IMG/VR virus record: IMGVR_UViG_3300018476_000009
Location: 1 to 39,944 of that record
DNA length: 39,944 bases
From: a virus
Strand: one strand, 5' to 3'
A model generated the notes under the pieces. That model was not told the origin of the DNA. It ran no database searches and worked only from the letters and a program-made list of their open reading frames with translations. Position 1 is the first letter of the stretch; each line of letters begins with the position of its first letter. Of the stretch, positions 1-39,944 are shown piece after piece. A program made the position numbers and the translations under genes.

Positions 1-123
1 GGAACCCGATGCGTGCGACGGCGACTGGGCGTTCAAGTGGTCCGACTACCCGGAGGACCGCTTCCAGCGGGAGTTCCCGAAGGCGAAACTGGCGCAGGCG
101 AGCAGCCAGGAGCTCGAGGCCGA
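1..123. repeat. terminal direct repeat copy 1, identical to 39822..39944
   Basis: Compared base by base by eye: the first 123 nt equal the last 123 nt. This implies a circular or terminally redundant molecule of 39,821 unique bp. Confidence 0.95.
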
Positions 124-1795
124 AGCGGAGCAGAACAAGGGCTGGATTGGCGCCGAAGAGGCGACACGCACGATTCGCGTGGCCGAATACTGGTACGCGG
201 AGTACACGCCGACGACGGTGACGCTCTATACCCTGCCGGACGGCTCGGAACAGGCCATCTGGGCGCCAGACCCCGTGCCGCCCGGCGCGGTGCCGGTGAT
301 GGACGGTGATAAGCCGGTCAGCCGCGTCGTGCAGAAGCGGGCGGTGCGCTGGTGCAAGATCACCGCGAACGAGATCCTCGAAGAGACCGACTGGGAAGGG
401 CAGTACATCCCGATCGTCCCGGTCGTCGCGAAAGAATACAACCTGAACGGCGTGCGGCTGTGGAAGGGTGTCGTGGAACCCGCCATGGACGCGCAGCGCC
501 TCGTGAATTACGCCGCCTCGGGTGTCGCGGAAGCGGTCGGGATCGGCGTGAAGGCGCAGGCGATGCTGGACCCGGAGCAGATCGAAGGCTACGAGACGCA
601 GTGGGACCAGGCCAACGTCCGCAATCTGCCGTATCTGCCGCGCCGCGCGTTCAATGACCGCGGCGAACCGTATCCCCCGATTGAGCGACTGCTCTCGGAG
701 CCGCCGATTCAGGCCGTGTCGCAGTTGCTGATGCAGGCGACGCAGTTCGTGCAGCAGACGACGGCGACGCCCGCCAGCAGCCTCGGCCAGTTGGACCCGA
801 CGCACCGGAGCGGGAAGGCGATCCAGGCGCTGCAGCAGCAGAGCGAACTGGCGAACAGCAATTACCTGGACAACCTCGCGACGATCAGCATGACGCTCGA
901 GGGGAAGATCCTGAACGAGATGCTGACGCCGGTCTACGGGAACCGTCCCGGCCGCATCGTGCAGATCCTCGGGGAAGACGGGAAGCCCGAACCGACGATG
1001 CTCAATGCGCCGTTTGTGCAGGGGCCGAAGGGGCCGCTGCCCGCGCCGCCCGTGACGAACCCGCAGAACCCGCCGCAGATCATCGACCTGCAGCAGGGCG
1101 GGCAGTATCACGTCGTGGTGGAGATTGGGAAGACGGCGACGACCAAGCGGCAGGAAGCCTCGGACGCGATGGGCGAACTGCTGCCGCATCTGCCGCCGGA
1201 AATGGCCGCGCCGCTGCTGCCCGAATACATCGAGCAACTGGACTTCCCCGGCGCGAAGAAGATGGCGGCGATGGCGAGGAAGTCCCTGCCGGCGCATCTG
1301 CAGGAGCCGGAAGACGGGCAGCCGCCGCCGATTCCGCCGGACGTGCAGCAGCAGATGGATCAGATGCAGCAGCAGATGCAGGAGCTGCAGCAACTCGCCG
1401 ACAAGAACAAGACCGACCTGATGAAGGCGCAGATCCAGGCACAGGCGGACCTCGAGAAGGCGCAGGTGCAGGCGCAGGCCGATACGCAGCAGGCGCAGAT
1501 GGACGGCGAGGTGCGGATTCGCGTGGCGGGGATTCAGGCCGAGAGCACCGTGGCCTCTGCCGAGATTAAAGCCATGATGGACGACTGGGCGAACCGGCTG
1601 GCGCACATGGAAGCGTTGATTGGGATCGATGCGGACCAGCAGGCGATGGTGGCGCAGCAGCAGCACGAGCGCGAGATGGCCGATCTGGGGCATCAGCAGA
1701 CGCTCGAGCAGGGCGAGCAGGGCGCGGCGTTCACGTCGGACCAGATGGCGCAGCAGGCCGCGCTGCAGCCGCCGAACGGGACGGGGCTGGAATGA
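1..1795 (+). CDS. portal protein, 3' portion; continues from 39292..39944 across the circular junction (joined product 774 aa)
   Basis: Frame 2 is open from base 2 to TGA 1793-1795. The frame is continuous with the ORF at 39292 once the 123-nt overlap is removed (530+1795 nt = 775 codons). The size, the position after terL, and a long Q/A-rich helical C-terminal tail (QQQMDQMQQQMQELQQL...) resemble P22-type portals. Confidence 0.85.
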   Translation, partial: EPDACDGDWAFKWSDYPEDRFQREFPKAKLAQASSQELEAEAEQNKGWIGAEEATRTIRVAEYWYAEYTPTTVTLYTLPDGSEQAIWAPDPVPPGAVPVMDGDKPVSRVVQKRAVRWCKITANEILEETDWEGQYIPIVPVVAKEYNLNGVRLWKGVVEPAMDAQRLVNYAASGVAEAVGIGVKAQAMLDPEQIEGYETQWDQANVRNLPYLPRRAFNDRGEPYPPIERLLSEPPIQAVSQLLMQATQFVQQTTATPASSLGQLDPTHRSGKAIQALQQQSELANSNYLDNLATISMTLEGKILNEMLTPVYGNRPGRIVQILGEDGKPEPTMLNAPFVQGPKGPLPAPPVTNPQNPPQIIDLQQGGQYHVVVEIGKTATTKRQEASDAMGELLPHLPPEMAAPLLPEYIEQLDFPGAKKMAAMARKSLPAHLQEPEDGQPPPIPPDVQQQMDQMQQQMQELQQLADKNKTDLMKAQIQAQADLEKAQVQAQADTQQAQMDGEVRIRVAGIQAESTVASAEIKAMMDDWANRLAHMEALIGIDADQQAMVAQQQHEREMADLGHQQTLEQGEQGAAFTSDQMAQQAALQPPNGTGLE

Positions 1796-1968
1796 CCGCC
1801 GCGGAACTCGTGGCGCTCCTCGTCAACAGTCGCAAGGGTGTGACGCCGGAACGCGTGGCGAAGGCCAAAGCGCGCGCGACGCAGTTCGGGATTCCCTGGT
1901 GCGAGGTCGAACGGCTGGCGCCGCAAGTGCAGCATCCCACGGGGTGCGGCGCGTCGGAGCCGACATGA
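1792..1968 (+). CDS. hypothetical protein (58 aa)
   Basis: ATGA overlap with the portal stop. Translated by hand as MTAAELVALLVNSRKGVTPERVAKAKARATQFGIPWCEVERL... GC-rich third codon positions. Below the ORF-track size cutoff. Confidence 0.5.
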   Translation: MTAAELVALLVNSRKGVTPERVAKAKARATQFGIPWCEVERLAPQVQHPTGCGASEPT

Positions 1969-2393
1969 GAGTACAGGCCATCTGGGACACGCTCCACGAT
2001 GCGCTGCTGTTGCCTCGCTGCTGGGCCGTCCAGCGCGGCGACGAGCCGCGGCCTGACCTCATCGGGATGACGGCACGCGAGGGGCGGCGCCTGCTCGTCT
2101 ACGCCGACCAATTGACGGTGCATTGGGCTGTGACGGAGCCGTGCGACCCGCATATCGAGGCGCTGGCGCAGGCGATTGCCGAGTGGGAGCCGTGGCGCTT
2201 TGGCCGGTTGCCGCTGCCACGCGACCCATATATGCGATCTGTCACCCTCTCGTCACCGGAGAGCGCGATCGTGCTGCGGTTGATTACGGCAGACAGTGGG
2301 GTGATGGGCGTGGGCGCGATTCCGGCGTTCACGTCGATGATCCGGGCTGACGTGCTCGTAGCGAAACCCGCGCAACGGAGCCGCGCCGCATGA
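1965..2393 (+). CDS. hypothetical protein (142 aa)
   Basis: ATGA overlap with the preceding ORF. Internal start of track ORF 1620..2393 (MRVQAIWDTLHDALLL...). The upstream part of that ORF overlaps the portal. Confidence 0.55.
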   Translation: MRVQAIWDTLHDALLLPRCWAVQRGDEPRPDLIGMTAREGRRLLVYADQLTVHWAVTEPCDPHIEALAQAIAEWEPWRFGRLPLPRDPYMRSVTLSSPESAIVLRLITADSGVMGVGAIPAFTSMIRADVLVAKPAQRSRAA

Positions 2394-2617
2394 GCCATCA
2401 GGCCCGCCGCGCCCCGCTGCCGACCGACTACCAGTACGAGCCGTGGCGCACGCTGGCGTATGCGATTGCCTTGGCGAAGCGGCGCACGGATACCGCGTGG
2501 GAAGCGCGGCTCAAAGCCTGCCCGAAGTGCGGTGGTCCCTCCGTGCGCGGCGGCCTGTGTTACGGCTGCACCGCGGACCCGCTCGAGCCGAGTGCCGACA
2601 ACCTCTGGGGGGTGTGA
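2390..2617 (+). CDS. small zinc-ribbon-like protein (75 aa)
   Basis: ATGA overlap. Contains CPKCGG...CYGC, four Cys in two CxxC pairs. Confidence 0.55.
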   Translation: MSHQARRAPLPTDYQYEPWRTLAYAIALAKRRTDTAWEARLKACPKCGGPSVRGGLCYGCTADPLEPSADNLWGV

Positions 2618-2803
2618 ATGCCTGGATTGATTGCGCTCCTCGTCGTCCTCGTCGTGTTCCTGGTCGTCTACTGGGCGATTCATCGGCTGGCCGGCGCGTT
2701 TGGCGCCCCGCCGCAGGTGATCGTCGTGATCGATGTGCTGCTGGTGCTGATCTTCGTGCTGTATGCGCTGCAGTCGTTCGGGTTGATCCCGCAGATTCGG
2801 TAA
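2618..2803 (+). CDS. small membrane protein with two predicted TM helices (61 aa)
   Basis: Starts right after the previous stop. Two hydrophobic stretches: LIALLVVLVVFLVVYWAI and VIVVIDVLLVLIFVLYAL. Confidence 0.6.
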   Translation: MPGLIALLVVLVVFLVVYWAIHRLAGAFGAPPQVIVVIDVLLVLIFVLYALQSFGLIPQIR

Positions 2804-2815
2804 CTGGAGACGACG

Positions 2816-3022
2816 ATGGCCGAGACGGAACTGGTCGTGGTGACGGTGCCGCAACTGCGCCCCATCCTGATCGCCTTCATTGTGGCGGTGACACCGGGGA
2901 TCATCCTCTCGGAGGAGATCCAGGAGCGGCTCTGGCTGGCGTTTGTGGAGACCCTGCGCGCCGAGACGAATGACACCGAGACGCCGATTCTGACGCGTGT
3001 CGTCAGCGAAACGCTGACATGA
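2816..3022 (+). CDS. hypothetical protein (68 aa)
   Basis: GGAG lies 8 nt upstream of the ATG. GC-rich third positions. Confidence 0.5.
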   Translation: MAETELVVVTVPQLRPILIAFIVAVTPGIILSEEIQERLWLAFVETLRAETNDTETPILTRVVSETLT

Positions 3023-3057
3023 CGCCGTCAAATAAATGGCGATAGCGCGCCAGACGG

Positions 3058-3094
3058 TTGACAGGCCCGTGCCGATGTGGATACTTGCTACACA
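3058..3094 (+). promoter_or_regulatory. sigma70-type promoter P_A (TTGACA-16 nt-GATACT) with a conserved downstream box
   Basis: TTGACA at 3058-3063 and GATACT at 3080-3085. The block GATGTGGATACTT-N-CTACACA is repeated exactly at 38651-38671. It sits in the 93-bp gap ahead of the scaffold/capsid operon. Confidence 0.6.
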
Positions 3095-3115
3095 GTTCCC
3101 CTCACAGGAGTGTCG

Positions 3116-3475
3116 ATGAGCCAGCAGTTACCGGCTGATATTGCCGCCCGTCTCGACCTTCTGGAGCGGCTGGTGGCCGACCAGTCCACCTCGCCGCAGT
3201 CCGTGGCCGCCCAGCGGCTGGAGTGGGAGAAGAAACTGCGCGACAAGTCGCGGTTTCAGGGGCTGGGGGAAGCCGTCCCGAATCCCAACCTGCACGCGCA
3301 CCTGAAATACCCCGGCTATCGCTTCCACGCGGTCGAAGGGTTGATGCTCGTGAACACGCCGCAGGAAGACGAGCAGGCGAAGGCGGAGGGCTGGCGCGAG
3401 TCGCCCACGGAAGCCCTGGAGCTGACGGACCCGCCCGCCCCACGCAGCCATCACAAGAAGAGCGTGGCGGCCTAG
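3116..3475 (+). CDS. hypothetical protein (119 aa), first gene of the structural operon
   Basis: ATG 3116 is preceded by AGGAG at 3106-3110. The track start (GTG 3077) lies inside promoter P_A and was rejected. Confidence 0.6.
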   Translation: MSQQLPADIAARLDLLERLVADQSTSPQSVAAQRLEWEKKLRDKSRFQGLGEAVPNPNLHAHLKYPGYRFHAVEGLMLVNTPQEDEQAKAEGWRESPTEALELTDPPAPRSHHKKSVAA

Positions 3476-4483
3476 ATGAGTGAGACCGCGGGCGCCCTGT
3501 CGGTGATTGAAGTGGACGGCATCGTGGCCGCCACGTCTCCCGGCCAGGAAGCGGACACGCGCGCGGCGCTGGCGTCTGCCGACGCCCCGATCGAGTCCCC
3601 GGCGGTGCGGGAGTCGCCGTCCCCGGAGTCTGGCGAGTCCGTTCCGCCTTCTTCGGACGTGACCCCAGACGCTGCCGCCACGACGACCGCTCCTGCGAAG
3701 CCGGGGAAACCTCGCAATGACCCCACGGCGCGGATGCTCGAGGCCACGCGCAAACTGGCGGTGGAGCGCGATGCCCGGATGGCCCTCGAGGCCCGCCTCG
3801 CGACGCTGGAATCCGAACGGCAGCAGACCCGCCAGCCGGAACGGACCCCGGAGCGCGTGCAAGGCGACAAGTTCCCGTCCTATGACGAGTATCTGCAGAC
3901 CCACCCCGACCAATCGTGGGACGACTGGAACGACGCCAAGATCGACTGGAAAGCCGACCAGAAAGTCTCCGCGTATCAGCGCAGTATCCAGGCGGAACGC
4001 GAAGAAGCCACACTGCGCGAGACGTGGAACGGCCACACCGAACGGCTCGACCACGCGCGCACGCATAAATATCCAGACTTTGACCAGATGGTCAAGACAG
4101 CGAACGCGACCTATGCCGCGTACGGGATTCATGAGTTTCCGCCCGTGATTCAGGACGCCGTGATCGGGTCCACCCAGTCCGACGACTTGCTCGCCTTCCT
4201 CGCGACGCATCCTGAGGAGGGAATCCATCTGACCGAACGCTTTGCGAAGCGTCCTGTTACAGATGCCGAATTTGTCCGCGACATTCTCGAAATGAAAGTG
4301 GCCGCGTCTGCTGGCGCCCGTACTGGATCAGCCGTCGCCCGCCCCTATCCACGCGCTGCCGCCCCACCTAATCCAGTTGGGAGTTCAGCCCCTGCGCCGT
4401 CCGTGACCGGCTTAGGCTCGCTGGACCCCGATGCCCACATCGAGGCGTACCGCAAGGCTGAAGCTGCGAAACGGAGGCGCTGA
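3476..4483 (+). CDS. putative scaffolding protein (335 aa)
   Basis: Lies immediately upstream of the coat gene. Acidic, Pro/Ala/Ser-rich N-terminus followed by helical charged segments (LAVERDARMALEARLATLESERQQ). The call rests on position and composition only. Confidence 0.55.
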   Translation: MSETAGALSVIEVDGIVAATSPGQEADTRAALASADAPIESPAVRESPSPESGESVPPSSDVTPDAAATTTAPAKPGKPRNDPTARMLEATRKLAVERDARMALEARLATLESERQQTRQPERTPERVQGDKFPSYDEYLQTHPDQSWDDWNDAKIDWKADQKVSAYQRSIQAEREEATLRETWNGHTERLDHARTHKYPDFDQMVKTANATYAAYGIHEFPPVIQDAVIGSTQSDDLLAFLATHPEEGIHLTERFAKRPVTDAEFVRDILEMKVAASAGARTGSAVARPYPRAAAPPNPVGSSAPAPSVTGLGSLDPDAHIEAYRKAEAAKRRR

Positions 4484-4497
4484 ATGAGGCGTCTCCT

Positions 4498-5718
4498 GTG
4501 GCGAATGAATTTCTCACGAACGACATCATCACCGTCCGCGCGTTGGCGGTGCTGGATAACACGCTGAACGCGACCAAGAGCATCAACCGCAATTACGACG
4601 ACCAGTTCAAGTTCGGGGGCGCGGTGTTGGGGCAGACCCTGAACATCCGCAAGCCCGCGCGCTTCATCGGCCGGCTCGGACAGGCCGCGAACATCGAAAG
4701 CATTCAGGAGACCTACGTGCCGCTCACGCTGGCCTATCAGCGCGGCATTGACACGCAGGTGTCGTCGCAGGATCTCGTCCTGAACATCGACGAGTACACC
4801 GACCGCATCCTGAAGCCGCAGATCGTGCGCCTCGCGAACCTCGTCAATCAGGACGTGTGCTCGCTGGCGCTGGGCGCGAACCAGGTCGTCGGCACCCCCG
4901 GCACCACGCCCACCTCGCTCGACACCTACTGGGGCGCGAAGACGAAGCTCGATAACGGCGCCGCCCCGAGTGGCGACCGCACGACGCTGCTCAGCCCGAT
5001 CGCGGAACAGAAGATCGGCAACGCGGTCTATACGAACTACAACCCGGCGCAGAACATCTCGAACATCTACGAAGAGGGCGAGATGGGCCGCGCGCTGGGG
5101 ACGATGTTCAAGATGGATCAGGGCGTCTATGTCCACACCGTGGGCACGCTCGCGGGCACGCCGCTCGTGGACGGCGCCACGCAGTCGGGCAGTTCCATCC
5201 TCACGAAGACGTGGACCTCGAGCACGCTGAACGCGGGCGATGTCGTCTCGTTCGACAACGTGTTCTACGTCAATCCGCAGACCTACCAGAGCACGGGCGC
5301 CCGCGCGCAGTTCGTCGTGACGCAGACCGTAACCGACACGGCCGGTGCGATGACGATCAGCATCAGCCCCGCGATGGTCGGCCCCGGCTCACCCTTGCAG
5401 AACGTCAATGCGCTGCCGGCCGATAACGCCGCGGTGTTCGTCTACGAAGTGGCCGCGGCCTCGTTCTCGACCATCACCGGCAAGTCCTCGCCGCAGAACA
5501 TGATGTTCAACAAGGACTTTGGCACGCTGGCCTGCGTCGATCTGCCGAAGCCGGATGGGACCGACAAATCCAGCCGTATGGCCTCGCGCAAGTCGGGGCT
5601 GTCGCTGCGCTATATCCGCGACTACATCGCGGTGACCGACCAGTGGATTCAGCGGTTTGACATCCTGTACGGCGTCACCGTCCTGCGGCAGGAACTCGTC
5701 TGCCGGATCGCGGGTTAG
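4498..5718 (+). CDS. major capsid protein, P22 coat-protein-like family (406 aa)
   Basis: The N-terminal pattern ...NDIITVRALAVLDNTLNATKSINRNYDDQFKFGGAVLGQTLNIRKPARF... matches my memory of P22_CoatProtein-family members. Size and position after the scaffold gene fit. Confidence 0.8.
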   Translation: MANEFLTNDIITVRALAVLDNTLNATKSINRNYDDQFKFGGAVLGQTLNIRKPARFIGRLGQAANIESIQETYVPLTLAYQRGIDTQVSSQDLVLNIDEYTDRILKPQIVRLANLVNQDVCSLALGANQVVGTPGTTPTSLDTYWGAKTKLDNGAAPSGDRTTLLSPIAEQKIGNAVYTNYNPAQNISNIYEEGEMGRALGTMFKMDQGVYVHTVGTLAGTPLVDGATQSGSSILTKTWTSSTLNAGDVVSFDNVFYVNPQTYQSTGARAQFVVTQTVTDTAGAMTISISPAMVGPGSPLQNVNALPADNAAVFVYEVAAASFSTITGKSSPQNMMFNKDFGTLACVDLPKPDGTDKSSRMASRKSGLSLRYIRDYIAVTDQWIQRFDILYGVTVLRQELVCRIAG

Positions 5719-5729
5719 GGGAGGACATC

Positions 5730-6290
5730 ATGGCACTCACCAAAACCACACTCGCGGGCGCCGTCACGGCCAATGCGACCACCGTCAAGCTGACCTCGGG
5801 GACCGGGGTGGCGAAGAAGATGCTGCTCATGCTGGACGGCGAGAAAATGCTCGTCACCGATGTCACGCTGTCGCCCACCGTGCAAGTCGCGCGGGGCGAA
5901 CAGGGCACGCTCGCCGCGGCCCACGCGAACCTCACGGCGGCCATCTACGGCGTGCCGTCCGACTTCACCACACCCAGCGGCGCCCCGTTTGTCAGCTACG
6001 GCGCGGACGGCGCGATCGCGATTCCGACCGTCGATACCACGATCTACCTGACCAAGGCGACCGCGGCGGCGATGACGCTGCTGGGACCGGCGCGTGACCA
6101 GACCAACGTGGTGACCATCATCGGCACCGTGGCCGTGGCGAACACCGTCACGTATCTCGCGGGTCTCTATGGCGACACGACCAGCAGCGATATTGCGACG
6201 TTCGCCGCCAAAGTCGGGGCGTCCATCACGATCAAAGCGCAGGGCGGCGTCTGGGGACCGCTCGCGACGGCGAACGTGACCATCGCCTAA
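5730..6290 (+). CDS. putative capsid decoration or head-fibre protein (186 aa)
   Basis: Strong RBS GGGGAGG. Follows the coat gene directly. The first ~75 aa are paralogous to the N-terminus of 6595..7098 (TTLA..LTS..V.V.RG..GT.A). Confidence 0.45.
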   Translation: MALTKTTLAGAVTANATTVKLTSGTGVAKKMLLMLDGEKMLVTDVTLSPTVQVARGEQGTLAAAHANLTAAIYGVPSDFTTPSGAPFVSYGADGAIAIPTVDTTIYLTKATAAAMTLLGPARDQTNVVTIIGTVAVANTVTYLAGLYGDTTSSDIATFAAKVGASITIKAQGGVWGPLATANVTIA

Positions 6291-6348
6291 ATCTGTTCAT
6301 GGTGGACGGCGGGCCTCGCGCTCGTCGTCTGCCTCTGTTGAGGCATCC

Positions 6349-6594
6349 ATGCAGATTCAGCCGTTCAACAAAGCGCAAGCGATCACGACGAGCGACACCG
6401 TCAACATCCGCAAAGATGACCGCCTGACCGATGCGGTGTTTGTCGGCGGGGCGGGCATCGTCGTGGCGATTTTTCAGGATGATTCGGCCGTGAACTTTAC
6501 CGCCGTGGCGGGCGAGATTCTGCCCCTCGCGGTGAAGCGCGTCAATGCGGGGACCACCACAGCCACGTTGCTGGTGGCGCTGTACCAGGTGTAG
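6349..6594 (+). CDS. small structural protein resembling the head spike base family of RcGTA (Rcc01079-like) (81 aa)
   Basis: ITTSDTVNI...AVFVGGAGIVV...FTAVAGEILPLAVKRVNAGTTTATLLVAL matches the pattern I remember for this family. GAGG RBS. Confidence 0.45.
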   Translation: MQIQPFNKAQAITTSDTVNIRKDDRLTDAVFVGGAGIVVAIFQDDSAVNFTAVAGEILPLAVKRVNAGTTTATLLVALYQV

Positions 6595-7098
6595 ATGATG
6601 GCAACCGTCAACACGACCCTCGCGCGAGCCGCGGGCCTCAACGACCAGATTCTCTATCTGACCTCCTCGGCGACCGCCGCCCCAGGCGCCATCGTGGAGA
6701 AGGGCGCCGAGTTCGCCAAGGTGATCACCGTGCTGAATGCGGGCGCCGTGCGCGTGCAGCGCGGCGTGCTGGGCACCAGTGCGACCACGGGCGCGGCGTC
6801 GGACGCGGTGACCCTCGGCGATGTCGAGGACTTCCTGTCGGCCGCGCCGATCAGCGGCATCGCGGACGGCGCCCCGATGGTGGTCTTCCCGTCGAATCCT
6901 CCGGCCGGAGTCACGGCGGCGGCCGGCGATGTGGTGGGACCGGCGAGTGCGACGAGTGGGCGCATCGCGGTGTTCAGTGGCACCACGGGAAAGCTCATCG
7001 CGGATTCGGGCGTGACCGGCGTGACGGCGGGTCCGTTCACCACAATAAGTTCCATCAGGGTTGTCAACGGAATCGTGACGGTGCTGACGGGGTCGTAA
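6595..7098 (+). CDS. putative head spike or fibre protein (167 aa)
   Basis: Abuts the spike-base-like gene. N-terminus paralogous to 5730..6290. The remainder is Ala/Gly/Thr/Val-rich. Confidence 0.4.
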   Translation: MMATVNTTLARAAGLNDQILYLTSSATAAPGAIVEKGAEFAKVITVLNAGAVRVQRGVLGTSATTGAASDAVTLGDVEDFLSAAPISGIADGAPMVVFPSNPPAGVTAAAGDVVGPASATSGRIAVFSGTTGKLIADSGVTGVTAGPFTTISSIRVVNGIVTVLTGS

Positions 7099-7854
7099 AT
7101 GTCGATCACCGTCACGGCGCGCAGTCTGCTCACCGCGGCCTGTCAGAAGGTCGGAATCGTCGGCCAGGGCGAAACGCCTGAAGCGGCGACGATGCAGCAG
7201 GCGTTCGCCGCGCTCCAGCAGTTGATCGATTCGTGGACGACGCAGAGCCTCACCGTGCTCGTCGTGGAGCGGACCGTCTACACGCTCACCGCGAATCAGC
7301 AGTCCTACAGCATCGGGCCGACGACGGAGACACCCGACTTTGACACGGGGACGGCCGCGCGACCTCCCGTGATCCAGGGCGCGGGCCTCGTGCTGAACTA
7401 CACGACGCCGGTCACGGAGATTCCGCTGCAATCGCTCACCGACGAACAATACCGGCTGATCGGGGTGAAGGGGCAGACCTCGACGCAGCCGACGCAGTAC
7501 TACTACCAGCCGCTGGACCCGCTGGGCGAAGTGTGGCTCTGGCCCAATCCCACGACCGGGGTCAACGGGCTGGCGCTCTACACGCCGTATCTCACGCCGC
7601 AGTTCAGTGCGCTGTCCACCTATGTGGTGCTCCCGCCGGGGTATGCCCGCGCGCTCGAGTGGAACATGGCGCTGGAACTCTCCACACCGGCCTTCGGCGT
7701 GCCGCTGGACCCGCTGGTGGACCGCATGGCGACGACCAGCCTCGCGCAATTGAAACGCAGCAATTACAAGCCGAGTGATTTGAGTCTCGATGCGGCCCTG
7801 CAGCCGAGTGTGCCGGGAGGCAGCTATAACATCCTGTCTGACGGGAATGCCTGA
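7099..7854 (+). CDS. head-to-tail adaptor, P22 gp4-like (251 aa)
   Basis: N-terminus ARSLLTAACQKVGIVGQGETPEAATMQQAFAALQQLIDSWTTQ parallels P22 gp4 (DLVRAALRKLGV...MQDAVDDLEAMMAEWYQ, recalled from memory). Lies between the head genes and the hub gene. Confidence 0.6.
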   Translation: MSITVTARSLLTAACQKVGIVGQGETPEAATMQQAFAALQQLIDSWTTQSLTVLVVERTVYTLTANQQSYSIGPTTETPDFDTGTAARPPVIQGAGLVLNYTTPVTEIPLQSLTDEQYRLIGVKGQTSTQPTQYYYQPLDPLGEVWLWPNPTTGVNGLALYTPYLTPQFSALSTYVVLPPGYARALEWNMALELSTPAFGVPLDPLVDRMATTSLAQLKRSNYKPSDLSLDAALQPSVPGGSYNILSDGNA

Positions 7855-8981
7855 TGCCCCGGATCGCGATTCCCGGCCTCGCAGGACCGAGTAATCTCCT
7901 CGCCTCGGTCACGGTCAACGCCGACCGCACGATCAACTGGTATCCCGAAACCGCCACGCCCGGATCCCCGCTCGTCCAGAAGTGGCTGCGTCCCACACCG
8001 GGGGTGCGCGCCTTCGGTCTCTTTCCCGGCACGCCGATGCGCGGGCTGTTCGAGCTCGATGGGCGCTGTTTCGGCGTCGCGGGGATCTATTTCGGGGAGC
8101 TGCTCGCGGACGGCACCGTCATCAACACCGCGCTCGTGGCCGACGACGCGGACCATACGCCCGTGAGCTTCGCCAGCAACGGCTCGGCGGGCCATCAACT
8201 GCTCTTTACGTCAGCGGGCTTCGGCTACATCTTCGATCTGCTGACCAACGTCGTGACGCAGATCACCGACCCCGACTTTCCGGCGGATGTCTCGATGTGC
8301 GCGTTCATGGACGGCTATTTCCTCGTCCTGATTCGCGACACGCGCCGCGTGGCGTTCTCGGCGCTGGAGGACGGCACGAGCTGGGACGCGCTGGACGTGT
8401 TTGAACGCTCCATTGCCTCCGACAACATCGTGACGATGATCCGCACGCACCGGGATCTCTTGCTGCTCGGCTCGCAGACCTCGGAATCGTGGTCGGATAC
8501 CGGCGACGCGCTGACACCCTTTCAGCCCATTCAGGGCGTGCTGATGGAGCTCGGCTCGTCGGCGCCGTTCGGGGCCGTGCGGGCCGATAACAGCGTCGTC
8601 TTTCTCGTCAAGGACGAGCGCGGCACGGGCATCGCCTCGCGGCAGGAAGGCTATAGCGCGGTGCGGACGACCACCTACGGGATCGACCTGAAGATCCAGG
8701 CGGCGACCGACCTCGCGAGTGCCGTCGCGTTCGCCGCGCAGATCGACGGGCATCTCTGGGTGTCGTGGAACATCGAAGGTGTGGATACGACACTCGTCTG
8801 GGATGTCGCGGAACAGCAGTGGCACGAGCGCAGCCTCTGGGATTCGACGGCGTGCGTGTGGCAACACCACATTGGCAAATACCATTGCTTCGCCTTCGGT
8901 AAACACATTCTTGGCTCGCGGCTGAATGGCTGGACGTACCACTGGGACAGCGCCTACTTAGACGATGAGGTGTCGGCGTGA
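7854..8981 (+). CDS. tail hub protein, P22 gp10-like, N-terminal beta-propeller part only (375 aa)
   Basis: TGATG overlap. ...TINWYPETATPGSPLVQKWLRPTPGV... and the later ...ILGSRLNGWTYHWDSAYLDD parallel P22 gp10 as I recall it. The ORF ends where the gp10 C-terminal domain would begin. Its last 28 nt overlap the 3' end of the convergent gene 8954..9595. Confidence 0.6.
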   Translation: MPRIAIPGLAGPSNLLASVTVNADRTINWYPETATPGSPLVQKWLRPTPGVRAFGLFPGTPMRGLFELDGRCFGVAGIYFGELLADGTVINTALVADDADHTPVSFASNGSAGHQLLFTSAGFGYIFDLLTNVVTQITDPDFPADVSMCAFMDGYFLVLIRDTRRVAFSALEDGTSWDALDVFERSIASDNIVTMIRTHRDLLLLGSQTSESWSDTGDALTPFQPIQGVLMELGSSAPFGAVRADNSVVFLVKDERGTGIASRQEGYSAVRTTTYGIDLKIQAATDLASAVAFAAQIDGHLWVSWNIEGVDTTLVWDVAEQQWHERSLWDSTACVWQHHIGKYHCFAFGKHILGSRLNGWTYHWDSAYLDDEVSA

Positions 8982-9595
8982 CGTCGGTGACTGCGAACGG
9001 CGTAGACCGTCCAGATACTCACGCCATATTTCTCGGCCATCACCGCAGCGGAGGCACCGCTGGCGCGCATGTCCAGCACGGCGGCCTCTGTCAACTTCTG
9101 GCTGTAACTGACGCGTCTATTCTTGACCTGTTCTTTCGGCGTGGCCCAGCGGCAATTCTCAGCGGAATAGCCGAGATCGTTGTTCACCCGATCCAGCGAG
9201 TGCTGCGCGCTGGGTTTGCGCCCCATATCCGCGAAGAAGTGTACGAACGAGTGGCGCCAGCGGTCGCAGACCGTGATCCCTCGGCCGCCCCAATACTTCC
9301 ATTCCCGCGTGTTCGGATTGGTGCATCGGGCGAGCATTTGGGACCAGACGGTGTATTCAGGGGTGGGAGGATTGCTCTGCCCGTGCGTACGCATTGCGGC
9401 AGACACCTTTTCTCGGTGGAGGCAGCCACAACTGCGCGTATCACCTCGGCGCAGATTTTCACCGATCACCGTGGTCCGCTTGCCGCATTGGCATTGGCAC
9501 TCCCACGCCAGTTTTCCGCTCAGGCGTTTCTCGGACACGCCGATCACGTAGAGTCGGCCAAATGTGAGTCCGTCAAGAGGTTTCCGTGGTCGCAT
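8954..9595 (-). CDS. homing-endonuclease-like protein (degenerate HNH/AP2-type core plus C-terminal HTH) (213 aa)
   Basis: FGRL.V...W.CQCQCG...SCGC, then YWGGRGITVCDRW...F..DMG.KP...SLDRVNNDLGYSAENCRWATPKEQ, then LTEAAVLDMR...AEKYGVSIWTV. Opposite strand to all neighbours and visibly lower GC. Confidence 0.5.
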   Translation of the reverse strand: MRPRKPLDGLTFGRLYVIGVSEKRLSGKLAWECQCQCGKRTTVIGENLRRGDTRSCGCLHREKVSAAMRTHGQSNPPTPEYTVWSQMLARCTNPNTREWKYWGGRGITVCDRWRHSFVHFFADMGRKPSAQHSLDRVNNDLGYSAENCRWATPKEQVKNRRVSYSQKLTEAAVLDMRASGASAAVMAEKYGVSIWTVYAVRSHRRHADTSSSK

Positions 9596-9634
9596 ATTGC
9601 GAGTTTATCACCGTCTACATAAGGTAACCATGCT

Positions 9635-10117
9635 TTGGCTGATAACCTCGTCTCGCAGTCTCTAACCCCCGCCACGATTCCAGACGCCACGGCCATCGGG
9701 GCCGCACAGGGCAGTTTCAGTGGCGACACGGTCTATCTCGGCATCGGCCTCGTCGCCAAGTCCTCGGGCGCGGAAGGCGCGCGGGTCTTCACGCTGGTGG
9801 CGCCCGCCGAGAAGGTGGCGCTCAGTGTCACCGCGCTGCAAGTCACCGCGTCGGGCGATACGACGCTCGTCGCGAGCGGCACGCGGAAGTTGCTGCGCGT
9901 CGAAGCCTCCAACGCGCACGCGTCCACCGCCGTCGTCGTCGGCCTCAAGGTCTCCACGCTGAATAGCGGCGCGGTGTTCGGGAAGCGGTATCTCACCGCC
10001 GCTGGCGGGCAGACGACGTGGGATTTTTCGACCAACTATCTCCCGATCACCGCGGAGGCGATCGTCGCGAATCTGTCCGCGACCGGCACCGTGGAGATGA
10101 CGGCGTATTACGAGTGA
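9635..10117 (+). CDS. hypothetical beta-rich tail protein (160 aa)
   Basis: TTG start with AAGG 9 nt upstream. Ala/Thr/Val/Gly-rich. Its stop overlaps GTG 10114 of the next ORF (GTGA). Confidence 0.5.
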   Translation: MADNLVSQSLTPATIPDATAIGAAQGSFSGDTVYLGIGLVAKSSGAEGARVFTLVAPAEKVALSVTALQVTASGDTTLVASGTRKLLRVEASNAHASTAVVVGLKVSTLNSGAVFGKRYLTAAGGQTTWDFSTNYLPITAEAIVANLSATGTVEMTAYYE

Positions 10118-10521
10118 CTGCGAACTTAGTCTGGTGGTTTGGCGCGATGCAGACCGGCCACGCGACACCGGGACCGCCGGAGCCTGGGATTCGGGTGATT
10201 CGCCGCCAGCGCCAGTTCGCGCATCTCAATCAGACGCATCTGCTGCTCTTCATCGATCACCTGGAACTCTACATTCAGTCAGGCAAGGGGAATGCGACCG
10301 CACCCGATCCCCAGATGATGCTCCAGTACAGCAAAGATGGCGGGCGCACCTGGAGTGCCGAACGGTGGACGAGCGCGGGCAAGGTCGGCGAATACCGGCG
10401 CCGCCTCCGCTGGATGCAGCTCGGACAGGCCCGCAATTGGACGTTTCGCGTGACCGCGACCGACGCGACGATCTGGCATCTCGCGCAACTCTGGGCGACC
10501 GTGCGCGAGGGGAGCGCCTGA
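10114..10521 (+). CDS. stand-alone copy of the gp10-type C-terminal domain (135 aa)
   Basis: GTGA overlap. RVIRRQRQFAHLNQTHLLLFIDHLELYIQSGKGN...MMLQYSKDGGRTWSAERWTSAGKVGEYRRRLRWMQLGQARNWTFRV parallels the end of P22 gp10 (...CFDLEVESSTG...LSATTDGINYG...YDKRVLWKRVGRIRRLIGFKLRV, from memory). About 73% identical to the C-terminus of 10523..12136. Confidence 0.55.
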   Translation: MTANLVWWFGAMQTGHATPGPPEPGIRVIRRQRQFAHLNQTHLLLFIDHLELYIQSGKGNATAPDPQMMLQYSKDGGRTWSAERWTSAGKVGEYRRRLRWMQLGQARNWTFRVTATDATIWHLAQLWATVREGSA

Positions 10522-10522
10522 C

Positions 10523-12136
10523 GTGGCGCTCTATAGCTGCGTCAAGGTCTTTGACGACGCCACGGGCACGACGCCGTTTACCCAAACGGTGACGGGCATC
10601 ACCGATGGGCGCACGGGCGTGCCGTTTCTCGGCCATACGTTCCTGACATGGAGCTGCACGTCGCCGCTGAATGAACTGGTGCAGTTCCCGGCCTACGGCA
10701 CGCTGTTCAATTCCGGCATCGCGACGGGCGCGACGCACGGCGGCTCGCAGGGCACGGGCGACGTGAGCGGGTTTGTGGGCCTCAAGACCGTGTCGGGCTG
10801 CGGCGGGGCGCGCTATAGCTTCATCACCAACGGCCCGTATCCCTTCTTTGGCGGCGACATCCTCGACTTTGGCTATATCACGGCCGTGGCGTCGGGCAGT
10901 TTCACGATTACCTGGGACAAGAAGACCACGCCGTTTACCACGGTCGCCCGCATGGTGCTGGTGCTGGGCGGCGACGGCTGGAACGTGGACATCACCACGG
11001 GCACCTGGAACAGTGTGCATCCGACCACGGCGGCACCGCAGGGCGTGCTGTTGCCCGTGTCGCTGGCCTATTACACGAACGCGGCGCCCTCGGCCGCGAC
11101 CGGCGCGGGCGGCGCGTTGCAGGGCATCGGCTGGGACACCATCGACGGCGTGCGCGCGGGCACCACGTACAAGCTGCAAACCCAAAACGCGACGGTGCAG
11201 CTCCACGACCGCGTGCCGGTCGTTATCAACTCGGAGACCGTCCCGCCGCAGCAGGAATCCGGCGTGCCGATTGTCGGGACGTGGGGGCCGACCTCGTGGA
11301 CGGGGACCGGAGCCGGTGGCCTGTCTGGCGCCCCGGCGATGGGGCAGATCGCGTTCAGCGGGGACGGGATCGTCTGTAAGGCGGGCACCTTTGACGCGCC
11401 GCTCGTGGACGGCGCCATGACGATCGACCTCGGCCTGGACCCGCAGGTGATCGTGGTGGCATCAAATGGCTACCCGGTCTCCACGGCCATCCAGGCACCC
11501 GTCTGCGGGCTGTCCATCGGCGTGACCGACCGGACCCACGTCGCCAGTGTCTGGACGGGGGAATCGACCATCGGCCCGTCGCCCACCGTCGAGGGCATGA
11601 ACCTGCTCTCGGACCAGTCTCTGACGGTCAGCGGCACGGCGGTGGGCGCAGGGACGGTCCTGCACAATCGGATGACGATGGCCCCGATCACGGGGGACGA
11701 TGGCCTCGCGACGTTCACGTTCACCGACACGGACGGGACGGCGCCGAACGTGATCTGGTTTGCGGTGGGCGTCGAGGCCCATCCGGGGCCGCCGCCGCCC
11801 GACCGGCGCGTCATTCGGCGGTTGCGGCAGTTCGCGCACCTGAACGAGACGAATCTGCTCCTGTTTGTCGATCAGCTCGAGGTGTATCTGCAGGCCGGGG
11901 TGGGCAACGCGGAGGCGCCAGACCCGCAGATGATGCTCCAGTACTCGAAAGACGGCGGCGAGACGTGGAGCGCCGAACGCTGGATGTCGGCGGGGAAGGT
12001 CGGGGAGTTCACCAAGCGGCTGCGGTGGATGCAACTGGGCCAGTCCCGTGATTGGGTGTTCCGCGTGGTCGCCAGTGACGCCGTCGCGTGGGATCTCGTA
12101 GAAATGTGGGCCAATGTCAGGCAAGGGTCGAGTTAG
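10523..12136 (+). CDS. tail protein with a unique 420-aa N-terminal region fused to a gp10-type C-terminal domain (537 aa)
   Basis: GTG start with GAGGGGAG upstream. The last ~117 aa (PGPPPPDRRVIRRLRQFAHLNETNLLLFVDQLEVYLQAGVGN...) are paralogous to 10114..10521. Confidence 0.6.
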   Translation: MALYSCVKVFDDATGTTPFTQTVTGITDGRTGVPFLGHTFLTWSCTSPLNELVQFPAYGTLFNSGIATGATHGGSQGTGDVSGFVGLKTVSGCGGARYSFITNGPYPFFGGDILDFGYITAVASGSFTITWDKKTTPFTTVARMVLVLGGDGWNVDITTGTWNSVHPTTAAPQGVLLPVSLAYYTNAAPSAATGAGGALQGIGWDTIDGVRAGTTYKLQTQNATVQLHDRVPVVINSETVPPQQESGVPIVGTWGPTSWTGTGAGGLSGAPAMGQIAFSGDGIVCKAGTFDAPLVDGAMTIDLGLDPQVIVVASNGYPVSTAIQAPVCGLSIGVTDRTHVASVWTGESTIGPSPTVEGMNLLSDQSLTVSGTAVGAGTVLHNRMTMAPITGDDGLATFTFTDTDGTAPNVIWFAVGVEAHPGPPPPDRRVIRRLRQFAHLNETNLLLFVDQLEVYLQAGVGNAEAPDPQMMLQYSKDGGETWSAERWMSAGKVGEFTKRLRWMQLGQSRDWVFRVVASDAVAWDLVEMWANVRQGSS

Positions 12137-12810
12137 GGCAGATGCTTCCAAATCCTTTTTGCCCGAATCGCCTTAATCGTGGAGTCCGTGACGCCATATT
12201 GGCGTGCGAGCGTCGTCGCGCCCACGTCGCATCCGCGGATGAACATCACATCGGGCGTCGTCAACTTCGCGCGGCCATGTTGTTCGCCACGTCGATAGAG
12301 ACCAATGCGCTGCGCGTGGTGCGCGTTCTGCTTCGCCGTCACATACTCCAAATTGTCGATGCGGTTGTCCAGTTTGTTGCCGTTCTTGTGGTTGACCCAC
12401 AGCACACTGGGTCCGAGAAACGCCGCCGCCACGAGTCGATGCACACTGGCGAATTTGACCTTGTACTGGCAGTACAACATCACGGCCGGATAGCCGGTCG
12501 AATTGAGGGTCGTCCGTATGGCGATGCGTCCCAGGCGCGTGCTGCGAATGCGGCCGAAGTTGGACGCCTCATAGCGACCGAGGAAACCCGGATCGACCAC
12601 AGGGCGCCAGATTTCTGGCGACGGCATCGGCGCGATCTCAGGGAGATGCTTCCAGCCTTCGCGCGTCCGAATCCGGCGAATCGCATCGCCGCAGACGCCA
12701 TAGCGAGTCGCCAGGAATCGCTGCGAGAGCGTGCTCTGGCGAATCGCATAGACATCGGCCTCGGTCAGTTTGGCTTTCGGATGATCGGTGCCGCGCGTCC
12801 CTTTCGGCAT
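12133..12810 (-). CDS. HNH homing endonuclease (NUMOD4-like plus HNH_3-like core flanked by two HTH modules) (225 aa)
   Basis: WRPV...YEASNFGRIRS, then VHRLVAAAFLG...VNHKNGNKLDNRIDNLEYVTAKQN. Flanking repeats read AKLTEADVYAIRQ...YGV...IRRIRTREGWKHLP and AKLTTPDVMFIRG...YGVTDSTIKAIRAKRIWKHLP. Start taken at the internal ATG 12810 because the upstream extension overlaps the + fibre gene. Stop codons of this gene and of 10523..12136 overlap. Confidence 0.8.
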   Translation of the reverse strand: MPKGTRGTDHPKAKLTEADVYAIRQSTLSQRFLATRYGVCGDAIRRIRTREGWKHLPEIAPMPSPEIWRPVVDPGFLGRYEASNFGRIRSTRLGRIAIRTTLNSTGYPAVMLYCQYKVKFASVHRLVAAAFLGPSVLWVNHKNGNKLDNRIDNLEYVTAKQNAHHAQRIGLYRRGEQHGRAKLTTPDVMFIRGCDVGATTLARQYGVTDSTIKAIRAKRIWKHLP

Positions 12811-12843
12811 ACGTTCTAGTTTAACGTATTGAAGGCGATCTAG

Positions 12844-13251
12844 TTGGCCATCAAACGATTTAATATCTCGGCGCAAGAGCCAGCATTGAACCCAGACGGG
12901 AAATTCACGGTCTTTTGGTACAATGTTTTCAATCGCCTGTCGGAGTTCGGCGGCGGCACGTTTGTGCAGTCGGTGGGCGCGTCGTCGCCGCTCAGTTCGA
13001 CGGGCGGCGACACGCCGGTCATCGGCCTGAATGACAGCGCCGTGACGCCGGGAACGTATGGCGACGCGACGCACGTCGGGCAGTTCACCGTCGACCAGAA
13101 GGGGCTGCTGCAGTTCGCGCAGAACGTGGAGATTACGGGCGGGGGCGGCGACGGCTACTGGAGCGTAATTACGAATGGAGATCCTGTAACCCCAGAATTA
13201 CTGTTCGACAGCAACGGAGACGCGATTATGGGATTTGTGCCGACGCCATGA
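12844..13251 (+). CDS. tail fibre protein, short (135 aa)
   Basis: TTG start. LSSTGGDTPVIGLNDSAVTPGTYGDATHVGQFTVDQKGLLQFAQNVEI is a typical phage fibre repeat. N-terminal W..VFNRL motif. Confidence 0.6.
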   Translation: MAIKRFNISAQEPALNPDGKFTVFWYNVFNRLSEFGGGTFVQSVGASSPLSSTGGDTPVIGLNDSAVTPGTYGDATHVGQFTVDQKGLLQFAQNVEITGGGGDGYWSVITNGDPVTPELLFDSNGDAIMGFVPTP

Positions 13252-13439
13252 CGAATCCTACCGCCACGATCTTCGTGCCCTACATTGCGATTGATGACCT
13301 GATACAGGCAGGCACCCGTGCCGCCCAACCGGACGCGACGGAGGTCACCGAGGGCACGCTCTACTCGGTGACGGATGAAGGCAATCTGATCGAGCGCAGT
13401 AACGGCACGGTCTGGGAACAATACGGCCCCACGCCATGA
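13248..13439 (+). CDS. stand-alone fibre C-terminal module (63 aa)
   Basis: ATGA overlap. TATIFVPYIAIDDLIQAGTRAAQPDATEVTEGTLYSVTDEGNLIERSNGTVWEQY is about half identical to the last 59 aa of 14793..16703. Confidence 0.55.
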   Translation: MTNPTATIFVPYIAIDDLIQAGTRAAQPDATEVTEGTLYSVTDEGNLIERSNGTVWEQYGPTP

Positions 13440-13804
13440 ATCCGAACTCAGCGCACCAAATCTGGAGTCAGTGGCACTACACCGTCGCGGCGGTGCGCGA
13501 GCCGTCGCTCACCCTCGTGCGCGACAACTGTGCGCGCTTCGGACGCAGGGCGTTTGGCAGCGCCGCGCAGATGCGCGTGCAGCCCGCGTGGACGATTGCC
13601 ATCCTCGCGGAAGGGGTGCCGGTGTGGGACGCGGCGTTTGTCACCTGGATGCACGCCCGATGGCGCCGCTTCCTCAGCAACGGGTTCGGCGCAGACGCCG
13701 TCATCACCAGCACCGCACGGCTCATGGCGGGTCCGGTCGAGAGTAGACCGCCTGACCAGATGATTATCGTCCCGGCAATTACGCTCACAGGAAAGGTTGG
13801 GTAG
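13436..13804 (+). CDS. hypothetical protein (122 aa)
   Basis: ATGA overlap. Trp/Arg-rich, with no motif I recognise. Confidence 0.45.
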   Translation: MNPNSAHQIWSQWHYTVAAVREPSLTLVRDNCARFGRRAFGSAAQMRVQPAWTIAILAEGVPVWDAAFVTWMHARWRRFLSNGFGADAVITSTARLMAGPVESRPPDQMIIVPAITLTGKVG

Positions 13805-14219
13805 CTATATCGCGAATGCGCTTTACAACAAGTTCAAGCAGTCGTTGCTGCTGGACAAGACCATCGACCTCGACGCCGACGTGATCAAGGCGACCTTGAT
13901 CGACAGTGGCGCCTACACGTTCAGTGCGGCGCATACGTCCTATGCGACCGACGTGGCGGCAGGCGCGAAGATCGCCGTGTCGCCGCAGCTCACCTCGCCG
14001 ACTGGCGTGGACGGCGTGTTCGACACCGCCGACTTTACATGGACGGCCGTCACGGGCGTGCAGTCGGAGGCGATCATCCTGTGGGATGACACGACGACCT
14101 CGCCGATCGCGGACCAGTTGATAGGGTTCTACGACGCCTCCATGACCGGAATGCCCGTCACGCCAAATTCTGGAAATATTAATGTGACGGTGAACGCGGC
14201 CGGATGGTTTAACTTATAG
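13797..14219 (+). CDS. conserved phage structural-region protein (140 aa)
   Basis: TTG start next to GGAAAGG. The pattern LLLDKTIDLDADVIKATLIDSGAYTFSAAH...GVFDTADFTWTAVTG...EAIILWDDT looks like a recurrent phage family whose name I cannot recall. Confidence 0.5.
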   Translation: MGSYIANALYNKFKQSLLLDKTIDLDADVIKATLIDSGAYTFSAAHTSYATDVAAGAKIAVSPQLTSPTGVDGVFDTADFTWTAVTGVQSEAIILWDDTTTSPIADQLIGFYDASMTGMPVTPNSGNINVTVNAAGWFNL

Positions 14220-14249
14220 TAAACAAAGGACTTAGCGTCTCCTCTGGAC

Positions 14250-14774
14250 TCACCCATGACAGGCTTTGCAGTGGCGTCGCCCCTGTCTGTCCAGACGCGT
14301 GTTGCGCGCGTCGTAGGGATGTCCACGGGGACAGTGCGTCTTGGCCGCGTTGCGCGCGGCAGCCGTGGCTGGGCCGATCCCGCGAATGATGTTCTCGCGC
14401 ACCGTCGTCGGTTCGAGGTGGGCGGGGTTGACGCACGCCCGAGAGGTGCAGCCATTGGCCTTGACGTGGTCGAGTGTCATGCCTGTCGGAATGGGGCCGA
14501 CGAGCAATTCATAGACGGCACGATGGGCTTTCAGTTGTCGAATGACTCCGTTGACCGTTTCGGCTGTGTGGCCGTAGCCATCTTTGTCAATCGCGCCCGT
14601 CCACAACCAACACGACGGAGTCTTTCGGATGTGCGTCCAGATGCGCTCTGCCAGCGGGATACTCGGACGCCCGAGTGGCCGTCCTGTTCGCCGTGCGGCG
14701 TTTCGCTGCTCTCGCCATTCGGGATCTGCGGCGTTGCGTCGGTAGTAAGCCAGTTCTGCTGCGGTGCGTCGCAC
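14250..14774 (-). CDS. HNH endonuclease (174 aa)
   Basis: CWLWTGAIDKDGYGH...AHRAVYELLVGPIP.GMTLDHVKANGCTSRACVNPAHLEPTTVRENI plus a C-terminal CPRGH...CKACH zinc motif. GTG start. Opposite strand to neighbours. Confidence 0.8.
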   Translation of the reverse strand: MRRTAAELAYYRRNAADPEWREQRNAARRTGRPLGRPSIPLAERIWTHIRKTPSCWLWTGAIDKDGYGHTAETVNGVIRQLKAHRAVYELLVGPIPTGMTLDHVKANGCTSRACVNPAHLEPTTVRENIIRGIGPATAAARNAAKTHCPRGHPYDARNTRLDRQGRRHCKACHG

Positions 14775-14782
14775 GACGCCGG

Positions 14783-14791
14783 ATTATAACA
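14783..14791 (-). promoter_or_regulatory. extended -10 element TGTTATAAT directly upstream of the HNH gene start
   Basis: The reverse complement of 14783-14791 reads TGTTATAAT. Only 8 nt separate it from GTG 14774 and there is no SD, suggesting a leaderless or near-leaderless transcript. Confidence 0.45.
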
Positions 14792-14792
14792 T

Positions 14793-16703
14793 ATGGCATC
14801 CCCAGTCATGTGTTGTGGCTTCGAGTGCGGCGTCATCGCCCCGACGGGCGGGAAGCACTGGTCGATCATCCTTGGCTCCCCGACGATCTCCACCGCCATC
14901 GTCAGGAGCGGGGCACGGTCCCTGCGCTGTAATCTCACGGCCTCCACCTGGACGGCGGTCGAGACGCCGCTCTTCGCAGGCTCCCGACACATCGGACGCT
15001 TCTACCTCTACTTCGCGACGTTGCCCACAGCGGACTGCCGACTGGTCTATCAGACTGGTGGGGCGGGGCCGGGTATTGCCTTTCAGGCGTCCACGGCGAA
15101 GATTTTCGCGACCATTGGCGGCACGCTGAGCGGGGCTGGCACGGGCGTCGCGGTGACGACCGGCGTCTGGTATCGCATCGACTACGACTTCAATCTCAAT
15201 ACCGCAGGCACCGACACCTGTGACGTGCAGGTCGATGGGGTGGCCTGCACACAAGCCTCCGGCACGGGGGACAGCACGGCCCAACCCTCGGATCAATACG
15301 GGGTGCGTCCCTACAGCGGGTCCATCACGGCCGATGTCTACTTCGATGACGTGCTGATCAGCGAAACCGCTGCGGACTACCCGCTCGGTGCAGGCTTCGT
15401 CAACCACTTCACGCCGACCTCGGACGGCACACACAACGTCGTCACGGCGTCAGGCTTTCTCAGAACCCTCACCGCCACGGCGATCACGAACAGCACGACC
15501 GACGTCAACACGCTGGTGAGCAAGGTGCCGTTGACGACCACGGTGGGCACCTTCGTCAACATGGCCGCTCCGGCTGGAGCCGCCGAATACGTGGAGTGCG
15601 TGATCGGTCCAGCGAGTGGCATCAGCACCCCGACCACGGGGCCGCGCCATGTCCAGGTGCTGGCGGCGGTCCATCAAGCGGCGACCGGCACGGGCAACAT
15701 GGAGGTGCGGCTGAACGACGGCGGCACGATGGGGTCGCCACCGGTCCTCTCCCGCACGACGATTGCCGGGACGACGACGATGAGTTTCGGCGGCGCAGGC
15801 TACCGCAATGCGCCCTCGACGGGAGCCGCGTGGACCGCCGCGAAGTTCAACGCGCTGCGCGTGCGCTTCGGCTCACCGGCGGCAGTCGATGTGAACCCCG
15901 ACCAGTATTTCGACGGGCTGCTGATCGAGGCCGAGTTCGCGCCGTCCGCGACGACGCAGGCGGTCACGGGTGGCACCATCGCCTCAGGGTCTGCGGCCAG
16001 CGCGCCGACAGTGTCTGCCGACCAGAGCGTCACGACCGCCGCGATCGCGTCGGGTTCCACAGCGACCGCACCCACGTCGGTCCAACTGATTCAGAGCATC
16101 ACCAGCGGCACCGTCGCGTCAACCGCTGCGCTGACCGCGCCGAGCGTCGCGGTGGGTCCGGTGGCCGTGACTGGCGGCACGCGCCCCACGACGCTGGCCG
16201 TCACCGCGCCCAGCGTGGCGCCGGGACCAGTCGCCGTCACGGGCGCGGCCATCGCCTCGACACTCGCGGTCACCGCCCCGACGACGGTCAGCCCCGGCGC
16301 CGTCACCGTCACCACCGGCACCATCAGCAGCACGGCGAGCCTCGCCGCCCCGACGCTCACAGTCGGCCCGGTGGCCGTCACGCTCGGCACGGTCTCGAGC
16401 ACGACGGTGCTCGACCCGCCAACCGTCGCCACGGTCTCGACGGCCCTCGCCGTGACCAGCGGCACGATCAGCAGCACGGCGCTCCTGCGACCCCCATCCG
16501 TCAGTGGCGGCGCGGTGGTGACCCGGCCGCTGACGATCTTCACGCCCTACAGCGGCTGGGCGGCGCTCACACTGCGCGGGAATCGCGCTACACAACCTGC
16601 GGCGAGCGCCGTCATTGCTGGTAGCCTCTACAGCGTGATCGATGAGGGCTTCCGCATCGAGCGCAGCACCGGACTCACCTGGGAACCCTTCGCGACGCCA
16701 TGA
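14793..16703 (+). CDS. large tail fibre or receptor-binding protein: jelly-roll-like N-terminal domains, 23-aa tandem repeats, conserved C-terminal module (636 aa)
   Basis: GFECG...RSGARSLR...WYRIDYDF...VQVDGV...VYFDDVLI resembles ConA/LamG-like phage domains. Residues 389-575 are repeats of about 23 aa. The last ~59 aa are shared with 13248..13439. Confidence 0.65.
   Translation: MASPVMCCGFECGVIAPTGGKHWSIILGSPTISTAIVRSGARSLRCNLTASTWTAVETPLFAGSRHIGRFYLYFATLPTADCRLVYQTGGAGPGIAFQASTAKIFATIGGTLSGAGTGVAVTTGVWYRIDYDFNLNTAGTDTCDVQVDGVACTQASGTGDSTAQPSDQYGVRPYSGSITADVYFDDVLISETAADYPLGAGFVNHFTPTSDGTHNVVTASGFLRTLTATAITNSTTDVNTLVSKVPLTTTVGTFVNMAAPAGAAEYVECVIGPASGISTPTTGPRHVQVLAAVHQAATGTGNMEVRLNDGGTMGSPPVLSRTTIAGTTTMSFGGAGYRNAPSTGAAWTAAKFNALRVRFGSPAAVDVNPDQYFDGLLIEAEFAPSATTQAVTGGTIASGSAASAPTVSADQSVTTAAIASGSTATAPTSVQLIQSITSGTVASTAALTAPSVAVGPVAVTGGTRPTTLAVTAPSVAPGPVAVTGAAIASTLAVTAPTTVSPGAVTVTTGTISSTASLAAPTLTVGPVAVTLGTVSSTTVLDPPTVATVSTALAVTSGTISSTALLRPPSVSGGAVVTRPLTIFTPYSGWAALTLRGNRATQPAASAVIAGSLYSVIDEGFRIERSTGLTWEPFATP
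15957..16517 (+). repeat. in-frame tandem repeat, about 8 units of ~69 nt (23 aa), inside the fibre gene
   Basis: Example units: VAVTGGTRPTTLAVTAPSVAPGP / VAVTGAAIASTLAVTAPTTVSPGA / VTVTTGTISSTASLAAPTLTVGP / VAVTLGTVSSTTVLDPPTVATVS. Confidence 0.75.
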
Positions 16704-16713
16704 GAGGCCACTG

Positions 16714-17823
16714 ATGCCGACCGTTCCTGACATCCATCGGCGCGGGACGCGCGCCGACCAAGGTCTCGCCAGCCCGCCGTTCACGGTGGGAACCTTATGG
16801 TTCGTCACCGATGAAGACGTGACCGAACGCTGGGACGGGGCGACCTGGGAGACCTACAGCGGCGCGGCGAGCGCGGGCGGCACGGTCACGACGACCGGCT
16901 CGCCTGCGAGTGGGAACCTCACGGCGTTCTCAGGCGCCTCGTCGATCACGAGCGGCAATCTGTCTGGCGATGTGACGACGGCGGGCACGATGGCGACCAC
17001 CATCGCGAACAGTGCCGTCACGCTCGCCAAGATCGCGAATGCGGCGGCGAATAGCAAACTCCTCGGCTCTGGTGCGAGTGGGTCGGGCGCCGCCTACAGC
17101 GAGTTGACGCTGGGCACGAACTTGAGCATGAGCGGCACGACGCTCAATGCGACGGGTGGCGGCGGCACCCCCGGCGGCAGCGACAAGGACGTGCAATACA
17201 ACAACGCGGGCGCCTTTGGCGGCATCACGCCCGGCGCGGCGGGGACGGTCCTGACGAGTGGCGGCGCGGGCGTGACGCCGACCTTCGCGGCGGCGGGCGG
17301 CGGCGGGTCGTGCGTGCTCCTCGAGCAGCACACGGCTTCGTCATCGGCCTCGCTGGACTTCACCACGTTCATCAGCAGCACCTACGACACGTATGTGTTT
17401 GAACTGCTGAATGTCCTGCCGGCGACGAGCACCGCCGACCTCTGGATGCGCGTGGGCACGGGGGGCGGGCCGACGTGGGACACGGGCGCCAACTACACCT
17501 GGGCCTATTTGCAATACAGCCAGATCCCGAACGGCGCGAACCTCGGCAACGCCGGCGATACCAAGATGAAGATCGGCAATTCGCTGATCAACACGGCCAC
17601 GAAAGGCGCCAGCGGACGAGTGGAACTCTTTAGTCCGCAAAGCACGAGCGTGCATAAGCAGTTCATCGGGCACCTGTCGATCACCGACAGTTCGGGGAAT
17701 TACGTGGGCGCGCAGATCGGGTCGCTGTATGCCGCGACGACGGCGCTGACCGGCGTGCAGGTCCTGTTCTCGAGCGGCAATATCGCCAGCGGGACGATAC
17801 GCGTTTACGGCCTGAGTAAATAA
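16714..17823 (+). CDS. tail fibre protein (369 aa)
   Basis: ATG 16714 with GAGAGG 7 nt upstream; the track start overlaps the previous gene. The N-terminus carries the shared module (GTRADQ...GTLWFVTDEDVTERWDGATWETY). It is followed by fibre-type repeats (VTLAKIANAAANSKLLGSGASGSG...ELTLGTNLSMSGTTLNA). Confidence 0.65.
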   Translation: MPTVPDIHRRGTRADQGLASPPFTVGTLWFVTDEDVTERWDGATWETYSGAASAGGTVTTTGSPASGNLTAFSGASSITSGNLSGDVTTAGTMATTIANSAVTLAKIANAAANSKLLGSGASGSGAAYSELTLGTNLSMSGTTLNATGGGGTPGGSDKDVQYNNAGAFGGITPGAAGTVLTSGGAGVTPTFAAAGGGGSCVLLEQHTASSSASLDFTTFISSTYDTYVFELLNVLPATSTADLWMRVGTGGGPTWDTGANYTWAYLQYSQIPNGANLGNAGDTKMKIGNSLINTATKGASGRVELFSPQSTSVHKQFIGHLSITDSSGNYVGAQIGSLYAATTALTGVQVLFSSGNIASGTIRVYGLSK

Positions 17824-18783
17824 ATGGCTACCTACACCGTCAACAAAGGCGACTCCGAATCGTCCATCAATGCCGTCAACCAGTGGCTGCGGGTCCAACC
17901 CTGGTATCTGCAGCAACTCGCGCAGTGGGGGCAGAACCCGGCGCGCGTGAAACTGTCCAAGAGCCAGAGCCAGCAACTGCTGAAACTGGCGCAAGCGCAT
18001 GGCGCGCAGATCGATGAAGGCGCGATCGAGGTGGACCCCGGCGGGAACTTCAACCCGAAGGGCCACAAACTGCGGAACACGCTGATTGCCGCCGGGATCG
18101 GTGGTGCGGCGGCCCTCACGGGTGGGGCGGCGTTGGGCGCCTTTGGCGGGGCGGGTGGACTCGGCGCAGGAGCCGCTGCCGCGCCCGCGCTGGGTGGTGG
18201 CTCGACACTCGCGGCAGGACTGGGCGGGGCTGGCGCGCTGGGCGCAGGCGGCGCGGGACTGGCCGGGGCTGGTGCGGCAGCAGGCGCGGCGGGTGCCGCA
18301 GGCGCGGCGAGTCACGGCATTTTCTCCTCGCTGGTGGCACCAGCCCTCATCAAAGGGGCAGGAGCCGCAGTGAACGGGATACTGGCGAATCGAGCGGTCG
18401 GGAAGGCGACCGACCAACTCACCGCCGCCTCCGACCGCGCGCAGGCGATCAACGAACAGGTCTACCGCGAGAACCAAGGGAAGTACGCGCCCTACATTCA
18501 GGGTGGGACCGGCGCCTTCGGGCAACTCACCGCAGGTCTGGGCCTGCCGGCCTATCAGGCGCCGCCACAGGCCGCTCCACCGCCGCAGCAGGGTGGTGGC
18601 GGGATGGTGACGCTACAGGCGCCGAATGGACAGACCCGACAAGTGCCACAGGCGCAGGCGGGGCATTTCGTCAGTCTCGGCGCGAAGATTCTCGGCGGGT
18701 TGCCGAATGTCACGCCGCCGATGGGATCACTGCCGGGAGACGGCACACTCGCGGGGCGTAACAACGGCCCCGGTATGAACTGA
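17824..18783 (+). CDS. putative internal virion or ejection protein with a Gly/Ala-rich core (319 aa)
   Basis: Follows the fibre genes. Central ~90 aa of G/A repeats (GGAAALTGGAALGAFGGAGGLGAGAAAAPALGGG...). Call rests on position and composition only. Confidence 0.4.
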   Translation: MATYTVNKGDSESSINAVNQWLRVQPWYLQQLAQWGQNPARVKLSKSQSQQLLKLAQAHGAQIDEGAIEVDPGGNFNPKGHKLRNTLIAAGIGGAAALTGGAALGAFGGAGGLGAGAAAAPALGGGSTLAAGLGGAGALGAGGAGLAGAGAAAGAAGAAGAASHGIFSSLVAPALIKGAGAAVNGILANRAVGKATDQLTAASDRAQAINEQVYRENQGKYAPYIQGGTGAFGQLTAGLGLPAYQAPPQAAPPPQQGGGGMVTLQAPNGQTRQVPQAQAGHFVSLGAKILGGLPNVTPPMGSLPGDGTLAGRNNGPGMN

Positions 18784-18790
18784 GGCACAT

Positions 18791-19537
18791 ATGGGACGCT
18801 GGAAGGGATCGCCGCAGGGACCGTACTGGGACGCCAACGACGACGGCCCGAATCAGGTGGACCCGCCGCCGGGGGCGTCGCCGACTGGGCCGCAGGCGCA
18901 GCAGCCGCAACAGCAAGCGCCGCAGGATGGCTCGCCTCAATACGACGGCGGCGGCATCATCGCGGGACGGACGCTCCCGCCGTGGATGCAGAACACGCCC
19001 GACGCCGGACCGGGCGGCATGACGGGCCGGATGCCGGGAGACCTGAAGCAGTGGCCAGGTGGACAGCCGGGTGGCGTGGGTATTGACGGGCGTCCGGTGT
19101 ATGACCCAGGACTCCAGCAGGGCGGCCTCCCGCCGTGGCTGACGCAGCAGCCTGGGGCCGCCTACGGCACGCCGGAATCCGTGCAGCAATCCAATGAGCG
19201 GTATGCAGGCGTGCCCCGGCCCGACCCGATGCATCCGACGCCCTTTACGCCCGTGGGCTACGGGCAATCAGGCGGCCCGATGGACGCGCTGACGCAGCCG
19301 CCGGACTTCGCGGGTCAACTCGGTGGCCTCAAGGACCGCTTTGCGGGGTCCAACGGCCTGATGGGGCGGCTGTTCAACAAGATGGACATCCCGCAAGCCG
19401 CGCAAGGGTTGCAGAACCAGTGGCAGCAGAAGACCGACCTCGCCAATAAGTTACAGGCCGCTGACTACAAGCCCTCCGGTGGCATGTTCGGCGGCGCGCT
19501 GTCCGGTCTGATGTCTCGCTTCGGGACGAAGAGGTAA
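18791..19537 (+). CDS. putative internal virion protein, Pro/Gly/Gln-rich (248 aa)
   Basis: GAGG RBS. Low-complexity P/G/Q composition. Confidence 0.4.
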   Translation: MGRWKGSPQGPYWDANDDGPNQVDPPPGASPTGPQAQQPQQQAPQDGSPQYDGGGIIAGRTLPPWMQNTPDAGPGGMTGRMPGDLKQWPGGQPGGVGIDGRPVYDPGLQQGGLPPWLTQQPGAAYGTPESVQQSNERYAGVPRPDPMHPTPFTPVGYGQSGGPMDALTQPPDFAGQLGGLKDRFAGSNGLMGRLFNKMDIPQAAQGLQNQWQQKTDLANKLQAADYKPSGGMFGGALSGLMSRFGTKR

Positions 19538-19541
19538 CGGT

Positions 19542-20576
19542 ATGCCTGCAGGTCCAGCCGTCGATCGCGCACTCCAGCAGCCAGCCAGTGACGACTGGTT
19601 CGCCAGTCACGCACCCTCGCCGCAGGATCAGAAGCTCGCGGCGGTGCAGGCGCTCTACCAACAGTATCTGGGGCGTGAGGGTGCGCCTGACGAGATCCAG
19701 GGCTGGGCGAACAATCCGAACGGCGTCGAGGCCGTCGAAGCGGCGATCAAGGCGTCCCCAGAAGCGCAAGCGCGAGCCGCCGCCCCACAGGCCGCAGCGG
19801 GCGGTGCGGGCGGCACTGGCCGTGGTGACCCGGAGGGCTTCAAGGCGGCGTGGTACGCCAGTGGCGGCAAGACGACGACGGACTTGAAGAACTTCGTCGC
19901 CGCACACCCGGAGTTCGGCGCGACCATCACCGGCAGCAAGGGATCGAAGCTCACGTTCCCCGGCGGCATCGCCGTGCAGGCGGTGCGCTCGGCGGGGTTG
20001 GATGGGGGCATCGGGCCAGCGTGGGACGACATCAGCGGCGGCGGTGCGGGGGGCGGCGGCGAGGCGGGCAATTTCCTGACGCCCTACAACAAGCAGTTCA
20101 ACCTGATGTCGCCGCAGGAGTTCATCAACTCGCCGTTCTCGCAGGCCGCGCTGGGCGAGATTCGGCAGGGCGGCGAACGTGGCGCGGCGGCTCGAGGGAC
20201 GCTCCTCACGCCGGGGACCGAACAGGCCATCCAGCGCAAGTCCATCGACTACCTCGGTGATGCCTACGCCCAGATGGCGAACATGGACCTCGGGGTGCAG
20301 GGCCAGAATTACGGGCTGTTCAAGGACAACCAGGACCGCCCGTTCGACAAGCTCTATCGCACGTCCGCGATGGGTCTCGAGGCGTTGAACAACTCCGCGA
20401 ACAACGCGAGCACCTACGCGACGAACTCGATGGGGAACGCGACCGACCGCGGCTCCGCGCAGGCGAATGGGACGGTGGCCGCGAACAACGCGACGACCGG
20501 CGCCATCGGGCAGATCGCGGATGCGAGTCAGAGCGCCTATCAAAAGTGGCTCGCGAGTCGGCAGGGGAGGATCTAA
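19542..20576 (+). CDS. putative internal virion protein with a DUF4214-like N-terminal motif (344 aa)
   Basis: ALYQQYLGREGAPDEIQGWAN...VEAAIKASPE resembles the DUF4214 signature. GAGG RBS. Confidence 0.4.
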   Translation: MPAGPAVDRALQQPASDDWFASHAPSPQDQKLAAVQALYQQYLGREGAPDEIQGWANNPNGVEAVEAAIKASPEAQARAAAPQAAAGGAGGTGRGDPEGFKAAWYASGGKTTTDLKNFVAAHPEFGATITGSKGSKLTFPGGIAVQAVRSAGLDGGIGPAWDDISGGGAGGGGEAGNFLTPYNKQFNLMSPQEFINSPFSQAALGEIRQGGERGAAARGTLLTPGTEQAIQRKSIDYLGDAYAQMANMDLGVQGQNYGLFKDNQDRPFDKLYRTSAMGLEALNNSANNASTYATNSMGNATDRGSAQANGTVAANNATTGAIGQIADASQSAYQKWLASRQGRI

Positions 20577-21833
20577 GTGGCCCTCGACTATCGCGTCACG
20601 CAGAACATCAAGCCGCCCGAACTGGACGATCCGGCGCTGGCCTATAGCCGTGCGCTGACGAACCGCCGCGGGGAGCAGATCCTCGAGGAGCAATCGTTCG
20701 GTCTGGAGGAAGCCCGCGCGCAGGCGAAAGACGCCCGCGAGGCGCGGATGCGGCAGGCCAAGATCAAGCAGATCCTCGCCTCGTCGCCGACGCCGCACGA
20801 TGCGCTGGTGCGCCTCGAGCGTGAAGACCCAGACGCCGCGCACGAACTCAAGGGGCAGTTCGCGGACCACACGCTGAAGATGCTGATGGGCGTGTCGAAC
20901 TACCAGGCGGTCCCGTCTGCGTGGCCGGAAGTGCAGAAGTATCTGGGCGCCGATGCGCCGATGCCGACCTTCCAGAACCAGGACGAGTTCGACCAGTGGA
21001 AGCGGCAGCAGATTCTCGCGCGGGCGGACTTCAAGACGTATCTGGAACAGACCAAACCGGCCGCGGCGAAGACCGAACCCAACCCGAACGAATACACGAT
21101 CGCGCTGCAGGCCGCAGCCGGGGACGAGAAGGCCATCAAGGCGCTGGAGATCATCAAAGCGCAGAAGGCGGCGACCGCTGGTGCGGATGGGGGCTTTACG
21201 CTAGCGCCGGGTGGGCGTCGGTATGACGCCACAGGGAAGGTCATCGCAGAAGCGCCGGAGCGTCCAGAGAAGGCTGGTGGTGGTCCGAAGCCGCGTGGTG
21301 TGACGGCCGGATCGGCCAATCGCATCACGGACATCAACACGGCGATCGGTGAAGCCAAGAGCGTCCGTGGCGAACTCAGCGGCGTCGCTGGCGCCACTGG
21401 CAACACGGCCGCGCTTGGCGCATCGGTCCCGAAATGGGTCACTAATGCGACCGGGTTCGGTCTCGAAGCCAAACAAAAGCAAGCGACCATCGACCGCGTG
21501 AAGCAGATCATTGGCAAGGGTCTCGAGGGGGGCGTCCTCCGCAAGGAAGACGAATACAAATACGAGAAGATTCTCCCCACGATTGCCGATGATCCGGCGC
21601 TCGTGACATCGAAACTCAACGGTCTTGATGCCGCGCTCGTCCGCAAGCGCGACGAGGAGCTGTCCTCGCTGGAAGATGCGGGCTATGACGTGTCACGGTA
21701 TCGCGCCAGAGAGGCGGCAGCACCGAAGGACAACGCGACCGCGTTCAGCGTGAAGGCGCCGAACGGGACGACCTACACCTTCAAGAGCAAAGCCGACCTG
21801 GACGCGTTCAAGACACGCGCGGGGATCAAGTAA
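20577..21833 (+). CDS. putative internal virion or ejection protein (418 aa)
   Basis: GTG start with strong GGGGAGG. Charged and helical. No catalytic motif recognised. Confidence 0.4.
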   Translation: MALDYRVTQNIKPPELDDPALAYSRALTNRRGEQILEEQSFGLEEARAQAKDAREARMRQAKIKQILASSPTPHDALVRLEREDPDAAHELKGQFADHTLKMLMGVSNYQAVPSAWPEVQKYLGADAPMPTFQNQDEFDQWKRQQILARADFKTYLEQTKPAAAKTEPNPNEYTIALQAAAGDEKAIKALEIIKAQKAATAGADGGFTLAPGGRRYDATGKVIAEAPERPEKAGGGPKPRGVTAGSANRITDINTAIGEAKSVRGELSGVAGATGNTAALGASVPKWVTNATGFGLEAKQKQATIDRVKQIIGKGLEGGVLRKEDEYKYEKILPTIADDPALVTSKLNGLDAALVRKRDEELSSLEDAGYDVSRYRAREAAAPKDNATAFSVKAPNGTTYTFKSKADLDAFKTRAGIK

Positions 21834-23159
21834 ATGCCGCCTCAAGTCGATTACGACAAACTCGCCGCGCAGCACGGCGGCGTGCCTGATTACGACGCCC
21901 TCGCGCAGGCGGCTGGTGGGACGGCAGACGGCGCTCCCGAGATGAACTTCGCGGTCGTGAACGGACAGCGCGTTCCAGTAGAGCCGTCCCACTTGGAGAA
22001 GGCGACGGGCGCAGGGCCGATGGTCGGGTCCACCGTGGGCGCGATCGCAGGCGGCGTGCCGGGAGCCATCCTCGGCGGCGCGGCGGGGCGCGGGTATCAG
22101 GATCTCTACGAGCACGCGAAGGAGATTCCCGGCGCCGTCGCTGACGTGGCGAGCGGTCTGGTGAATAACCCGAGTGAGACGCTCGGCGGCTTCGTGGAAG
22201 GCGCGAAGGAAGGACTGATCGACACCGGACTCGCGGGGGCCATCGGCGGCGCGATGGAATACGGCGGCAACCTCGCCATGAAGGGCGCGCAGAACTTCGC
22301 GGGAGCGGTCTATCGCGGCTACCTGAAGCCCTCGCTGGCGGCGGTCAATGTCAAGAAGGCGCAGCAGATCGTGCAGACCGCGCTGGACGAAGCGATCCCC
22401 CTCACGAACAAGGGGATTGCTAAGGCGACCTCGACGATCAGCGAACTCAAGGCGGAAGTGAATCGCATCCTCGCAGCGCGGCAGAACATCTCGCAGACCG
22501 TGCATGGCGACATCGACTTGCACGACATCGCGGAGAAGGTGCGGCAGTTCGCCCGCGACAAGTATTACAAGGCTGGGAGTCCCTCAGAGGATTTCGAGGC
22601 CGCGATGAAAGTCGCGGACAACATCGACAAGCATCCGTCCTTGGGTCTCCCTCCAGGTGCCCAGCCGGGACCGACGCCGGTCACGCTGACGAAGGCTGAC
22701 GAGACGAAGACGGCGCTGCGTGCGAGTGCCGGGAAAAATGCCTTCGGTGTGGAGCGGTCAGCCGCGCAGGAAGCGGAGAAGCTGGGTGCGCGTGAGCTGC
22801 GTCTCGCGGAGGAAGCGCGAGCGCCAGCCATTGCCCCATTGAATGCGCGCGAGAGCAAACTGCTCGACGCGGCGAAAGCCATCCGGCAAGCCGTCGAGCG
22901 TGATGCGAACCAGAACCCGCTCTATGGCGTGAAGACGATTGCATCGGTGGGGTTTGGCGGGGAGGAATACGGGCGAACCGGCGACCCGTGGACGGCGGCG
23001 GCCAAGGGGCTTGGCGCTCGCTACCTCCTGCGGCCTGAAGTGGTGTCGCAAGTGGCGATCCTGGCGTATCGGATCGGGAAACTGCCAGGGGTGGCGCCCG
23101 CGTCGGCGGCGCGCTTGGCGCTCGCGGCGTTATCAGAGAATCACGCTGGCGATCAATAG
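21834..23159 (+). CDS. putative internal virion or ejection protein (441 aa)
   Basis: Abuts the previous stop. Gly-rich hydrophobic segment (GAGPMVGSTVGAIAGGVPGAILGGAAG) followed by a helical region. Confidence 0.4.
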   Translation: MPPQVDYDKLAAQHGGVPDYDALAQAAGGTADGAPEMNFAVVNGQRVPVEPSHLEKATGAGPMVGSTVGAIAGGVPGAILGGAAGRGYQDLYEHAKEIPGAVADVASGLVNNPSETLGGFVEGAKEGLIDTGLAGAIGGAMEYGGNLAMKGAQNFAGAVYRGYLKPSLAAVNVKKAQQIVQTALDEAIPLTNKGIAKATSTISELKAEVNRILAARQNISQTVHGDIDLHDIAEKVRQFARDKYYKAGSPSEDFEAAMKVADNIDKHPSLGLPPGAQPGPTPVTLTKADETKTALRASAGKNAFGVERSAAQEAEKLGARELRLAEEARAPAIAPLNARESKLLDAAKAIRQAVERDANQNPLYGVKTIASVGFGGEEYGRTGDPWTAAAKGLGARYLLRPEVVSQVAILAYRIGKLPGVAPASAARLALAALSENHAGDQ

Positions 23160-23342
23160 AATGAACCCGACCACCCCGGCCACACCGACGAGCATATCGA
23201 CGCGGTCTGTCGTCAGGAGGCCCGTGGTGCGGCGCGGCTGGCGGTCCAGCGCCCCGATGATAGACACCAACGTCACGGCATATACCAGTAATACCCACGC
23301 CATAGCCCAGCAGGTTACCAGACCCCGTGCCGCAGACGGCAC
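23133..23342 (-). CDS. possible small membrane protein with two TM helices (69 aa, or 56 aa from ATG 23303)
   Basis: This is the only plausible ORF in the 205-bp gap between + genes. Hydrophobic stretches WAMAWVLLVYAVTLVSIIGAL and MLVGVAGVVGFILLIASVIL. GTG start with a weak RBS. Convergently overlaps the 3' end of 21834..23159. Confidence 0.35.
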   Translation of the reverse strand: MPSAARGLVTCWAMAWVLLVYAVTLVSIIGALDRQPRRTTGLLTTDRVDMLVGVAGVVGFILLIASVIL

Positions 23343-23364
23343 TTCCCACAGATAAGGATCGACG

Positions 23365-23673
23365 ATGGCTGCAGCCCTCTTGTTCGCGAATCCGTTTTTC
23401 TATGCGGTGGACGCCGATGGAAAACCCGTTGTGGGCGCGAAACTCTACCTCTATGAGGCTGGATCGAGCACGCCCGCTGATGGCTTCCACGACTCCGACC
23501 TCGGCGCGGCGTGGACGCAACCCATCGTCACGAATGCGGCGGGGCAGAGCACGGGTCCGATATTCGTGCCGCAGACGCCGTCTTTGAAGGTGGTCGTCAC
23601 CGATAGCGCGGACGTTCCGCTTTCTGGGTACCCGATCGACGACGTAACGCCCTACGTCTTGGCGAGCGCGTGA
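23365..23673 (+). CDS. stand-alone protein resembling the N-terminal domain of phage tailspike or fibre proteins (102 aa)
   Basis: AAGGA RBS. F.YAVDADGKPVVGAKLYLYEAGSSTPADGFHDSDL...QPIVTNAAGQS...KVVVTDSADVPL matches the common F.D.nG.PL.gG.lY.Y.aGT.Tp..tY.D N-terminal pattern. Confidence 0.45.
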   Translation: MAAALLFANPFFYAVDADGKPVVGAKLYLYEAGSSTPADGFHDSDLGAAWTQPIVTNAAGQSTGPIFVPQTPSLKVVVTDSADVPLSGYPIDDVTPYVLASA

Positions 23674-23686
23674 CGGCCTAGCGCCC

Positions 23687-23947
23687 ATGCGCGTGGGCCT
23701 CGTCCTGCTGTGTTGCTGGCTGGCTGCGTCTCCCGCCTCGGCGCAACCCTGCCCGTCGACGCCGCTCGACCTCGCCGCCGTCACGACCCAGCTCGCCGCC
23801 ATCAACGCGCGTCTCGCGCAGATCGAAGCCTACCAGGCCGCCGAAGCGAAGAAGAAGCCGACGCTCATCGTCGTCCTCGGCAATCGCTACGTGGAGCTGG
23901 CGCTGATTTCTGTCGCGGCGTTTATCGGCGGGCTGAAGGTGCGCTGA
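23687..23947 (+). CDS. secreted or membrane-anchored small protein: N-terminal signal peptide plus C-terminal TM (86 aa)
   Basis: MRVGLVLLCCWLAASPASA-QPC signal-like N-terminus, a coiled segment, and a C-terminal hydrophobic helix (VELALISVAAFIGGL). Confidence 0.5.
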   Translation: MRVGLVLLCCWLAASPASAQPCPSTPLDLAAVTTQLAAINARLAQIEAYQAAEAKKKPTLIVVLGNRYVELALISVAAFIGGLKVR

Positions 23948-24150
23948 TGCCGGTCATCCTGATTTGTCGGCTCTGTGGCGGGCGCGTGACGAGCGCGGGC
24001 CTCATCCCCTCGCAGTGTCCGACGTGCGGGAAGGAGACGACGTGGGACACGCCGTGGGTGATCGTCTCGATGTGGACCGCCGTCGATGGCTGGCACCTGT
24101 CGCGGAACGACCAGGCGCTGCTCCGATCCTTTCACATAGACCCGACGTAG
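23947..24150 (+). CDS. small zinc-ribbon protein (67 aa)
   Basis: TGATG overlap. CRLCGG...CPTCG. Confidence 0.5.
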   Translation: MPVILICRLCGGRVTSAGLIPSQCPTCGKETTWDTPWVIVSMWTAVDGWHLSRNDQALLRSFHIDPT

Positions 24151-24473
24151 ACCGCGCCGCGAGGCCGACTCGGAGGGGTGGGAACATCGCCGCCACCCGC
24201 TCCGGGGCGATGCCGTCTGAGCCGACCTCGCGGCGGGCGGGAAGAGGCACCTGAAGTGCGCTTCAGGGTACGGCTGGCCTCCCCCGGCTGGCCTCCGAAT
24301 CGCAGTGGAAAACAGTGGATTTTATTGAGCGTTTCGTACGATCACGATTTTGTGATCGACGGTCAAAAACAGGCCGAAAAACGCTGGAAGTGCTTGACTG
24401 TGCAGGGATTTCGCGGTGTAATCAGGCGGTCTATGGAAGACGGACGCCTGCCAGTTAAGTCCTTATTTTCCAA
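24151..24473. other. candidate attP region
   Basis: 323-bp non-coding, locally AT-richer gap directly downstream of the integrase gene. Contains direct repeats GGCTGGCCTCC x2 (24272-24295) and CAGTGGA x2, plus inverted repeats CCTGAAG-tgcg-CTTCAGG (24250-24267) and CGATCAC-gatttt-GTGATCG. The core site was not identified. Confidence 0.5.
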
Positions 24474-25541
24474 TCACTTGTCGTCGTCGCCGCTGGTTTC
24501 GGCCAGCCGGTCGGCTGGCTCCAGCAGATTGACCGCCGCGCGCAGGTAGGGCATCACCTGCCCGCCGACATACCGCTTGGTCATCTTGGCCGAGCGGTGG
24601 CGCATCAGTTCCTGCGTCACTTTCAGGTTCATGGTGCGCTCGAGGACGAACGTCCCGAAGGTGTGCCGCAGGTCGTAGGGGCGTGCCCGCGCCAGCTCCT
24701 GCCGCGTGGCCTCGTCCAGGTCACCGCGCAGCAGCAGCCGCCGGCAGACGTTGACGAACCCCTGCCGCACGGACTTGCTGGAGAAGGGGCGCCCGACCAG
24801 TTCCGCACTGCGGAACGCCGCGAGCGCCGCCACGCCAGCCGCGGACAGCGGATACTCGCCGCCCACAATCCCCTTGCCCTTGATGCGGCGCTGCAGGTAG
24901 ACGCTCGCGGCCTCGAGGTGGAAGTCCCGTGGGCGCAGGCGCCGCATCTCGGCGGGCGTAATCCCCGTGTGGAGCATCACCGTCGCCACGACCTTCGCGA
25001 GGTTCACCGTGGTGCGCTTCTGCCCTTTCACGGGTGGCCCCAGGTTGTGCCACGCCTCGAGGATCAACGCGATGGTGCGCGGCGACAGGTCGCGCGGTTC
25101 GGGGTCCGGTTCGGTGTGCGTCTTCACGTCGCGCAGGACACTGGGCGCCGCCTTGCCGTCCAGCGTGCTCCAGAGATGCGACAGCGCGGTGCGGTAGTGA
25201 TTGCACGTCCCGGCGGCGCGCGAGAGGCGCAGCTCCGCGAGCGCGCGGGCAATCATCGGCGCCGTGATCGACGTGCGGGGGAGATGCCCGAGTCGTCGCG
25301 TCCACCAATCGAGTTGCCGCTCGCGCTCCTTCAGGAGGGCAGGCCGGTCGATCAGCGTGGCGAGATAGACCGGGACATCCGCGGCGAGGGACCCGGCGCG
25401 GGCCTTCGGCAGACCGAGATCGATCTGATTCCGCACGCGGGCCTTCCACGCCGCGATGACCGCATCCGGTGTGCCGATGGGGAAGGTCTCCTGCACTTGT
25501 CGGCCGCGCACCTTCGTCGTCGCGCGGAACGTGTGCGCCAT
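24474..25541 (-). CDS. int: tyrosine recombinase (phage integrase) (355 aa)
   Basis: C-terminal catalytic signature ...HTGITPAEMRRLR...RRIKGKG...YDLRHTFGTFVL...ELMRHRSAKMTKRY. Confidence 0.9.
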   Translation of the reverse strand: MAHTFRATTKVRGRQVQETFPIGTPDAVIAAWKARVRNQIDLGLPKARAGSLAADVPVYLATLIDRPALLKERERQLDWWTRRLGHLPRTSITAPMIARALAELRLSRAAGTCNHYRTALSHLWSTLDGKAAPSVLRDVKTHTEPDPEPRDLSPRTIALILEAWHNLGPPVKGQKRTTVNLAKVVATVMLHTGITPAEMRRLRPRDFHLEAASVYLQRRIKGKGIVGGEYPLSAAGVAALAAFRSAELVGRPFSSKSVRQGFVNVCRRLLLRGDLDEATRQELARARPYDLRHTFGTFVLERTMNLKVTQELMRHRSAKMTKRYVGGQVMPYLRAAVNLLEPADRLAETSGDDDK

Positions 25542-25544
25542 CGC

Positions 25545-25826
25545 TCAGACCTTCTTCGGCTTGGGGCGGCGCATCTCGCGGCGTTTGCGTGCCTCACGCC
25601 CCATGCGCTCGCCGCAGTCCAGCGCCCACTGCACCACCCAATCCATGTCGGGTTCGTCCAGTTGCGCCGAGAGCAGTCCCACGACCGCAGCAGCGGCGTA
25701 GTACTCCTCCAACGTGAGATTCAGTGTGGCGGGCACGGCGGGCGTGCGCGGGTTCAGCAGACCCGTCTTCGCGCGGGGATTCCAGCCACGCAGCGGCGGC
25801 ACCGTGGGGACAGCCGTCCACGTCAT
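25545..25826 (-). CDS. hypothetical protein upstream of int, possible recombination directionality factor (93 aa)
   Basis: ATG 25826 with GGAG 10 nt upstream. Stops 3 nt before the int start. Basic C-terminal tail (REARKRREMRRPKPKK). The function is a guess from position only. Confidence 0.45.
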   Translation of the reverse strand: MTWTAVPTVPPLRGWNPRAKTGLLNPRTPAVPATLNLTLEEYYAAAAVVGLLSAQLDEPDMDWVVQWALDCGERMGREARKRREMRRPKPKKV

Positions 25827-26118
25827 CAGCAGATCTCCATCAGAAGAGAGAGGGACAGGTAGGACAGTCGCTGACGACACAACTGTCCGGTACAAAACCA
25901 TTGCGTCATCTCGTGGCGGTCGGTAGATTGTCTGCTGGCAGACAACTGGCGGGTCGCAGACGGCTCGTAGATCGGCTCCACATAGATCGTAGCGAGGCGT
26001 GCCCACATGGCGAGTTCCCGGCTGGCGACACACGCGCGTGAGAGTCGCGGTGATATTGCGGACGCGCGATACGTCGCGCGCATGTTTCTCCGGTGCGATG
26101 GGCCTGACCGGGCCACGG

Positions 26119-26631
26119 TCACCGCGATGCTCGAGCGGATCGTCGCTGGGTCAATGGCGACGGCTCCTCTGCGGCCGGTGACGCCTGAGGCGCCGGCCGG
26201 AACGCGGTCATTACACGTAGTACCAACGCGCGGTCCGCGTCGTTAAGCCGCGCCCATTCCGCCACAAGTTGACGGCCCAGATACCCGCCAGGGAGCGGGG
26301 CGTATTGCGGCGCGGTGTAGTAGGCGTCCAGTTGATCCGCGATGGCGGTTTTCCCAGCGGCGCGCAGCACCTCTGTCGGCGCGCGTCCGAGTAACTGCGC
26401 GAGCCGCAGGCAATTTTCCACGTTGAGCGTGTACGCCTTGCCTGACCGCATTTTGTTGTAGCGCGTGTTGTCGATGTCCAAGGCATCGGCCACGCGTCGC
26501 TGCACCCCGCCAAACAACGCTTCCGCCTCCGACAACAAGGCCAGAAACGCATCAAACCCCGGCGCGCTGTTGGGTTCCACTTGACCTAATGTGAAGTGTT
26601 CGTAGCTATTGGCGCTAGACCAACCCGACAT
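26119..26631 (-). CDS. CI-like repressor (HTH) (170 aa)
   Basis: ATG 26631 preceded by AGGAG 10 nt upstream. HTH QRRVADALDIDNTRYNKMRSGKAYTLNVENCLRLAQLL. Divergent from the Cro-like gene. The track start at 26730 was rejected because it runs through the divergent promoters. Confidence 0.7.
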   Translation of the reverse strand: MSGWSSANSYEHFTLGQVEPNSAPGFDAFLALLSEAEALFGGVQRRVADALDIDNTRYNKMRSGKAYTLNVENCLRLAQLLGRAPTEVLRAAGKTAIADQLDAYYTAPQYAPLPGGYLGRQLVAEWARLNDADRALVLRVMTAFRPAPQASPAAEEPSPLTQRRSARASR

Positions 26632-26655
26632 TAGGCCGTGACTCCTACCAAATAA

Positions 26656-26689
26656 AGTATTGACATAGCCGTCAATGCCGTCATAGAGT
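26656..26689. promoter_or_regulatory. overlapping divergent promoters of the lysogeny switch
   Basis: + strand: TTGACA 26660-65, 18 nt, TAGAGT 26684-89, then ATG 26705. - strand: ATGACG (26684-79), 17 nt, AATACT (26661-56), then AGGAG and ATG 26631. The direct repeat GCCGTCA x2 (26668-74, 26677-83) lies in the shared spacer. Confidence 0.5.
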
Positions 26690-26704
26690 TTGGCTCTAAC
26701 GCCA

Positions 26705-26911
26705 ATGCTTGATGAATTGCTCGACCTCAAACAGATCCGGCTGGAGTTGGACTTGACCTATACGGCCCTCGCGCACGCGTGCGGGTTGAAGGACTCCAGC
26801 CATCTCTACCGACTCCTGCACGGGCAGCGTCACCCCGGTGACCGCACGCTGTTCAAGATTCGGCGCTACCTGGACGCGCACAAAGCGCCGCGTCGAAGGA
26901 AGGCGTCCTAG
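26705..26911 (+). CDS. Cro-like HTH regulator (68 aa)
   Basis: HTH LTYTALAHACGLKDSSHLYRLLHG. First ATG after the rightward promoter, with a short leader. Confidence 0.65.
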   Translation: MLDELLDLKQIRLELDLTYTALAHACGLKDSSHLYRLLHGQRHPGDRTLFKIRRYLDAHKAPRRRKAS

Positions 26912-27219
26912 TGACGCCCTTCAAGCAGCGCGGCGAGGCGGTCCCGACGGCGGCGCAGGAGGGTCTGCGCGCGGGTGACGGCAACCATCGCCCGTTCCAG
27001 GTCGGTGAGACGCTGCCGATCCGCATGAGCGCGGACGACATGCAGCGGGCCTTCCGTTTCGGCCACACGCGGTTCTACGCGCTCGTGGACGCGGGCCACT
27101 TCGACCGCTTTGAAATTCTCCCGCGCATCGGCAATCGCGCGTGGAGTGGGGTGCTCGTCGCGCGCTATCTCGCGGGCGAGCTGCAACCGCGGCGCAGCTT
27201 TGGACGCGGAGCGCGCTGA
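26911..27219 (+). CDS. DNA-binding protein with an AlpA/excisionase-type HTH (102 aa)
   Basis: GTG start overlapping the stop (TAGTG), with GAAGGAAGG upstream. LPIRMSADDMQRAFRFGHTRFYALVDAGHFDRFEILPRIGNRAWSGVLVARYLAGE resembles MerR/Xis-type HTH proteins. Confidence 0.5.
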   Translation: MTPFKQRGEAVPTAAQEGLRAGDGNHRPFQVGETLPIRMSADDMQRAFRFGHTRFYALVDAGHFDRFEILPRIGNRAWSGVLVARYLAGELQPRRSFGRGAR

Positions 27220-27298
27220 TGTCGTCGTCAACATGCTCCCTAGGATGGAGCGAACGCGTGCGTGGGCGTGACTGCAGAAAGGTAAGAGAGGTGACTGA

Positions 27299-27538
27299 TT
27301 GGATTTTCTCTTGGCAGGCACGGATTTGCTCAACGCGCATCCGCTGCTGTTCGTGGCGGGCGTGCTGGCGGCGGCGCTGGTGGTCTGGAAGCTCACCGTG
27401 CTGATTGGCCTGGAGTGGGAGATTCGGGCGGCGCATCGCGCGTCGCGGCGGGCGCAGCAGCGGGAACAGGCGCAGCGGCGCGAGGCGACCCTCCAGCAGA
27501 TTGCGCGCTTCCGGCGGAACACGAAGGGAGCGGCGTAA
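27299..27538 (+). CDS. small membrane protein with a basic C-terminal tail (79 aa)
   Basis: TTG start with AGAGAGG upstream. TM segment LLFVAGVLAAALVVWKLTVLIGL. Confidence 0.5.
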   Translation: MDFLLAGTDLLNAHPLLFVAGVLAAALVVWKLTVLIGLEWEIRAAHRASRRAQQREQAQRREATLQQIARFRRNTKGAA

Positions 27539-27738
27539 TGGATACCCGCACCCACTACCTCCCCTCGTTTACGAAGCGCGACGACCTCGGACGCCAGCAG
27601 GCGATCTGCGGCGCGTGGACGTGGCCGGAACAGCACCGCATCGATCCGGCGGAACTCGGCTGCTGGGGCTGCCGGATGTGGATGGAGAACCTGCACCTGA
27701 TCGAACCCGAGACGGCCGACGAGCGGAGGACCGCATGA
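27538..27738 (+). CDS. hypothetical protein (66 aa)
   Basis: TAATG overlap with AAGGGAG upstream. Confidence 0.5.
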   Translation: MDTRTHYLPSFTKRDDLGRQQAICGAWTWPEQHRIDPAELGCWGCRMWMENLHLIEPETADERRTA

Positions 27739-28511
27739 CGCTTGCACTCATCGAACGTCAGCCGCAGTCCGTCGCGGTCACCGCCGACGAAGTCGCGCTC
27801 GTCCGAGAGACCGTCGCGAAGGGTGCCACGGACGCCGAACTGAAACTGTATTTCTACGACTGCCAGCGACAGGGCGTCCACCCGTTGGACCGATTGATTC
27901 ACTTCACGAAGCGCGGGAACAAATACACGCCGGTCATCGGCATCGACTTCATGCGGACGCGTGCGGCTGACAGCGGCGAGTATGCCGGCAGCGACGATGC
28001 CGCGTTTACCGGGAAGCAGAAGGCCGACGACTGGGCGGCGACGGTGACGGTGTGGCGCATCGTGCAGGGGCAGCGGTGCGCCTTCACGGCGACGGCGCGC
28101 TGGAGCGAATACAAGCCGGATGCGGCGCACATGTGGGCGCGGATGCCGCACACGATGCTCGCGAAGTGCGCGGAGGCGTTGGCGCTCCGCAAGGGCTTCC
28201 CGCGGCAGTTGGCGGGCCTCTACGCGCAGGAGGAGATGGCGCAGGCTGACCGGCCCTCGAACGGGAACGGCCACGGGCCGCGCCCGGTGGTGGTCGAGCC
28301 TGAGACGTTGGACGAGCTCACGGGCGAACTCGTGCCGGGGGCGCCGGATGGCTTCGACTCGTGGTGGCTGGACATGGTGGCGTGCGCGGACACCGGCACG
28401 GCGGCGCTGCAGGCGGCGTGGGCGCAGTCGGATCGTCGGTTCAAGGCGTTCACCATGAACCAGCGACGCGCCGAGTGGGCGGCGTTGAAGACGAAGGCGG
28501 GGGCGCGGTGA
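27735..28511 (+). CDS. recT: RecT-family single-strand annealing protein (258 aa)
   Basis: ATGA overlap with GGAGGA RBS. VAKGATDAELKLYFYDCQRQGVHPLDRLIHF...VIGIDFMRTRAADSGEYAG...MPHTMLAKCAEALALRKGFP is the RecT pattern. Confidence 0.8.
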   Translation: MTLALIERQPQSVAVTADEVALVRETVAKGATDAELKLYFYDCQRQGVHPLDRLIHFTKRGNKYTPVIGIDFMRTRAADSGEYAGSDDAAFTGKQKADDWAATVTVWRIVQGQRCAFTATARWSEYKPDAAHMWARMPHTMLAKCAEALALRKGFPRQLAGLYAQEEMAQADRPSNGNGHGPRPVVVEPETLDELTGELVPGAPDGFDSWWLDMVACADTGTAALQAAWAQSDRRFKAFTMNQRRAEWAALKTKAGAR

Positions 28512-29143
28512 CGGTCCTCACCTGTGACCAGCGCAGCGCAGAGTGGTATGCCGCCCGTCTGGGGCGGCTGACCGCCTCGAGCCTTGGGGATGCGTTCGCC
28601 ACGACGAAAAGCGGCTTCTCGACCAGTCGCCGGAACCTGCGGCTGCGCCTGGTGCTGGAGCGCCTCACGGGACGGTCGCAAGAGAATGGCTACAGCAACG
28701 CGGCAATGGAGCGAGGGATTCAACTCGAGCCAGAGGCGCGGGGCGCCTATGAGGTCGAATCCGGCCTGCTGGTGGACGAGGTCGGCTTTGTCATCCACGA
28801 CGAGCTGCTCACGGGTGCCTCACCAGACGGATTGATCAACGACGACGGCGGGCTGGAGATCAAGTGCCCCGGCGCCGCCGCGCATCTCGATTACCTGAAG
28901 GGCGAGATTCCCAACGACTACAAGCTCCAGGTTTATCACTCGCTGTGGCTGACAGGGCGCGCATGGTGGGACTTCGCCTCGTTTCATCCCGACTTCCCCG
29001 AACCGTTGCGGCTCAAAGTAGTGCGCCTCTACGCGAAGGACATCGACCTGGCCGCGCACGAACTCGCGGTGCGGTTGTTTCTCTCGGAGTGTGACCGCGA
29101 ACTGCAACAGGTCGAGGCGTTGATGGTGGAGAAAGTCGCATGA
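28508..29143 (+). CDS. YqaJ/lambda-Exo-type recombination exonuclease (211 aa)
   Basis: GTGA overlap. QRSAEWYAARLGRLTASS...ASPDGLINDDGGLEIKCP...YKLQVYHSLWLTG. Confidence 0.8.
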   Translation: MTVLTCDQRSAEWYAARLGRLTASSLGDAFATTKSGFSTSRRNLRLRLVLERLTGRSQENGYSNAAMERGIQLEPEARGAYEVESGLLVDEVGFVIHDELLTGASPDGLINDDGGLEIKCPGAAAHLDYLKGEIPNDYKLQVYHSLWLTGRAWWDFASFHPDFPEPLRLKVVRLYAKDIDLAAHELAVRLFLSECDRELQQVEALMVEKVA

Positions 29144-29264
29144 CCCCGCGCCGGCCCGCTGTTCACACGCAGGGGGAACTCGGACGTGTGGCCGACGTGG
29201 GCTGCTCAATTCTGAGCGGCGCGTGGTTGTTACGGCAGCGGGTCGGCGCGGCGGGGGCAGCACG

Positions 29265-29684
29265 ATGAGCATCGCACCTATTTTTCTCGGGCATATCACG
29301 GACGGGCATCTCGCGTGGGATACGGGCGTGTCCGACAAACTGCGCGAGCATCTGCACGCGTTGGACGGCAAGGCCGTCGAGGCCGTCATTCGCCCGAAGC
29401 GGTCGAAGCGCAGTCACGACCAGAACGCCTGGTTGTGGGGTGTGGCGTATCCGCTGCTCGCGGAGTGTCTCGGCTACGACAAGCACGAACACGATCGGCT
29501 GCATTACGCGCTACTGGGCGAGTGCTTCGGCACGACCTACGACCAGCGGTTCGGGCGCGAGCTGCCGCGCGTGTCGAGTTCCAAGCTGACGACCAAAGAG
29601 TTTAGCGACTACATGGAATGGCTGGTCCGGTGGAGTGCCACGGAGCACCACTGCGTGATCCCATTGCCAGGAGAGAGCGCATGA
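29265..29684 (+). CDS. NinB/Orf-like recombination mediator (139 aa)
   Basis: RPKRSKRSHDQNAWLWGVAYPLLAECLG and SSSKLTTKEFSDYMEWLVRW parallel lambda NinB (NRSLDQNRKLWACLGDVS; STSRMRVGEFAELLELIQ) as I remember it. The start is uncertain; GTG 29223 is the alternative. Confidence 0.5.
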   Translation: MSIAPIFLGHITDGHLAWDTGVSDKLREHLHALDGKAVEAVIRPKRSKRSHDQNAWLWGVAYPLLAECLGYDKHEHDRLHYALLGECFGTTYDQRFGRELPRVSSSKLTTKEFSDYMEWLVRWSATEHHCVIPLPGESA

Positions 29685-29878
29685 CGCATTACACGGACAG
29701 TGACCGGATTCCCGACCGCCGCGGCAACGTGCGCGCGGTCTGTGGGCAGCTCGTGAATGAACAGCACGGCGAGACCGACGACCAGCAGCCGACGTGTCCA
29801 CAGTGCGCGCAGTGGCTGCAGCAGCACAACGCCGAACCGTTGCCCGCGTGGGCGACGGAGAAGTGGAGCGCACGATGA
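29681..29878 (+). CDS. small Cys-containing protein (65 aa)
   Basis: ATGA overlap. C...CPQC. Confidence 0.45.
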   Translation: MTHYTDSDRIPDRRGNVRAVCGQLVNEQHGETDDQQPTCPQCAQWLQQHNAEPLPAWATEKWSAR

Positions 29879-30114
29879 GGCGCGCGGGTTACCACCACCA
29901 CCCCTGCCAGGACTGTGGCGCGAAAACGGTCTGCCCCGGTGAGTGGGAAGAGAACTACGACGGCATTCCCGAAGTGATCTGCCGCGAGTTTCACCAGGAC
30001 GGCGGGATCAATTTCGACTTCGTCTGTGCGGACTGCGACGCGCAGCGCATGGCACAGGCCGATGCGGATGCGGCGGCTGATGAGCGTGACGACGAGTCGG
30101 GGGAGGCGGCGTGA
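29875..30114 (+). CDS. small Cys-rich, probably zinc-binding protein with an acidic tail (79 aa)
   Basis: ATGA overlap. CQDCG...C...C...CADC. Confidence 0.45.
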   Translation: MRRAGYHHHPCQDCGAKTVCPGEWEENYDGIPEVICREFHQDGGINFDFVCADCDAQRMAQADADAAADERDDESGEAA

Positions 30115-30425
30115 TGGCGATGGGCTACGGCGTGGCCGTCCCCAAACCGGCGAAGGGCAGCAGTCGCCGCGCACGGCTCACGAGTCGCCAGCGGCACGCC
30201 AGGGCCATGCGGACGGCCGTCTGGATGCGGGCGCGGGGACTGTGTGAGGTCTGCGGGGCAGGCCCGTTGACGCGGACGCTCGACGTGCTGGACCCGCGGG
30301 CGGGGCATGTGGCGCATCTGCGGGCGCGGCGGGTGGCGCCGGAAGACCGCTTCAACCCGGAGGCGTGTCGGCTGAAGTGCCGGTCCTGCCATCTGGGTGA
30401 CGACCACGGGCAGAGGTGGGCATGA
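30111..30425 (+). CDS. small HNH-type nuclease (104 aa)
   Basis: GTGA overlap. CEVCG...GHVAHL...NPEACRLKCRSCH fits an H-N-H plus CxxC arrangement. Confidence 0.5.
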   Translation: MMAMGYGVAVPKPAKGSSRRARLTSRQRHARAMRTAVWMRARGLCEVCGAGPLTRTLDVLDPRAGHVAHLRARRVAPEDRFNPEACRLKCRSCHLGDDHGQRWA

Positions 30426-30586
30426 CGCGGCTCGACGCCTTGCGGGCGCTGGTGGTGAAGCCGCCGGAAACCGACGACGACCAGAAGATCGGGCATGTGT
30501 ATGTGTATCCGAAACCGGCTGAGACGAGGACGGTCACGCCGCTCTCGCCGTGGGTGGAGTGGTTCAGGAAGCAGGTGAGCGCATGA
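30422..30586 (+). CDS. hypothetical protein (54 aa)
   Basis: ATGA overlaps at both ends. Hand translation MTRLDALRALVVKPPETDDDQKIGHVYVYPKP... Below the track cutoff. Confidence 0.45.
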   Translation: MTRLDALRALVVKPPETDDDQKIGHVYVYPKPAETRTVTPLSPWVEWFRKQVSA

Positions 30587-30858
30587 AGGACGAGATTCTG
30601 CGCCGACAGGGCAAGACCGCCGCGGTGATCGCGCTGTTCGCGTTGCGGCCGGGGGTCTGGATTGACGCCGGCACGCTGGCGAAGGTGGGCGGCTTCTGTG
30701 CGTGGCGCACGCGGACGAGTGACGCGCGGAAGGCGTTCGAGCAGGACGGGCTGGGCACGGTGGAGTGGAACGGCCAGGTCCGCGAGTCGGCCTATCGGTT
30801 CGTCCCGCAGACGCTGAAACGGGAGACGCCCGCCACACAGATGGAGATGTTTTCCTGA
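30583..30858 (+). CDS. winged-helix-like DNA-binding protein (91 aa)
   Basis: ATGA overlap. KTAAVIALFALRPGVWIDAGTLAKVGG...RTRTSDARKAF. Confidence 0.4.
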   Translation: MKDEILRRQGKTAAVIALFALRPGVWIDAGTLAKVGGFCAWRTRTSDARKAFEQDGLGTVEWNGQVRESAYRFVPQTLKRETPATQMEMFS

Positions 30859-31649
30859 TGTCGTGGGTCCGCATTCACGACGGGGCCATCCGTCATCCGA
30901 AGCTCGTCGGGCTGGTGGACTGGAAGAATCCTTTCTGCCTGTGGGTGTGGGGGTTGTCCTACGTGCAGGAGCATCTGACGGATGGGGTGATCGTCAAGGC
31001 GGCCATGCCGAATCCCACGGCATTCAAGACCGCGCAGCGATTGATCACGCAGGCACTCTGGCGGGAAGAGGCCGACGTGTTCATCGTCCACGACTACCTG
31101 GACTGGAACGATTCCAAGGACGTGATTCAGCACAAACGCGCGGGCGGGAAAGCGCGCGTCGCGGCGTTACGTTCCCGCATACGTAACGGCGTTACAGACA
31201 GCGTTACTCACGCCGAACGTAACGCGTTACGTAACGCGCACACTCCTAGTGGCGTGGTGTTACGTACTGATCTCACAACGACGAAGATCTCGGAAGGGGA
31301 GTCTGAGGGGAAACCATCAGCGCCTCGTCCGCAGCCGATGCTGTCGCCGCCAGACTCTGAGATCGCTGACCGCGCCGCCGCCTTGCTCGAGACCTACGGC
31401 GAGCGGTATACGAAACACCGTAAAGGCGCGAAACACTTACAGTTAGGGGCTAATCTCGACTGGACGCAAGCGTGTGAGTTGTGCCGCACCTGGGACGACG
31501 AACGGCTGGGAAAACTCATCGATATTTTCCTGACGACGGACGACGACTGGGTCTCCACGACGGCGAGAACCTTTCGCATTTTTGTCACGCGGGCGAGCTG
31601 GTGCGACGACCGGTTGGCGCAGTGGGAAGCCAAACGGAGGCACGCGTGA
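30858..31649 (+). CDS. putative replication initiator or replisome organiser (263 aa)
   Basis: TGATG overlap. N-terminal MSWVRIHDGAIRHPKLVGL...FCLWVWGLSYVQEHLTDGVI resembles phage replication-protein N-termini. An iteron-like repeat cluster lies in its central linker. Confidence 0.4.
   Translation: MSWVRIHDGAIRHPKLVGLVDWKNPFCLWVWGLSYVQEHLTDGVIVKAAMPNPTAFKTAQRLITQALWREEADVFIVHDYLDWNDSKDVIQHKRAGGKARVAALRSRIRNGVTDSVTHAERNALRNAHTPSGVVLRTDLTTTKISEGESEGKPSAPRPQPMLSPPDSEIADRAAALLETYGERYTKHRKGAKHLQLGANLDWTQACELCRTWDDERLGKLIDIFLTTDDDWVSTTARTFRIFVTRASWCDDRLAQWEAKRRHA
31165..31266. repeat. cluster of 8 copies of the hexamer GTTACG/CGTAAC (some 5-mer cores), candidate origin iterons
   Basis: gttacg 31165, cgtaac 31181, gttac 31190, cgttac 31201, cgtaacg 31217, cgttacgtaacg 31224-35 (2 copies), gttacgtac 31258. 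An AT-containing hexamer is recurring within ~100 bp of a GC-rich coding region. Confidence 0.55.
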
Positions 31650-32095
31650 GGCGCGAAACAGACCCCTTCGTCGGCAAACTTTCGAGCGTCCTGAAGGACA
31701 TTCTGGCGGTCAGAATCACCCTGCGCGAGGCCGGTGCCACGGACGCCGCCATCGCCACCACCACCGGCCGGATGCTGCGCGAGAAGTGGCCGGTTAAGGG
31801 CCGCGAGTGGCACTACCACTGCGAGACCTGCAGCGACTCAGGCTGGCAGCCCCGCGTCTGCACGCCACAGACCCCGTGCGGGCGTCCGTTTCGGGTCCCC
31901 GGCGCGCATAGCGACGACTGGACGGGTAAGGGTCAGTGCTCACCCGGACATGCATACGTCCAGCCCTGCCTGGACTGCGCGCGTGGGTATCAGCGTCGAT
32001 CGGACCTCGCCCGCGTGGCACAGCCTGACGACTACGCCGCCGCCGGCAAGACCGCTCCGAAGCCGAAGGGGTTCAGCCGGTGGGGCGACCGATGA
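31646..32095 (+). CDS. Cys-rich protein (149 aa)
   Basis: GTGA overlap. HCETCSDSGW...C...C...C...CLDC. Confidence 0.45.
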   Translation: MRRETDPFVGKLSSVLKDILAVRITLREAGATDAAIATTTGRMLREKWPVKGREWHYHCETCSDSGWQPRVCTPQTPCGRPFRVPGAHSDDWTGKGQCSPGHAYVQPCLDCARGYQRRSDLARVAQPDDYAAAGKTAPKPKGFSRWGDR

Positions 32096-32295
32096 CGGAC
32101 GAATCGCGCGTGCTCGCGGTGCTGGAGACCCGTCGCCAGCTCAATCAGGCGCAAGTGATCCAGGCGTGCCGGATGGGCGCCTATGCCTGCATGGACGCCC
32201 TCGCGCGGCTGATCGACCTCGGGCTCGTGGAGCGCACCACGTATCGCAGTGGACGCGCGGGACGGCCGGCGTTGCTGTATCGGCGGTGCGCGTGA
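32092..32295 (+). CDS. MarR-like winged-helix protein (67 aa)
   Basis: ATGA overlap. RVLAVLETRRQLNQAQVIQACRMGAYACMDALARLIDLGLVER. Confidence 0.45.
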   Translation: MTDESRVLAVLETRRQLNQAQVIQACRMGAYACMDALARLIDLGLVERTTYRSGRAGRPALLYRRCA

Positions 32296-32867
32296 GAGTG
32301 CTGGTGGCCTGCGAGTTCTCGGGCGTGGTGCGGGATGCTTTCCGCGCGGCGGGGCATGGTGCCCTGAGCTGCGACCTGTTGCCCAGCGAGGCGCCGGGGC
32401 CGCACTATCAGGGCGATGTGCGCGATCTCCTGCACGAGGGCTGCTGGGATCTCCTCATCGCCCATCCGCCTTGCACGCATCTCGCGGTGAGCGGGGCGCG
32501 GTGGTTCACGGAGAAGCGCACGGAACAGACCGCGGCGCTCGACTTCGTGCGAGATCTGCTGGCCGCTCCGGTGCCGCGGATCTGTCTCGAGAACCCGGTG
32601 AGCATCATCTCGACGCACATCCGCCACGCGGACCAGATCATCGAGCCGTGGCAGTTCGGGCACGGAGAGGTGAAGCGCACCTGTCTGTGGTTGAAGTCGC
32701 TGCCGCGCCTGGTGCCCACGCAGATCGTGGACGGACGGCACGCGCGTGTGCATCGAGAACCGCCCGGACCAGACCGTTGGAAGAACCGATCGAGAACCTT
32801 CGTCGGCATTGCCGCCGCGATGGCCGACCAGTGGGGCCACGTCGCAGACTGGGAGTTGACCGCCTGA
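32292..32867 (+). CDS. short C-5 cytosine DNA methyltransferase-like protein (191 aa)
   Basis: GTGA overlap. The last 191 aa of track ORF 31734..32867. CEFSGVV (motif I-like), HPPCTHLAVSG (motif IV PPC-like), LENPVS (motif VI ENV-like). Too short to hold a classical target-recognition domain. Confidence 0.55.
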   Translation: MRVLVACEFSGVVRDAFRAAGHGALSCDLLPSEAPGPHYQGDVRDLLHEGCWDLLIAHPPCTHLAVSGARWFTEKRTEQTAALDFVRDLLAAPVPRICLENPVSIISTHIRHADQIIEPWQFGHGEVKRTCLWLKSLPRLVPTQIVDGRHARVHREPPGPDRWKNRSRTFVGIAAAMADQWGHVADWELTA

Positions 32868-33235
32868 TGGGATTCCGACGACGCGCAGGCGGCGGGCACA
32901 AATATCAAGCTGTGGCGACGACGGTGCATGGCTTTCGGTTCGCGTCGAAGGCTGAAGCGCGGCGCTATCAGGACTTACTGCTGATTGGGATGGCTGGCGA
33001 GATTAGGAACCTTGAACTCCAGCCGCGGTTCGATCTGCATGTCGGCGGGGTGAAGGTGGCGACCTACGTGGCGGACTTCCGCTACGAGGAGCGTGTCTCG
33101 GGCGCGCATCAGTTGCCCTGGCGCGATGTCATCGAAGATGTGAAGGGTGTCCGCACGCCGACGTACCGAATGAAGCAGAAGCACATGGTGGCGGAATACG
33201 GCATCACGATCCGCGAAGTGCGGATGAAGCCATAG
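32867..33235 (+). CDS. DUF1064-family protein (nuclease or resolvase-like fold) (122 aa)
   Basis: TGATG overlap. KYQAVATTVHGFRFASKAEARRYQDLLL...GEIRNLELQPRFDL...YVADFRYEE...IEDVKG fits the DUF1064 pattern as I remember it. Confidence 0.55.
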   Translation: MGFRRRAGGGHKYQAVATTVHGFRFASKAEARRYQDLLLIGMAGEIRNLELQPRFDLHVGGVKVATYVADFRYEERVSGAHQLPWRDVIEDVKGVRTPTYRMKQKHMVAEYGITIREVRMKP

Positions 33236-33258
33236 AGGCGGTGTTCTGAAAATACCTG

Positions 33259-33287
33259 TTGACAATAACGAAGCGGTTGGATATTAT
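33259..33287 (+). promoter_or_regulatory. consensus sigma70-type promoter P_C (TTGACA-17 nt-TATTAT)
   Basis: TTGACA 33259-64 and TATTAT 33282-87. The ATG of the next gene starts 7 nt after the -10 (33294), so a leaderless mRNA is predicted. Shares AAGCGGTT-NGG-TATTATCT with P_D. Confidence 0.65.
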
Positions 33288-33293
33288 CTCTGT

Positions 33294-33479
33294 ATGGACA
33301 TCAAAGATTTGCGCGAGGGGCAACTGGTCAACCGAGCAACCACTGGGAAAACCTACGTGGTGCGAGGCGATTACTGGCATCAGCCCATCGTTGTAAACGG
33401 TAAGGTGAGTGTGGTTGGAACGCGCAACGACGCGCCGTATGGTCGCATGATGATGATTCCCGTGGCGGAACTCAAATGA
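33294..33479 (+). CDS. hypothetical small protein, probably translated from a leaderless mRNA (61 aa)
   Basis: No SD. The ATG sits at the predicted transcription start of P_C. Locally lower GC. Confidence 0.5.
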   Translation: MDIKDLREGQLVNRATTGKTYVVRGDYWHQPIVVNGKVSVVGTRNDAPYGRMMMIPVAELK

Positions 33480-33910
33480 GCGAAACCATCCCGCGCAGGT
33501 GTCGGCTTGACACGATGACCGTGGCTGAGCGCGCCATTTTTACGGCCATACAGGCCGTCGAAGATCTCCCTGCTGATGGGCGGCTCACAGATGCGGTTGT
33601 GTTGCTACAAGAGGCGCGCACGTCCGTAGGCGACTACGTTGACGCGGTTCCAAGACGAGAATCGCCACTCGCTAAGGCCAATGCCGCCGTTTTGCGGAGC
33701 CTCGACCGAAGAGATGTGCTTGATGCTGAACTCACCGAACTGCGTGCGCGTTGCGCCGAGTTGGTCGCGGATCGGGATGACATCGTGGAAGCGATCGCGG
33801 ATTATGTCAGCCATCTACGCGACGACTCCGAAAGCGCGGTGATCGCGGCAGTGGCCAAGGCGATCCGATCGCGGTTCATCAATCCCTTACACCACAAGTT
33901 GAGGCGCTGA
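33476..33910 (+). CDS. hypothetical helical protein (144 aa)
   Basis: ATGA overlap. Confidence 0.5.
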   Translation: MSETIPRRCRLDTMTVAERAIFTAIQAVEDLPADGRLTDAVVLLQEARTSVGDYVDAVPRRESPLAKANAAVLRSLDRRDVLDAELTELRARCAELVADRDDIVEAIADYVSHLRDDSESAVIAAVAKAIRSRFINPLHHKLRR

Positions 33911-34059
33911 TGGCGCGGAAGAATCCCGCGGCGATGGCCCTCGGAAAACTCGGTGGTCGTGCGAAGTCAGACGCCAAGACGAAAGCAGCTCGCGAGAACG
34001 CGAAGCGCGGAGGATGGCCCAAAGGCAAGAAGCGCGGCCCTCGCAAGTCTTCAGGTTGA
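33910..34059 (+). CDS. small Lys/Arg-rich protein, paralogue 1 (49 aa)
   Basis: TGATG overlap. Hand translation MARKNPAAMALGKLGGRAKSDAKTKAARENAKRGGWPKGKKRGPRKSSG. Paralogous to 35986..36126. Confidence 0.55.
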   Translation: MARKNPAAMALGKLGGRAKSDAKTKAARENAKRGGWPKGKKRGPRKSSG

Positions 34060-34073
34060 GAGGCGGTGTTCTG

Positions 34074-34514
34074 ATGGGATCGTGGAAGTTTACGGACCAG
34101 GAAGCAATCATCGTGGAATTACAGCAGCGTCTCTCTGAGGTAGAAGCCGAGCGGGACTTGCTGAAGGAAATCATCGGCACGTATGACGGTGACGGGGTAT
34201 CCGCTGACTGTTCGCTGGCAATCGCCACACTCCAGAGTGAAACCGGTGGCGAGGTGAACTACTCACGGGCTGACCGCGAGATTCACGACGCGCTCGCCCG
34301 TGGCGTAGACGCAGGGCGACAAGTGACTCAACTATTGGCCGATCAGGAGCGGATGCGAGAGGCGCTGGTGAAGTGGGGAAAGCATCCTGCGACGTGTCCG
34401 AAGGGGGTGGGACTTGGCTACTACGTGCCAAGGGTGGACGCGGTATGTAACTGCGGCATCGACGCTGCCCTGTCCCCTCCGAGACAGCCAAAGGAGTCCC
34501 TCCCCCATGCGTGA
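34074..34514 (+). CDS. hypothetical coiled-coil protein with a C-terminal Cys cluster (146 aa)
   Basis: ATG 34074 with GAGAGG upstream; the track start overlaps the previous small gene. ...HPATCPKG...VCNCG. Confidence 0.5.
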   Translation: MGSWKFTDQEAIIVELQQRLSEVEAERDLLKEIIGTYDGDGVSADCSLAIATLQSETGGEVNYSRADREIHDALARGVDAGRQVTQLLADQERMREALVKWGKHPATCPKGVGLGYYVPRVDAVCNCGIDAALSPPRQPKESLPHA

Positions 34515-34884
34515 ACAGACCCTCGTTCAGCGCATCAAAGCCCGTCGAACGAACGGTGGTGAGCCATGCCCTGAATACGTGCCGAAGAAGCCGGAGGACT
34601 ACGGCTACGGCTCATGTAAACGGTGCGGTTGGGCCGAACCCGAACACTGCATCGACCAACTCCTTGGCGCTGTAACCACCCTCACCGCACGGTGCGAGGC
34701 GCTGGAGCAGGCGAACGCACGCCAGCAATCGCTGTTCAATGACCTGTTCCTGCTCTGCACAGCGGACTACGAGACGGTGGTGACACGCTTTGCCGAGAGT
34801 CGCCTGCGCGATGACAGCAACCGCGTCAACTACATGGCTGAACTACTGGCCGATGTCGCAACAACCGAAGGAGCACCCGAATGA
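34507..34884 (+). CDS. hypothetical protein with an N-terminal Cys cluster and a coiled coil (125 aa)
   Basis: AAGGAG upstream. 8-nt overlap with the previous gene. CPEY...CKRCGW...HC. Confidence 0.5.
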   Translation: MREQTLVQRIKARRTNGGEPCPEYVPKKPEDYGYGSCKRCGWAEPEHCIDQLLGAVTTLTARCEALEQANARQQSLFNDLFLLCTADYETVVTRFAESRLRDDSNRVNYMAELLADVATTEGAPE

Positions 34885-35483
34885 AACTCCCGAGCGCCGT
34901 GCTTGCCACTCGAGACCGCTACGTCGAGACCTTCCCCCTGTGGACGATGCCCGAAGGCCCAGCCGCCGAAGACCAGGCCCGTCAGTGGACGCTCGGCCTC
35001 GTCTCCCAGATTGTCTTCGAGCACGGCACCACCTACGGCTCGAAACGTGCGGACCCGAATCGGCCCATCAGTAAGGACGGCCTCGCGCAACAGCAAGGTG
35101 CCACGCTCCTCGTCTGGGACATGTTGTCCGCTGCAGGAACCGGCTCGCCCAGCCTGAACCAGAACCCGGACAGTCAGGACATCACCGGGCAAATCTACGA
35201 GCACGTCGAGGGCCGCGACATCATCGGCGGGGCGCCGGACATCGACGAACCCGACCCGCCCTCGAGCGGCTGCCCGCCCTACGACGACAACCAGGCGGTG
35301 GCGTTTGGCTCGGCCTGTAACGAGGTCTACAACCAGACATCCAGCCCCATTGACCCCGGCATGATTGCGGTCCAGTCGATGCGCTGCCAGTGGGACTACT
35401 GCTGCGGCGGGTTGACGTGGGACGAGTCCTACACGAAGCACATTAATGAGCTGCGCGCGATTTATTCGCTGCCGCCGATTTAG
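34881..35483 (+). CDS. hypothetical protein (200 aa)
   Basis: ATGA overlap with strong GAAGGAG. Cys-rich C-terminus (RCQWDYCCGG). No catalytic motif recognised. Confidence 0.55.
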   Translation: MKLPSAVLATRDRYVETFPLWTMPEGPAAEDQARQWTLGLVSQIVFEHGTTYGSKRADPNRPISKDGLAQQQGATLLVWDMLSAAGTGSPSLNQNPDSQDITGQIYEHVEGRDIIGGAPDIDEPDPPSSGCPPYDDNQAVAFGSACNEVYNQTSSPIDPGMIAVQSMRCQWDYCCGGLTWDESYTKHINELRAIYSLPPI

Positions 35484-35486
35484 ATG

Positions 35487-35515
35487 TTGACACAAGCCAA
35501 GCGGTTCGGTATTAT
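35487..35515 (+). promoter_or_regulatory. consensus sigma70-type promoter P_D (TTGACA-17 nt-TATTAT), paralogue of P_C
   Basis: TTGACA 35487-92 and TATTAT 35510-15. 11 of 17 spacer positions are identical to P_C, including AAGCGGTT. Confidence 0.65.
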
Positions 35516-35561
35516 CTTCTCATCGGGTCGGCACTGACGCCCACCGACGGGGAGAGACGAG

Positions 35562-35759
35562 ATGACGATTGAAACGCAGACAGGCCAGGTCGTGACGATT
35601 CGCACACGGGAAGTCGGCCAGAAGTTCGGCGTCGTGGGCGAAGTGGTCTCGCGGAATGGACGGGTATTGGCGACGACGGAGACCTACCCCTACGGGTTCG
35701 ACAATCAGGCGCATCTCGCGGCGGTGAAGTTGGCCGTCGCTTACGGACAGGTGCGCTAA
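35562..35759 (+). CDS. hypothetical small protein, weakly YegP/DUF1508-like (65 aa)
   Basis: GGGGAGAG RBS. ...SRNGRVLATTETYPYGFDNQAHLAAVKLAV loosely recalls the NG..I..S..Y......A...I motif. Confidence 0.45.
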   Translation: MTIETQTGQVVTIRTREVGQKFGVVGEVVSRNGRVLATTETYPYGFDNQAHLAAVKLAVAYGQVR

Positions 35760-35986
35760 TGGACGCGCAGGGGCGTGCCCGGCTGACCGAGATTCTCAAC
35801 CAGCACGACGCGGTGGCTCGGGCGCTCCGCACCGGCAGTGATGCCTTTGACCAGCTCATAGTGGACTTGCAGTCCGTGGCAACCATGACTCATGCCGCCA
35901 ATGAGGCGCAGCGGGTCGCCATTGATGCCCTGCTGGCGGCGAACCGCGCCGCGCTGTCGCTCCTCAACGACGAGGAGGGACGCTGA
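35759..35986 (+). CDS. hypothetical helical protein (75 aa)
   Basis: TAATG overlap. Confidence 0.45.
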   Translation: MDAQGRARLTEILNQHDAVARALRTGSDAFDQLIVDLQSVATMTHAANEAQRVAIDALLAANRAALSLLNDEEGR

Positions 35987-36126
35987 TGGCGAAGCATCCC
36001 GCCGCCGTCGCGCTCGGGAGACTCGGCGGCCAAGCCAAGTCGGCCGCGAAAACGAAAGCCGCTCGCGCGAACGCGAAGAAAGGCGGATGGCCGAAAGGCC
36101 GCAAGCGGAAGGCACCGGATGACTGA
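35986..36126 (+). CDS. small Lys/Arg-rich protein, paralogue 2 (46 aa)
   Basis: TGATG overlap. Hand translation MAKHPAAVALGRLGGQAKSAAKTKAARANAKKGGWPKGRKRKAPDD. Confidence 0.55.
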   Translation: MAKHPAAVALGRLGGQAKSAAKTKAARANAKKGGWPKGRKRKAPDD

Positions 36127-36334
36127 GCGAGACGTGCGCCGCGAGTTTGTCGCCATTCAGCAGGCGTCCCAACGCGCCTCGGACCGCGCCTATGCCGAAG
36201 GCGACGATAGCCTCATCCTGCTGAGTGGGCTGCTCACGGCCATCTCGGCTATCTGCGCCCTCGCCATCGCGGGCATCGACCAGGGTGAAGTCACCGCGCC
36301 GCCCCTGTCCATCGTCTGGCGGAAAGAGTCCTAA
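36119..36334 (+). CDS. small protein with one TM helix (71 aa)
   Basis: 8-nt overlap with the previous gene. SLILLSGLLTAISAICALAIAGI. Last gene before the terminase genes. Confidence 0.5.
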   Translation: MTERDVRREFVAIQQASQRASDRAYAEGDDSLILLSGLLTAISAICALAIAGIDQGEVTAPPLSIVWRKES

Positions 36335-36346
36335 TGGGACCAAACA

Positions 36347-36388
36347 CGCGTCAAAGTTACGTAGTTCTGTCCCATAATCGCGTCAAAG
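36347..36388. repeat. 10-bp direct repeat CGCGTCAAAG x2, 32 bp apart, upstream of the terS-like gene
   Basis: Copies at 36347-56 and 36379-88, in the 104-bp AT-richer gap before ATG 36439. Confidence 0.6.
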
Positions 36389-36438
36389 CGCGAACATGTT
36401 ACGCGGTGCGGTTCATTCTGTCGGACAAAGGCTGACGC

Positions 36439-36849
36439 ATGAGTAAACATGCCCCGCGTGGGCCTATCAAAGCGCGGGACCACTTGGCCCAACCGGACCC
36501 CTTAGCCCTTCCGCCCTCGGGTATCGGGCGAGGCGTTCGCTGCACCGCGCACAGTAAGCGCACCGGCAAGCCCTGCCCGATGCCGGCCATTGCCGGCGGC
36601 ACCGTCTGCCGGATGCACGGAGGCGCCGCGCCACAAGTGCTCGCTTCGGCCCGCGAGCGGTTCCTGCAACGCCAGCCGCAAGCCTTCGTGGTGCTCGATA
36701 CCCTGCTGGCCCGCGAGGAGTTCCCCACCGTGCAGATGCAGGCCGTGCGCGAAGTGTTCGACCGCACCGAAGGCAAAGCCGCGCAGCCCGTGGCGGTCAC
36801 CGGCGGCGATGGCGGCCCGCTCATCATCGAAGTGCGCCGCCCGTGGTAA
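36439..36849 (+). CDS. putative small terminase subunit or DNA-binding protein (136 aa)
   Basis: Lies just upstream of terL. N-terminal Cys/His motif RCTAHSKRTGKPCPMPAIAGGTVCRMHGG, then ...VQMQAVREVFDRTEGK resembling terS helices. The call is mainly positional. Confidence 0.45.
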   Translation: MSKHAPRGPIKARDHLAQPDPLALPPSGIGRGVRCTAHSKRTGKPCPMPAIAGGTVCRMHGGAAPQVLASARERFLQRQPQAFVVLDTLLAREEFPTVQMQAVREVFDRTEGKAAQPVAVTGGDGGPLIIEVRRPW

Positions 36850-36968
36850 TCACGGTCACCGTCCTGGTGCTCGTCGTCGCCGGGGCCATGCTCGCGATTG
36901 GCTTGGCCGGCTGGCGGGATGGACGCTGAAAAGCCCCGCCAAATGACCCCTCACCACAGGCTGGACAC

Positions 36969-38267
36969 ATGCCCGTCGTCACCCTGAACTACGAGCCGCG
37001 CCCGCACGCCGTCGAGATTCACCGCGGCATGGACAAGCACCGCTTCGGCGCGGTGGTGGCGCATCGTAGATTCGGAAAAACTGTGTGCGCGGTGATGCAC
37101 CTGATCGTCTGCTGCCTCGAGAACAAACGGCCGCATCCCGTCCCGCGCTACGCCTTCATCGCGCCCTTCCTCGGCCAAGCCAAGACCGCCGCATGGGAAT
37201 ACCTGACCTACTACACGCAGGCCATCCCCGGCGCCGTGGCGATGGTCTCCGAGCTGAAGGTGACCTTCCCGCATGGGGGCTACGTGCGGCTGTTCGGCGC
37301 GGACAACCCGCAAGCGTTTCGTGGCGGCTACTGGGACGGCGTGGTGTTCGATGAGTTTGGGGAGCAGCCGCCGAACATCTACAGCGAGATTCTGCGGCCG
37401 TCACTCAGCGACTACAGCGGGTGGGCGCTGTTTTTGGGAACCCCGGCTGGCAAGAACCAGTTCTATGAGACCGTGCAGCAGGCCAAGCACGACCCCGCCT
37501 GGTATTACGCCGAGTTCAAAGCCAGTCAGACCGGCATCATCCCGGCGTCGGAGCTGGCGCTGGCCGCCAAGGACATGACTGCGGACGAGTATGCCCAAGA
37601 ATACGAGTGCAGTTTTGAAGCGTCGGTCAAGGGCGCCATATACGCCGGAGAGTTGGCAGGGGCGCGTGATGGCGGCCGTATCGGCCGCGTTCCCGTGGAC
37701 CCGATCCTCCCGGTGGATACCCACTGGGATCTCGGCGTGGGAGACGCCACAGCCATCTGGTTCTCCCAGTCTTTGCGTTCAGGTGAGCTTCGAGTCGTGG
37801 ACTACTACGAAGCCAGCGGCGAAGGCTTACCGCACTACGCGCAGATGCTGTCAGCCAAGGGCTACACCTACCGGCAGCACTGGGCGCCGTTCGACATCGA
37901 AGTCAAAGAGCTAGGGACGGGACGCAGCCGGCTTGAGGTGGCGCGCTCGCTGGGCATCAATTTCAAGATCGTGCCGCAGATTGGCGTCGAGGACGGCATT
38001 CATGCCGCCCGGATGCTGTTCCCGCGCTGCTGGTTCGATGAGGGGCGGTGCTCGGCCGGCCTCGAGGCGCTGCAGCACTACCGAAGGGACTACAACACTA
38101 GGCTCAACGAGTTCAAGGCGACGCCTGTCCATAATTGGGCCTCACACGCCGCAGACGCGTGGCGCTACCTGGCGGTGAGCCAGCAGACGCCGAAGGAGAA
38201 GGTGAAGCCGCGGCACCAGACCGGCCTCTACGGCAGCGGCCAGCATGATCATGGGTGGTTGGGATGA
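36969..38267 (+). CDS. terL: terminase large subunit (432 aa)
   Basis: Walker A-like AHRRFGKT, Walker B-like WDGVVFDEFG, and a nuclease-half pattern ...THWDLGVGDATAIWFSQ...EVARSLGINF. Confidence 0.85.
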   Translation: MPVVTLNYEPRPHAVEIHRGMDKHRFGAVVAHRRFGKTVCAVMHLIVCCLENKRPHPVPRYAFIAPFLGQAKTAAWEYLTYYTQAIPGAVAMVSELKVTFPHGGYVRLFGADNPQAFRGGYWDGVVFDEFGEQPPNIYSEILRPSLSDYSGWALFLGTPAGKNQFYETVQQAKHDPAWYYAEFKASQTGIIPASELALAAKDMTADEYAQEYECSFEASVKGAIYAGELAGARDGGRIGRVPVDPILPVDTHWDLGVGDATAIWFSQSLRSGELRVVDYYEASGEGLPHYAQMLSAKGYTYRQHWAPFDIEVKELGTGRSRLEVARSLGINFKIVPQIGVEDGIHAARMLFPRCWFDEGRCSAGLEALQHYRRDYNTRLNEFKATPVHNWASHAADAWRYLAVSQQTPKEKVKPRHQTGLYGSGQHDHGWLG

Positions 38268-38273
38268 GAGGGG

Positions 38274-38621
38274 ATGGATGACATGAAGGACGACGCGCCG
38301 CCGCTCCTGCATATGCCGACCTTGAACGACTTCTGTGACCTGCGCGACGCGCTGACGGCGATCAAAGCAGAACGGGACGAAGCACAGCAGCAACGCGCAC
38401 GCCTGCTGGAGGGTGTCCTGAAGATGGCCGAGCCATGCACATGGACGCAGGACATGGACGGGCAGTGGTCGACGGCGTGTGGCCGGTGCTGGGAGTTCAT
38501 CAACGACGGGCCGAAGGAGAACCGGACGGACTTCTGCCACGGCTGCGGCCATCCGGTGCGGGCGGTCGACTACGTCGACACGATCACCGACGAGGACGAG
38601 GCCGCACCGTCAAACGTCTGA
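38274..38621 (+). CDS. hypothetical protein with CxxC...CxxC (115 aa)
   Basis: GAGAGGGG upstream. ACGRCWEF...FCHGCGH. Confidence 0.5.
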   Translation: MDDMKDDAPPLLHMPTLNDFCDLRDALTAIKAERDEAQQQRARLLEGVLKMAEPCTWTQDMDGQWSTACGRCWEFINDGPKENRTDFCHGCGHPVRAVDYVDTITDEDEAAPSNV

Positions 38622-38634
38622 CATCGTCAAACGG

Positions 38635-38671
38635 TTGACACTGCGTCAGGGATGTGGATACTTCCTACACA
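38635..38671 (+). promoter_or_regulatory. promoter P_B, paralogue of P_A (TTGACA-16 nt-GATACT plus conserved box)
   Basis: TTGACA 38635-40 and GATACT 38657-62. GATGTGGATACTT-N-CTACACA is identical to 3074-3094. The upstream elements CTGACAT, CGTCAAA and ACGG are also shared with P_A. Confidence 0.6.
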
Positions 38672-38678
38672 CCCTGAC

Positions 38679-39071
38679 ATGGCGCGTACTCCTCAATCGC
38701 CTGTCTCCTCGTCTGCCGTTGATACCCTGCGGCAGCTCGACGCCTACCTCGCCGTCAAAACCCTGTTCCACGAGATTGCCAACAACCGGCGCTACCTGCT
38801 GAAGGTGGTGCTGGGGGGCCGCTATACCTTCTGGCGCGCGTTCGAGCGCGAGTTCCGCGGCCTCCAGGTGCAGCCGGGGGTGATGGACGCGATGTGGGCC
38901 TATTTCGAGCACCACGCGGGCCACGGCAACCTGAAGGAAGAACTGGGTGTGCTCCTCGCGCAGCAGGCCGACGCACAGGCTGAGTCCGCGATCGATGTCG
39001 ACCAACTGGTGCGCGACATTGTGCGCGTGGATGACGGGGCGCCGATGGGACCGGACGGACGGGTGCATTGA
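38679..39071 (+). CDS. hypothetical protein (130 aa)
   Basis: First ATG after P_B, with a ~10-nt leader and no SD. The track start (GTG 38652) lies inside the promoter. Confidence 0.5.
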   Translation: MARTPQSPVSSSAVDTLRQLDAYLAVKTLFHEIANNRRYLLKVVLGGRYTFWRAFEREFRGLQVQPGVMDAMWAYFEHHAGHGNLKEELGVLLAQQADAQAESAIDVDQLVRDIVRVDDGAPMGPDGRVH

Positions 39072-39295
39072 TGGCGACTCGGTATCGCTGCGAGTGCGGT
39101 CGCTGGGCCTGCGTGACGAATCCACTGGGCACCATTCCGGTGTTTTGCCTCCCGTGTTGGTATCGCCACTGGCGCGGGTATGTGGACAGCCTGCGAGGCT
39201 ATGTCGGGGACTGTAGCTGGGACGAAGCCTCCGCCGTGGTGCGCGGCGAGATCGCCTTTGAATCGCTGCCGGACCGCGAGTGGTATCCCGCGTGA
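39071..39295 (+). CDS. small Cys/Trp-rich protein (74 aa)
   Basis: TGATG overlap. CECG...C...CLPC. Confidence 0.45.
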   Translation: MATRYRCECGRWACVTNPLGTIPVFCLPCWYRHWRGYVDSLRGYVGDCSWDEASAVVRGEIAFESLPDREWYPA

Positions 39296-39944
39296 GCAAA
39301 GACCCCTCGCAGAAGCCGAAGAAGCTCGAGCAAGCCCTGAAGCGGTTCAAGGTCGGCGACGACGCCACGAAGGCGCAAGCGGACCGGGAACTGGCCGCGC
39401 TGACCTTCGAGAGCGGCGACCAGTGGCCCGCGTGGGTGAAGCGGTCCCGCGAAGGCGCGAATCCCGGCGGGGACACGAACCCCGGCGCGCGGCCGATGCT
39501 GACCATCAGCCAGATTGACCAGCCCGTCCAGCAGATCATCAACCAGCAGAAGAATGCCGACCTCGGCATCACCATCAGCCCGACCGGGGACGCCTCTGTT
39601 GAGGACGCCGAGATTCGGCAGGGGCTGATTCGGCATATTCAGGTGCAGTCGCGAGCGCAGTTGGCGCGGGACTGGGCGTATGAGCGGGCGGTGAAGTGCG
39701 GGCGCGGGTTCTACGAGGTGTGCAAGGCGTGGTCGGATGACCCCGCGCAGCCGTTCGACCAGGAGCTGCGGGTGCGCCGGATTCTCGACCAGAGCAAGGT
39801 GATGGTGGACCCGTTCGCGCAGGAACCCGATGCGTGCGACGGCGACTGGGCGTTCAAGTGGTCCGACTACCCGGAGGACCGCTTCCAGCGGGAGTTCCCG
39901 AAGGCGAAACTGGCGCAGGCGAGCAGCCAGGAGCTCGAGGCCGA
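39292..39944 (+). CDS. portal protein, 5' portion (continues at base 124 after removing the terminal overlap)
   Basis: GTG 39292 overlaps the previous stop (GTGA). The frame stays open to the end of the window. Hand translation VSKDPSQKPKKLEQALKRFKVGDDATKAQADRELAALTFESGDQWPAWVKRSRE... Absent from the ORF track because it has no stop in the window. Confidence 0.8.
   Translation, partial: MSKDPSQKPKKLEQALKRFKVGDDATKAQADRELAALTFESGDQWPAWVKRSREGANPGGDTNPGARPMLTISQIDQPVQQIINQQKNADLGITISPTGDASVEDAEIRQGLIRHIQVQSRAQLARDWAYERAVKCGRGFYEVCKAWSDDPAQPFDQELRVRRILDQSKVMVDPFAQEPDACDGDWAFKWSDYPEDRFQREFPKAKLAQASSQELEA
39822..39944. repeat. terminal direct repeat copy 2, identical to 1..123
   Basis: Same comparison as copy 1. 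The repeat lies inside the portal reading frame. Confidence 0.95.

Follow-up and report, generated by a model that had tools for sequence, protein, structure and literature searches.

Fission of a P22 gp10-type tail hub gene in uncultured short-tailed phages, with a candidate anchoring role for its C-terminal domain

In the virus studied here (the window, a DNA stretch of 39,944 nucleotides) and in its relatives, the gene for the tail hub has, as sequence comparisons show, undergone fission at the linker between the beta-propeller and the C-terminal domain (C-domain). The C-domain is now the C-terminal end of the product of the next gene, X-C, where it follows a variable region, X, whose length ranges from 250 to 750 aa. 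We consider it rather probable that a large clade of uncultured, P22-like phages with short tails inherited such a bipartite tail hub from its ancestor, and that the C-domain anchors variable appendages in trans. The features discussed are collected in Table 1.

Table 1. Features of the hub module and its surroundings in the window
Feature	Position	Strand	Remarks
Probable head-to-tail adaptor, gp4-like, 251 aa	7099..7854	+	directly upstream of hub gene
Hub N-part, 375 aa	7854..8981	+	beta-propeller portion of P22 gp10/Sf6 gp8-type hub, without C-terminal domain
Insertion 1, free-standing HNH gene (putative homing endonuclease), ORF 8954-9595	segment 8982..9632	-	
p160	9635..10117	+	disordered N-terminal ~60 aa, C-terminal jelly-roll knob ~100 aa (predicted)
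p135, free-standing copy of hub C-domain, 135 aa	10114..10521	+	domain ~10195-10512
X, variable N-terminal part of the 537-aa X-C, all-beta (predicted), ~420 aa plus linker	10523..11809	+	
C, hub C-domain fused to X	11810..12136	+	copy conserved in all split-hub relatives
Insertion 2, second free-standing HNH gene (putative homing endonuclease)	segment 12137..12843; stop 12133, probable ATG 12810	-	
Conserved downstream gene, 135 aa	12844..13251	+	marks far edge of module

The hub gene and the two copies of its C-terminal domain

All open reading frames (ORFs) listed in the initial annotation were found where it had placed them. It had read the 375-aa ORF as the N-terminal, propeller part of gp10, ending at a domain boundary, and had recognized the missing domain twice downstream. 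These points were borne out by a PHROGs profile search, in which the three ORFs matched complementary parts of the gp10 family profile, phrog_578 ('head closure Hc3'): ORF 7854-8981 covered positions 1-364 of 486 (E 6.9e-56), ORF 10114-10521 positions 370-473 (E 6.6e-17), and residues 431-535 of the 537-aa ORF (10523-12136) positions 369-472 (E 8.1e-16). Since the match of the N-part ends at 364 and the C copies begin at 369-370, the stop codon lies exactly on the domain boundary. Among PDB sequences, the N-part matched the 'stabilization protein' 9vyg (E 4e-19) and 7eeq (E 9e-15), and C of X-C matched residues 367-438 of the 7eeq chain (E 0.0065). No match to PF11134 was obtained for the 375-aa ORF in a local Pfam scan, which is discrepant with the assignment of this family to a 98% homologue in precomputed tables. 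The product of the upstream gene matched phrog_12985 (E 5e-36); the position of this gene equals that of the annotated 'tail adaptor' of phage DSL-LC05.

A BLASTP comparison of the two C-domain copies, in p135 and in the 537-aa protein, gave 89 identical residues of 130 (E 5e-65); over the last 112 codons, 81 residues (72%) and 223 of 336 nucleotides (66%) are identical, close to the earlier manual counts of 85 of 117 residues and about 70% in DNA. Since synonymous sites are saturated (pS 0.75), an assembly repeat can be dismissed in favour of an old duplication, as had been proposed. In a tree, p135 nests inside the C-domain clade of the window and three IMG/VR loci, L006, L003 and L009. A hydrophobic strand (NLVWWFGAM) and a linker rich in proline come before its C-domain, and its GTG start overlaps the stop of p160 (GTGA), a coupling that is conserved. 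Between the window and L006, dN/dS was 0.043 for the hub N-part, 0.087 for both p160 and p135 (at dS 0.5-0.66, the upper value being that of p135) and 0.138 for the C-domain of X-C.

Weak BNR/Asp-box-like and FNIII-like Pfam matches, all below threshold, were noted in the C-domain, and because of the former a glycan-related role may be kept in mind. When X-C was modelled as a monomer, X was confident and the C-domain reached pLDDT of 40-55, which would fit a fold dependent on a partner, although the alignment of 9 sequences may alone explain the low value.

The neighbour of p135, p160, is probably a small fibre or knob protein. Residues 62-160 were predicted by AF2 with pLDDT of ~90, and the top Foldseek matches were jelly-roll folds (STMV coat, nucleoplasmin, and also the Pgp3 TNF-like domain; best E 4e-4, TM ~0.4). 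The p160-type knob also terminates proteins of 121-275 aa carrying fibre-like 'LPLPSGAAT' repeats; p160 and the first 420 aa of the 537-aa protein are unrelated. The p160 and p135 pair is a lineage-specific addition that arose via C-domain duplication, and both members are under purifying selection.

The split arrangement in relatives

The initial annotation was not aware of such an arrangement for P22-like hubs. This holds in so far as we found no description in the literature of a split hub, or of the C-domain as an ordinary separate protein, for the gp10 type; the arrangement itself, however, is not unique to the window. Homologues of the hub N-part form more than 100 protein clusters of about 367-392 aa and 38-98% identity, and a hub protein of 375-aa class (~372-390 aa) is routine in all relatives of at least 38% identity. 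The split was seen in about 50 loci of IMG/VR, a viral contig collection, and in every locus with N-part identity of at least 38% N and C lie in different ORFs. Loci at 37% or below encode a fused protein of 464-509 aa, as do the GenBank phages DSL-LC05 and P26218; more distant and all characterised relatives likewise have a fused protein of ~475 aa.

None of the split loci with at least 3.5 kb of downstream sequence was without the C-domain, and wherever a split genome had enough sequence, the domain was retained in one copy or more, adjoining or near the hub gene. In relatives at 87%, 80% and 53% N-part identity X-C follows N directly, and the p160/p135 module is missing from those at 87% and 80%. 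The domain lies at the very C-terminal end of proteins that range from 116 to 1380 aa and whose N-terminal parts are unrelated. Among the best 150 representatives of 50% clusters, 104 were X plus C, about 11 free C and 32 fused. Duplication of the C-domain has recurred independently in other lineages: in L011/L012, a bare C-domain of 111 aa comes after X-C, and each copy has the other as its nearest relative, and in L089 fibre proteins of the p160 type stand beside two free C-domain proteins. In L027, L035, L045 and L063 the split lies one strand further into the C-domain.

Co-variation of the hub parts and the variable region

Identity of the window to L006, L003, L009 and L004 was 98, 87, 81 and 53% for N, 94, 76, 71 and 45% for C, and 48, 33, 34 and 26% for X; for the adaptor, identity was 83-87% in L003 and L009. 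Among 595 pairs drawn from 35 split loci, N and C identities were correlated with r = 0.84, and of the 530 pairs in which N was below 60%, only 36 showed detectable homology of X. The central 620 nt of X have no DNA match in L006. Thus, as read from these comparisons, C co-evolves with the hub N-part, while X is swapped or rapidly diverging. The initial suggestion that the hub C-domain is an exchangeable docking module agrees with a domain that is portable, confined to the extreme C-terminus and co-evolving with N while X is swapped.

X is predicted to be all-beta (AF2 pLDDT mostly 80-95); its comparison with PDB folds gave no significant match, and no receptor-binding or enzymatic fold was recognisable. 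Elsewhere its homologues carry a divergent hub C-domain, or else C-termini that are not of hub type. X is probably a surface or host-interaction module, a reading drawn solely from its evolutionary behaviour and position, and the fast-changing X-C would then probably bind the host.

Alternative readings and the proposed bipartite hub

A separate problem is the role of the reverse-strand genes. The one next to the hub gene had been called endonuclease-like and is HNH (phrog_374, E 7e-61); its last 28 nt overlap the hub gene end, its GC3 is 0.71 as compared with 0.84-0.88 in neighbouring genes, and its 651-bp segment takes the place of 7 bp in L006 and L007 (hub N-part 98% identical). Another such gene, missed in the initial annotation, adjoins the 3' end of the 537-aa ORF (Pfam HNH_3, E 8.6e-13; NUMOD4, E 2.3e-10). 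The X-C stop in L006 overlaps the start of the next gene, hence the whole insertion 2 segment is absent there; the conserved downstream gene has its homologues immediately behind X-C, both in L006 (69% aa) and in L003. L006, L007 and L010 (N-part 98%) lack both HNH genes and keep the order N, p160, p135, X-C, and both insertions have exact boundaries that fall between genes. Examples of mobile endonuclease genes that interrupt a gene or lie between two are found in nrdA of phage Aeh1 and between genes 39 and 60 of T4. By analogy, a homing endonuclease could have broken an intact gp10-type gene, the downstream C copies being by-products of homing-associated recombination, and the location of the two HNH genes, directly after the truncated hub ORF and directly after X-C, would suit such an event. 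We give it practically no credence, as it is refuted by HNH-free relatives: those at 98% have the same stop codon and downstream genes, and relatives at 87%, 80% and 53%, together with dozens of HNH-free IMG/VR loci, are also split. The idea, implied in the initial annotation, that the window is exceptional, its hub gene ending around an endonuclease gene that had inserted there, is thus not supported. As the 98% relatives lack them, both genes are recent homing-endonuclease insertions at intergenic sites and not the cause of the split. They resemble free-standing phage HNH endonucleases (T4 mob genes, I-HmuI-like, NUMOD-containing) in HNH and NUMOD4 motifs, in presence or absence at exact intergenic sites in near-identical genomes and in lower GC3, but they lie on the opposite strand in a late structural operon, and their cleavage and homing are putative. 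Scarcely more probable is that N and X-C are joined in expression, by programmed frameshifting, readthrough or ribosome hopping, into one N-X-C polypeptide, so that the split is only apparent. Overlaps of the N stop and X-C start (ATGA, GTGA or TGATG) in many relatives might hint at this; however, they are ordinary translational coupling, the spacing varies from a 4-nt overlap to a ~160-nt gap and up to several intervening genes, the relative frame varies too, the window has 1.5 kb including a reverse-strand gene between N and X-C, and the halves of the phiRIO-1 hub migrate as separate virion proteins (PMC4819975).

Two further explanations are unlikely, though less so. According to one, p135, and perhaps p160, would be a leftover of the recombination that replaced an older X-C, with no role in the virion, and N with the 537-aa X-C would be all that counts. 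p135 retains a trace of the final beta-strand of an X region (NLVWWFGAM vs NVIWFAVGV), which is expected if most of X was deleted, and the absence of the module from the 87% and 80% relatives means that it is dispensable for that tail type. On the other hand, purifying selection on p160 and p135 is as strong as that on the C-domain of X-C, the GTGA coupling is conserved, and free C-domains beside X-C or p160-type proteins arose independently in L011/L012 and L089 and recur among the best 150 matches. Slightly more credible, yet still doubtful, is the view that the C-domain is a general-purpose C-terminal module (e.g. BNR/Asp-box glycan-binding, or trimerisation/chaperone) reused by tail fibres, that the 375-aa propeller is a complete hub alone and that X-C is attached otherwise. 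The sub-threshold Pfam matches, the great diversity of the proteins bearing the domain and the X homologues with other C-termini speak for it. It is opposed by the homology of the domain to the C-terminus of fused hubs, including the solved structure 7eeq, by its retention beside or near the hub gene in every split genome with enough sequence, by divergence of C that tracks N and not X, and by the finding that the Sf6 C-terminal extension is an integral part of the adaptor-contacting apical domain (PMC9728967).

Both parts of the hub belong by profile to the family of P22 gp10 and Sf6 gp8 (PF11134 'Phage_stabilise', PHROG 578; structures Sf6, cyanophage Pam1 7EEQ and 9VYG), with which they share the position directly after the adaptor gene and a propeller plus a C-terminal extension that helps to form the apical domain. 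Characterised members, however, are single chains of ~440-480 aa, whereas here there are two polypeptides, the C-part standing behind a ~420-aa variable region, and a free 135-aa protein in addition. A split hub has been published for tubular tail B of Pseudoalteromonas phage phiRIO-1 (gp44 and gp40, both virion components), and in VpV262 the displaced C-terminal piece, gp52, is encoded two genes downstream; the authors called the phiRIO-1 split uncommon (Hardies et al. 2016, PMC4819975). In phiRIO-1, too, a hub/nozzle protein of a short-tailed phage lies in two genes with others between; but it belongs to another homology group (T7/phiRIO-1 type), and neither fusion of the C-piece to variable modules nor duplication was reported (PMC4819975). 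Xylella phage Xfas53, an isolated P22-like phage, has a gp10 homologue with an inserted region, gp36 (642 aa), and the remainder of the C-domain in a separate overlapping ORF, gp37 (72 aa). There, however, the break falls inside the C-domain, after the first strands, and the inserted region is attached to the N-part; this split, unmarked in the annotation, is an independent event. Receptor-binding proteins with conserved anchors (P22 gp9 head-binding domain, T7 gp17 N-terminus, K1-5 and CBA120 tailspike adaptors) likewise combine an anchor co-evolving with the core and a horizontally exchanged module, and the expected location of X-C, the hub/adaptor junction, is similar. X-C differs in polarity, its anchor being C-terminal and a piece of the hub fold instead of a separate binding domain, and in that its function is inferred.

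The apical domain of Sf6 gp8, wedged between two adaptor subunits, is built by both terminal extensions (N and C) of the hub protomer together (PMC9728967). The C-terminal stretch of PF11134 would correspond to this 'lamin B1-like' apical domain, by the description in that paper and not by residue-level superposition (PMC9728967). In the bipartite hub that we propose, the C-domain of X-C would find its partner in trans, in the N-terminal extension on the 375-aa chain, and, completing the apical domain, would therefore anchor variable appendages. Six copies of X would be fixed in this way at the hub/adaptor junction, the site where the tailspikes of P22 and Sf6 dock, and X would serve as an integral host-interaction module that can be swapped. 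By the same docking chemistry p135, probably with the p160 knob protein, might mount a second appendage, which would either share the six hub sites or fill six adaptor grooves left free. Thus, the last domain of the hub would have been turned into the anchor of a variable protein, with a spare free anchor in the lineage of the window.

Division of the tail hub between separate genes

The window derives from soil and has a GC content of 65%. The ORFs named in the initial annotation are all present in it where that annotation had placed them, and profile searches with the three hub-related ones assigned each to a single family, represented by one N-terminal part and two C-terminal copies. The 375-aa product (N), corresponding to the propeller portion of the P22 gp10/Sf6 gp8-type tail hub, matched the PHROG profile phrog_578 ('head closure Hc3', the P22 gp10 family) over positions 1-364 of 486 (E 6.9e-56). 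The 135-aa product (p135) matched positions 370-473 (E 6.6e-17), and residues 431-535 of the 537-aa protein (X-C, in which a region X of about 420 aa precedes the hub C-terminal domain, C) matched positions 369-472 (E 8.1e-16). Since coverage by N ceases at 364 and that by the C copies begins at 369 or 370, N ends exactly at the inter-domain linker, in agreement with the earlier suggestion that the gene stops at the domain boundary. A single polypeptide of about 440-490 aa holding both parts is not encoded in the window, as N stops at 8981 and C sits on two other ORFs. The halves jointly span a full-length homologue (profile positions 1-364 and 369-473), and both are covered in alignments with fused homologues of 464-509 aa.

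N also matched the PDB entries 9vyg (E 4e-19) and 7eeq (E 9e-15), and C matched residues 367-438 of 7eeq (E 0.0065). PF11134 is listed in precomputed tables for a 98% homologue of N, whereas a local Pfam-A scan of the 375-aa ORF returned no family even at E 0.1, a discrepancy which probably reflects the library version or the threshold. The gene order in relatives is portal (P22_portal), coat (P22_CoatProtein), an adaptor-like gene and the hub. Further downstream, between tail and ejection-protein-like genes, the otherwise plus-strand late region of the window is interrupted by a cluster of minus-strand ORFs of high GC3.

Features of the window discussed in the text
Feature	Coordinates	Strand	Remarks
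Adaptor-like ORF	7099-7854		abuts the hub ORF
N, 375 aa	7854-8981		phrog_578, N-terminal part
HNH gene 1	8954-9595	minus	phrog_374, E 7e-61
HNH insertion 1	8982-9632		7 bp in relative L006
12-nt repeat GTGACTGCGAAC, first copy	8987-8998		after hub stop, inside HNH insertion 1
p160, 160 aa	9635-10117		predicted jelly-roll knob
p135, 135 aa	10114-10521		free C copy
12-nt repeat GTGACTGCGAAC, second copy	10114-10125		at the p135 start codon
X-C, 537 aa	10523-12136		X followed by C
HNH gene 2	12133-12843	minus	stop at 12133; HNH_3, E 8.6e-13 (above the curated cut-off), and NUMOD4; directly after the 537-aa gene
HNH insertion 2	12137-12843		missing in L006
Minus-strand cluster	about 14500-16550	minus	ORFs 14531-14992, 15377-15637, 15800-16075 and 16091-16543

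Distribution of the split and its candidate causes

The arrangement, considered at first to be peculiar to the window, proved to be a property of all relatives in which N is at least 38% identical. Among 5.8 billion proteins searched, N homologues of 367-392 aa formed more than 100 clusters at 38-98% identity, and forms of 483-484 aa appeared only at about 40% identity and below. When 78 IMG/VR loci were scanned with a C-domain HMM, N and C lay on different ORFs without exception wherever N was at least 38% identical; in these loci C terminates an ORF of 353-865 aa further downstream, in most cases the next one, and no split locus with enough downstream sequence lacked it. Loci at 37% identity or less encode the fused form, of 464-509 aa. 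Fused hubs are also encoded by the GenBank phages DSL-LC05 and Rhodoferax P26218 and by the best cultured relatives, which are about 30% identical; Acetobacter phage phiAX1, considered as a possible split next to a glucanotransferase, turned out to have an ordinary hub of 479 aa. A DNA search of window positions 7000-13300 against GenBank phages gave no match, no close relative being in culture, and a scan of genome collections for prophage relatives gave a single distant one, at 30%, in a MAG of Candidatus Kapaibacterium. An exhaustive HMMER search with p135 returned 3870 representatives of 50%-identity clusters at E <=1e-3; in 104 of the best 150, the domain lies at the very end of a protein of 187-1380 aa that lacks the hub N-part, and the remainder comprises about 11 free domains, 32 fused hubs and 2 unrelated BNR-repeat proteins.

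The position of the break is not uniform. In a sub-clade of four loci (L027, L035, L045 and L063), the X ORF stops just past the first strand of C ('...FPIRRLRRWMP', then the stop codon), and an ATGA-coupled ORF of 103 aa completes the domain; 2-4 small ORFs of 150-190 aa lie there between N and X (e.g. L027, 9227-12549). In Xylella phage Xfas53 (NC_013599, 1912-4055), an isolated phage, the break in the gp10 homologue falls within C itself. Its gp36 (642 aa) contains the N-part with the initial strands of C and has an insert of about 240 aa, and the remainder of C is encoded by an overlapping ORF, gp37 (72 aa), whose annotation reads no more than 'conserved phage protein'. Thus, breaks in the hub fold have arisen at several points, each time around C, which argues that the hub pieces assemble non-covalently.

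What could have produced such an arrangement? Its source in an assembly repeat or a frameshift artefact was rejected, as was programmed recoding as an explanation of the split. p135 and the C of X-C share 89 of 130 residues (E 5e-65), and over the last 112 codons of both copies 81 of the 112 residues and 223 of the 336 bases are identical, with synonymous sites saturated. Such saturation speaks against an assembly repeat, and, judged from this divergence, the duplication of C is real and old, as had been proposed. We asked whether an exact 12-nt repeat, GTGACTGCGAAC, might mark a past recombination event, but set this aside because L006 does not conserve it and has GTGACCGGGAAC instead.

The initial annotation had placed an endonuclease-like gene after N, with an implied link to the arrangement; we identified it as an HNH gene by its PHROG match, the Pfam scan giving none. 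A second HNH gene, missed at that stage, lies beyond X-C; its start is probably the ATG at 12810. The longest call, an ORF of 313 aa reaching 13074, runs too far, into the antisense strand of the following gene. Splitting of the hub by a homing endonuclease was rejected, because three relatives known from metagenomic contigs, whose N is 98% identical (L006, L007 and L010), keep the order N (375 aa), 160 aa, 135 aa, 540 aa and next gene with no endonuclease gene in this stretch. In DNA alignments both insertions are missing, with flanks aligned, from L006/L007 and from L003, and both lie exactly between genes; the X-C stop of L006 overlaps the next start codon. The uninterrupted junctions of L006 are at about 1540-1560 and 4055-4070. 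GC3 is 0.71 in both HNH genes versus 0.84-0.88 in their neighbours. L003, in turn, has a GIY-YIG/NUMOD3 endonuclease gene (5169-5807) between the coat gene and the next, where the window (5718/5730) has only an 11-bp spacer; sibling phages thus differ in their homing endonucleases and in the intergenic sites occupied within the structural module. On these alignments the HNH genes are probably ordinary free-standing homing-endonuclease polymorphisms, and the presence of a mobile endonuclease gene beside a truncated gene is no evidence of its having caused the truncation.

Variation of N, C and X, and the additional p160-p135 module

The three regions differ strongly in conservation. Identity between the window and L006, L003, L009 and L004 amounts to 98, 87, 81 and 53% for N, to 94, 76, 71 and 45% for C, and to 48, 33, 34 and 26% for X. 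Compared with L006 as DNA, X shows no similarity in its central 620 nt and is 77-85% identical on both sides of them. Among 35 non-redundant split loci (595 pairs), the identities of N and C are correlated (r = 0.84); of the 530 pairs in which N is below 60%, only 36 show detectable homology of X, and its median identity is about 50% even where N is at least 80%. Moreover, proteins with a homologue of the window X end in a divergent hub C-domain in the case of P0123 and P0126, and in non-hub C-termini in the case of P0124 and P0125. Read from these comparisons, the pattern is that of a conserved anchor and an exchangeable distal module. The mosaicism and rapid evolution relative to the tail core that would be expected of a receptor-binding protein are seen for X and, in that its knob recurs in fibre-like proteins of another phage type, for p160. 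The earlier proposal that C may serve as an exchangeable docking module gains comparative support from the co-variation of N with C and the swapping of X.

The predicted structure of X is confident, all-beta and two-lobed. No Pfam or PHROG function was found for X, and neither X nor p160 showed a recognisable receptor-binding or depolymerase fold or family. Foldseek comparison of the X-C model with the PDB gave nothing significant (best E 4e-3, TM 0.1), and with BFVD it gave weak matches to a DUF7483 protein and to several uncultured-phage 'gp10' proteins of 500-650 aa; such entries in UniProt/BFVD, which bear the label 'P22 Gp10, DNA-stabilising', are probably X-C proteins that went unrecognised. 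A PHROG scan of ten other ORFs of the window recognised no separate tailspike or needle.

A separate problem is the additional module formed by p160 and p135, which is present only in the closest relatives of the window. It is absent from L003, L009 and L004 (N 87%, 80% and 53%), where a C-bearing protein of 514-536 aa immediately follows N with overlapping stop and start codons. Where present, the GTGA overlap of the two genes is conserved, and dN/dS is 0.087 for each at dS 0.5-0.66, indicating purifying selection. In a neighbour-joining tree without support values p135 nests within the C clade of the window, L006, L003 and L009, which suggests duplication within this lineage; p135 also retains a remnant of the final X strand, together with a proline-rich linker. 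The p160 protein has no similarity to X and is predicted to have a disordered N-terminus and a confident knob, a generic jelly-roll. The same knob ends proteins of 121-275 aa with fibre-like 'LPLPSGAAT' repeats, one of them encoded among the tail genes of another type of phage; the knob thus occurs in more than one tail architecture. That protein (258 aa; L090, 7001-7777) is on a contig which also encodes a 1066-aa protein and then tail-like proteins of 250, 280 and 718 aa. Independent parallels to the module exist: in L011 and L012 a bare C-domain of 111 aa comes after X-C, this copy and that of X-C being each other's nearest relatives, in L089 two free C-domain proteins are interleaved with p160-type fibre proteins, and the protein P0165 has two tandem C-domains.

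A possible role of C in trans

The hub protomer of Sf6 consists of a six-bladed propeller and an apical domain built jointly by the N- and C-terminal extensions; this domain wedges between two adaptor subunits, and tailspike N-domains bind nearby (PMC9728967). The most economical model would have C, supplied by X-C, pair with the conserved extension at the N-terminus of the 375-aa protein, so that the apical domain would be rebuilt and X tethered at the hub/adaptor junction. Competition between p135 and X-C for the six hub sites might then follow; alternatively, p135 might occupy those six grooves of a twelve-fold adaptor that a six-fold hub does not fill. In the monomer model of X-C the pLDDT of C is 40-55 versus 80-95 for X, which is compatible with, although not diagnostic of, a partner-dependent apical domain. 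We propose, tentatively and as a reading that is rather doubtful at present, that the gp10 C-domain acts as a plug supplied in trans, which completes the apical domain only if another protein provides it and wires interchangeable host-recognition modules into the hub/adaptor junction, two paralogous plugs (X-C, and p135 with the p160 knob) giving two different appendages per tail.

A split podovirus hub is already known. In phiRIO-1, gp44 and gp40 together make up the tubular tail B homologue, and both halves were found in virions by SDS-PAGE and mass spectrometry; in VpV262 the C-terminal piece is encoded two genes downstream, and Hardies et al. call such splits uncommon (PMC4819975). The phiRIO-1 hub resembles that of the window in consisting of two separately translated halves. 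The phiRIO-1 and VpV262 splits belong to a homology group other than the gp10 type, the phiRIO-1/T7 tubular tail B and gp10 groups having been aligned over the central domain only (PMC4819975), and they involve neither variable fusions nor duplication. No account of a split hub of the gp10 type emerged from our literature search on PF11134, split gp10 and Xfas53 gp36/gp37.

If C does dock in trans, a large uncultured P22-like group mounts variable appendages by splitting the hub fold and not via a dedicated tailspike-binding domain. This would explain why proteins of 500-1400 aa receive the automated label 'gp10, DNA-stabilising', would provide a natural split-protein pair for tail engineering, and would make the host-range determinant findable by sequence, as the protein ending in the hub C-domain. 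Should the proposed function of C as a plug hold true, it would represent an undescribed way for short-tailed phages to attach and diversify their receptor-binding proteins.

Follow-up and report, generated by a model that had tools for sequence, protein, structure and literature searches.

Two candidate mobile cassettes, each with a dyad-containing promoter and a terminal basic mini-protein gene, in a temperate phage genome

The DNA analyzed here, referred to as the window (39,944 nt), represents the complete circular genome (39,821 bp) of a temperate phage whose portal is of the P22 type and whose host is probably a member of the Acidobacteriota. The locus under study holds two promoters, P_C and P_D, and 10 open reading frames (ORFs) (Table 1). 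It is preceded by genes for RecT and a DUF1064 protein and followed by those for TerL (Terminase_6N) and the P22-type portal, in line with the position between replication and packaging genes given in a sequence-only reading of this DNA. The lower GC which that reading placed at 33.24-33.48 kb was also observed, since the lowest value of any kilobase in the window (0.583) lies at 33-34 kb and orf1 has a GC of 0.54. The GC3 of orf1 to orf5 is 0.64-0.67, compared to about 0.8-0.9 across most of the genome. All 10 products remained unrecognizable, as had been stated: searches of Pfam, PHROGs, NCBIfam, and PADLOC gave no meaningful match.

Table 1. Features of the locus (window coordinates)
Feature	Position	Strand	Remarks
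Conserved segment 5' of P_C	33222..33258	+	Holds repeat copy 1 (33234-33249) and A-rich tract GAAAATA
16-bp direct repeat AGAGGCGGTGTTCTGA, copy 1	33234-33249	+	Exact
P_C	33259..33287	+	-35 TTGACA 33259-33264; 17-nt spacer; -10 TATTAT 33282-33287
P_C dyad, degenerate copy AAGCGGTTGGATAT	33271-33284	+	Centre between 33274 and 33275
orf1, 61 aa, cassette 1 cargo	33294..33479	+	No family match
orf2, 144 aa, acidic, cassette 1 cargo	33476..33910	+	No family match
orf3, 49 aa, pI 12.0, basic mini-protein, GGWPKG subtype	33910..34059	+	3' end of cassette 1
16-bp direct repeat, copy 2	34059..34074	+	Last base of orf3 stop to A of orf4 ATG
orf4, 146 aa, 4 Cys, GC3 0.67	34074..34514	+	3' of cassette 1; low GC3 as in orf1-3
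orf5, 125 aa, 6 Cys, GC3 0.67	34507..34884	+	No family match
orf6, 200 aa, GC3 0.84, backbone gene	34881..35483	+	3' end conserved in L111
P_D	35487..35515	+	-35 TTGACA; 17-nt spacer; -10 TATTAT
P_D dyad AAGCCAAGC-GGTTCGGTA	35494-35511	+	2 mismatches to family consensus
orf7, 65 aa, cassette 2 cargo	35562..35759	+	46-nt leader; Shine-Dalgarno GGGGAGAG
orf8, 75 aa, helical, acidic, cassette 2 cargo	35759..35986	+	Missing from otherwise homologous cassette of L133
orf9, 46 aa, pI 11.6, basic mini-protein	35986..36126	+	3' end of cassette 2
orf10, 71 aa, one transmembrane segment, backbone gene	36119..36334	+	Kyte-Doolittle hydropathy 2.52

As previously proposed, P_C and P_D share the arrangement TTGACA-N17-TATTAT; they are the only two such sites in the window, with 0 matches in 100 shuffles and 0 expected by chance. 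They are also its two top sigma-70 matches (11 of 12 hexamer positions), and the host's main sigma factor probably uses both. A longer pattern of 31 nt, TTGACA-N6-AAGCGGTT-N3-TATTATCT, was recovered in the window at P_C and P_D only, even at 3 mismatches. The common spacer string described before was thus found again, except for its "NGG": the triplet between AAGCGGTT and TATTAT is GGA in one promoter and CGG in the other, so that the middle G alone is common to both.

In the wider family of these promoters, the spacer contains an 18-bp dyad with the consensus AACCnAAsC-GsTTnGGTT. Both window copies are degenerate; that of P_C has more than 3 mismatches to the consensus, and P_D alone was recovered at up to 3 mismatches. 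An A-tract at -17 to -14 from the dyad is conserved among 83 non-redundant sites, and the family profile includes cTTG, which keeps a constant spacing from the dyad on the side away from the gene, followed by a T-rich -10 region. The outer positions of the dyad arms covary symmetrically (A..T in 90 cases, T..A in 20, mixed in 18). Moreover, the arms follow the subtype of the basic protein encoded further downstream, GGRP being found with AACC..GGTT and GGWP with TACC..GGTA. In these counts, uncorrected for phylogeny, the covariation may reflect no more than the split between two clades and hence a single evolutionary event.

In both modules two small ORFs separate the promoter from the basic ORF, the order that had been read from the sequence, and orf3 and orf9 are both entered via the identical junction CGCTGATGGCG noted at that time, where stop and start codons overlap just after GAGG or GGAGGG. 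Cassette 1 comprises P_C and orf1 to orf3 (about 33222-34058). Its 5' segment overlaps the final codons and stop of the DUF1064 gene, and positions 33222-33304 are 88% identical to positions 734-815 of the related locus L128, although the genes upstream are unlike; L128 thus has 83 nt of promoter region and the basic gene in common with cassette 1, with one unrelated cargo ORF. The orf1 ATG lies 7 nt past the -10 hexamer, without a Shine-Dalgarno sequence, and a leaderless orf1 mRNA is therefore predicted as the probable form. The same geometry was observed in L128, L009, L004, and L089, and an open ATG or GTG lies 6 to 17 nt past the dyad in 35 of 80 related sites. A comparison with the ORFs of about 90 related loci gave no relatives of orf2. 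P_C through orf3 is bracketed by the two exact copies of the 16-bp repeat. Since the window contains 8 pairs of exact repeats of at least 16 nt, this repeat matters by its position only; in L128 the left copy lies within the conserved promoter-upstream segment, and the repeat may therefore be a leftover of a neighboring cassette rather than a target duplication. The sequence-only reading had extended the first module through two Cys-cluster proteins and a 200-aa protein. The cysteines of orf4 and orf5 are indeed present, but the repeated unit stops at the basic gene and orf6 belongs to the backbone. Close relatives of orf4 were not found in viral or metagenome contigs.

Cassette 2 comprises P_D and orf7 to orf9 (35484-36118). 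In L111, whose TerL is 92% identical, one unrelated 182-aa ORF lies between the homologues of orf6 and orf10 and replaces P_D through orf9, and yet window positions 36119-36387 match L111 at 90.7%. Since orf6 and orf10 are retained in L111, which has no cassette 2, both were assigned to the backbone. The second module had been said to close with a one-transmembrane protein; orf10 does have one hydrophobic segment but lies outside the cassette. A more distant relative, L121 (TerL 73%), lacks orf1 to orf10, the motif, and the basic gene. Among 5.8 billion proteins, only two homologues of orf7 were found. The one in L133 is preceded by a like promoter and leader and is followed directly by a basic gene, with orf8 missing there.

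The two basic proteins are paralogous, as had been noted, with 79% identity over 39 aa. Their family counts 3,469 representatives at 50% identity, and Pfam, PHROG, and NCBIfam gave no match to it. Family members have 45 to 50 residues and a tail that reads GGRPKK in most of them (the majority terminating in KGGRPKK or KGGRPRK) and GGWPKGRKR in the window proteins. An AlphaFold2 model of orf9 (pLDDT 83) consists of helices 5-15 and 20-34 and an extended basic tail, and it lacks an N-terminal strand. In one member of the family, the sequence is joined to a Sigma70_r4-type helix-turn-helix domain. The mini-protein is a probable small DNA-binding protein. It is under purifying selection: between orf3 and orf9, dN/dS is 0.16, and third codon positions account for 18 of the 28 differences.

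We observed the promoter and mini-protein gene with differing cargo in uncultured phage contigs and in a few contigs from MAGs of Acidobacteriota and other groups. The same promoter, with its dyad, lies within 3 kb upstream of the basic gene in 73 of 92 neighborhoods, and dyad sites have a density of 1.03 per kb just upstream of this gene versus 0.03 to 0.07 per kb downstream; about a dozen basic genes have sufficient upstream sequence and yet no dyad. Conversely, searches that started from the motif recovered the basic gene in 38 of 48 stretches (15/22, 7/8, and 16/18), those without it being mostly truncated or plain hairpins. In 13 neighborhoods the basic gene is under the direct control of the promoter, as in L089 (TTGACAAACCCAAGCGCTTAGGTATAAT-7 nt-ATG AAG AAT CCC). 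Some related contigs carry tandem arrays of 5 or 6 such promoters with a single basic gene, so that the promoter is not strictly one per basic gene. A terminator hairpin with a T-run lies before 16 of 80 promoters in related contigs; no terminator bounding either cassette was found in the window. The window cargo ORFs did not cluster with ORFs of about 90 related loci, and no gene other than the basic gene was found to be conserved across these loci. The sequence-only reading had not mentioned the spacer dyad, the probable leaderless start of orf1, or the wide spread of the promoter/basic-gene unit.

By this comparison of loci, both cassette ends are conserved across many unrelated contigs while the cargo varies, the pairing of promoter and mini-protein gene is near-obligate, and the cassettes act as insertion/replacement units. 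The earlier notion of a modular, expandable locus is well matched by the repeat-bracketed cassette 1, the replaced cassette 2 in L111, the same ends with other cargo elsewhere, and the tandem promoters, up to six in number. We consider it somewhat probable that a single type of mobile regulatory cassette with accessory genes is present in the window twice, as two independent copies, similar to morons or PeSL (promoter-early stem-loop) units, with a dyad promoter, cargo, and a terminal mini-protein gene.

A possible but rather doubtful reading, which is compatible with the cassette model, is that the cargo consists of counter-defense or host-takeover genes under strong early promoters. The cargo is small, hypervariable, and orphan, the promoters are of consensus type, the locus lies between recombination/replication and packaging genes, and relatives show presence/absence polymorphism; all four traits are typical of arms-race genes. 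However, no homology of orf1 to orf10 to known defense or anti-defense proteins was found in PADLOC, Pfam, or PHROGs, the sole conserved product is a probable DNA-binding mini-protein whose fold is not inhibitor-like, and a moron of a temperate phage could equally serve the lysogen.

We regard it as similarly unlikely that the dyad is the operator of another regulator, of either host or phage origin. At the same low level of confidence, the mini-protein would then be, for example, a nucleoid-associated or anti-silencing binder of AT-rich DNA or an accessory factor of packaging or excision. Arrays of 5 or 6 promoters per single basic gene resemble a regulon, and in many cases the basic gene is followed at once by that of the large terminase (22 loci; L007) or adjoins an integrase (L004 and L129). 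Terminase adjacency comes mostly from a single phage lineage. The GGRPKK tail resembles AT-hook-like motifs, which in the xenogeneic silencers H-NS and Lsr2 act on AT-rich minor grooves (PMC4466236), and silencer homologues occur in phages (PMC7074111). As in the AT-hooks of HMGA, H-NS, and Lsr2, a short Gly-Arg-Pro core with Lys/Arg flanks is found in an extended segment. In contrast, Trp occupies the position of the core Arg in the window proteins, giving GWP instead of the GRP that an AT-hook requires, Pfam AT_hook matched no family member tested, and the conserved N-terminal KNPAAVALGRLGG helix has no AT-hook counterpart. A freely used host operator is not expected, since motif-first searches nearly always recovered the basic gene, which alone is conserved across loci; moreover, no dyad was found in the integrase/immunity region of the window.

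It is highly improbable that the modules are a simple tandem duplication within this genome, with the spacer conserved merely by recent common descent. Part order is identical in both units, and identity is 82% over 33 nt for the promoters and 77% over 117 nt for the basic genes. However, the basic genes are separated by a dS of about 0.96, and orf3 resembles the L128 protein (85%) more than it does orf9, which contradicts the duplicated architecture as a recent event. Furthermore, the cargo ORFs of the two cassettes are unrelated, GC3 is unequal between the cassettes (0.64-0.65 in cassette 1), and the spacer element is kept position by position across contigs of widely differing GC and terminase type while adjacent positions vary freely. 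Simple tandem duplication was thus rejected on divergence and composition.

There is scarcely any probability that the basic ORF, which is very short, of low complexity, and without a database family, is an untranslated DNA or RNA element, since it changes mostly at third positions, keeps its frame in thousands of homologues despite DNA divergence, is preceded by a Shine-Dalgarno sequence of its own, begins within the stop codon of the gene before it, gave no match in an Rfam search, and occurs in in-frame fusions to other domains.

The favored mobile cassettes resemble several known systems. Like the PeSLs of T4-like phages (Arbiol et al. 2010, PMC2839356; Comeau et al. 2014, PMC4122927), they have short, conserved, strong sigma-70-like promoters which are repeated in variable regions, flank small orphan genes, delimit the insertions, deletions, and replacements by which close relatives differ, and in the 16 terminator-preceded cases have the composite terminator-promoter layout. 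In contrast to PeSLs, the phage is temperate, of about 40 kb, and has a P22-type portal, the window copies lack a stem-loop, a dyad-symmetric element lies in the promoter spacer, and the other end carries a conserved coding gene, which PeSL cassettes do not have. Similarly to the morons of temperate phages (reviewed by Cumby et al. 2012, PMC3594210), the cassettes form transcription units of their own that sit between backbone genes; they spread horizontally, often deviate in base composition, and are present in one phage and missing from its relative. Classical morons, however, are mutually unrelated and have their own promoter, gene, and terminator, whereas this family has one promoter type and one terminal gene in common, and the window copies lack terminators.

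In the immI region of P22, the Arc repressor acts on the Pant promoter. In both systems the gene of a very small phage protein belongs to the operon which that protein would repress, a dyad-symmetric operator (putative in the case of the mini-protein) lies between the -35 and -10 hexamers, and a short burst of expression would be expected in both. In contrast, Arc is a ribbon-helix-helix protein encoded by the first gene of its operon, while the mini-protein, with predicted DNA binding, is modeled as two helices with a basic tail and is encoded last. Integron cassettes also form arrays of small, swappable, mostly orphan genes, but they have no promoters, and their attC ends are processed by an adjacent integrase; here each unit has its own promoter, with no attC-like site or dedicated integrase.

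The promoter/mini-protein unit appears to be undescribed so far. One end of a cassette is a promoter region of about 40 bp (A-rich upstream tract, TTGACA, TATTAT, and the dyad in the spacer), the middle one to three hypervariable cargo ORFs, and the other end the gene for a protein modeled as a two-helix hairpin with a Lys/Arg tail. The host's main sigma factor would fire both promoters, with a leaderless mRNA from P_C; cargo and mini-protein would be on one transcript, with translation of the mini-protein coupled through the TGATG overlap. A dimer of the mini-protein may then sit on the dyad between -35 and -10 and feed back on its own promoter, and the mini-protein may thus be autoregulatory. 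The conserved ends would double as homology patches for the exchange of cargo among phages, a role that PeSLs play in the T4-like group.

P_C and P_D, the look-alike promoters that open the two cassettes, are the only occurrences of TTGACA-N17-TATTAT in the window, and none was found in 100 shuffles. They are the top two sigma-70 matches of the window, each with 11 of 12 hexamer positions, and their hexamers, near TTGACA/TATAAT and 17 bp apart, fall within the 16- to 18-bp spacing of sigma-70-type promoters. The 31-nt pattern that they share matched no other site in the whole window, even with 3 mismatches tolerated. The sequence-only reading had proposed near-identical consensus promoters, each with a paralogous basic protein in its module, and the pattern counts and the sigma-70 ranking confirm this description, with small corrections. 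We also recovered from the window sequence the ten plus-strand ORFs that it had listed, and its remark that none of the 10 products was recognizable agrees with our searches of Pfam, PHROGs, NCBIfam and PADLOC, in which nothing rose above noise for any of them. An Rfam search of the cassette region gave nothing. The ATG of orf1 lies 7 nt past the -10 hexamer of P_C and has no Shine-Dalgarno sequence, and a leaderless mRNA is thus predicted; the same geometry was observed in the related contigs L128, L004, L009, L016 and L089. P_D, unlike P_C, is followed by a 46-nt leader that includes a Shine-Dalgarno sequence.

The first and last 123 nt of the window are the same, an exact overlap indicating that the 39,821-bp assembly is circular (or terminally redundant) and apparently represents a whole phage genome. 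Its integrase, RecT, DUF1064, terminase and portal genes identify it as a temperate tailed phage. The matches of the flanking genes confirm that the cassettes lie between recombination/replication and packaging genes, as had been claimed. The ORF upstream of the DUF1064 gene carries HPPCTHLAVSG and ENPV strings that by eye resemble cytosine-methyltransferase motifs, and it had no Pfam match at E <= 0.001. The window holds 8 exact direct repeats of 16 to 21 nt, above random expectation for such a size, the longest being the 21-nt CGCCGCTCGTGGACGGCGCCA. Between orf10 and the putative small terminase gene, two 17-nt direct repeats stand 32 nt apart, in DNA that is about 91% conserved in L111, a relative identified by its large terminase (TerL); they could be a packaging or regulatory site.

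Features of the window and of related contigs, with their positions
Feature	Position	Strand
Terminal overlap	1-123 and 39822-39944	
P22-type portal	179-1795	
Direct repeats of 16 to 21 nt (examples)	5159/11397, 10312/11927, 7509/7701	
Integrase	24474-25541	minus
RecT	27405-28511	
ORF with methyltransferase-like strings	31734-32867	
DUF1064 protein	32867-33235	
Cassette 1 (P_C, orf1, orf2, orf3)	~33222-34058	plus (ORFs)
16-bp direct repeat AGAGGCGGTGTTCTGA	33234 and 34059	
P_C	33259	
orf1 to orf10	33294-36334	plus
Cassette 2 (P_D, orf7, orf8, orf9)	35484-36118	plus (ORFs)
P_D	35487	
17-nt direct repeat CCAAACACGCGTCAAAG	36340-36356	
17-nt direct repeat CCATAATCGCGTCAAAG	36372-36388	
Terminase_6N-type large terminase	36969-38267	
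L111, 182-aa ORF in the cassette 2 slot	231-779	
L111, 78-aa ORF between orf10 and terS	1136-1372	
L004, two basic-gene copies	2178-2327, 4001-4201	
L007, basic gene 5' of a 155-aa ORF and Terminase_6N	4001-6152	
Second motif 3' of promoters (examples)	L058 2411, L059 3713, L029 2071	

Three observations change the outline of the modules: a direct repeat, a replacement in a relative and base composition. An exact 16-bp direct repeat brackets exactly P_C, orf1, orf2 and orf3. Its length alone is unremarkable, exact 16-mers recurring 8 times in the genome; what matters is its position at both edges of the unit. The repeat pair is compatible with excision as a mini-circle and is not evidence for such a mechanism. 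For cassette 2, we compared the window with L111, whose TerL is 92% identical and in which the end of orf6 and the whole of orf10 are retained at 90.7% DNA identity. Between these two backbone genes, L111 carries one unrelated 182-aa ORF in place of P_D, orf7, orf8 and orf9, and the replaced segment runs from the orf6 stop codon, at P_D, to the orf10 start codon. The 182-aa protein contains the strings WKGMMDRCYN, YGGRGI and DRIDNDGAYEPGNVRW, and by eye we take it to be similar to phage HNH/AP2-type homing-endonuclease-like proteins. L111 also has a 78-aa ORF next to terS that is missing from the window. The more distant L121 (TerL 73%) has none of orf1 to orf10. No relative spanning the cassette 1 site was found: in the TerL-based search for an empty site L111 begins inside orf6 and L121 is too distant, and searches of viral and metagenome contigs with orf4 gave nothing closely related.

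Base composition sets the two cassettes apart. GC3 is 0.64 to 0.67 in orf1 to orf5, against 0.74 to 0.9 in orf6 to orf10 and most of the genome, so that the segment starting with cassette 1 looks like a later arrival; cassette 1 itself has 0.64 to 0.65 against about 0.8 to 0.9 in the backbone, and cassette 2, at 0.74 to 0.80, is near the backbone. Moreover, orf3 is nearer to a protein of the related contig L128 (85%) than to orf9, which argues for two separate acquisitions and not for an internal duplication. Paralogy over the full length of the cassettes gained no support: E was 0.056 for orf1 compared with orf7, and orf2 had no match to orf8. The sequence-only reading had extended its modules beyond the basic genes, to orf6 and orf10; judging from the 16-bp repeat edges, the L111 replacement and GC3, the repeated unit is promoter, cargo and basic gene. 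Its idea of a modular, expandable locus is supported and gained in scope, with the repeat-bracketed cassette 1, the replacement in L111 and the same ends around different cargo elsewhere; the counter-defence role that it suggested is a hypothetical one. The window carries this type of cassette twice, in independent copies. At the ends, a promoter with a dyad and a mini-protein gene are conserved, the cargo between them is hypervariable, and each cassette acts as an insertion or replacement unit.

The terminal mini-proteins, orf3 (49 aa) and orf9 (46 aa), share 79% identity in a 39-residue alignment. Of their 28 nucleotide differences, 18 fall at third codon positions, with dN/dS of 0.16 and dS of about 0.96, indicating real genes under purifying selection that separated long ago. 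More than 100 close relatives, all unnamed, were found on phage-sized contigs, and a profile search extended the family to at least 1,251 clusters at 90% identity and to 3,469 representatives at 50% identity. The family consensus is KNPAAVALGRLGG-x-V-x-S-x-AK-xx-AAR-x-NGKKGGRPKK; orf3 and orf9 belong to a subtype ending in GGWPKGRKR. Searches of 28 members of the wider family against Pfam and PHROGs gave nothing, and NCBIfam, searched with the basic proteins of the window, gave no match. Among deposited phages the protein is essentially absent, with one weak protein match, and a DNA search with the cassette region found no match. Among genome assemblies, it was found in MAGs of Vicinamibacterales, Bryobacteraceae, Sulfotelmatobacter, Candidatus Aquilonibacter and Myxococcaceae. 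The family is so far undescribed, as judged from an exact-string search of the literature in which its protein motifs returned no paper.

An AlphaFold2 monomer model built from a 137-sequence alignment predicts helices at residues 5-15 and 20-34 followed by an extended Lys/Arg tail (mean pLDDT 83); with fewer sequences aligned, the layout was unchanged and pLDDT was 69. Neither model had a Foldseek match in the PDB. We checked for a ribbon-helix-helix fold (Arc/Mnt/CopG): the monomer model has two helices without the N-terminal strand, and the mini-protein had no Pfam match. Most members end in KGGRPKK, similar to the Gly-Arg-Pro core of AT-hooks; orf3 and orf9 have Trp for the core Arg (GGWPKG) and so lack this core, and the members tested had no match to Pfam AT_hook (PF02178). 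A KGG repeat or YciG-type stress protein (PF10685) was rejected, the best E-value being 0.14 in 1 of 28 members; the name YciG stands on one JGI record among the relatives. A PDB sequence search returned only the short HEAT-like AAxALGxIG string of designed alphaRep proteins, which we treated as a chance helix-turn motif. In some relatives, the basic domain forms the C-terminus of diverse larger proteins with unknown N-terminal domains; in one, the basic domain is immediately followed by a helix-turn-helix domain of the Sigma70_r4 type, and others carry an N-terminal HxC...CxxC extension or Cys-rich C-terminal extensions (proteins P0287, P0218, P0236 and others; contigs L031, L020, L081 and L087). 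From these features, the mini-protein is likely a DNA-binding protein. Cys-rich genes also lie 3' of the basic gene, as orf4 and orf5 in the window and in L001 and L004. Another type of small protein, in L092 and L093 (Bryobacteraceae and Sulfotelmatobacter MAGs), starts with the same N-terminal motif, RKNPAAVALGRLGG, and has repeats GGKARAEKLSAEQ..SEIARKA..ARW in place of the GGRPKK tail, suggesting that the N-terminal helix may be a shared module.

The basic gene and the promoter occur together well beyond the window. In the first unrelated contigs viewed, the basic-gene operon begins with a promoter that shares the spacer of P_C and P_D (cTTGCAATACCCAAGCGGTTAGGTATAGT in L001, TTGCAATACCGGAGCGATTAGGTATTGT in L004 and TTGAAATAGCTAATCGGTTAGGTATTGT in L007). 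A dyad element was present within 3 kb upstream of the basic gene in 73 of 92 distinct neighbourhoods, with a site density of 1.03 per kb over the last 500 nt ahead of the gene, 0.2 to 0.7 per kb further back, as far as -3 kb, and 0.03 to 0.07 per kb after the gene start. In 13 neighbourhoods the promoter directly drives the basic gene, as in L089, where TTGACAAACCCAAGCGCTTAGGTATAAT is followed by 7 nt and ATG AAG AAT CCC. The pairing was also seen from the side of the motif: scanning the viral collection with AAACCNNAGCGGTTNGGTTT, TTGNAATANCNNANCGNTTNGGTATNNT and TTGACAAACCNAASCGSTTNGGT, we found a basic gene nearby or downstream in 15 of 22, 7 of 8 and 16 of 18 stretches, respectively, and the stretches without one were mostly contig-end truncations or plain hairpins. 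The exact window-type promoter pattern had 0 matches in viral contigs.

The cargo between these two ends varies. The window cargo ORFs shared no cluster with ORFs of related loci, and orf7 had 2 homologues only among 5.8 billion proteins. L128 shares 83 nt of the promoter region (88%, including the 16-mer) and the basic gene, around a single unrelated 68-aa ORF, and L133 shares the promoter type, the leader (72%) and an orf7 homologue, followed at once by the basic gene without orf8. As for the neighbours, two basic-gene copies are also found in L004, L044 and L078, those of L004 flanking an integrase gene, and in L129 the cassette directly follows an integrase. In 22 loci (e.g., L094) the basic gene lies immediately 5' of terminase genes, with a 597-aa large-terminase-like protein, and in L007 it precedes a 155-aa ORF and Terminase_6N; orf9, two genes before terS, is placed similarly. 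This terminase adjacency is largely that of one lineage.

A promoter profile was built from 83 non-redundant sites, each placed in the reading direction of its basic gene. It shows an A-tract at -17 to -14, cTTG at -8 to -5 at a fixed distance from the dyad, an 18-bp dyad with half-sites AACCnAAsC and GsTTnGGTT between -35 and -10, and a T-rich stretch at the place of the -10 hexamer; since the sites were gathered with a search pattern, conservation at the positions of that pattern is inflated, and the flanking features are free of such inflation. A pattern-free 8-mer enrichment found the dyad element again (TTGACAAACCCAA, AACCGCTTCGGTTT). A consensus site is TTGACAAACCCAAGCGCTTGGGTTATAAT; the slightly asymmetric centre of the dyad is seen both ways round (AAGCGGTT, AACCGCTT), and the perfect palindrome AAGCGCTT occurs too. 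In the family sites the dyad is thus fixed in position and conserved beyond promoter needs, as for an operator in the spacer, and we regard it as a putative operator. In the window the dyads are weakly symmetric, P_D being 2 mismatches and P_C more than 3 from the family consensus, and no further dyad element was found there, including the integrase/immunity region.

The outermost positions of the dyad arms covary symmetrically, as expected of a dyad (A..T in 90 sites, T..A in 20, mixed in 18). T..A arms pair with the GGWP protein subtype at 15 of 19 sites, and A..T arms with the GGRP subtype at 87 sites. Both the covariation and the subtype pairing fit a symmetric dimer that recognizes the dyad and has co-evolved with it; the counts carry no phylogenetic correction, and the pairing may reflect one split into two clades. 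At 35 of 80 related sites, an ATG or GTG with an open frame follows 6 to 17 nt past the dyad. An ATG 11 to 13 nt past it in many sites, together with the fixed cTTG-dyad distance, lends indirect support to a predicted transcription start 6 to 8 nt past the -10. Several related contigs carry 5 or 6 such promoters in succession. Terminators precede 16 of 80 related promoters, and many promoters of the arrays follow a GC-rich hairpin with a T-run, forming a composite terminator-promoter (e.g., in L058, L059 and L029). A second motif, (C)AACAACGACA(A), lies 10 to 25 nt 3' of many related promoters. Among the 8-mer families enriched 5' of the basic gene it ranks first, with 21 of 68 regions compared with 1 downstream. 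The window lacks this motif, which may serve one phage lineage as a leader or translation signal. An ECF-sigma reading (AAC-N17-CGTC) of GGTTTT-type sites was rejected, as it fits one sub-lineage and not the window, and so was a terminator role of the dyad, since the stems of the promoter type are too short. The perfect palindromes that the motif search found in L095, L096 and L098 are plain hairpins.

What reads the dyad? The mini-protein is the best candidate, because its gene is the only conserved one in the loci and the pairing is near-obligate in both directions. We propose that the promoter would be used by the main RNA polymerase holoenzyme of the host, giving one transcript for cargo and mini-protein. 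Translation of the mini-protein would be coupled to the preceding ORF through a TGATG overlap and its own GAGG, and the product would bind the dyad between -35 and -10 and limit transcription of its own and sister cassettes; the conserved cassette ends would provide homology for cargo exchange. Autoregulation of the cassette by the mini-protein is our best inference, held with moderate confidence. In its main rival, the dyad would be read by another host or phage factor, leaving the mini-protein a different task. It might then be a nucleoid or anti-silencing protein on AT-rich DNA, or an aid to packaging or excision, and the frequent position of its gene next to terminase or integrase genes fits such roles. 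Building on autoregulation, a far-reaching and rather improbable version would make the dyad promoter and mini-protein an operator-regulator pair sufficient in itself and the hallmark of a new class of mobile phage gene cassette: any gene arriving between them would be expressed in a self-limiting burst, the ends would serve as exchange handles among uncultured phages, probably including those of Acidobacteriota, and the subtype arms (GGRP with AACC..GGTT, GGWP with TACC..GGTA) would represent two orthogonal specificities of an undescribed 45-residue DNA-binding fold.

The closest described systems are the promoter-early stem-loop (PeSL) cassettes of T4-like phages (PMC2839356, PMC4122927) and the morons, accessory transcription units of temperate phages (PMC3594210). 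Like them, the present cassettes are promoter-led small accessory units that occur in several copies in variable regions and whose boundaries coincide with differences between relatives. As with PeSLs, there are many copies at indel or replacement boundaries (2 in the window, up to 6 in related contigs, with the left edge of the L111 replacement at P_D). As with morons, cassette 2 is present or absent between backbone genes in a close relative, L111, and cassette 1 deviates in base composition. The composite terminator-promoter layout of PeSLs is found in related contigs, whereas the window copies lack it: a scan of the window sequence for terminator-like sites found no stem-loop next to P_C or P_D, and no such site bounds either cassette. 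The present cassettes further differ in phage type, in the spacer dyad and in having a conserved protein gene as second boundary.

As a regulatory arrangement, the cassette comes closest to that of phage P22, in which Arc acts on the promoter Pant. Arc is a ribbon-helix-helix protein, and the model of the mini-protein monomer shows no such fold.

Most PeSLs known so far come from T4-like phages whose hosts are cultured. Here the same logic is found in temperate phages whose uncultured hosts are probably soil bacteria, and it is extended in two ways: the promoter contains a dyad (putative operator), and the unit ends in a conserved mini-protein. Should promoter and mini-protein prove autoregulatory, they would provide a very compact repressor-operator part that comes in two natural specificities. 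Accessory cargo genes in metagenomic phage contigs can be flagged by a simple computational search for the signature of promoter and mini-gene, and new anti-defence or lysogenic-conversion genes are likely among them. The mini-protein family is unannotated and counts thousands of members, so that a function established for it would at once extend to many phage genomes.
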